Source of the DNA: Octopus bimaculoides
Lineage: Eukaryota
Length of the DNA stretch: 64,000 nt
Assembly (NCBI RefSeq): GCF_001194135.2
Contig: NC_068983.1
Location: 3,197,754 to 3,261,753, forward strand
Direction of reading: 5' to 3'
Shown: positions 1 to 64,000 of the stretch, one piece after another
How positions within the stretch are numbered: the first letter of the stretch is position 1
How the letters are laid out: the number at the start of each line of letters is the position of its first letter
The notes under the pieces: generated by a model
What the model was told of the DNA's origin: nothing
Database searches by the model: none
What the model saw: the letters and a program-made list of their open reading frames with translations, nothing else
Position numbers and translations under genes: made by a program

Positions 1-147
1 GTTTGTTTTTTTTTTTCAGTTACGCATTTATTTACGTTATATATTGTTTATACTTTTGTATGTGTGTGTGTGTGTGCATGTGTGTGCGTAATATAATTAC
101 CTATATATATGTAGATATATACATACATACACACACTACACACGCAC

Positions 148-186
<39 letters not shown>

Positions 187-303
187 CCACTGTATACACG
201 TATGCCTATATACACTTCTGTATACATATGATCCTTTGTACATATAATGGAAAACAAACTGACAGAAAAGTTGAAAGATCCCATTAATTTATGATTAGGG
301 ATG

Positions 304-347
<44 letters not shown>

Positions 348-604
348 ACACTCTCTCTTTCTCTCTTTCTATCTCACTCCTCTCTCACACACACGCACAC
401 ACATACAGATGGAGCGGTGAGACCCTTTAAGGAACAGCTCTATTGACCCAGATTGTGTCTCCGCTATTGTTACTCTGGTCCCTGCCGAACCCAACAGCAA
501 GTAACCAAACACCACAACACGAGATTAGATGTGTTTCTTACATTATAAACGTCGTTGGTGCCTTATTCTTATTTTTGTTGTTGCTATTGTTATTATTATT
601 ATTA

Positions 605-639
<35 letters not shown>

Positions 640-718
640 ATTATCATTATTATTAATATTATCATTATTATTATCATTATTCATTATATTATCATCATTA
701 TTCATTATATTATCATTA

Positions 719-754
<36 letters not shown>

Positions 755-760
755 TATTAA

Positions 761-970
761 GTCGGCGAACTGGCAGAAACGTTAGCGCGCCGGACGAAAT
801 GCTTAGCGGTATTTCGTCTGCCTTTACGTTCAGAGTTCAAATTCAGCCGAGGTCGTCTTTGCCTTTCATCCTTTCGGGGTCAATAAAATTAGTATCAGTT
901 AAGCACTGGGGTCGATCTAATCGACTTGCCCTTCCCCCGAACTTGCTGGCCTTGTGTCAAAATTCGAAAT
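761..970 (+). mobile_element. tRNA-derived SINE family A copy (tail type 2)
   Basis: GGCGAACTGGCAGAAACGTTAGC head, B-box-like GAGTTCAAATTC, core GAGGTCGxCTTTGCCTTTCATCCTTTCGGGGTC; homologous to about 25 other copies in the window. Confidence 0.85.
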
Positions 971-1000
971 AATTATTATTACTATTATTGTTGTTATTAA

Positions 1001-1192
1001 GCCGGCATGCTGGCTGGAGCGTTAGCACGCCGGGCAAAATGCTTAGCTGCGTTTCGTCTGCCTCAGTTCAAATTCCGGTGAGGTCAACTTCCGGGGTCGA
1101 GTCGCTAAATTAAATACCAGTCAAACAGAGATCGATGCAATTAACTTGTTCTCTACCCCAAAATTTCAAGCCTTGTACCTTTAGTACAAAGG
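1001..1192 (+). mobile_element. SINE family A copy, diverged
   Basis: CGTTAGCACGCCGGGCAAAATGCTTAGC ... CCCAAAATTTCAAGCCTTGT. Confidence 0.75.
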
Positions 1193-1197
1193 ATTAT

Positions 1198-1319
1198 TTC
1201 TTTCTTTATTGCCCACAGGAGGCTAAACAGAGAGGACAAACAAGGACAGACAAATGGTTTAAGTCGATTATATCGACCCCAGTGCGCAACTGGTACTTAT
1301 TCAATCGATCCCGAAAGGA
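1198..1319 (-). mobile_element. SINE family A 3' half (tail type 1), interrupted by the HINE at 1322
   Basis: Reverse complement of the GTCCTTGTTTGTCCTCTCTGTTTAGCCTCCTGTGGGCAATAAAGAAA tail. Confidence 0.8.
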
Positions 1320-1321
1320 TT

Positions 1322-1658
1322 ATTACCTCCGCCTTAGCGAAGGCGGAGGTATTGTTTTCAGTCGTGTTTGTTTGTCACTGGACACGATATTTCAAGAACC
1401 GCTGGATGGATTCAAATGAAACTTTCAGGAATGTTTGGCCTCATGACTGGGAGAAACTGATTAGATTTTGGGATTATTTTTCCTGTTTTTTTTTTTCTTA
1501 ATTTTTGAGAGCAGTCGTGTTCATTTTTAGTATTCTCGTTTGTGAGAGCAGACGAGTTTACTTCAGATATTCTCATTTTAAAATTCATCTCTGGCTAATC
1601 ATTGAGAGGACGTTGGTGCTGCCTTGGCGGAGGTTTGCGCTCTCTGAGTGCTCTTGTT
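1322..1658 (+). mobile_element. Non-autonomous Helentron-type element (HINE-like)
   Basis: 5' ATTACCTCCGCC with a local inverted partner GGCGGAGGT (1342-1350); 3' subterminal CCTTGGCGGAGGT (1622-1634) followed by hairpin GCGCTCTCTGAGTGC; T-rich flanks. This asymmetric subTIR plus hairpin layout is the known HINE architecture. Confidence 0.7.
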
Positions 1659-1662
1659 ATTA

Positions 1663-1762
1663 CTATCGCTTTACTTCTCAGAACGTTCGGTCTTGTTTGT
1701 TCTGGCAGATTCTGTGAGAGCAGAGAGCGACCTGCTATCAGAGGTTTCACTGGGTCTTTTTC
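1663..1762 (-). mobile_element. 3' UTR fragment of an R4/Dong-like LINE
   Basis: Homologous to 11420-11520 (ATCGCTTTAC..AACG.TCGGTCTTGTT.GTTCTGG.AGATTCT), which is attached to an RLE-LINE C-terminus. Confidence 0.6.
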
Positions 1763-2324
1763 ATTATTATTATTACTATTATTATTACTGTTGTTGGTGA
1801 TGTCGTTCTTGTTGTTGTGTGTAGGGTTATAGATGGAGGTAAATTGTATTTCATACTTATTTTCGTGTGTGTATATATGTATATATACGCTTTGTATTAT
1901 TAACTGCCATTGTGTATGTCCATGAGCATAACACACACTTAAGCATATATACATATATATGCATATATACACACATATTTATGTATGCGTGTATTTATAT
2001 ACACATTGTTATATATTTATTTTTATCTTGACATGAAAAACTAAGAGGTTCAGCCTTCTGTTCATTTATCGTTTCTTTTTTCCTTGGTGAATGCTGGGAT
2101 GAGATGAAATAGGTTGTTAAAACTAAATTCATATCAACAACAACAACAAGAGCATCAATTTGAGGCTAAATAATAAAAATAAACGAAATCCAAAAGAAAG
2201 ATGGAAGAATAACAACAATAAATATAAATAATGGAAGAATCCATTGGAGTGACGACAATAAACTGATAGATGTTGTTTTAGTGGATGTTGTTATAAAGGT
2301 GTGTATATTAAGAGGGAACAGGGC

Positions 2325-2362
<38 letters not shown>

Positions 2363-3394
2363 NNNNNNNNNNNNNNNNNNNNNNNNNNNNNNNNNNNNNN
2401 NNNNNNNNNNNNNNNNNNNNNNNNNNNNNNNNNNNNNNNNNNNNNNNNNNNNNNNNNNNNNNNNNNNNNNNNNNNNNNNNNNNNNNNNNNNNNNNNNNNN
2501 NNNNNNNNNNNNNNNNNNNNNNNNNNNNNNNNNNNNNNNNNNNNNNNNNNNNNNNNNNNNNNNNNNNNNNNNNNNNNNNNNNNNNNNNNNNNNNNNNNNN
2601 NNNNNNNNNNNNNNNNNNNNNNNNNNNNNNNNNNNNNNNNNNNNNNNNNNNNNNNNNNNNNNNNNNNNNNNNNNNNNNNNNNNNNNNNNNNNNNNNNNNN
2701 NNNNNNNNNNNNNNNNNNNNNNNNNNNNNNNNNNNNNNNNNNNNNNNNNNNNNNNNNNNNNNNNNNNNNNNNNNNNNNNNNNNNNNNNNNNNNNNNNNNN
2801 NNNNNNNNNNNNNNNNNNNNNNNNNNNNNNNNNNNNNNNNNNNNNNNNNNNNNNNNNNNNNNNNNNNNNNNNNNNNNNNNNNNNNNNNNNNNNNNNNNNN
2901 NNNNNNNNNNNNNNNNNNNNNNNNNNNNNNNNNNNNNNNNNNNNNNNNNNNNNNNNNNNNNNNNNNNNNNNNNNNNNNNNNNNNNNNNNNNNNNNNNNNN
3001 NNNNNNNNNNNNNNNNNNNNNNNNNNNNNNNNNNNNNNNNNNNNNNNNNNNNNNNNNNNNNNNNNNNNNNNNNNNNNNNNNNNNNNNNNNNNNNNNNNNN
3101 NNNNNNNNNNNNNNNNNNNNNNNNNNNNNNNNNNNNNNNNNNNNNNNNNNNNNNNNNNNNNNNNNNNNNNNNNNNNNNNNNNNNNNNNNNNNNNNNNNNN
3201 NNNNNNNNNNNNNNNNNNNNNNNNNNNNNGTATAAACTACACGGTTGATGAAAAGCACCAATAATGTCGGAGCTTTTCTAAAGTACTAACTACGGCTACA
3301 AAATATCAAATACTTCTTTCTCACTCTCTCTTTCTCACTGTCTCTTTTTCTCTCTCTCTCTCTTTAGTTTTCAATCTCTCTATCTCTCGCTCCC

Positions 3395-3440
<46 letters not shown>

Positions 3441-3559
3441 TCTCTCTACACTGCCTGAGCATTTCGAATTTCCTCACCGCTAATGACATTTCCTCATTAG
3501 AGTTTTAATTAATTAAAATTATTTTCGGCTCGCCGTCTCAACCCTCACTTATTCCTCTC

Positions 3560-3765
3560 TATCCATATAACTTAGTAAATGTGTATGTGTGTGTGCGCGC
3601 AGCAATGTCTGTATGTATGAGTCTATGTGTATGTGTGTGTGCGCGCACGTCTGTGTGTATGAGTGTACGCGCGCGCACATGTCTGTGTGCATGAGTGTGT
3701 GCGCGCGCACATATCTGTGTGTATGAGTGTGTGCGCGCGCACATGTCTGTGCGTAGGTGTGTGTT
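3560..3765. repeat. Degenerate minisatellite derived from GT/GC dinucleotides
   Basis: Repeated units like GTGTATGAGTGTGTGCGCGCGCACATGTCT. Confidence 0.7.
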
Positions 3766-3921
3766 TAAAACTATATATCTTCCAGTATATTTCTTTCCGT
3801 CGTAGACACATGACTTTCAAAGGATTTTAAATAAATAGTAACAGGGTAATTATGTACGTATGTCGGCGGAGGCGGCTCCTACACGATTTCGCCAATTTCT
3901 TTCCATAAGAACAGATGAGCA

Positions 3922-3968
<47 letters not shown>

Positions 3969-4293
3969 AACGTAGGCTTTAAAAATATATTGTATATACG
4001 ATGAACAAAAACGAAAAGGAAGATGTTTTAACGCTGAAAGGGAAGGGAAAGAGTGTCAACGCTTCGGACCTGTTGTCATTACATATTCTTCATAAACAGA
4101 CAGACGGACAGAAAATAAGCCTTCAAAGGATTATATAGTTTTATTCATTAATTGAGGTATTTGTTGTATCATCTCAATTTAACCAAGACAAAATATATGA
4201 ACAAAAATAAACATTTATCCTAGCTAAAATTTCGAAGTTAATCTATTTTAGTCAAACACGCTACATAAGTGCATTAAAAAGAATCATCAAATA

Positions 4294-4393
4294 CAGGGGA
4301 ATCTCGGTTCGTTACTCGAGACACCATTCATCACCCGAGACGTTTTATGTTTAAAAATATTGTTCGTAAACCAATTTATTTGAGATCCCACTG
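4294..4393. mobile_element. Small Tc1/pogo(Tigger)-type MITE
   Basis: TA|CAGGGGAATCTC ... GAGATCCCACTG|TA: 10/12 matching terminal inverted repeat with TA on both sides. Confidence 0.5.
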
Positions 4394-5094
4394 TATTGTA
4401 TTTAATCTTTTAAAAATTTGGAACAATTCCATCGTTTGAGGCCCCGAAAATATAGTTTTTCTACTCAAGGGTCCTCTTAGTTAAGTTTATAAAGTAGCAA
4501 ATCCACAGCAATCCTTGCCAACAGTATTTGAAATCTTTGTAAACGACAAAACTGTTTTTTTTTTCTCTTCCTTATTAAAACTTCTATATCGTTGACAAAG
4601 AGTTGCGGGAAGTAATTATCTGACTATTTGTTGGTGATACATAATAGTTTTCGGTTTGGAATAATGAAGTGACAAAGAGAGAAGCCATTACACAATGCCT
4701 GCATAATTATTGACCTATATAGATACTAAATAAACTAATTAGTGTAACCTAGATCTTACAATAATAACTAACAACAACAATAAGATACAATGGAAGCGTC
4801 CAGACGACATCTCTCGCGCCCACACACACAGGCGTTCAGTTTGTACGCAGAGGGTCCAGCGGTTGGATGTGTGTATGCGTGTGTACATATATGAGTACGT
4901 GTGTGGGGGGAGAAGGAAGGAAGGAAGGAAGGAAGGAAGGAAGGAAGGAAGGAAGGAAGGAAGGAAGGAAACCATACCAAACCAAAGTGCTTAATCATAA
5001 ACACTAAAGAGACTGCGTAGCTAAATGTACGGTCTTCATTATTGAACACAGGAACACATTAAACCTTTATTTCAATATCAATTGTCGTTGTAAG

Positions 5095-5272
5095 GCGGGG
5101 GGAGCTGGCAGAATCGTTAGCACGCCGGGCGAAATGTTTAGTGGAATTAGCGCCGAGGTCGACTTTGCTTTTCATCCTTTCGGGGTCAATAAATTAAGTA
5201 CCAGTTACGTACTGGGGTGGATCTAATCGACTGACCCCCTCTCCCAAAATTTCGGGCCTAGAATAGAAAAGA
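5095..5272 (+). mobile_element. SINE family A copy
   Basis: GGGGAGCTGGCAGAATCGTTAGCACGCCGGGCGAAATG head and type 2 tail. Confidence 0.85.
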
Positions 5273-5299
5273 ATATCAATTGTCGTTGTTGTTGCTATT

Positions 5300-5480
5300 G
5301 TTTAGTCCCAGGTCAGTTCTGACCCAGTGGAAGCATAATAAAAGGCGTTCCAACCATGACCATACCACTTTGTCTTATGTAGAGTATATCTTCCCCAACG
5401 TTATCCAATGAGCTCTTCGATTTTTAAAATTGTATCTGGGATAGATTTTGCTGCTATTTCTAGCAGGTCGAACCACCATC
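5300..5480 (+). repeat. Old dispersed repeat family E (class unknown)
   Basis: Motifs CAACCATGACCAT and GCTGCTATTTCTAGCA recur at about 26460-26600, 54180-54300 and (reverse) about 51625-51655. Confidence 0.45.
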
Positions 5481-5611
5481 CATAGCTGAAATTACTAAAT
5501 TTTATCTCGTGGGCCTTGAAGTGTCACGAAGACGAAATCATTTACTTTTGAAATGTAAAATAATCATAAATATGTTATACAGTAAAGCATAAGGGCCACA
5601 ACATCACATTT

Positions 5612-5812
5612 TGGCACAAGGCTAGCAAGTTCGGGAGAGGGGAAAGTCTTTAGCTTCGACCCCAGTTTTCAGCTGGTATCTATTTGATCGATCCCGAACG
5701 GATGAAAATCAAAGTCGGCCTCAGCGGAATTTGAACTCTGAACGAACAGATCGACGAAATGCCGCTAAGTATTTTGTCCGGCATTCTAACGATTCTGCCA
5801 GCTCGCCACCTT
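5612..5812 (-). mobile_element. SINE family A copy
   Basis: Reverse-complement match to head, B-box and type 2 tail. Confidence 0.8.
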
Positions 5813-5911
5813 ATAACACCCCGCCATTTATCTCAGACACAAACCGAAATACATTTCTCCAAGAAGATGAACAAACTTCGAGTGTTTAATTATTTTGGAA
5901 TTGTTCTTATC

Positions 5912-6012
5912 TCTTGTTTTACTTGTTTCAGTTATTTGCCTGCGGCAATGCTGGGGCACCACCTTCTATGTTTAAGTGGTACTTATTCTATCGGTGCTTT
6001 TTGCTGAACAGT
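5912..6012 (-). mobile_element. SINE family B 3' fragment
   Basis: Reverse complement of the GGTGCCCCAGCATTGCCGCAGGCAAATAACTGAAACAAGTAAAAC tail and CGATAGAATAAGTAC. Confidence 0.65.
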
Positions 6013-6419
6013 TAATTTACAAAAGTAGAAAACTAACACCAGTTGTCAAGTGAGGGGGCTTCCACACAGTTTTCGTCTGTCAAATTCATAGCAAGGCGTT
6101 GGGACAGAAGACATTTTCCAAACGTGCAGCGCCAAGTAACTGAATTCGAAAGCCGTTGTGCCATACTTGAAGTGATTTCAATATTTATTAAGGTACCAGA
6201 GAGGATTCTTGAATTGTCAAAAATGGGTTGGCAGTGGTAAAAGATTGCCTTTTGATGGCTGGAACGTTATATTGTAAAATGGAAAGACATTATTGATAAA
6301 ATATATATATATATCAAAACTCAGTGGATTGTACTAAGAATGGTTTTGCAACGAACTTACAGACTAAAAAAGGGAAGAAGAAGAAGAAGAAGAAATAAAT
6401 GTATAAAATCAATTTAGTT

Positions 6420-7150
6420 GAATGTTTGATTTTGCTGCTAATCCACAAAAGCAGCTGCTTGGTCCAGTATAAACGAAACTCAATAGACTTGTAAAATACC
6501 GACGGATATTGTCCTGGAATACTACTTCAACGTTTAATGATCCGACAGTTGCTTTCCCTTTTTCTCTGTTACCATAAATCTTAAATCTCCCATCATAAAA
6601 GAGATTCCTCGGTCTATCGTGATACGTCGACATGGTTTCTCTAGAAACGACCGCATCTGTAGTTTTTGCTTGTTGGACACGTCTACAGCAGACTTGTATT
6701 ACTGCAGCATTTATCTGGTTTTATTAAAATATCGTGTGGCACTTCCATAGCCATCTTTGAGACAATGGAACAAATAGGATAAGTTTCGGACACCTTGCAG
6801 ATCATTCTTCATGTTCTTGCAGCTGGGTTCACAGTTTCATATCCTACTGAAGTTGTTTGGTATATTTTGAGTATCGATTACTACGATCACTTCAAGTTGT
6901 CTGATGATCTTTAGGTCATTCATGTGGAACATCCTCTGTAGTCGATGTGGTTGGTTTGTGGATTCCAGGATTTCAGTAGGAATCTTCTGGCGTGTAAGCA
7001 GGGTCCAAAACTTCCGTCCTGAAATTTAAGATGTTCCCTGAGTCGATAGAGTTCTTTAATTTTCTCACCCGCTCAGCTATGCAGTTTGCAACGCTTGCTC
7101 CCGTTGATGTAGGGGCCTGGTTTTTCTAGGATCTTCCATGAAATTACGCA
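6420..7150 (-). mobile_element. Penelope-like element remnant: C-terminus of the GIY-YIG endonuclease plus 3' region
   Basis: Minus strand 7145-6970 reads ISWKILEKPGPYINGSKRCKL...PCLHARRFLLK, matching the Penelope C-terminal pattern W-x-I-L...Y-x-N-G-S-K-R-C-x-L-C...C-x-H-x-x-K-F-L-L; contains stops. Confidence 0.65.
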
Positions 7151-7687
7151 TGGAGTCTATTCGTCCTTCAGATGCTACATGTGGCTGGTCAATGACGTGG
7201 CGTATCGTCTCTCCGGGATCCTGAACGAGGACCTGTGATTATAGAGGCGCTGCTTGAATGTGTTTCCCGAACATCCGATGTATCTTCGTATATTGCTGCT
7301 AGCGATGCTGCTTCTGCTGATGTTGATGACGCTGCTACTTCCACTATTGTTGCTACTGATGTTGTTGGCGTTGGTGCTGTGGTGCTAGCGTCGTTACTGC
7401 TAGCGTAGGAGACATCATCGGTGACGATGTTGGTACTGGCGCTGTTGGTGCTGCTATAGCTGTCGTCGTTGGTGTTGGAGCTATTATCAGCGCTATATTG
7501 CTGATCGACATGTATGTGTGTGTATATATGTATGCATTCATGTATTCCCATCCCAAATGGAGACGAGCATCAATATTTCGATGTGGCAAGCTTTGGACAA
7601 TACCGTTTGTTGCCTTGTTAACTTATAATTAAAGAATATTTATCCACGAGTGCAATGTTGAACAGTCATTCTCACTGCTCGATATTA

Positions 7688-7732
<45 letters not shown>

Positions 7733-7850
7733 ATTATTATAAAATCTGGTAATTAGTCATATATTAATTAATATCGATTAATTATCAGGAGGCCAGCACA
7801 TCTAAAGAATCAAAGAGATTCAGAAATATTATCTGCAATCTCAGAGGATT

Positions 7851-8337
7851 AAGGTACATTTTAAAAAATAACGTCGACCACTAACGTGGACAATTAATGC
7901 GCTATTTTACCCATTACCCATGTTCTCATACTGAATATATACGACGCAGTAAATATTTTCTGCAGATATATTCCTGGAATTAGCGCGCCAAAACGAAGAC
8001 TTTTGAATTTTACCATTAAGCTGTAATTAGCAGAACCATATGCACGCGCACCCATGGCGGTGGGCAACTCTGTATACGATTCTGATGATTACGGTTACAT
8101 TACAAATCAGGCTGATGAGGAATAGACAAATGGTAAGAATTTGTTAAATCCGAAACCGGTTCCTGTTTAATAATGCTTTTTTAGGTGATTTTAAATGTCT
8201 TGCCCGCTCACGTTTTTGGTATGCTGCTATATTTCATGTTGAGAACAATTTAGGTCTTAATAGACACAAGATGTGATCTATTTCTAGCGCATTAATTGTC
8301 CACGTTAGTGGTCGACGTTATTTTTAAAATGTACCTT
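7851..8337. mobile_element. MITE-like element with 54-bp terminal inverted repeats
   Basis: AAGGTACATTTTAAAAAATAACGTCGACCACTAACGTGGACAATTAATGCGCTA (7851-7904) is inverted at 8285-8337 (one A fewer); flanks TTAA/TTAT or TA, so Kolobok-like or Tc1-like, unresolved. Confidence 0.85.
8108..8165 (+). ncRNA. Candidate type I hammerhead ribozyme
   Basis: CAGG-CTGATGA-GGA(atag ACAAAT ggtaaga ATTTGT taaa)TCC-GAAAC-CG-GTT^CCTG: complete core, 4-bp helix I, helix II, palindromic helix III AACCGGTT. Confidence 0.6.
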
Positions 8338-9537
8338 ATAAAGAGAGAGAGCATGTGATGTGTATATATTCTATATATGTATGTATAGATGTAGAGGGTA
8401 TGTGTTTGAATATATAATTAAAAGTGGTTTTGTGGCAAGAATAAATTAAATTTGGTCAAAATTAACAAGAAATTATATGAATACAACGGAAGAAATGATT
8501 AAGTTAAATCGATTCAAATTCGTCAACAAATTGTTTCCTTTTTATCAATCCCGGCATAAAATGTTTATAATTAAATAATTGGCTTAATTATACAGTTGTT
8601 GAAGTTGAAGACCAGAGCTAAGTTTTGAATAGATTCCGGGAAATGTTGAGCGAAAGAAGACGTTACATGTGGAAATAATTATGAGCAAACAGATGTCTGA
8701 TTAAATAATGTTGTTTCACTGTTATTTTATTTGTGTTGGAAGGGTGTATGGAATAGTTGTGGGGAAGAAGGAAGAGAGGGTTTGTGGAAGAAAACGGCGA
8801 AGACCACACAACAAGAGTGGTCAGTAAAATGGCGGCGTTGCAATCAACAACAATGGCGTGTAATAACAGCAGATGGTGGGGAGGAATACAGACATCACTA
8901 CAACATTGGTAGTAACAGAGGTTTAGAGGAGGAGGGGAGTGGAGAAGGATGTGCGGAGGAGAAGGCGGGGGAGGAGGACGTAGAAGAGGAAGAAGAATAA
9001 ATATGAGGGTGAGAAGCAGGATAACGACGACGACGACGAGAAGAAGAACGGTCGTCTGTTACACATTAAAGTAGACGAGATTAAATTTTCGCCGTTTAAA
9101 GAAACAAACACACACCCTCGACTTAAACAAGCAACTTTATTTTTCACTTGTTCTGGGGCCCACAAAATAAATAATGGTTAATTTAAGCAAGTCGATCCAT
9201 CTAACAAGAAGTGGAGGTTATGTCAAATGAAAAGGAAATTGTTATTTATAAAGAGACATAAGCGGTCGTAAGACATGAAGGCGGACAGCTTTATAAGATA
9301 TACAGTCTACCAAATAGAAGCAGTAACAGGGCAGGATGTGAAGAAATGGCGCTAAGATGACCAAATAATGTTTGCTTTTAGAAAGTAAAGAATTTGTCGT
9401 AATTTCCTGATGTGAAACGAGGGAAATGTTTAGATACAGAAATTTGGTTGATTGACCGAACGATCAATCAAGCATTCGATTAGCTAATTGATTAAGTAGT
9501 TAACTAGTTGACTAGTAGTAGTGGTCCTTTCTGTTAT

Positions 9538-9762
9538 AGGCACACGGGCCTGAAATTTTAGGGCAAGTTGGAGAGTCTGAAATTCCAGGGGAAGCGGAGG
9601 TGGTTGATTACATCGATCCAGTGATCGACTAGTGTTTATAAGGTCTCAAAAAGATGAAAGGAAAGCCGACCTCGACAGAATTTGAACTCAGAACGTAATG
9701 AACCGAAAGAGATACCGCTAAGCATTTAATCCGGTGTGCTAACGATTCTGTCAGCTCGGTGC
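9538..9762 (-). mobile_element. SINE family A copy, diverged
   Basis: Reverse-complement match to head, B-box and type 2 tail. Confidence 0.75.
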
Positions 9763-9770
9763 CTTAATAA

Positions 9771-10068
9771 TTTCTCTTTATTGCCCACAGGGGGCTAAAC
9801 ATAGCGGGGACAAACAAGGACAGACAAAGGGATTAAATCGATTACATCGACTCAGTGTGTAACTGGTACTTATTTAATCGACCCCGAAAGGATGAAAGGC
9901 AAAGTCAACCTCGGTGGAATTTGAACTCAGAACGTAACGGCAGACGAAATACCGCTAAACATTTCGCCCGGTGTGCTACCGCTTCTGCCAGCTAATCTTT
10001 TCTACCCTAGGCACAAGGGCTGAAATTTTGGGGGAGGGGACCAGTCGATTAGATCGATCCCAGTACGC
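9771..10068 (-). mobile_element. SINE family A, near full-length tail-1 copy (9771-9993) abutting a tail-2 3' fragment (9995-10068)
   Basis: Reverse-complement match to 28075-28293 and 31336-31568. Confidence 0.85.
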
Positions 10069-11419
10069 AATAATAATAATAATAATAATAATAACAATAA
10101 TAATAATAATAATAATGACAAAAGAAGTGAAATAGAACTAGGTGTGTGTTATTATCGGTGTAATGATCTTCCCAGCTCACAATAAAATCTATTTCGAAAA
10201 CACTTTACACCAAGAACCTTGCCAAAAGAAAACTTTAAAAAAAGCGAAATATAATACAGAGCCTATAGAATACGTGTTAAACATGAACAAAGAACATTAT
10301 ATATATATATACATACATACATACATACACATATATATATACTTGGAATTGTGCTGCAGCCAAAACAAAGCGGATTAATGTTGTATGTGTGAAGTGAGAG
10401 ACACTTCCTGAACCCTCAACACCATTGTAAGATCACTACTATCGCAGGTAATAGCCACCGCCGCCGCCACCACCACCACCACCACCACCATCGGTTAACA
10501 CGACAACGTTCGTCGCTCGCCCAGCGATCATCAAGTCCCTATGAACAACATAAATAGTTGTAGCAAAAACTGACACTAATATCACCAACATCATCGATTA
10601 CTATCATCACCAATACCACCGCCATTAGCAACACTAACGACCTCTGTAGGCGACCACCAACACTAGGAACAACATTGCTATTACCAACGTTGTCGCCATC
10701 TCATCATCTTCACTATAAACATGGCTGATATTATCAACGCCGCCGCACTCATGAGGAGCATCATTCGTCCGAACTTAGATATTTTTAAGGTTTGTTTGTT
10801 GACAGCAAACACTAATTATGTTTCTGTTAGCTTGATTAGACCAGATGTTATAGAAGAGCTGTGCTGACAGGAAAGATGGGGCTCCCAACATTGGCTGACA
10901 ATGTCTTTGAAATGGGTGAGAACAGAAAATATAATAAAATAAATAACTAAATGTAGAAAAGCTAGAACAGCATAAGATCAACAGAGAAAGTATGTAAGAA
11001 CAGTTGTCCAAAGTTTGACAGCCAACATCTGTGGTCAAAATGAGAGGAATTTGGTTTGATATAAGAACAGAGAAATAGACGTAACATTTGTATAAATATT
11101 TGTTTTGATTAGGACGGTGACGAGGGAGCTGAACACAGATGGCTAGATGGAGACGGTTGACTAGAATTTTGAAGAGACATCAGATCTATCCTTGTCAATC
11201 TCGTGTATTTCTGAGTTCAAATGCTGCTGTGGATAACTTTCGCTTCGGCCTTTCGTTGATAATAAAAATATTTACCAGTTATATACAGGGGGCTTTTTGT
11301 CAATTAACTTCACTCTGACCCTTTCAGAAAAATAGATTTATAACTAAATCAATATTTATTTAAATTATTATTGACTTTATTGATATTATTATTATTATTA
11401 TTATTATTGTTATTATTAT

Positions 11420-11685
11420 TATCGCTTTACCTCTAAAAACGCTCGGTCTTGTTAGTTCTGGTAGATTCTCTGAGAACGGACAGCAGCCTGCCGTCAGAGG
11501 TCTCACAGGGTCTCTTTCCGCACATTATATGCTTTGATAATTGGTTGTTAATTATCATGGGAGACATTCAACACCCAAGTACCAATCTCCAAAATCCTAG
11601 CTGTCCCCAGCAGAGCAGCTTCTTGGGGCTTGCTCTGCTCTCATGCTATTTCCCATTTCTCTGAGATATTTCTAGAATTTGCCTG
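11420..11685 (-). mobile_element. R4/Dong-like (RLE) LINE 3' end
   Basis: Minus strand reads ...EAALLGTARILEI (ORF C-terminal motif), followed by a 3' UTR that runs into (AAT)n. Confidence 0.65.
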
Positions 11686-11918
11686 CTAGTGCTTCGAGTA
11701 CCCCTACTGCAATGACAGACACACTCCACATAGTCCACATTCTTGCAGTTTCGTCTTTTAGTAGTCTGTACCTTTCAATCTTTTCTAGTTCTTTCCACTT
11801 ACTATTATCATCATCATCATCATCATTATTCATATACGTACAAAAGATTAGACGGCTGAAGAAGAATAATTCCTAACATCAGGCTTAAATAACCTTAGAT
11901 AACCTTAAAATTATATTA

Positions 11919-12105
11919 AGGCGGCGAACTGGCAGAATCGTTAGCACGCCGGACAAAATGCTTAGCGACATTTCGTCCGTCTTTACGTTATGAGTTCAAA
12001 TTCCGCCGAGGTTGACTTTGCCTTTCATCCTTTCGAGTTGAGGACTGGGGTCGATGTAGTCGACTTACCCTCTCGCCCCAAATTTCAGTCCTTGTGCTTA
12101 TAGTA
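11919..12105 (+). mobile_element. SINE family A copy
   Basis: GGCGGCGAACTGGCAGAATCGTTAGCACGCCGG head and type 2 tail. Confidence 0.85.
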
Positions 12106-12144
12106 AAAATGATTATTATTATTATTATTATTATTATCATTAAG

Positions 12145-12315
12145 ACGGCGAGCAAACAGAAACGTTAGTCTGACACAAAGCTCAGCGGTTTTATGTCTCT
12201 CTTTACGTTCGGAGTTCAAATTCGGCAGAGGTCGATTTTGCCTTTTATCTTTTTGAGATCGATAAAATAAATATCTCCTCTCCAAAATTGATGGCCACGT
12301 TCCAAAATTTGAAAC
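12145..12315 (+). mobile_element. SINE family A copy, diverged
   Basis: GACGGCGAGCAAACAGAAACGTTAG...GGAGTTCAAATTCGGCAGAGGTCGA. Confidence 0.7.
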
Positions 12316-12363
<48 letters not shown>

Positions 12364-12364
<1 letters not shown>

Positions 12365-25280: not shown

Positions 25281-25495
25281 GATAAACTTTAAAATGAATA
25301 CAACGCCATACTGCTAACTCAGGGTAAGACTCGATATTACTTTGTAAACCTTCTATATATTTGGTTGTATTTTACGATTGTATAACAAAATACCGATTCC
25401 TTACCAACAATTAAATTGTATACGCTATGTACATACGTATAGGTCCCTTATGGATTTCTATGTATTTGGGCCTTACATTATTCTTGCGTGTGTCG

Positions 25496-25637
25496 TTTTG
25501 AGTTCAAATTCCGCCGAGGTCGACTTTGCTTTCATCCTATGAGGGTCGATAAATTAAGTAGCAGTTGCGTACTGGGGTCGATCTAATCGACAGCCCTTCC
25601 CACAAAATTTCAGGCCTTGTGCCTAGAGTAGAAAAGA
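25496..25637 (+). mobile_element. SINE family A, 5'-truncated
   Basis: GAGTTCAAATTCCGCCGAGGTCGACTTTGC...CAAAATTTCAGGCCTTGTGCCTAGAGTAGAAAAG. Confidence 0.85.
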
Positions 25638-26151
25638 TTATTCTTGCGTGCGCACACGCGCGTATACACGAGAATTCCTCCCCACGAATGTATAGAAAAG
25701 GGCTTACATGGTTGTATGTGTGTGTGTGGATGCATGAACGAAGGTGAACATACGTGTGTGTGTGTGTGTGTGTGCCGTTCCTATACATATGTGTGTGTGT
25801 GCTGTACGTATACATATGTGTGTGTGTGTGTGTGTGTGTGTGCCGTACCTATACATATGTGTGTGTGTGTGTGTATGAAATATTATGTACTCCTAACAAA
25901 CAAGACAATATATACGTGTAGATGTAAGAAGACGAAGATGTTATCACAGCTGATCAACAATATTTTCTTAACAAAAATATCACTAGGGACACCTACCTCT
26001 AACCAATTACTCTACCCCTTAAGCTATCTATTTGTCTTCTCCTCCGTCTATCGATGTATCTAACCCTCAACCTACCTATTTTTTGTCTATCAATCTATCC
26101 AGTTATTTGTTATATATTCACGTATCTACCTGTGTACATATNNNNNNNNNN

Positions 26152-26162
26152 ATCTATCTATT

Positions 26163-26197
<35 letters not shown>

Positions 26198-26226
26198 TTG
26201 TTTGTCTGTCTGTCTATCTATCTATT

Positions 26227-26261
<35 letters not shown>

Positions 26262-26430
26262 TTGTTTGTCAGTCTGTCTATCTATCTATTTGTCTGTCTG
26301 TCTATCTATCTATTGTCTGTTTGTCTGTCTATCTATCTATTGTCTGTCTGTCTGTCTATCTATCTATTGTCTGTATGTCTGTCTATCTATCTATTGTCTG
26401 TCTGTCTATCTATATATTTGTCTGTCTGTC
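26152..26430. repeat. (TCTA/TCTG)n microsatellite array
   Basis: Direct reading. Confidence 0.95.
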
Positions 26431-27100
26431 CTTTTGTCTTTCTAACTAATCAAAAGCATTCAAGTTGTGACCATCCCGTCTTTCTGGAACTACTTAAGAG
26501 TATATTATTGTTCAGCGTTTCCTGTCCTCTTTTAGGATGCTGAGTGGTGGGATATAAGGAAATTTAGTTGCTATTTTTAGCATGCTAAGCGACCACGTAG
26601 TCGTTGTTCTGAGTTGTAGAGCCATTATGCATATATAATTGCCTGGAAATATGAGGGAGGGGGTGACGATCAGGTGCGGTCAGTAACAATTAGTTAAGAG
26701 AAGAATGTATGGAGTTCTAATGGAGGGGAGAATTTGGTGTTTTGGGGGCTCGTCTGAGAGAGAGAGAAAGAGGAGGAGGAAGAATCCAGCTGTAGGAAAA
26801 GGAAACAGGAGATAGTGAGAGAAAAGAGAAAGTTAGAAACAGTGAGACAGAAACGAGGAGGAGTAGGAAGAAGAAGTTGCATAAATAACTAAGTAAATAT
26901 ACAAATATATATATATTTGTATGTACATATATATATATAATAACTATAACTCTCCGCCTATGGATATAATGATCGATTCCTTTACTATTTCTGTCTCCGA
27001 TTAAGGGAAGTTTTGGATCTTCCCAGAAACAGCTGTAAGACTCTATCCATAAAATATATTTCCAGCTTTACCATTACTCTCTTTATCTTTTTATATATTT

Positions 27101-27131
<31 letters not shown>

Positions 27132-27722
27132 NNNNNNNNNNNNNNNNNNNNNNNNNNNNNNNNNNNNNNNNNNNNNNNNNNNNNNNNNNNNNNNNNNNNN
27201 NNNNNNNNNNNNNNNNNNNNNNNNNNNNNNNNNNNNNNNNNNNNNNNNNNNNNNNNNNNNNNNNNNNNNNNNNNNNNNNNNNNNNNNNNNNNNNNNNNNN
27301 NNNNNNNNNNNNNNNNNNNNNNNNNNNNNNNNNNNNNNNNNNNNNNNNNNNNNNNNNNNNNNNNNNNNNNNNNNNNNNNNNNNNNNNNNNNNNNNNNNNN
27401 NNNNNNNNNNNNNNNNNNNNNNNNNNNNNNNNNNNNNNNNNNNNNNNNNNNNNNNNNNNNNNNNNNNNNNNNNNNNNNNNNNNNNNNNNNNNNNNNNNNN
27501 NNNNNNNNNNNNNNNNNNNNNNNNNNNNNNNNNNNNNNNNNNNNNNNNNNNNNNNNNNNNNNNNNNNNNNNNNNNNNNNNNNNNNNNNNNNNNNNNNNNN
27601 NNNNNNNNNNNNNNNNNNNNNNNNNNNNNNNNNNNNNNNNNNNNNNNNNNNNNNNNNNNNNNNNNNNNNNNNNNNNNNNNNNNNNNNNNNNNNNNNNNNN
27701 NNNNNNNNNNNNNNNNNNNNNT

Positions 27723-27761
<39 letters not shown>

Positions 27762-28074
27762 GTCACGTCAGAATAATAAAGTACAGACTTACTTGCAAAA
27801 AAGGACGTGTGCGTTCAATAATGTAATAATACAAAGAATATATATACATGTATACACACATATATGTACATACTTACATCTACATGTGTATATATATGCA
27901 TATCAGGGTACAGGACGTTAGAACAATTAACTACAAACAACGGAACGAACACATAGGAAAACGGAAAGCCACTTGGAATATTCCTTCATCAGCTGCCTCT
28001 ATTCTAACTTGACGTTTCGAAGATAAGGCAGACCGTACTCTAGAATAGTCTCTTCCTGAGTAATATATATATAT

Positions 28075-28293
28075 GGCGGCGAGCTGGCAGAATGGTTAGC
28101 ACGCCGGGCGAAATGCTCAGCGGTATTTCGTCTGCTGTTACGTTCACATTCCGCCGAGGTCGACTTTGCCTTTCATCCTTTCGGGGTCGATAAATTAAGT
28201 ACCAGTTACACACTGGTGTCGATGTAATCGACTTAATCCCTCTGTCTGTCCTTGTTTGCCCCTTCTGCGTTTAGCTCCCTGTGGGCAATAAAG
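28075..28293 (+). mobile_element. SINE family A, near full length (tail type 1), inserted in (TA)n
   Basis: GGCGGCGAGCTGGCAGAATGGTTAGCACGCCGGGCG...GTGGGCAATAAAG. Confidence 0.9.
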
Positions 28294-28776
28294 ATATATA
28301 TATATGTAATATATATGTATATAAATTCATTTAGCCATTTATATTTATATATATACATATATACACATATGTATATATAAATATATATCTATGTATGTAT
28401 GTATGCATGTACGTATGTACACTATCGTTTTCTCATTAAGTTTTGAATTATGCCGTGTAATGACGTAGCATAGTAGTATTTTGCAGTTGATCCACGTTAT
28501 AAATGCATGGCAAGTCGGCGAACGAATGTTGTATCTGTATGGCCAGGGTTAGAGTCGTGGATGCTATACATCGTCACATTTCAATTGATATTTTAAAATC
28601 ATATTGACCATTTGTAACATATCCAGAGATTGTAGCTTGCAGTCATAATATTAGTCTATCTGTAATGTTTATATTTAACCATTATCGATGAATAGATTCG
28701 ATATATTTTGTGTTCCGTTTTAATTATAACAAGTAAAGGATAAAAAATAAAAGATCACTTCTGCCGCCAGTATATA

Positions 28777-29657
28777 GGAGGTTTGATCAATAAGTATCCG
28801 GACTGTTGCCATAGTAACGAAGCTAAAGCATCCAGTGTAAAACCTCTAGGGATAGAGTGACCTTGAAATCTGTTGTGCATGTGCAATAAGTTTAACGTTC
28901 TAGCTCACTTCCGCTGTTTATAGCAGTGCTTGAAGGGAAGGTGCGTAGCGTGTGATCGTCGCATTGACCATGACAGAGAAAGTTGTCATGGCGAAACTTG
29001 CTCAGAGGCTTACGCAAAGTCTCAGAAAGTATATGGAGAAGAGTGTATGTGGTGCACACAAGTGTACGAGTGGTTCAGACGTTTCCAAGATGGTCGCAAA
29101 AATATCGAGTGACGAATGTTCTGGAAGACCCGCAACTAGCAGAACTCAGAAAAACATCGCAGATGCGCGTGCAGCTGTGAGAAGAAATCGTCGAATCACC
29201 ATCCGTGGGTTATCAGAGGATGTGCAGGTTAGTTACGGTTCAGTTCAGTCCATTATCACTGAAGATTTAGGTATGAGACGCGTGTCTGCCAAGTTTGTGC
29301 CGAAACTGCTTTCAGCTGACCAAAAGGACACTCGGGTTTCAGTTGCACAAGATCTCCTTGATTGTTTCGAGAACGATGAAAACTTTGCGTAGGCCTCTGG
29401 GCAGGTATCGCCAAATTTTTGGCAAAATTTGATGCAGATTCTCTGCTCAACTTTCTCTGTCATGATCAATGCGACAATCACACGCTGCACACCTTCCTTC
29501 CAAGCACTGCTGTAAACAGCAGAAGTAAGCTAGAGCGTTAAAACTTAGTGCACATGCACAGCAGAGTTCAAGCTCAATCTGTGTCAAGCGGTTTTACTCT
29601 GCGTGTTTTAGCTTTGTTACTATGGCAACAGTCCGGCTACTTATTGATCAGACCACA
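28777..29657. mobile_element. Mariner-derived foldback element (internally deleted transposase; 5' region duplicated in inverted orientation)
   Basis: TA|GGAGGTTTGATCAATAAGTA...TACTTATTGATCAGACCACA|TA; arms 28777-29020 and 29382-29657; internal mariner N-terminus EKVEQRICIKFC, QVYEWFRRF, SGRP.TSRT, NRRITIR, LGMRRVSAKFVPKLL; no DDD domain. Confidence 0.9.
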
Positions 29658-30000
29658 TATGCATTTACCAAATACTTTTTTATTGGAGGTTTGCTGATTT
29701 CCAATAAGTTAGTGTCTGGTGTATTCAATGCATGGAGCTACTTTTATTATCCTTATTGTTGATTTTAATATTATTATTGTCGTCGTTGTTGTTTGAACTC
29801 CTGGAGTCTCTTGCCTGGGTAATTGGCTTGCTACCTACAGCCTACGGTACATTACTATTTGTCGACTTTGTCTTTTCATCCTTTCGGAATCGATGAAGTA
29901 AGTAACATGAGCGCTGGATCGATGTAATCGGCTGCCCCACCCATGCTCTAAAACTTACCGCTCTTGGAGCCAAAATCCTAATGAATCATTATTATTAACG

Positions 30001-30320
30001 TTATTATTATTCAGTCCTATATTTAAGAGATGAGGAATTATGTACATTATTTACATTTGACGGATATTTGTCCTCATCTTGTTTGTTAACACAACGTTTC
30101 GGCTGATATACCCTCCAGCCTTCATCAGGTGTTTTGGGGAAATTTCGAACCTGGGCTCTCATTCCTAAGGTATTTTTTGATATTATCATTATTATTATTG
30201 TTGTTGTTATTATTATTATTGTCATCATCATTATTATTCAGGTCACTGCCTGGAATCGAACTCGGAATCTTGGGGTTAGTAGCCCGCGCTCTTAACGACT
30301 ACGCCATATGCCCGTGGGCA
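30001..30320 (-). mobile_element. tRNA-headed SINE-like element (family D) carrying a hammerhead ribozyme
   Basis: Minus strand: GGGCATATGGCGTAGTCGTTAAGAGCG (A box), GGG-CTACTAA-CCC anticodon-like arm, GAGTTCGATTCC (B box), then (AAT)n, a unique 3' domain with the hammerhead, then an (AAT)n tail. Confidence 0.75.
30088..30133 (-). ncRNA. Minimal type I hammerhead ribozyme
   Basis: AACAC-CTGATGA-A-GGCTG(gagggtatat)CAGCC-GAAAC-GTT^GTGTT: 5-bp helix I, 5-bp helix II, palindromic AACGTT helix III, intact core with one extra A after A9. Confidence 0.8.
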
Positions 30321-30414
<94 letters not shown>

Positions 30415-30691
30415 GAGTTTGATCAACTAACTTATTCCTAAACCATTTGTTGATTGGTGTTTATTATGTGGCTATATTTGATGGAGTGTGTCATTGTGTG
30501 GTTTTTGGAAGGGCGCTAGGATAACTGTTGTCGAAAGGATATCACGGCTGACATATTATATCTGTGTGAATGTTCACTCTTTCAGTCGGAGTACAGGCAT
30601 TAATTTGTGCCCGTAGAGCAAACGGACGTGATATATTACACCATGGATACGCGCACTTTCACACGCATGTTTGTATGCATGTATGTAGACA

Positions 30692-30733
<42 letters not shown>

Positions 30734-30749
30734 ACACACATACACACAC

Positions 30750-30795
<46 letters not shown>

Positions 30796-31335
30796 TCACA
30801 GACAAACACACACACATATAAATAAAGTATATATGCATATGTATGCACACACACACACACACACACATACACACACATACAAACACCTATACACACATAT
30901 GCCCATACACTCACACATACACACACACATATATACACATAGCATAGACCAGCCTCGAGGCAATAGACACCTTACGTCGGAATATTATGTTAGACAGACA
31001 GACAGACAGACAGACAGATAAAATAAATCCTTTGGGCCCTGACCGTACTACGGGAGCCATCCACCGGTAAACCGGTGTTACGAGTTCAAAGCGTTAAAGA
31101 GACAAAGACTTCAAAAGTCTCCCAGTAGAATAATTGTTCCAAAGAAACAATTCTTTACGGTACCAAAGCTTTGGCTTGCCTCCAATTGACTGATAAAATT
31201 AAAGAGAGCTGAACAACAGACACACTTGGGAGCATTAATCCAGGGGTTTAAACGGTATCGACTTTACATCAGCTTTGTTCAGATTATGAGCAATAACCCG
31301 TTCAAGGGGCAATTCGAGACTATCGCCATGTCTCT

Positions 31336-31568
31336 AGGCGACGAGCTGGCAGAAACGTTAGCACGCCGGGCGAAATGCTTAGCGGTATTTCGTCTGCCGC
31401 TACGCTCTGAGTTCAAATTCCGCCGAGGTCGACTTTGCCTTTCATCCTTTCGGGGTCGATTAAATTAGTACCAGTTACGCACTGGGGTCGATATAATCGA
31501 CTTAATCCATTTGTCTCTCCTTGTTTGTCCCCTCTGTGTGTAGCCCCTTGTGAGCAATAAAGAAATAA
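31336..31568 (+). mobile_element. SINE family A, full length, with a 16-bp target-site duplication
   Basis: Near-consensus copy; GAGACTATCGCCATGT at 31316-31331 and 31569-31584. Confidence 0.92.
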
Positions 31569-31649
31569 GAGACTATCGCCATGTTAGTAGTGTCTGTCGG
31601 AGGATGTATTGCTGTCCACACTCCAAGGGCTTGTAGTGTGTGTACGTGT

Positions 31650-31870
31650 ACGTGTGTGTGCGTGATTGTCCTCTATGGTTTGAGAACTGTTGTTGGTTTG
31701 TTTACATTCCCATAACTTAGTGATTTGGCGAAAGTGACTGATAGAATAAGTACGAAACCTCAAAAAATAAAAAGAAAAAGAACTGTTCTTGGGTCAGTGT
31801 TTTCAAGCAAAAATTCTTCAAGGCGGTGCCCCAGCATGGCCGCAGTCCAATAATGAAACAAGTAAAAAGA
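31650..31870 (+). mobile_element. SINE family B 3' half
   Basis: CATAACTTAG...GATAGAATAAGTAC...AAGGCGGTGCCCCAGCATGGCCGCAGTC...GAAACAAGTAAAAAG. Confidence 0.8.
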
Positions 31871-31940
31871 TGATCGAAATATAACGTACAACGCGCATCT
31901 CAATAGCAAAAATGAGAAAATAGAAGTCCACGCGAAATAT

Positions 31941-32349
31941 TTACTCTTTTACTTGTTTCAGTCATTTGACTGCAGCCATGCTGGAGCACCGCCTTTAGTC
32001 GAACAGTTCAACCCCAGAGCTTATTCTTTGTAAGCCTAGTACTTATTCTATCGGTTACTTTAGCCGAACCGCTAGATTTCGGGGACGTAAACACACCGGC
32101 ATCGATTATCAAGTGATGGTGGGGCGAACAAACACAGACACACAAACATATACACACACACACACATACATACATATACATATATACGACGGTCTTCTTC
32201 CAGTTTCCATCTACCAAATCCACTCACAAGGCTTTGGTCGGCCCGAGGCTATAGTAGAAGACACTTGCCCAAAGTGCCACGCGGTGGGATGAACCCGGGA
32301 CCATGTGGTTGGTAAGCGAGCTACTTAACACACAGCCACGCCTGCGCCT
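31941..32349 (-). mobile_element. tRNA-derived SINE family B, full length
   Basis: Minus strand: GGCGCAGGCGTGGCTGTG (A box)...CCGGGTTCATCCC (B box), central GGCACTTTGGGCAAGTGTCTTCTACTATAGCCTCGGGCCGACC domain, internal (TA/TG)n, tail GGCGGTGCTCCAGCATGGC...GACTGAAACAAGTAAAAG. Confidence 0.9.
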
Positions 32350-32519
32350 AATATATTAGAATTAAAGAAAGGAAAATAAATGGGAAACTTAAATAAAAGA
32401 GAAGGAAAAGAAAAGGTTTCTATATTTCGAAGAAACGAAACATTGACAGGAAAGAAGAATGTTAACATGGATGGGAAAAGGAAAAGCGACAACCAGAGAC
32501 ATATGGACACATGATACAG

Positions 32520-32702
32520 GAGGATAAATATTGTGTGCGTGTGTGTGTGAGAGAGTTTATGTGGGGGGGGGAGAAGGAGCTTGTGTGTGAGTGTTTGTGT
32601 GTAGGGGAGACAGAGCGTTTGCGTGTGTGTGTGTTTGTGTGAGTGTGCATGAGAGAGATAGAGCTTGTTTGTGAGTGTTTGTGGGTGGGTGTGAGAGGAA
32701 GC

Positions 32703-32780
<78 letters not shown>

Positions 32781-32840
32781 CTTGCGCGCGCGTGTGTGTG
32801 TGTGTGTACGTGTAAGAGAGATAGTGCTTGTTTGTGTGTA

Positions 32841-32876
<36 letters not shown>

Positions 32877-32980
32877 TGTGTGTGTGAGAGAGAGAGACAG
32901 AGCTTGTTTGTGTGTGCGTGTGTGTTTGTGTGTGCGTGTGTTTGTGTGTGCGTGTGTGTTTGTGTGTGTGTGTGTGTATT
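32520..32980. repeat. Compound (GT/GA/GC)n microsatellite
   Basis: Direct reading; explains the HTHT and CVCV ORFs. Confidence 0.95.
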
Positions 32981-33180
32981 TGTCCCCACAACCGCTTCGC
33001 AACTGGTATTGGTGTGCTTATGGCCCTGTAACTTAGCGGTTCGGCCTAAGAGAACGACAGAATAAGTACTAAGCTTTAATAAATCAAGTTCTGGGTCCGA
33101 TTTGTTCAACTAAACCCTCGAAGGTGGTGCCCCAGCATGGCCGCAATCTAATGACTGAAACAAGGGAAAGAGAAAAAATA
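32965..33180 (+). mobile_element. SINE family B 3' half
   Basis: CCTGTAACTTAGCGGTTCGGC...GAATAAGTAC...GGTGGTGCCCCAGCATGGCCGC...GACTGAAACAAG. Confidence 0.85.
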
Positions 33181-33566
33181 AAAGATGTATGTATGTATGT
33201 ATGTATGTATGTGTGTGTCTATACGCAATCACACGCAAAATGTATGAACCAACGTGCGCACATGCATTTCCACATGTCCGAAATAATGAAGCTGATCATA
33301 ATGCCGTACATATATTCTGGTGTGTATAAAGTATACACTGCTGAAATATATATGATAAAATGAGATGAACCGAGATGGATTTCACATATAAAATATATAT
33401 ACCACACATGATATTTAAACTTTAGATACATCTGTTAAAACGTATGGATTACATAGAGATATCATAGATTGGGCAACACAGACTCATACATGTACACAGA
33501 CATTCACTCCCATATATATGTGTGTGTGTGTGTGTATGTATTATGTATGTGTGTCTATGTATAAAG

Positions 33567-33608
<42 letters not shown>

Positions 33609-33697
33609 TAAAGGATTGTGGGTAAGGCCAAAACAATGCGAAGTAAATGCAAGGTAAAGCACAAGAAAATGAATATATGAATTAATGTAGACTTGTG

Positions 33698-33733
33698 TTC
33701 AATATTTCGGGGGTTTGACCCCATTTTCAAGAA
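33698..33733 (-). ncRNA. Candidate U3-A8 variant type I hammerhead (left-arm copy)
   Basis: TTC-TTGAAAA-T-GGGG(tcaaac)CCCC-GAAAT-ATT^GAA. Confidence 0.5.
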
Positions 33734-33765
33734 ACTGGCGAATGTTATCGCCAACTTTCGTCAAT

Positions 33766-33801
33766 TTCTTGAAAATGGGGTGATAACCCCGAAATATTGA
33801 A
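33766..33801 (+). ncRNA. Candidate U3-A8 variant type I hammerhead (right-arm copy)
   Basis: TTC-TTGAAAA-T-GGGGT(gata)ACCCC-GAAAT-ATT^GAA; palindromic AATATT helix III. Confidence 0.5.
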
Positions 33802-34029
33802 TACAAGTCTACATTAATTCATATATTCATTTTCTTGTGATTTACCTTGCATTTACTTCCCATTGCTTTGGCCTTACCCACGATCTTTTATACAACATGT
33901 GTGTGTGTGTGTGTGTGTGTACACATTAAAATAAAAATGGAGAATTATTCATCTGCACAGTTCTTTTTTTTTTCACTACTACAGTTTTGTATTCATCCTT
34001 TTATTCTCTTTAAACTTCCGTCCGAGTTA

Positions 34030-34241
34030 TCTTGTTACATGGTGCCCATTTGCATCCTGTTGGTTTGGCTTCATCCAGATTTCATCCTGGTTAAAATCGC
34101 AGCCATGCAGCATTATTAGACATGTTGCCACTAGAAGACATGTTGCCACTAGACATGTTGCCACTAGAAGAGTTTGAAGCGAACTTTTCAAAGAGAACGC
34201 AGCCGGACCAACAGGATGTAAATGGACACCACATAACAAGA
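34030..34241. mobile_element. MITE with about 43-bp imperfect TIRs and TA flanks
   Basis: TA|TCTTGTTACATGGTGCCCATTTGCATCCTGTTGGTTTGGCT ... AGCCGGACCAACAGGATGTAAATGGACACCACATAACAAGA|TA; internal triple AGACATGTTGCCACT. Confidence 0.75.
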
Positions 34242-34324
34242 TACTTATGCAACAGAAACATATGCTGGACAGAGGATTAGAGAGAAAATACTGCAGTAAA
34301 GACTACAATGATAATAATAAGAAG

Positions 34325-34930
34325 AAGAAGAAGAAGAAGAAGAAGAATTGCCTGGATGCAATACCAGGCAGTGACTCTGATGGCTTCTAATCTTAACTGG
34401 TTGGAAGTGTTATCATGTACATTGTTTTGTCTCGGTGTAAAATATGGACTACAGCAAATATTCTGCTCAATACCACAGATTTGCTTGTCAGTTGTTTGAC
34501 CTTAACCAGTTGAGCATGTCCCTTGGTGGCTGACGATATGTGCATCTCTGATCATGAGCAGAAGTAGTGGGGGAGCATCATAGCCATGTGTTGAGAGGAA
34601 TTCTTTGGGGTTTGAATAATTCACCTTTGGAAACATGGGTGTTTTGCTCAACATCCTTAAACAACCCTTATTCAGGGACCTTTTGAGCAGGATGGGCTAC
34701 TCGACCTGAAGAAAATTCTAATTGGGCCCCAACTACAAGGTCATGCACTGTTTACCTTGATATGAGATCACCATGTCATGCACATTCGGTTGTGACGCAT
34801 GTGCCTGGTGCACCCTTATCAGACGGGTAGTCGTGATAGGTATAACGAGCTTAGTATATTTCACCCCAGAGTTACTTTGATAGCATACACTGATCTCTCA
34901 CTAAATAATAATAATAATTAATAATAATTA
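34325..34930 (+). repeat. Probable retroposon 3' region of unknown class
   Basis: About 570 bp of complex sequence between a (GAA)n run and an (AAT)n tail; only one copy in the window, so the repeat status is inferred. Confidence 0.4.
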
Positions 34931-35567
34931 ATAATAATAATAATAATAATAACAGCTGTGTAGATGTACAATGCTCTCCTTTTATTTTGATGTCTTGAAT
35001 ATACACTCTGTCAACTGTTTATAATCCAATGAAGCGAACTCAGGATTCAGCCATCGGGGGAAATTCTGTGTGGTTATTTACCGTAAATAATCCCCATCTA
35101 TGCCATATCATTCGATGTGGTTAGCCAGAATTTGGATTATTTGGATTATACAAGAGTACTTGAACGGTAGCTGTCTGGATCTATTACCCCTATCCATTGT
35201 GGGTTCTTATTTCTTTGTCCTCGGGGACAATGTATGTACGTATGTATGATAAACACAAAATGCTGTTTATACCATTTGATTCCTATGCACGTTTTGCTAT
35301 TGTGACTGTTTGCATTTATGCTGCGGCTGTTCTTCTTAGCACACTTGGATGAAGATCCATAACGGTTCTACAGGCGAACGGAAGTGAAATAGCTTTAAAT
35401 TAAAATCGCCGTCTGATACATCAAACTAAATGTATGTACACCGTTGAAAGGCAGTCACTGCAGCAAAGGCGTTCGCCTCGCTCCGATAGATATTGTGTTT
35501 CTAATACATGTCTACGAAGCGATTTTGTCTCAGGCAAAAAACTACAGCATCATATATACATACATAT

Positions 35568-35619
<52 letters not shown>

Positions 35620-35699
35620 AAGCATTCAGGCGTTTAACTCGTCTGTAAATGGAAATTGCTCAAATGGCACCGAATTTTTGCTGGCATATAACGAAAACG

Positions 35700-36000
35700 C
35701 ATGACTCACAATCATGAGGTATTGAGTTTGATTACCAGAATGAGCTGTGTGTTGTGTTCTTGAGCAAGACACTTTATTTCACGTTACTCAGCTGTAGAAA
35801 TGAATTGCGACGCCACCGGTGCCAAGTTGCATCGGCCCCTTCGCCTTTCCCTTGGATAACATCAGTAGCATGGACAGGGGAGGCTGGTGTGCATGGGCGA
35901 CTGATGGTCTTCCACAATCAACTTTGCCCGGACTTGTGCCTCGGAGGGAAACTTTCTAAATGCAATCCTATGGTCATTCATGACCGAAGGGGGTCTTTAT
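35700..36000 (+). mobile_element. Third SINE family (V/Meta-core-like central domain)
   Basis: Decayed tRNA-like head, then GTGTTCTTGAGCAAGACACTTTATTTCAC, resembling the conserved CCTTGAGCAAG.CACTT central SINE domain. Confidence 0.55.
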
Positions 36001-48683: not shown

Positions 48684-48875
48684 AAGGCGGGGAGCTGGCA
48701 GAATCGTTAGCAGGCCGGGCGTCCATCTTCCCGTTCTAAGTTCAAATTCCGCCGAGGTCGACTTTATCTTTCGTCTTTTCGGGGTCGATAAATTAAGTAC
48801 TAGTCAAACACTGGGGTTGATGCAACCGACTGTCTCCCTTCCCCAAATTTCAGGTTTGGGCCTTTAGTAGAAAGG
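48684..48875 (+). mobile_element. SINE family A copy
   Basis: GGCGGGGAGCTGGCAGAATCGTTAGC head and type 2 tail. Confidence 0.85.
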
Positions 48876-48879
48876 ATTA

Positions 48880-49755
48880 TTCTAACGCTGGAAATGTACT
48901 ACGGTGTCAGCTGTTCACTACAGTGAACTAAGGTAACACCTCTTATTTTTCGAGCACCTTCCGGAGTATTCGAGCGGTTCCAAGCAGTGCTGTTTTCTGA
49001 GAGTGTTCCATCTTTATTGCAGCTCCTATTTGTTCCACGTACCTCTCGAGATTTTTACTCACTGTTCCCAGGGCCCCGACAATTATTGGTACTACTACCA
49101 CCTTTTTCATCGACCACAACTGCTTAACTTCCCAAGCTAACCTGTCATATCTCTCAACTTTTCTTTCTTCCTTATCGCATACCTATTTGTCAGCTGGGCA
49201 TGCTATATCTATAATCCAGCATAGTTTGCTTTCTTTCTCAATTAAGACTATATCTGGCATCCTGTTCTCTATCTCATGGTCGCACTGAATCATAAAATGT
49301 CATAGGATCTTTGCATTTCTATTTTCGATGATGCCTTCGGGCTTATGTTCGTACCAATTTTTTGCTCTGTCAAGTCCATACTTGTTCAAAAGTGTCCAAT
49401 GGACAAGCCTAGCCACATTGTCGTAGTGTTTCTTATATTCCTTCTGAGCGAGTGGCATACATTGGCTGGTAATATGCCATACGGTTTCACCGTTTTGTCC
49501 ACAGATTCTGCACTTATCACTTTCTGCTGTTTTGTCTATTCTGTATTTTATGTAGTTTGTTCTTAGTGCTTCCTCTGGGCAGCACAGATTTGATCCTCCG
49601 TTTCCGGTTTTAAATCACTTTTAGTCATCCACAGCCATCTTTTTTCTCTGTCTGTCTTATCTTCAACATCCCAATGAAACTGACCATGCATTCTTTTCTT
49701 TATCCTCCTATTTTCAGTTTCATTCGTTTTCAATTTCTTGTGTAGTGCTTTATCT
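48880..49755 (-). mobile_element. R4/Dong-like LINE 3' portion (CCHC zinc knuckle plus RLE), frameshifted
   Basis: DLKPETEDQICAAQ; C.IC...GETVWHI.SECT; RHDNVARLVHW; PDIVLIEK; IIDIACP; VPIIVGALG; LLGTARILRKVL; 5' end abuts (ATT)n. Confidence 0.88.
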
Positions 49756-49763
49756 TTGCAATC

Positions 49764-49821
<58 letters not shown>

Positions 49822-50276
49822 NNNNNNNNNNNNNNNNNNNNNNNNNNNNNNNNNNNNNNNNNNNNNNNNNNNNNNNNNNNNNNNNNNNNNNNNNNNNNNN
49901 NNNNNNNNNNNNNNNNNNNNNNNNNNNNNNNNNNNNNNNNNNNNNNNNNNNNNNNNNNNNNNNNNNNNNNNNNNNNNNNNNNNNNNNNNNNNNNNNNNNN
50001 NNNNNNNNNNNNNNNNNNNNNNNNNNNNNNNNNNNNNNNNNNNNNNNNNNNNNNNNNNNNNNNNNNNNNNNNNNNNNNNNNNNNNNNNNNNNNNNNNNNN
50101 NNNNNNNNNNNNNNNNNNNNNNNNNNNNNNNNNNNNNNNNNNNNNNNNNNNNNNNNNNNNNNNNNNNNNNNNNNNNNNNNNNNNNNNNNNNNNNNNNNNN
50201 NNNNNNNNNNNNNNNNNNNNNNNNNNNNNNNNNNNNNNNNNNNNNNNNNNNNNNNNNNNNNNNNNNNNNNNNNNNN

Positions 50277-50700
50277 CACACACACACACACACGCACACG
50301 CACACACGCACACGCACACACGCACACGCACACACGCACACGCACACACGCACACGAACGTACACATTCAGATGTGGAAACACAAGTACACAAACACATA
50401 TGTACTCAAATATACTTACACATAGAGCAAGCAGAAAATACCGGTAAACACACACGCACACGCACACGCACACGCATAAGCGCACATACACACGCACACA
50501 CATCCATACATACACAAGTGTGTATGTATGCGAGTGTGCATTTATCCATGTACGTAAGCATTTACGCACGTGCACGAGTGCAGTTGCGTTTGCGCTGCGT
50601 AATCATGTGTATACGCATGATGTGTGTGTGTGGGAGTGAGTGTATGTATGAGTGTGTGTTTATGTATTTCGTTGTGTGTGCGTGCGTGTTTACATAAGGA
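50277..50700. repeat. Compound (CA/CG/TG)n microsatellite
   Basis: Direct reading. Confidence 0.9.
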
Positions 50701-50817
50701 CTTCTGTGTGTCTATGTAATGTCTTTCATCATCCAAGTTAATAAAATCTGAAACTTTTCATGACATTCCAACAAACTATTCAATGACATCTTCAAGAATC
50801 ATTGAATGTCCTGTGTG

Positions 50818-50892
<75 letters not shown>

Positions 50893-51152
50893 GCGTATAG
50901 ATAGATAGATAGATAGATAGATGGATAGATAGATGGATAGATAGATAGATAGATATGCACGTATGAATTACCTAGAGCGAATATCTTCTCTTAAACGGGT
51001 TGCGTTGTCTACACACACGATAGGAATATTGGGTAGAAATAATCCTACATCAAGCACTGATATCTAATATTCAAATAACATAGTTGGGCTGTGCAGATAA
51101 TACCGAACTAGCAAGGTACCTTAATGTAAGTACCTAATTCAAATGAATGCTA

Positions 51153-51201
<49 letters not shown>

Positions 51202-51329
51202 TATAAATGTCTATATATATAAATGTATATATATATATATCCTTATATGTATGTATATAAATGCATATATATACACATACACATATACATAAATAAGTAT
51301 ATAAATATATATACGTATATATATGTATG

Positions 51330-51365
<36 letters not shown>

Positions 51366-52371
51366 GGAATAAATAATTCACGAGAAAATAATAATTCACA
51401 AAAAAATAATTTCCGAAGATATCAATGACTCTGTTATTATCTAGTGTAACAATTTAAAAATGATAATAACAGAATCAATAATATAGCCGATTGCAGATCC
51501 CCCAAAAACGCATTAAATAGCTGAAGGATTTAAANNNNNNNNNNTAATATAGCCGATTGCAGATCCCCCAAAAACGCATTAAATAGCTGAAGGATTTAAA
51601 TTAATCAAAGGACATACTAAGTATGTCTATCTGCTGGAAATAACAGTCAAAATTCTTATTTAAATTCTTAAAATACACTGATATTTACTACAGAAATCAA
51701 CCATCCGAATGCAAGCGGGCTCAGACAATCTCCCAACGTACATTCAAGTATTTGGACTCACGTGGACCGGTTTCTGCACTGGAAAAAATAGCCACAGCTT
51801 CCTCAGCACGCGTTACCATGTTAGAGACTCCCAACCCGTCCTATTGACTCCATTGTTTATACATATAATACATAAATATGTGTACATATCATACACACAC
51901 ACACACACACTCAAACATATGCATATAGCTGGTAATAGCAATTATATGTGCGCGTGCGCATGTATATGATTGTATGTGTATATAAATGTATGTGTGGTGA
52001 CTGTGTATGACTCTGTATGTGTGTGTGTGTGTGTGTGTGCGTGTGTGTGTGTGCGTGCGTGCGTGTTTGAATGTATATCAGCACTATATGTTTTTTCTAT
52101 GTCTTTTGATGAAGAACACTTCAATAACAAAACTCCTTTCTCAGATATCTTCCACACACAACCCCTATCTCCACCACCTTTCCCCCATGTCTCCGAAGCG
52201 CTCTATCCTAGACCACCCTCATCTAACCCCCAATACCAATTTTAAGAGGCTAAGGCTGTTGATGTATGAAAGTCTGTCAAAACTGAAATCATGATTAATG
52301 GCGATTCTACGTTCCGTTGAAAACTGTACGAAATGCAAGCACGCGCGCGCATATATACATGTATGCATGTG

Positions 52372-52403
<32 letters not shown>

Positions 52404-52469
52404 TACACTCTCTCTTTTCTCTTTCTTTCCTCTCTCTCCCCTATCTCTTTTACACACTCTCTCTTTCTC

Positions 52470-52510
<41 letters not shown>

Positions 52511-52516
52511 ATAATA

Positions 52517-52555
<39 letters not shown>

Positions 52556-52599
52556 TAATTTTTATGGAAACTTGTCAAAAAATGTTCATTTTAAAAATA

Positions 52600-53260
52600 C
52601 CGTGCCTTTTTCTGTCGGTGTGAATACTGATAAAGATGAAACAATCAAAGGGAATTACGAGACTTTAAAATAAAAACTGGCAACTTTTTTCATGACTTCT
52701 TGATGCTATCCTGAACAACTGCGCCAAAATGGCGGAGTTACAAATGAGTCAATTTACACGGGGTCAGTGCCAGGTGTGGAGAGTCATCAAGAGGTTTTAC
52801 AAGACCCTTTTCTTTGCAGGCACAGTTACCTGTTGAGCGTACCTAGGCATGCTACACCCGTCCAATTTACCAACCATACCTGCACTCTATGGAAATGATG
52901 AGTTTTTCTTTTAACAAAACAGTGCCCCGCTCCACAACTGCCAAGACGTGCGAGTTTACCTGGATGAAAATCTGCAAGGTCACTGGATAGGACGAAGAGG
53001 CACAGTTGAGTTCCCAGCAGGGCCTCTTGGTTTAATGCCTGCTGACTTTTACTTATGGGGTACCCTAAAGGATCTCGTATCACAGAAAACTGGCTTCACT
53101 GACGTCTTTTGGGGAAAAACATTGAAACGGCACGAGCAGTAATCCCGCTGGACACTTTGGCCAATGTGGCCGAAGATGTAGTTCACCGTACTAACGAGTG
53201 TCTGAAAGCTACCTCTTTTAAGGGGAGAAGTTAAAGGCAACTTGTATTAATCACGTGATG
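52600..53260 (+). mobile_element. Tc1/mariner transposase pseudogene fragment
   Basis: QNSAPLHNCQDVRVYLDENLQGHWIGRRGTVEFP..P.GL.PADFYLWGTLKDLV matches QDGAPxH...WIGR.G...WPxxSPDL.P.DF.LWG.LK. Confidence 0.8.
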
Positions 53261-53421
53261 TCTCAATAAATTTAGTATTAGAATATTTTTATAAGGTTCT
53301 CTCTTGAAATGTGTATCTGTGTTTCTGTGTTTTGGCTGTGTGCGTGTGTGTGTGTGTATATATGCATGTGTGTATGTATTATTATATAGAGTTATATAAA
53401 ATGTATAGGTGTATAAATATG

Positions 53422-53500
<79 letters not shown>

Positions 53501-54589
53501 AAATACAGACAGAAGTGGAGAAGGGAGAGAGAACTGTAAAAGAGAGAAAGAGATGTTAATTGCCTACATACCTTTAATTAAATTAGTCGTCTTTACTAAG
53601 AATCTAATAGCTGAGGAGACACTCCTGTATTTATTTAAATACGTGGGACCTTCCTGCAGTCCCACGACACACACACACACCTTCATACCTCCCTCCTTCC
53701 TATCTCTTAAAGAATCCCATCTTTCTTCAATTGTTTGCTGTCTCATTAGTTCAAAGCTTCTGTCGGCTACCCACATATGTTGGCCTGGAAAACGGACCGC
53801 TGTTTCCTGTGAATGTCTGTGAATATAGGGGCGAGGACGTTCGGTCTGTCTGCCTGTGTCCCTTTGCTTGTGTTTTTGTGTGTGTGTATGTGCTTAGATA
53901 TAAACGTGTGTGTATATAAATATGCATCAACGTTTGTGTATAAATGCCTGTGTGTGTTTATTTGTGTCAAAATATGTGTATGTGTGTGATTCTAAGTATG
54001 CGCGTGTTTGCGACTACTTACTTTGTGTAAAAGCGTATGCATGAGTGTATGTGTGTGTCAGTGTGTACATGTATGGGGGAGGGGTCAAAACTTTAATAAC
54101 AAAGGCGTACAACACAGACTCGACCTGTTGTCATTGAACAAATTACCAAAGACCAAATAAATCTTCTAACATTAAAAGGGTTCCAAACATGACTATCCCG
54201 TCTTTTATTCAACTATATCAGAGACAAAATTTCCCCTTTATCTTAAGAGATCAGCGTGGTATTAAGGGTGTTCTAGCTGTTATTTCTAGCAAGTTGTAGG
54301 ATTTATCCAATAAAGTTTTGGAATGAGTAACCCATAACGATAGTTTTTCCAGCAATGGCCATCCCGTTCTAAATTCATGAACTGCGTATGCTACACCTTT
54401 TCCAGCGCAAGAGGCTGAGGAAGATGTGGATGCCATTTCTAGATGGCTGTGTGGCTAAGTTAAGGATTTCACATGGTATAGATTCTCTAACGCACCCACA
54501 TACATACACACACACATACACACATACATAGTAACATTGATCATCAAAGCAGTCTATTATGGACCAATAGCCGGATTACTACCCCCCAC

Positions 54590-55355
54590 TTTGAAGGATA
54601 AGCGTTTGCAATCTAGGAATAGGAAATATCAACCAAGTAACTGATGCACAAAAGGGATAGAGATGCAGGAAAAGCAGTAAAATGTGACAACCGATGCAGA
54701 CTTTGTGGAGTTCATACTGAAGATATCAGCCACATGATAAGAAGTCTGAAAATGTCATCATGGTATTATCTACCAATGAGACATGATGTTGTAGCTTGGA
54801 CACTCTATAATTAAATCCGGCGGAAGAATAACCCCGAGGACAAAGAAATAAGAACCCACAGTATGGTAGAAGCCAGAGCCACTCGTAATAAAAAGGAATA
54901 CTGGTGGAATGTTCCAGTGAAGACCCCAATAAAATGTAAGCACAACAGACCTGACATAATGATTTGGGATAGAGAAGAGAATCTGTGCACAGTTGTGGAA
55001 ATTAGCTGCTCAGAGGATCTTAGCATAAAGCTGAAGATCAGTGAAAAAGAGAAGACCTACGATGGACTATTGTGAAATCTAGTTACTCTATTCAGATTAC
55101 AAGTTCAGATTTATACCTGTAATTATTGGGGCACTGGGGTATGTAACACACTGCCTAAGTACCAATCTTAAGAAATTAAGCTTCTCAAAACCAGAAAGGA
55201 GAAAGCTAATTTGAAGACTACAGATCCAAACCATCACTGGAACTGTAAAAATCTGTAAAACTGTCCAGAAGTTTATCATTTAAATATATATGAGCATGTC
55301 TAGATATGCAGCTATATGCATGAGAATACATACATAAAGCAAAACATACAAATCT
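54590..55355 (+). mobile_element. RLE-type LINE 3' portion (R4/NeSL-like)
   Basis: MRHDVVAWTLYN; WWNVPVKT..KCKHNRPDIMIWD...CTVVEISC...EKEKTY; FIPVIIGALG; 3' UTR shared with 15050-15240; a related fragment lies at about 35170-35235 on the minus strand. Confidence 0.85.
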
Positions 55356-56399
55356 GAAGGCAGTATCAGAAGGCACCGTGAGGAATATAAAGGAAATTGG
55401 AATAGAGTACCCAGTAGAATAGAGTACCCAGAAGAATAGAGTACCCAGAAGAACTGTTACGAAAGGTTTGCCTTCTTGGCACGACCAGAATAAGTATTAG
55501 ATAGCTGAAAAGAACGAACAACATTGTCTTTTCTTGTCCCTTTTTGTATCTGTCTGGATGTTTTGCGTTCTTGTCGTATTTTTTTGAATTCCTTTATATA
55601 TATATATGTATATATATTTGGAGAAATTTAGAAAAATAGGAATAATCAGAATGGAAAAGACAAGAATAGTATAGTAGTATAGTACAATAAAAAAGAGGGG
55701 CGGTGTATTGGGGTGCCGAAAGAAACCTGTTTTACAATAATTACCAGTTATACTGACTCATGTATATAGAGGCAGACAGATGTTAATGTATGTTTATAAA
55801 CATATTAATACATATGTGTGTATATATATGTGAGTGTGTGTGTGTGCATGTGCGTGTGTGTACATACACGCATACACACACGCATATGTAATCTATTAAA
55901 CACCTATATAAGTAATACATATTCTAATGCTTTCATATGAAAGAAAGCCCACACACACAAATATAAACATACGCTGGGGGTGGAGTGTATGCTTATACAC
56001 ATCCGTATATGTTAATGCATATGGATATCTTTGGTTCCTTTTTAGCATCATAATCAAGACCATGCTGGAGCACTGTTCTCAGAAACATGAATGCTTTATG
56101 AATGCTAATTTCCGAGGCTCCATTTTTTTTAGTTCGCCCCTTTTCCGTGCACGTGACACCAGCCAGACGATGCGGTCAGATCCGCTTTCGTGGCTGATCT
56201 GGGATTTTAGAAAGAAGCGTCTTTTAAAAGTCTCAGAATAAAGTTTCGTCACCTTTCATAATCCTTTTTGGAAGAACTATGTAGAATTTAGGGCCTTTAA
56301 ATGTGTTTGTGAGGAAAAGGCCCGTTGAAATGTGACAGTACATTCTATTTCTCTTCTTTTATTCCCCTTTTCTTTTTTACCAAAGCAGAACAAAAATCT

Positions 56400-58946
56400 T
56401 GTAAATTATTCACATATAAATCCTTAAAACCCGCTTTCGTGGGCGCGATTTCGTTAGATTAAACCCTTTGACGACGCTAAAGCGGGAGACCAAATGCTTT
56501 GTGATTACAGCTGAAAATAACGATTTTCTGCCAATTGTGAGACAAACACAAAAATACGTGGCCAATCGTTTTAAAGTCTTCTGGAGGTAAAATAAAATGA
56601 AATCTCATTCGTTAAAGCGTACTCGCCATTTCAAAAGGTTAAGGCACACCGTTGCCGTGGTGAGCTAAACAGTGGAGACATTATACGTAGAGGTCTTCCT
56701 AGTAATTTATTTCACCGATATCTTTCAAAGAGCGCCGATGGATGCGAATGATTTTTGCAATTTCTCAAAATGTCCAGACTCCATTTTCTGTAACGACGCC
56801 ATCAACAGCGCTGCATCACTTGTGCAAGTTTTAAAATCCCATCAGCATTGCGCTGGTTTGAGCGTTCGAAACCCTGTACCAAAATCTAAGCCGCCAACAA
56901 ACACCGAGCTTACATCACATGACCAATTTTGACAAAATTGTTTGATGTAATTTTGAAACAAAGCAAAGAAGAAAAAATTGCACAACCTTCAAATGGTAGC
57001 GTGGTAAATTCCTCCAAGAAATGCCCGAAAAACCACCGACACCCGGACACAGTTCAGTCAACAGCTCCCTACACGAGTAGGCTCTGATGGCCCGAAACAT
57101 GACTAAAAAATAACGTCATTAAGTGAGGCTATGGAGTTATTTGCTATGGCTTGGGTCAATAGTGGCTGGAACCTAAATTTGTCTAAGTTTAGGTCCCTCT
57201 CCAGCCACTGAGTTCTTGGGTGGTTGTTGACATTTTCTGATGTTAGGTGAACATGTATTATCAAACATAGACATGCCCAGCTTTCAATTGCTTATGGCCT
57301 GAGGCAAAGTAGAACATTTCGATGGAGGGCCAAGAATACTATGGCATTCAGAGACATTTCATGGTCATTCCCTCAGTTAGATTATAGACACCAACACGGA
57401 TGGCGTGGTTTCTCTTCACCGTAAGCATCACCTCGATGTCGTTTGCAAAGTTACTGAAACTCAGCCAATTGAATAGTTTTTGTGTGTCACCGAAAGTATG
57501 ATGAGGAACAAGCATACACATACATACACCCACACACGCACACACACACACACATATACTGGCAGATGGATAGACAGATAAATATACACATACACACACA
57601 CATACATATAGTACACACACACACACACATACATATAGTACACACACACACACACGCACCTTGATGAAAAGTTCTTATCAAATCAGGTCACACTAACCTA
57701 CTTGTAGACTGTGACACAGATACTTGACCTCTGTTAATGACCTTCGAGTCATTAATAAAGGTCAACCTTCTAATAATCTCTAGGTCCTTTGTTACAGAAC
57801 AGATATAACTGATTGCATCGACCCCAATATATAACTGGTATTTTACAAATCTCACAAAGACAATGGCGAACAGTGACGTTTTAACTCCGAACACCTTTTG
57901 CTAATGAACTCTCGTTACGTAATGAACCAATGAAGGAGCCTCTATGCGGTTGCTTTGTATGCTAGAAATCACTACCATATATCCCTCAACTCAAAGTTTG
58001 CTGGGTCTTTTCACAACCATCGGAGCGCATAGCGCTCCTCACGACCGCAGGTCAGTGAGATGGCTGTGACTTGTAAACAGTTTCGAGTAGGAACCGAAAA
58101 TAAAAAGTATGAACATACAATGCGCATGTCACATCTCGCTTTATCTCACTGTTTCAATTATGCAGATACCACCTTATAAACATAATTGCGCCCTTATTAC
58201 TGTCCTGACAAAATATTGGGCACCTAGCACTTATTAACAACTGTTCCCCTAGTTTCTGCCTTTTTATGTGAACCACTTCGCTTTCCCATAATTCTCTAAA
58301 AATGAACCTGTGTATTTTTGTGGTGGACTCGAGGTGCAATAATTTTAACAACTATATGCAACCAGAGGATATTGATATATGTTATATTAACAGGCGGGGT
58401 GCCACAATTGACTCAAAAAGCATTTAATGTTCTCAGTTCTTTGTCTGTCTATAAACAATTATTCATTAAGATCGCAGCAGGTGTTAATGATATTCTTACT
58501 TAAAATTCATCTGGTGTTGTCCGTTTGTTGTCCCTCACAACTGAGGATATTGTTCATAAATTGAAAAATTTCACTTCAACTGTTAAATCTGTCAACACAT
58601 CAGCAGTTGTTGGATTTATCACCATTGCCACTGCCGACTCATGTCACATAAATGACACTTTTATCAAATCGGGTCTTCTTAAAACAACTGATTTTAAACT
58701 TGAACAGCAAAGATTAAACAGTTTATTATGTGACTTAAATAAAATTATTAGAAATTTAAATTCTACATTATTGAGTCCATGGGCAGTTTCCTGGTATCGA
58801 TGTATTGCTAAGGACCATAAAAAAAGGAGCAGGAAGGATTCCCCCATTGAAGCATCACATAAGATATATGTTTATATGATGGTCTGCATGCCATGTCTGA
58901 CACCATTATCGCGCAGCGTTGCTGCAATTTTCTTGTTTTAATATGA
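56400..58946 (+). mobile_element. Heavily decayed DIRS-order (Ngaro-like) retrotransposon: RNase H, tyrosine recombinase, SGNH hydrolase
   Basis: RH-like KVKAHRCRGELNSGDIIRRG (56635-56700); YR-like LNLSKF...LLTFSDV (about 57170-57245), IGAHSA (58019-58036), KYEHTMR (58105-58125); SGNH blocks downstream; many stops and frameshifts; motifs matched by eye. Confidence 0.5.
58302..58946 (+). pseudogene. SGNH/GDSL hydrolase pseudo-ORF
   Basis: Block I IFVVDSR (VDS at 58323-58331), block II RRGATI, block III AAGVND (GVND at 58480-58491), block V LYDGLH (DGLH at 58878-58889), in the correct order and spacing; two frameshifts and one stop. Confidence 0.7.
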
Positions 58947-59097
58947 AGTAATATTGTATAATATAGTCCAAGATGCACAGTGCCTTGGTAACAGACGAGA
59001 TAGCCACAACCGGAACACCTTTGATCATATGCCTGCTTACCATCAATGACTTGGGGTTAAACAACAACAATATTGCTACGGTAGACCTTCAATATAA

Positions 59098-59285
59098 AAT
59101 GGCGAAGAGCTGGCCAAATCGTTAACACAGAGAACCGCTATTTTCCCGCTTCTTTACGTTTTAATTTCAAATCCTTCTGAGGTTAGTTTTATTTTTCATC
59201 CTTTCGGGGGTCGGTAAATAAAGTATCAGTCAAGTATTGGGGTCGATGTAATCGACTTATTCCCGCCCCTCAAAAATTGCTGACG
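59098..59285 (+). mobile_element. SINE family A copy, diverged
   Basis: GGCGAAGAGCTGGCCAAATCGTTAAC...CATCCTTTCGGGGGTCG...GGGGTCGATGTAATCGACTT. Confidence 0.7.
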
Positions 59286-59740
59286 TTGGACCTTGCAACG
59301 GACTGGAGGACCGTTTCAGGTAATTCTGTCATCTTGATCACTTACGCGCCATGAAAACCGAGTAACCGACCTCATCAGTCCTGGGGCTCAAAACCAGAAA
59401 AAAAAAACCTTTCAGTATAATATTTTCACTAACTTCTTCCTACCATTCCCCCACCTCTCTCTCTCTCTCTACTTTCACTCTCTCACATCCTGTTATTCTC
59501 CCTCCTCCCTCACCCATTCACTCGATCCAATCCCTCCTCCTACTCTCTCTAATCCTAGCCTCTTGGTATTTTATTGGAATTAAACTTGAAATATAACAGG
59601 AAATTGTCTTTAATTAATCAGTGAACAAATGGAAAATTAGTTAATCTGTATCAGCCAGGACTAACCGTAATTATACCAGTAATTACACAAATACTAACAA
59701 CGGCAACAACTACAGCACTTTCAACCTGATGTATTGATGT

Positions 59741-59791
<51 letters not shown>

Positions 59792-60274
59792 CCCCATCTC
59801 TCTCTCTCTCTCTTTCTTCCACATCTCTCTCTCTCTCTCTCTCTGACCCACATTCCATCAGCTCTCGTATGCCCTAGGGTTCGCCTTCGTGTCTCCCCTC
59901 TTCCTCCTATACATGAACACTCTACACGTCGTCACCCCCTCCAACGACGCCCACCTCTACTTAATGACATAACCCTTCACCCCCTCTACTTCTGAACAAT
60001 GACGTCATTCACCCCTCTACACTTCACAATAAATGTTCACCAATTCCATAGAAGAGAAATTGCGAGGGAGGTTAGACCGATCTTGTTTCCTTCAACGACC
60101 CAAAGACAAATACTTCCCACGTGAACAAAATACAATTACACTATAAAGGCTCCAGCGAATCCTCGAACATCTCTCCTGATGAACTTTCATCCACAACATA
60201 CAACATACATAAAACATACAAATCTGCACATATACATACATACAGAAAGACAGACAGACAGACAGACAGACACA

Positions 60275-60425
60275 TCGCTGTGTGGTAAGAACCACATTGT
60301 TCCGGGTTCAGTCCCACTACGTGGTACCTTGGGCAAAGTGTCTTCTACTATAGCCTCGGGCCGACCACAGCCCTGTGAGTGGATTTGGTAAGCGGAAACT
60401 GAAAGCCTGTCGTGTGTGAGTGTAA

Positions 60426-60460
<35 letters not shown>

Positions 60461-60742
60461 TATNNNNNNNNNNNNNNNNNNNNNNTATATATACACTCAC
60501 ACACGACGGGCTTCCAGGTGTGTGTGTGTGTGTGTGTGTGTCTTTGTGTCTGTGTCTGTACTCCTACCATCACTTGACAACCGATGTTGATGTGTTTATG
60601 TCTCCGAAACCCTAGCGGTTCGGCAAAAACAACTGATAGAATAAGTACTAGGCTTACAAAGAATAAGTCCTGGGATAGATTTCTTCGACTAAAGAACGTG
60701 CTCCAGCATGGCCACAGTCAAATGAGTGAAACAAGTAAAAGA
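60275..60742 (+). mobile_element. SINE family B, near full length, with an internal N gap
   Basis: CTGTGTGGTAAG...CCGGGTTCAGTCCCACTAC...GTGCTCCAGCATGGCCACAGTCAAATGAGTGAAACAAGTAAAAG. Confidence 0.88.
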
Positions 60743-60905
60743 ATACACACACACACACACAATCTTGTAACATGTTAAAATATGCTTGAGGCATATTTGA
60801 ATCCATAACGAAGTCATTTACTGTATTTTCTCATGGAGAAAATTTCTCGTCGTAGACAAATAGGAGTAAAGACACCAAATTACTTTGAAGCGCCCTCTAA
60901 CTAGA

Positions 60906-60953
60906 CTGATGCATACATGCATTTCAGAGTGGTTATCTCTTCTTCAGCATCAG
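60906..60953 (-). ncRNA. Type I hammerhead-like motif with a non-cleavable G17
   Basis: CTGATG-CTGAAGA-AGAG(ataacca)CTCT-GAAA-TGC(AT)GTA-T-G-CATCAG: 6-bp helix I, 4-bp helix II, helix III; cleavage triplet AUG. Confidence 0.5.
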
Positions 60954-61094
60954 ATACCAGAAAGGAGAACGCTATGAACTGACAAGAGATGGATATCTCT
61001 TATTATATTGCCGTCACCGTACTGTGACAAGTTGCGCTGATCGGGGAGTCGCCGTAAATAGAATACGGGGGAAAAGCTCTAAGCTATGATGTTA

Positions 61095-61205
61095 TTAAAA
61101 TTTAAAGTCGGTCTCGGCGAAATTTGAACTCAGAACGTAAAGACGGACGAAATGCCACTAAGCATTTTGCCCGGCATGCTAACGATTCTGCCAGTTCGCC
61201 GCCTT
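61095..61205 (-). mobile_element. SINE family A 5' half
   Basis: Minus strand GGCGGCGAACTGGCAGAATCGTTAGCATGCCGGGC...GAGTTCAAATTTCGCCGAG. Confidence 0.85.
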
Positions 61206-61249
61206 ATGAGGAATATCAATAATGATGAGGCTCCAATATGTCTATTGTC

Positions 61250-61447
61250 AGGAAGGCAGTGAACTGGCACAAGCGATAGAACGCTGGGCAAAATGCTTCG
61301 CGGCATTTCGTCCGTTTGAGTTCAAATTCCGCCGAAGTCGACTTTGCCCTTCATCCTTTCGGGGTCGATAAAATAAGTACCAGTTGTACATATGTAATCG
61401 ACTTAGACCCCACGAAATTGCTGGCCTTGTGCCAAAATTTGAAACCA
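61250..61447 (+). mobile_element. SINE family A copy
   Basis: GGCAGTGAACTGGCAC...GAGTTCAAATTCCGCCGAAGTCGACTTTGCCC...GGCCTTGTGCCAAAATTTG. Confidence 0.85.
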
Positions 61448-61469
61448 ATATTTAGGAACTGAAATGTGA

Positions 61470-61855
61470 AACAACGTCAGTTTAAACTATTTCCCAACAC
61501 TTATTGTATTTGAAACCGCGAACTAACTTTTTAAGGACCTGACTTTTTTAATGAGGAATTTTAATAACCTACTTGAATTTCAGACAAGCCCTGCACAATA
61601 TTCCTGATTCAAATCATTCCAGGACTCCAAAACAGTTGCATAATAGATATATCTGTGTAACATAGCACGAAGCTCTGCTAGAGAAGATGCTTTATGGAAA
61701 ACCATGCAGGTCTTGGAAAAGGGTGCGGTTTGGCATTTTCCAAACAAGATGGAGAACCTCTTTGCTATTAATTCCTGCGTCTGTTTACCATTTATCCACT
61801 TTTCAGTAGCTTTGACATAATCACTAGCGAAATACGACTCAAGACGTTCTGTAAC
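61470..61855 (-). mobile_element. Possible Tc1-like transposase C-terminal remnant
   Basis: SSLAELRAM...ESWNDLNQEYCAGLV resembles the Tc1 C-terminal pattern EL...W..L..E....LV; weak. Confidence 0.35.
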
Positions 61856-62010
61856 AAGCACAACAACTTAGCGGTTCATCAAAGAGACTGATAGAATAAG
61901 TACCAGGCTTTAAAAAATGTACTTAGGTCGATTTATTCGACTAAAATTTCTTGAAGGCGGTGGCTGCATGGCTGAAATAAGTAGAAAGAAAGAAGAAGAA
62001 AAAGATAAAT
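61855..62010 (+). mobile_element. SINE family B 3' fragment
   Basis: AACTTAGCGGTTC...GACTGATAGAATAAGTACCAGGC...GAAGGCGGTGGCTGCATGGCTGAAA. Confidence 0.7.
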
Positions 62011-62104
62011 GTCCGCTGGTATGTATGCGTGTGTGCGTATGGTCATCTCTCTATATGTGAGTGTGTATGCCTGTGCGTTCTTACACACGCAATGATATAT
62101 ATGT

Positions 62105-64000
62105 AACTTTGATAGGTTTCGGCCAGTATAGGCCCCGGCCATGTCTAACATAACAGCACCACGTGGTGAAGTCATTCAGTCATATATGGGACACCATGGC
62201 ACACTCTAGCAAAGAGTTATTATTGTTGGAGACATATCCGGGTGGAGGAGGTTGGTCCGGGATTTATTGTAGAAATTTGTCTAGAGAACATTTTAATTTT
62301 ATGGGATCCGTTTCCGTTTTGACGTATTTTGGTATGGTATTAAAAACAGCTGGACCGGTTGAGGTAAAGTAGCTATGTCGTAATGTTGCTACGTGTCCTG
62401 AGTTCGATTTTTGTAGTGGGCGGGTAGAACAGGGGCCAAGTCTTGGATGGATTTTAAAATTGATGCCAACATCATTTGTGCAATATTGATGGAATATTTT
62501 GCACATCACACAAATGATGTAACGCTCCCGGCGGCGTTGGAGATAGTAGAAATTGAGTTTTTTAGTTGACCCCAATAGTCAATGCCTCTCATGCTGCCTA
62601 TCTTTCTTGTTATTGACCTCTGGAGTGCTTCCACTTTCATAACGAGTTGCTTCGTATGGGGAGACCACAGTGGGCAACAATATTCAAGGTGGGGTCGGGC
62701 AAAAGTAGAGTAGAGAAGGATGATGGTGTAGGCATCTCTAGACCGGAAAGTTCTCAGAATTCAGGAGCACATCTTGCGAGCCAAGTCAACCTTACTATTT
62801 ACGTGGGAACTCCAGCTTAGATTGCTATCAACAATTACTGCAAAGTCTTTGGTGTTGCTGTATGACCCTAGGGAGTCGCCCGAGAGAAGAGCTTATGGTA
62901 ATTTCAGAGTATACTCTTTTCTAAAGTGGATCAAATCAAACTAATCTTCATTTAGAAGCATATTGTTTTTTTCCGTCCATTGGATAACAGCAAACAGATC
63001 CGAAGGCATGTTCGATCTCCCATACTGTTTATGGCTTTCTGGAGTCTTGCATCATCAGCAAAGATTTTCAATGTAGAATGTTTGATGACGTCCACCATAT
63101 CATTGATGTAGATAATGAAGAGGAGTGTAGGCAACACAGTACCTTGTGGGACACCACTATGACTTTGGCTGAGCTTGATCGTATTCCCTCAAACACATGT
63201 TTTTTGTTCGTCAGGAAACACTTTATCCACTGCAGCAGCTTTCCACGGACCCCAATGCTGGACAGTTTCTTCAGCAGGATTTTGTGGTCCACTCTGTCAA
63301 ATACCTTGCTGAAATCAAGGTATATGATGGTCAGTGTTGGAGTCCTCTCCCAACGCGTTTAAGATGTCATCAAAATGGTGTAGCAGCTGCGTCAGGCAGT
63401 CCCTGCCATCATGGAAACCATGCTGGTTGTTGTGTCTCAGGAAGTGAGTTATTCGCGATCTCACCACCCTCTCAAATACTTTAATGAAATGAGAAGTGAG
63501 CAAAATCGGACGGTAGTTAATTGCAAGAAATTTGTTTCCCTTTTTGAAAACTGGAACGACAGACTGGGAAAGAAAATGATCAGGAATGTTACCTGCATCA
63601 AGTGAGTTTCTCCAGAGCTCTGCTAGAGGGGGTGCAATTTGACAGTGCCCGGGAACTAATCTTGACCTACTGCCGAGTTGTGCTTGATCGTATTTATTTC
63701 TGTTAGGATATCAGAAGCACCAAAAGTTATGTTAGATATGGTTAGCTGAGGGTTTACATCACTGATACTAGCCAGGTCAACCGCATTAGTGTTACTGAAA
63801 ACAGAGCATATGGATTTGCATCATCATGTAGAGTGTTGTTCCCATCAACCAGAAGACCAACAGTGGAAACAGCGTCTGTATGTGTTTTTGAAAATGAAAA
63901 GAACATTTTGGGATTGAGTTTTATTTTCTCAATGGCCCAACTCTCCTCAGCTGCTCTTTGACTGTTAATGATGGTCATCAAGCTTTTTTGGAGGTCGTAT
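62105..64000 (-). mobile_element. CR1/L2-like LINE, reverse transcriptase region to 3' end, frameshifted; continues beyond the window
   Basis: IKLNPKMFF; LTSHFIKVFERVVR..I..FL...QHGF..GRDCLTQLL; DFSKVFDRVDH.ILL.KL..IGVRGKLL.WI..FL; LLFIIYINDM...LKIFADD; C-terminal FNTIPKYV...LDKFLQ.IPDQP. Confidence 0.92.

What the first reader, a model, noticed from the sequence alone, without database searches (positions are those of the whole stretch)
7851..8337. Complete hammerhead motif in the middle of a TIR-bounded, DNA-transposon-like element
Seen: a 487-bp element with near-perfect 54-bp terminal inverted repeats carries, at 8108-8165 (+), CAGG-CUGAUGA-[GGA..ACAAAU/AUUUGU..UCC]-GAAAC-CG-GUU^CCUG. All core positions are present, helix I is 4 bp and helix III is the palindrome AACCGGUU. 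Established: genomic hammerheads are normally tied to retroelements, not cut-and-paste MITEs. Inference: either the MITE captured a ribozyme that could destroy or process read-through transcripts, or the element is an RNA-mobilised element with inverted termini. Alternative: the motif overlaps what looks like a transposase first exon (ATGGCGGTG...GCTGATGAGGAA...ATG|GTAAGA) and could be coincidental.
Basis: partly seen in the sequence, partly recalled or inferred. Interest (0 to 1): 0.72.

Follow-up and report, generated by a model that had tools for sequence, protein, structure and literature searches.

The report
Hammerhead ribozyme motif in inverted-ended insertion
A 485-bp insertion with 54-base inverted ends really does carry a complete hammerhead self-cleaving RNA motif, of the weak "works only as a pair" kind typical of animal Penelope-like retroelements, so it is probably a retroelement fragment with a mirrored twin and not a cut-and-paste transposon that captured a ribozyme.

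Summary
Both parts of the observation are in the sequence. The inverted arms are 7850-7904 and 8285-8338, identical except for one base in an A-run. The hammerhead motif is at 8108-8165 (+).

The motif has every core position, a 4-bp helix I, a 33-nt helix II hairpin (11 of 13 positions paired) and the palindrome ACCGGU in place of helix III. A loose descriptor finds about 0.01 such motifs per window by chance. Requiring the palindromic helix III lowers this to about 3e-4. A descriptor fitted after seeing the motif gave no hit in 4 million simulated sites.

Rfam finds no hammerhead here. It also misses a second motif in the same window, a clear minimal hammerhead at 30088-30133 (-), so its silence says little.

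Published work ties this architecture to Penelope-like elements (PLEs) and animal retrozymes, whose insertions often carry an inverted 5'-truncated copy.

Best reading (about 0.5): a 5'-truncated PLE/retrozyme-type insertion with a 54-nt inverted twin. Rivals are a MITE with a captured hammerhead (about 0.15) and a MITE with a chance motif (about 0.2).

The "transposase first exon" has no support. No other copy could be retrieved, so family conservation and cleavage are untested.

The parts
7850..7904 (+). Left inverted arm (55 nt). In the favoured reading it is an inverted copy of the last ~54 nt of the retro-insertion. In the rival reading it is the left TIR of a MITE.
8285..8338 (+). Right inverted arm (54 nt). 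In the favoured reading it is the 3' end of the main, sense-strand copy.
7905..8284 (+). Non-palindromic interior. With the right arm it forms a 434-nt unit (7905-8338) whose hammerhead cut site lies about 175 nt from the 3' end.
   Evidence: No similarity elsewhere in the window beyond one 42-nt, 81% match at 37552-37590.
8108..8111 (+). Helix I, 5' strand (positions 2.4-2.1), CAGG
   Evidence: found by descriptor
8112..8118 (+). Core C3-A9, CUGAUGA
8119..8151 (+). Helix II hairpin. It opens with the G10.1-C11.1 pair and has 13 in-register positions, 11 of them paired, two A.A mismatches and the loop GGUAAGA.
8152..8154 (+). Core G12 A13 A14
8155..8160 (+). A15.1 to U16.1, the 6-nt palindrome ACCGGU. 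As a monomer it gives one base pair plus a CCGG tetraloop. Between two copies it gives a 6-bp helix III.
   Evidence: architecture as described in PMC4209133 and PMC7229834
8161..8165 (+). U17 (cleavage predicted between 8161 and 8162), followed by the helix I 3' strand CCUG
8054..8125 (+). It has no support as coding sequence.
8133..8184 (+). Possible 52-nt GT...AG intron (G|GUAAGA ... UUUUUUAG|G) overlapping the 3' half of the hammerhead. Its removal would keep the frame of the short ORF open as far as 8276. This is speculative.
   Evidence: No homologue for the downstream frame.

Best explanation
The motif at 8108-8165 is a real, evolutionarily derived type-I hammerhead of the animal 'dimeric' class. 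It has a complete core, a short helix I, a long helix II, and a helix III reduced to one base pair plus a palindromic tetraloop.

The unit that carries it is most likely a heavily 5'-truncated, non-coding insertion of a Penelope-like element (PLE) or a PLE-mobilised retrozyme-type element, not a cut-and-paste MITE. The main copy would be 7905-8338, in sense on the + strand. The left arm would be a 54-nt inverted, 5'-truncated twin made in the same integration event by target-primed reverse transcription from both nicked DNA strands. Both outer ends would then be element 3' ends. This step is inferred.

In a source element arranged in tandem, two such hammerheads in one transcript would pair through ACCGGU to form a double hammerhead and cut multimeric RNA to unit length. 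This is established for the class, not shown here.

In this solitary copy the ribozyme has no partner within 64 kb and cannot form helix III alone. It is probably an inert passenger unless transcripts of other copies pair with it in trans.
For: (1) The full core, G10.1-C11.1, A15.1-U16.1 and H17 are present, and chance expectation is low.

(2) The architecture matches published descriptions. Animal type-I hammerheads have a helix III of 1-2 bp capped by a 2-4-nt palindromic loop and act as dimers. PLE variants have a 4-5-bp helix I and a larger helix II (PMC4209133, read). [quoted passage not shown]

(3) The same window holds a second hammerhead at 30088-30133 (-): AACAC-CUGAUGA-A-GGCUG..CAGCC-GAAA-CG-UU|GUGUU. 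It has the extra nucleotide after A9 and an ACGU palindrome. The chance expectation for that class is about 1e-5 per window. Hammerheads of this kind are therefore evidently present in this genome.

(4) PLE insertions are highly 5'-truncated and 'often' carry an adjacent inverted 5'-truncated copy that forms flanking inverted repeats, with the hammerhead in the pLTR near the 3' end (PMC8557442). One PLE protein nicks and extends both DNA strands at AT-rich ATT sites and starts reverse transcription about 110-120 nt beyond the ORF start, which lies within the hammerhead at the start of stem II (PMC11167929). Here the flanks are AT-rich (GGATTA / TATAAAG) and the cut site is about 175 nt from the 3' end.

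(6) The double-hammerhead fold is energetically feasible: -28.5 kcal/mol against -26.4 for two separate monomers.
Against: - No other copy of the element, no PLE reverse transcriptase or GIY-YIG ORF, and no tandem partner was found in the window or in any searchable collection. Family conservation and covariation are therefore untested.
- Equal-length, near-identical 54-nt arms with TA on both sides and a size of about 485 bp are also the classic look of a Tc1/mariner-type MITE.
- Helix II (33 nt, two A.A mismatches) is much longer than in described PLE hammerheads, and the extra nucleotide between A9 and G10.1 typical of PLE minimal hammerheads is absent.
- Rfam hammerhead models give no hit even at E<=10 on 86 nt, although they also miss the control motif.
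- The hammerhead fold is not the minimum-free-energy fold (z = -1.17). The dimer MFE of -34.2 is lower than the double-hammerhead fold.
- The flanks of the two window hammerheads are not alignable.
Confidence: 0.5

Rival explanations
1. The element is a cut-and-paste MITE (TA-targeting, Tc1/mariner-like) whose interior contains a real hammerhead. The ribozyme would have arrived by capture or nested insertion of a PLE/retrozyme fragment, and would now be spread by a DNA transposase. It would be a passenger that could at most cut read-through transcripts when two copies pair.
For: The arms are near-perfect and 54-55 nt long. TA is present on both sides. The size is about 485 bp. Two direct 10-mers, TAACGTCGAC and TAACGTGGAC, lie inside each arm and could be transposase binding sites. 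The motif exceeds chance. Mariner-like and hAT-like remnants in the window show that DNA transposons were active in this genome.
Against: TA is self-complementary, so it is not specific evidence for a duplication. The frequency of TA is 0.084, and the chance that any two flanking dinucleotides are identical is 0.069. The 10-mer repeat is not significant (p 0.02 by shuffling, 0.08 in real 55-mers). No second copy and no autonomous partner were found. No paper in the library reports a hammerhead in a DNA transposon or MITE. Inverted ends are a described feature of hammerhead-bearing PLE insertions and were seen in L002.
Confidence: 0.15
2. The element is an ordinary MITE, or a remnant of an internally deleted DNA transposon, and the hammerhead-like string is a coincidence. 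It would arise partly from acidic-codon-like sequence (GCU GAU GAG GAA) followed by an unrelated hairpin. The RNA would have no ribozyme ancestry or activity.
For: The loose motif is expected about 190 times per Gb, and the palindromic type about 5 times per Gb, so a large scan will meet some. A second CUGAUGA lies 30 nt upstream, in the same short ORF. Rfam gives no hit. The hammerhead fold is not the MFE fold, z = -1.17. Helix II is atypically long and helix I has only 4 bp. The strictest chance estimate used a descriptor chosen after seeing the motif.
Against: The per-window expectation is 3-4e-4 for the palindromic class. It is lower still once the 11-of-13 helix II is required, even after a threefold correction for hairpin excess. 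An independent, clear minimal hammerhead in the same window raises the prior that hammerheads in this genome are real. Neither reading frame has coding support, and the ORF stops before the proposed donor.
Confidence: 0.2
3. The unit is a monomer of a retrozyme-type tandem repeat, or of a SINE-like hammerhead element, and the inverted arms arose later by local rearrangement or assembly error. They would not date from integration.
For: Animal type-I hammerheads mostly lie in 170-400-nt non-LTR retrozyme repeats (PMC7229834). The assembly has many N gaps and microsatellites.
Against: There is no tandem copy and no second similar motif in 64 kb. The arms are precise and no gap adjoins them.
Confidence: 0.05

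Closest known systems
Hammerheads of Penelope-like elements (minimal and 'canonical-like' type-I variants; Cervera & de la Pena 2014, PMC4209133)
   Same: Type-I topology, complete core and the G10.1-C11.1 pair. Helix I of 4-5 bp, an enlarged helix II, and a helix III reduced to a small palindrome, so that activity needs two copies. Association with inverted-repeat insertion structures (PMC8557442).
   Different: Helix II is far longer (33 nt, two A.A mismatches) than the 6-8 bp described. There is no extra nucleotide between A9 and G10.1. No PLE ORF, pLTR pair or second copy lies nearby, and no family alignment is available.
Non-LTR retrozymes of animals (Cervera & de la Pena 2020, PMC7229834; bioRxiv 10.64898/2026.07.22.740005)
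   Same: Non-coding, low-GC units of a few hundred nt that carry one type-I hammerhead with a one-base-pair helix III capped by a palindromic tetraloop. They are proposed to be mobilised by PLE machinery.
   Different: Retrozymes occur as tandem repeats. This is a single unit bounded by inverted arms.
Inverted hammerhead pairs on contig L002
   Same: Short non-coding units bounded by near-perfect inverted arms, with the hammerhead pointing toward an outer end. Helix I is 4 bp, the helix III position is a 6-nt palindrome (ACAUGU versus ACCGGU here), and the flanks are AT-rich.
   Different: In L002 both arms are long enough (106-147 nt) to contain a hammerhead each, about 60 nt from the end. 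Here the short arm (54 nt) stops before the hammerhead, which lies about 175 nt from the end. There is no sequence similarity.
Tc1/mariner-type (Stowaway-like) MITEs
   Same: About 485 bp, AT-rich, near-perfect terminal inverted repeats, TA on both sides, no coding capacity.
   Different: No second copy or partner was found. The TA is ambiguous. MITEs are not known to carry hammerheads (none found).

Membership tests
Hammerhead ribozyme (type I) | Conserved core C3 U4 G5 A6 N7 G8 A9 ... G12 A13 A14, the A15.1-U16.1 pair, and H17 (not G) | tested here: met
   CUGAUGA at 8112-8118, GAA at 8152-8154, A8155/U8160, U8161
Hammerhead ribozyme (type I) | Three helices around the core, with helix I open-ended and G10.1-C11.1 closing helix II | tested here: met
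   Helix I has 4 bp. Helix II has 11 of 13 positions paired, starting with G8119-C8151. Helix III forms only between two copies.
Hammerhead ribozyme (type I) | Match to a curated covariance model (Rfam hammerhead families) | tested here: not met
   No hammerhead hit at the gathering score or at E<=10, even on 86 nt. The control minimal hammerhead at 30088-30133 is missed as well, so this test has little power for this class.
Hammerhead ribozyme (type I) | Self-cleavage 3' of position 17 | not testable with these tools
   Needs in vitro transcription of monomer and dimer constructs.
Hammerhead ribozyme (type I) | Core conservation and helix covariation across family copies | tested here: inconclusive
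   No other copy could be retrieved.
Animal 'dimeric' hammerheads of PLEs and retrozymes | Helix III of 1-2 bp capped by a 2-4-nt palindromic loop, or a bare palindrome at 15.2-16.2 | tested here: met
   A-CCGG-U at 8155-8160. Definition from PMC4209133 and PMC7229834.
Animal 'dimeric' hammerheads of PLEs and retrozymes | A second copy in tandem or close by, to form the active dimer | tested here: not met
   This is the only motif of its type in 64 kb. The other hammerhead is 22 kb away on the opposite strand, and its palindrome (ACGU) and helix I are different.
Animal 'dimeric' hammerheads of PLEs and retrozymes | Unpaired nucleotide between A9 and G10.1 (PLE minimal hammerheads) | tested here: not met
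   A8118 is followed directly by G8119, which pairs with C8151. Canonical animal type-I hammerheads also lack this nucleotide.
Penelope-like element insertion | RT plus GIY-YIG ORF, or demonstrable identity to the pLTR of such an element | tested here: not met
   No ORF in the unit and no protein homologue in any frame. The only RT fragments in the window (62955-63710, -) match Pfam RVT_1 below the family cut-off and read as LINE-type. Identity to a pLTR could not be tested.
Penelope-like element insertion | 5' truncation with an adjacent inverted 5'-truncated copy, so that 3' ends face outward and the hammerhead points to an outer end | tested here: met
   The geometry fits. The 54-nt arm is followed by a 434-nt unit, with the hammerhead in sense and about 175 nt from the right end. 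A TIR reading explains the same structure equally well.
MITE (Tc1/mariner-like) | Terminal inverted repeats | tested here: met
MITE (Tc1/mariner-like) | TA target-site duplication | tested here: inconclusive
   TA is present on both sides, but it is self-complementary and so equally part of the inverted repeat. Only 2 bp are involved.
MITE (Tc1/mariner-like) | Multiple dispersed copies with the same ends, and an autonomous partner sharing the TIR | tested here: inconclusive
   None in the window, in the metagenome or prokaryote collections, or in the protein databases. The source genome itself could not be searched.

The most novel reading that the evidence does not exclude
A family of cut-and-paste MITEs carries a functional, dimerising hammerhead ribozyme in its consensus. 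A DNA transposase would then be spreading a self-cleaving RNA through the genome, and read-through transcripts containing two copies would be cut.
Probability: 0.12. Interest if true: 0.7.

Novelty: new member of a known kind. Interest (0 to 1): 0.38.

Why it matters
If the favoured reading holds, this is one more example of the link between hammerheads and Penelope-like elements. It also shows how such insertions imitate TIR-bounded DNA transposons, which repeat annotators can mislabel as MITEs.

It carries a methods warning too. Rfam's hammerhead models missed both hammerhead motifs in this window, so covariance-model scans undercount this class.

If the element instead proves to be a true MITE with a conserved hammerhead, that would be the first link between a self-cleaving ribozyme and a DNA transposon. 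It would give a new route by which ribozymes are seeded into genes.

Tried and rejected
- Other copies, DNA searches. Arm 30-mer with up to 3 mismatches in the window; BLASTN of the element against the window; two 20-mers of the arm against metagenome contigs and one against prokaryotic genomes. All were empty apart from one 42-nt, 81% match at 37552-37590, taken as chance.
- Other copies, protein route. Exact look-ups of element and window ORFs. A concatenated six-frame translation of the element against 5.8 billion proteins. The 42-aa frame downstream of the hammerhead against 1.84 billion representatives. No hits.
- Identifying the organism, in order to fetch more of its genome. A TE ORF gave best hits at only 61% identity. 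The closest fragments come from a Tara Oceans contig and a JGI metagenome. An Octopus bimaculoides locus shares only 66-77% repeat similarity. A concatenated multi-ORF query gave three irrelevant hits. The organism remains unknown; it is a microsatellite-rich animal genome.
- Covariance model built from independent minimal hammerheads, to score the motif. MAFFT misaligned the three training sequences twice, so the test was abandoned.
- Sequence relationship between the two window hammerheads. The local alignment score is no better than shuffles.
- hAT reading (the terminus TAAGG fits YARNG). Rejected because the 8-bp flanks CAGAGGAT and TAAAGAGA match at only 3 of 8 positions.
- piggyBac or Kolobok reading. 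TTAA/TTAT is only a 3-of-4 match, and the termini are not CCC-type.
- Apparent arm-like match at 52581-52603. It is only AT-rich similarity.
- tRNA scan of the window. Nothing found.

Full report
**What is there.**
The window is eukaryotic DNA, about 38% G+C. It is rich in microsatellites and N gaps and full of transposon remnants.

At 7850-8338 lies a unit bounded by inverted arms, 7850-7904 and 8285-8338. The arms are identical except for one base in an A-run. A 30-mer from the arm occurs only at these two places in the window and in none of 100 shuffles.

The flanks read GAGGAT-TA-AGGTAC...GTACCT-TA-TAAAG. TA is its own reverse complement. The two TA can therefore be a 2-bp target duplication or simply the last two bases of the inverted repeat, and this point cannot separate the hypotheses.

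**The hammerhead motif.**
On the + strand:
- helix I: CAGG (8108-8111) pairs with CCUG (8162-8165)
- core: CUGAUGA at 8112-8118
- helix II: a 33-nt hairpin at 8119-8151
- GAA at 8152-8154
- helix III position: ACCGGU at 8155-8160
- U17 at 8161.

All invariant core positions are present, as are the G10.1-C11.1 pair, the A15.1-U16.1 pair and a non-G at position 17. Its strands are in register over 13 positions, with 11 pairs, two A.A mismatches and the loop GGUAAGA.

As a monomer, helix III can be only one A-U pair closing a CCGG tetraloop. Between two copies, ACCGGU gives 6 bp. The domain-swapped double hammerhead evaluates at -28.5 kcal/mol. Two separate monomers give -26.4 and the unconstrained dimer optimum gives -34.2. 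The monomer MFE fold pairs core bases C3-G5 with the helix III bases and is not significantly stable (z = -1.17). Thermodynamics therefore allows the ribozyme fold but does not favour it.

**Is it more than chance?**
- A loose type-I descriptor finds this motif alone in the window. It hit 5 times in 400 dinucleotide shuffles. A conditional simulation gives 0.011-0.016 per window, about 190 per Gb.
- Requiring that 15.1-16.1 be a perfect 4-8-nt palindrome gives 3-4e-4 per window, about 5 per Gb.
- Requiring also at least 11 of 13 helix II pairs gave no hit in 4 million simulated CUGAUGA sites.

The last descriptor was chosen after seeing the motif. Real sequence outside microsatellites also has about three times more such hairpins than shuffles. 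Even with generous corrections the motif is unexpected in one window, though a very large scan would meet a few by chance.

**Rfam.**
No hammerhead family is matched at the gathering score, at E<=10 in 801 nt or in 86 nt.

This turned out to be uninformative. A relaxed descriptor found a second motif in the same window at 30088-30133 (-): AACAC-CUGAUGA-A-GGCUG-(loop)-CAGCC-GAAA-CG-UU|GUGUU. It has a 5-bp helix I, the extra nucleotide after A9, a clean helix II and an ACGU palindrome. This is the published 'min-HHR' of Penelope-like elements. Its class is expected about 1e-5 times per window by chance, yet Rfam gives no hammerhead hit for it either.

**What the literature says about this architecture.**
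- Cervera & de la Pena 2014 (PMC4209133). Most animal hammerheads are type I with a helix III of 1-2 bp capped by a 2-4-nt palindromic loop, and they are active only as dimers. PLE variants have a 4-5-bp helix I and an enlarged helix II. In Drosophila virilis, a spliceosomal intron of the element abuts the hammerhead.
- PMC7229834. Amphibian and invertebrate retrozyme hammerheads have a single base pair capped by a palindromic tetraloop, which is exactly A-CCGG-U.
- Craig et al. 2021 (PMC8557442). [quoted passage not shown] The hammerheads lie in the pLTR near the 3' end, and target duplications are variable.
- PMC11167929. One PLE protein nicks and extends both DNA strands at ATT in AT-rich DNA. 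Its ORF starts inside the hammerhead, and reverse transcription starts about 110-120 nt further on.

**A precedent found by accident.**
Contig L002 was fetched only because it encodes a homologue of an unrelated TE ORF. It carries two hammerhead-bearing units. Each is an inverted pair: arms of 106 nt at 99% identity and arms of 147 nt at 92% identity. The hammerheads point outward, about 60 nt from the outer ends, and the flanks are AT-rich without a clear duplication. Hammerhead-bearing retro-insertions can therefore look 'TIR-bounded'.

**Interpretation.**
The element fits the same scheme. A main sense copy runs from 7905 to 8338, with its hammerhead cut site about 175 nt from the 3' end. 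The left arm is a 54-nt inverted twin of that 3' end. I put this at about 0.5.

The MITE reading keeps real weight. The arms are equal in length, the unit is about 485 bp, and TA lies on both sides. Each arm also contains two direct 10-mers, although these are not significant (p 0.02-0.08). A MITE that captured a real hammerhead gets about 0.15. A MITE with a coincidental motif gets about 0.2.

The 'first exon' idea is not supported. The ORF is 23 codons and ends at TAG 8123-8125, before the proposed donor. A 52-nt GT...AG interval (8133-8184) would keep the frame open to 8276. No frame of the element has any protein homologue.

**Limits.**
The decisive evidence is other genomic copies, and it could not be obtained. 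The organism could not be identified and none of the searchable collections contains the element. Cleavage is untested.

In this solitary copy the ribozyme has no partner within 64 kb and probably does nothing.

Noticed in passing
window 30088-30133 (-): Second hammerhead motif, a clear PLE-type minimal hammerhead: helix I 5 bp, extra nucleotide after A9, helix II 5-6 bp, ACGU palindrome, U17. It lies in a roughly 160-nt stretch between AAT-type microsatellites. Chance expectation is about 1e-5 per window. Rfam does not detect it, and no inverted repeat surrounds it.
   Followed up: partly
L002 2422-2676 and 7201-7577: Two hammerhead-bearing inverted pairs on an unrelated eukaryotic metagenome contig (JGI 3300010162). 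The arms are 106 nt (99%) and 147 nt (92%), the hammerheads point outward about 60 nt from the ends, and in each pair the +-strand copy has a mutated core (CUGAUGG).
   Followed up: partly
window 39430-39492 (-): Third, poor hammerhead-like string (CUGACGA core, 3-bp helix II, 30-nt helix III region). It is at the level expected by chance for a loose descriptor.
   Followed up: no
window 28774-29660: Mariner-like remnant arranged as a long inverted duplication (arms of about 95-120 nt at 84-89%). N-terminal transposase-like ORFs lie on both strands (28949-29389 +, 29248-29529 -). There was no Pfam hit at E<=0.01.
   Followed up: partly
window 22358-23544 (+): Two adjacent ORFs (182 and 187 aa) of an unclassified transposon-like protein with no Pfam domain. 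The second ORF, the one searched, has 661 homologues at E<=1e-10. The best are only 61% identical and come mostly from metagenome contigs, plus a pseudoscorpion, moths, flies, fish, a sponge and octopus.
   Followed up: partly
window 19308-20535 (-): ORFs that read like a hAT-type transposon remnant. The N-terminal piece has a weak BED zinc-finger match (E about 0.002, below the Pfam cut-off).
   Followed up: partly
window 62267-63999 (-): Frameshifted LINE-type reverse transcriptase fragments (weak RVT_1 matches, below the cut-off). Related C-terminal LINE fragments lie at 48946-49614 (-) and 12518-12784 (-).
   Followed up: partly
window 30250-30320 (-) and many other sites (e.g. 1114-1416, 5626-5886, 28043-28270, 42643-42852): A repeated SINE-like sequence with a B-box-like GAGTTCGATTCC and a recurring tail ...CGAAAGGATGAAA.GCAAAGTCGAC. 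ARAGORN calls no tRNA. A weakly similar repeat (66-77%) is present in an Octopus bimaculoides locus.
   Followed up: partly
window 33573-33926 and 51158-51365: Near-palindromes: 174-nt arms at 84% with a 6-nt spacer, and about 100-nt arms at 79%. These may be foldback elements or microsatellite-derived.
   Followed up: no
window 8081-8087: A second CUGAUGA heptamer lies 30 nt upstream of the hammerhead core, inside the same short ORF (UCU GAU GAU). Only 6 such heptamers occur on the + strand of the whole window.
   Followed up: no
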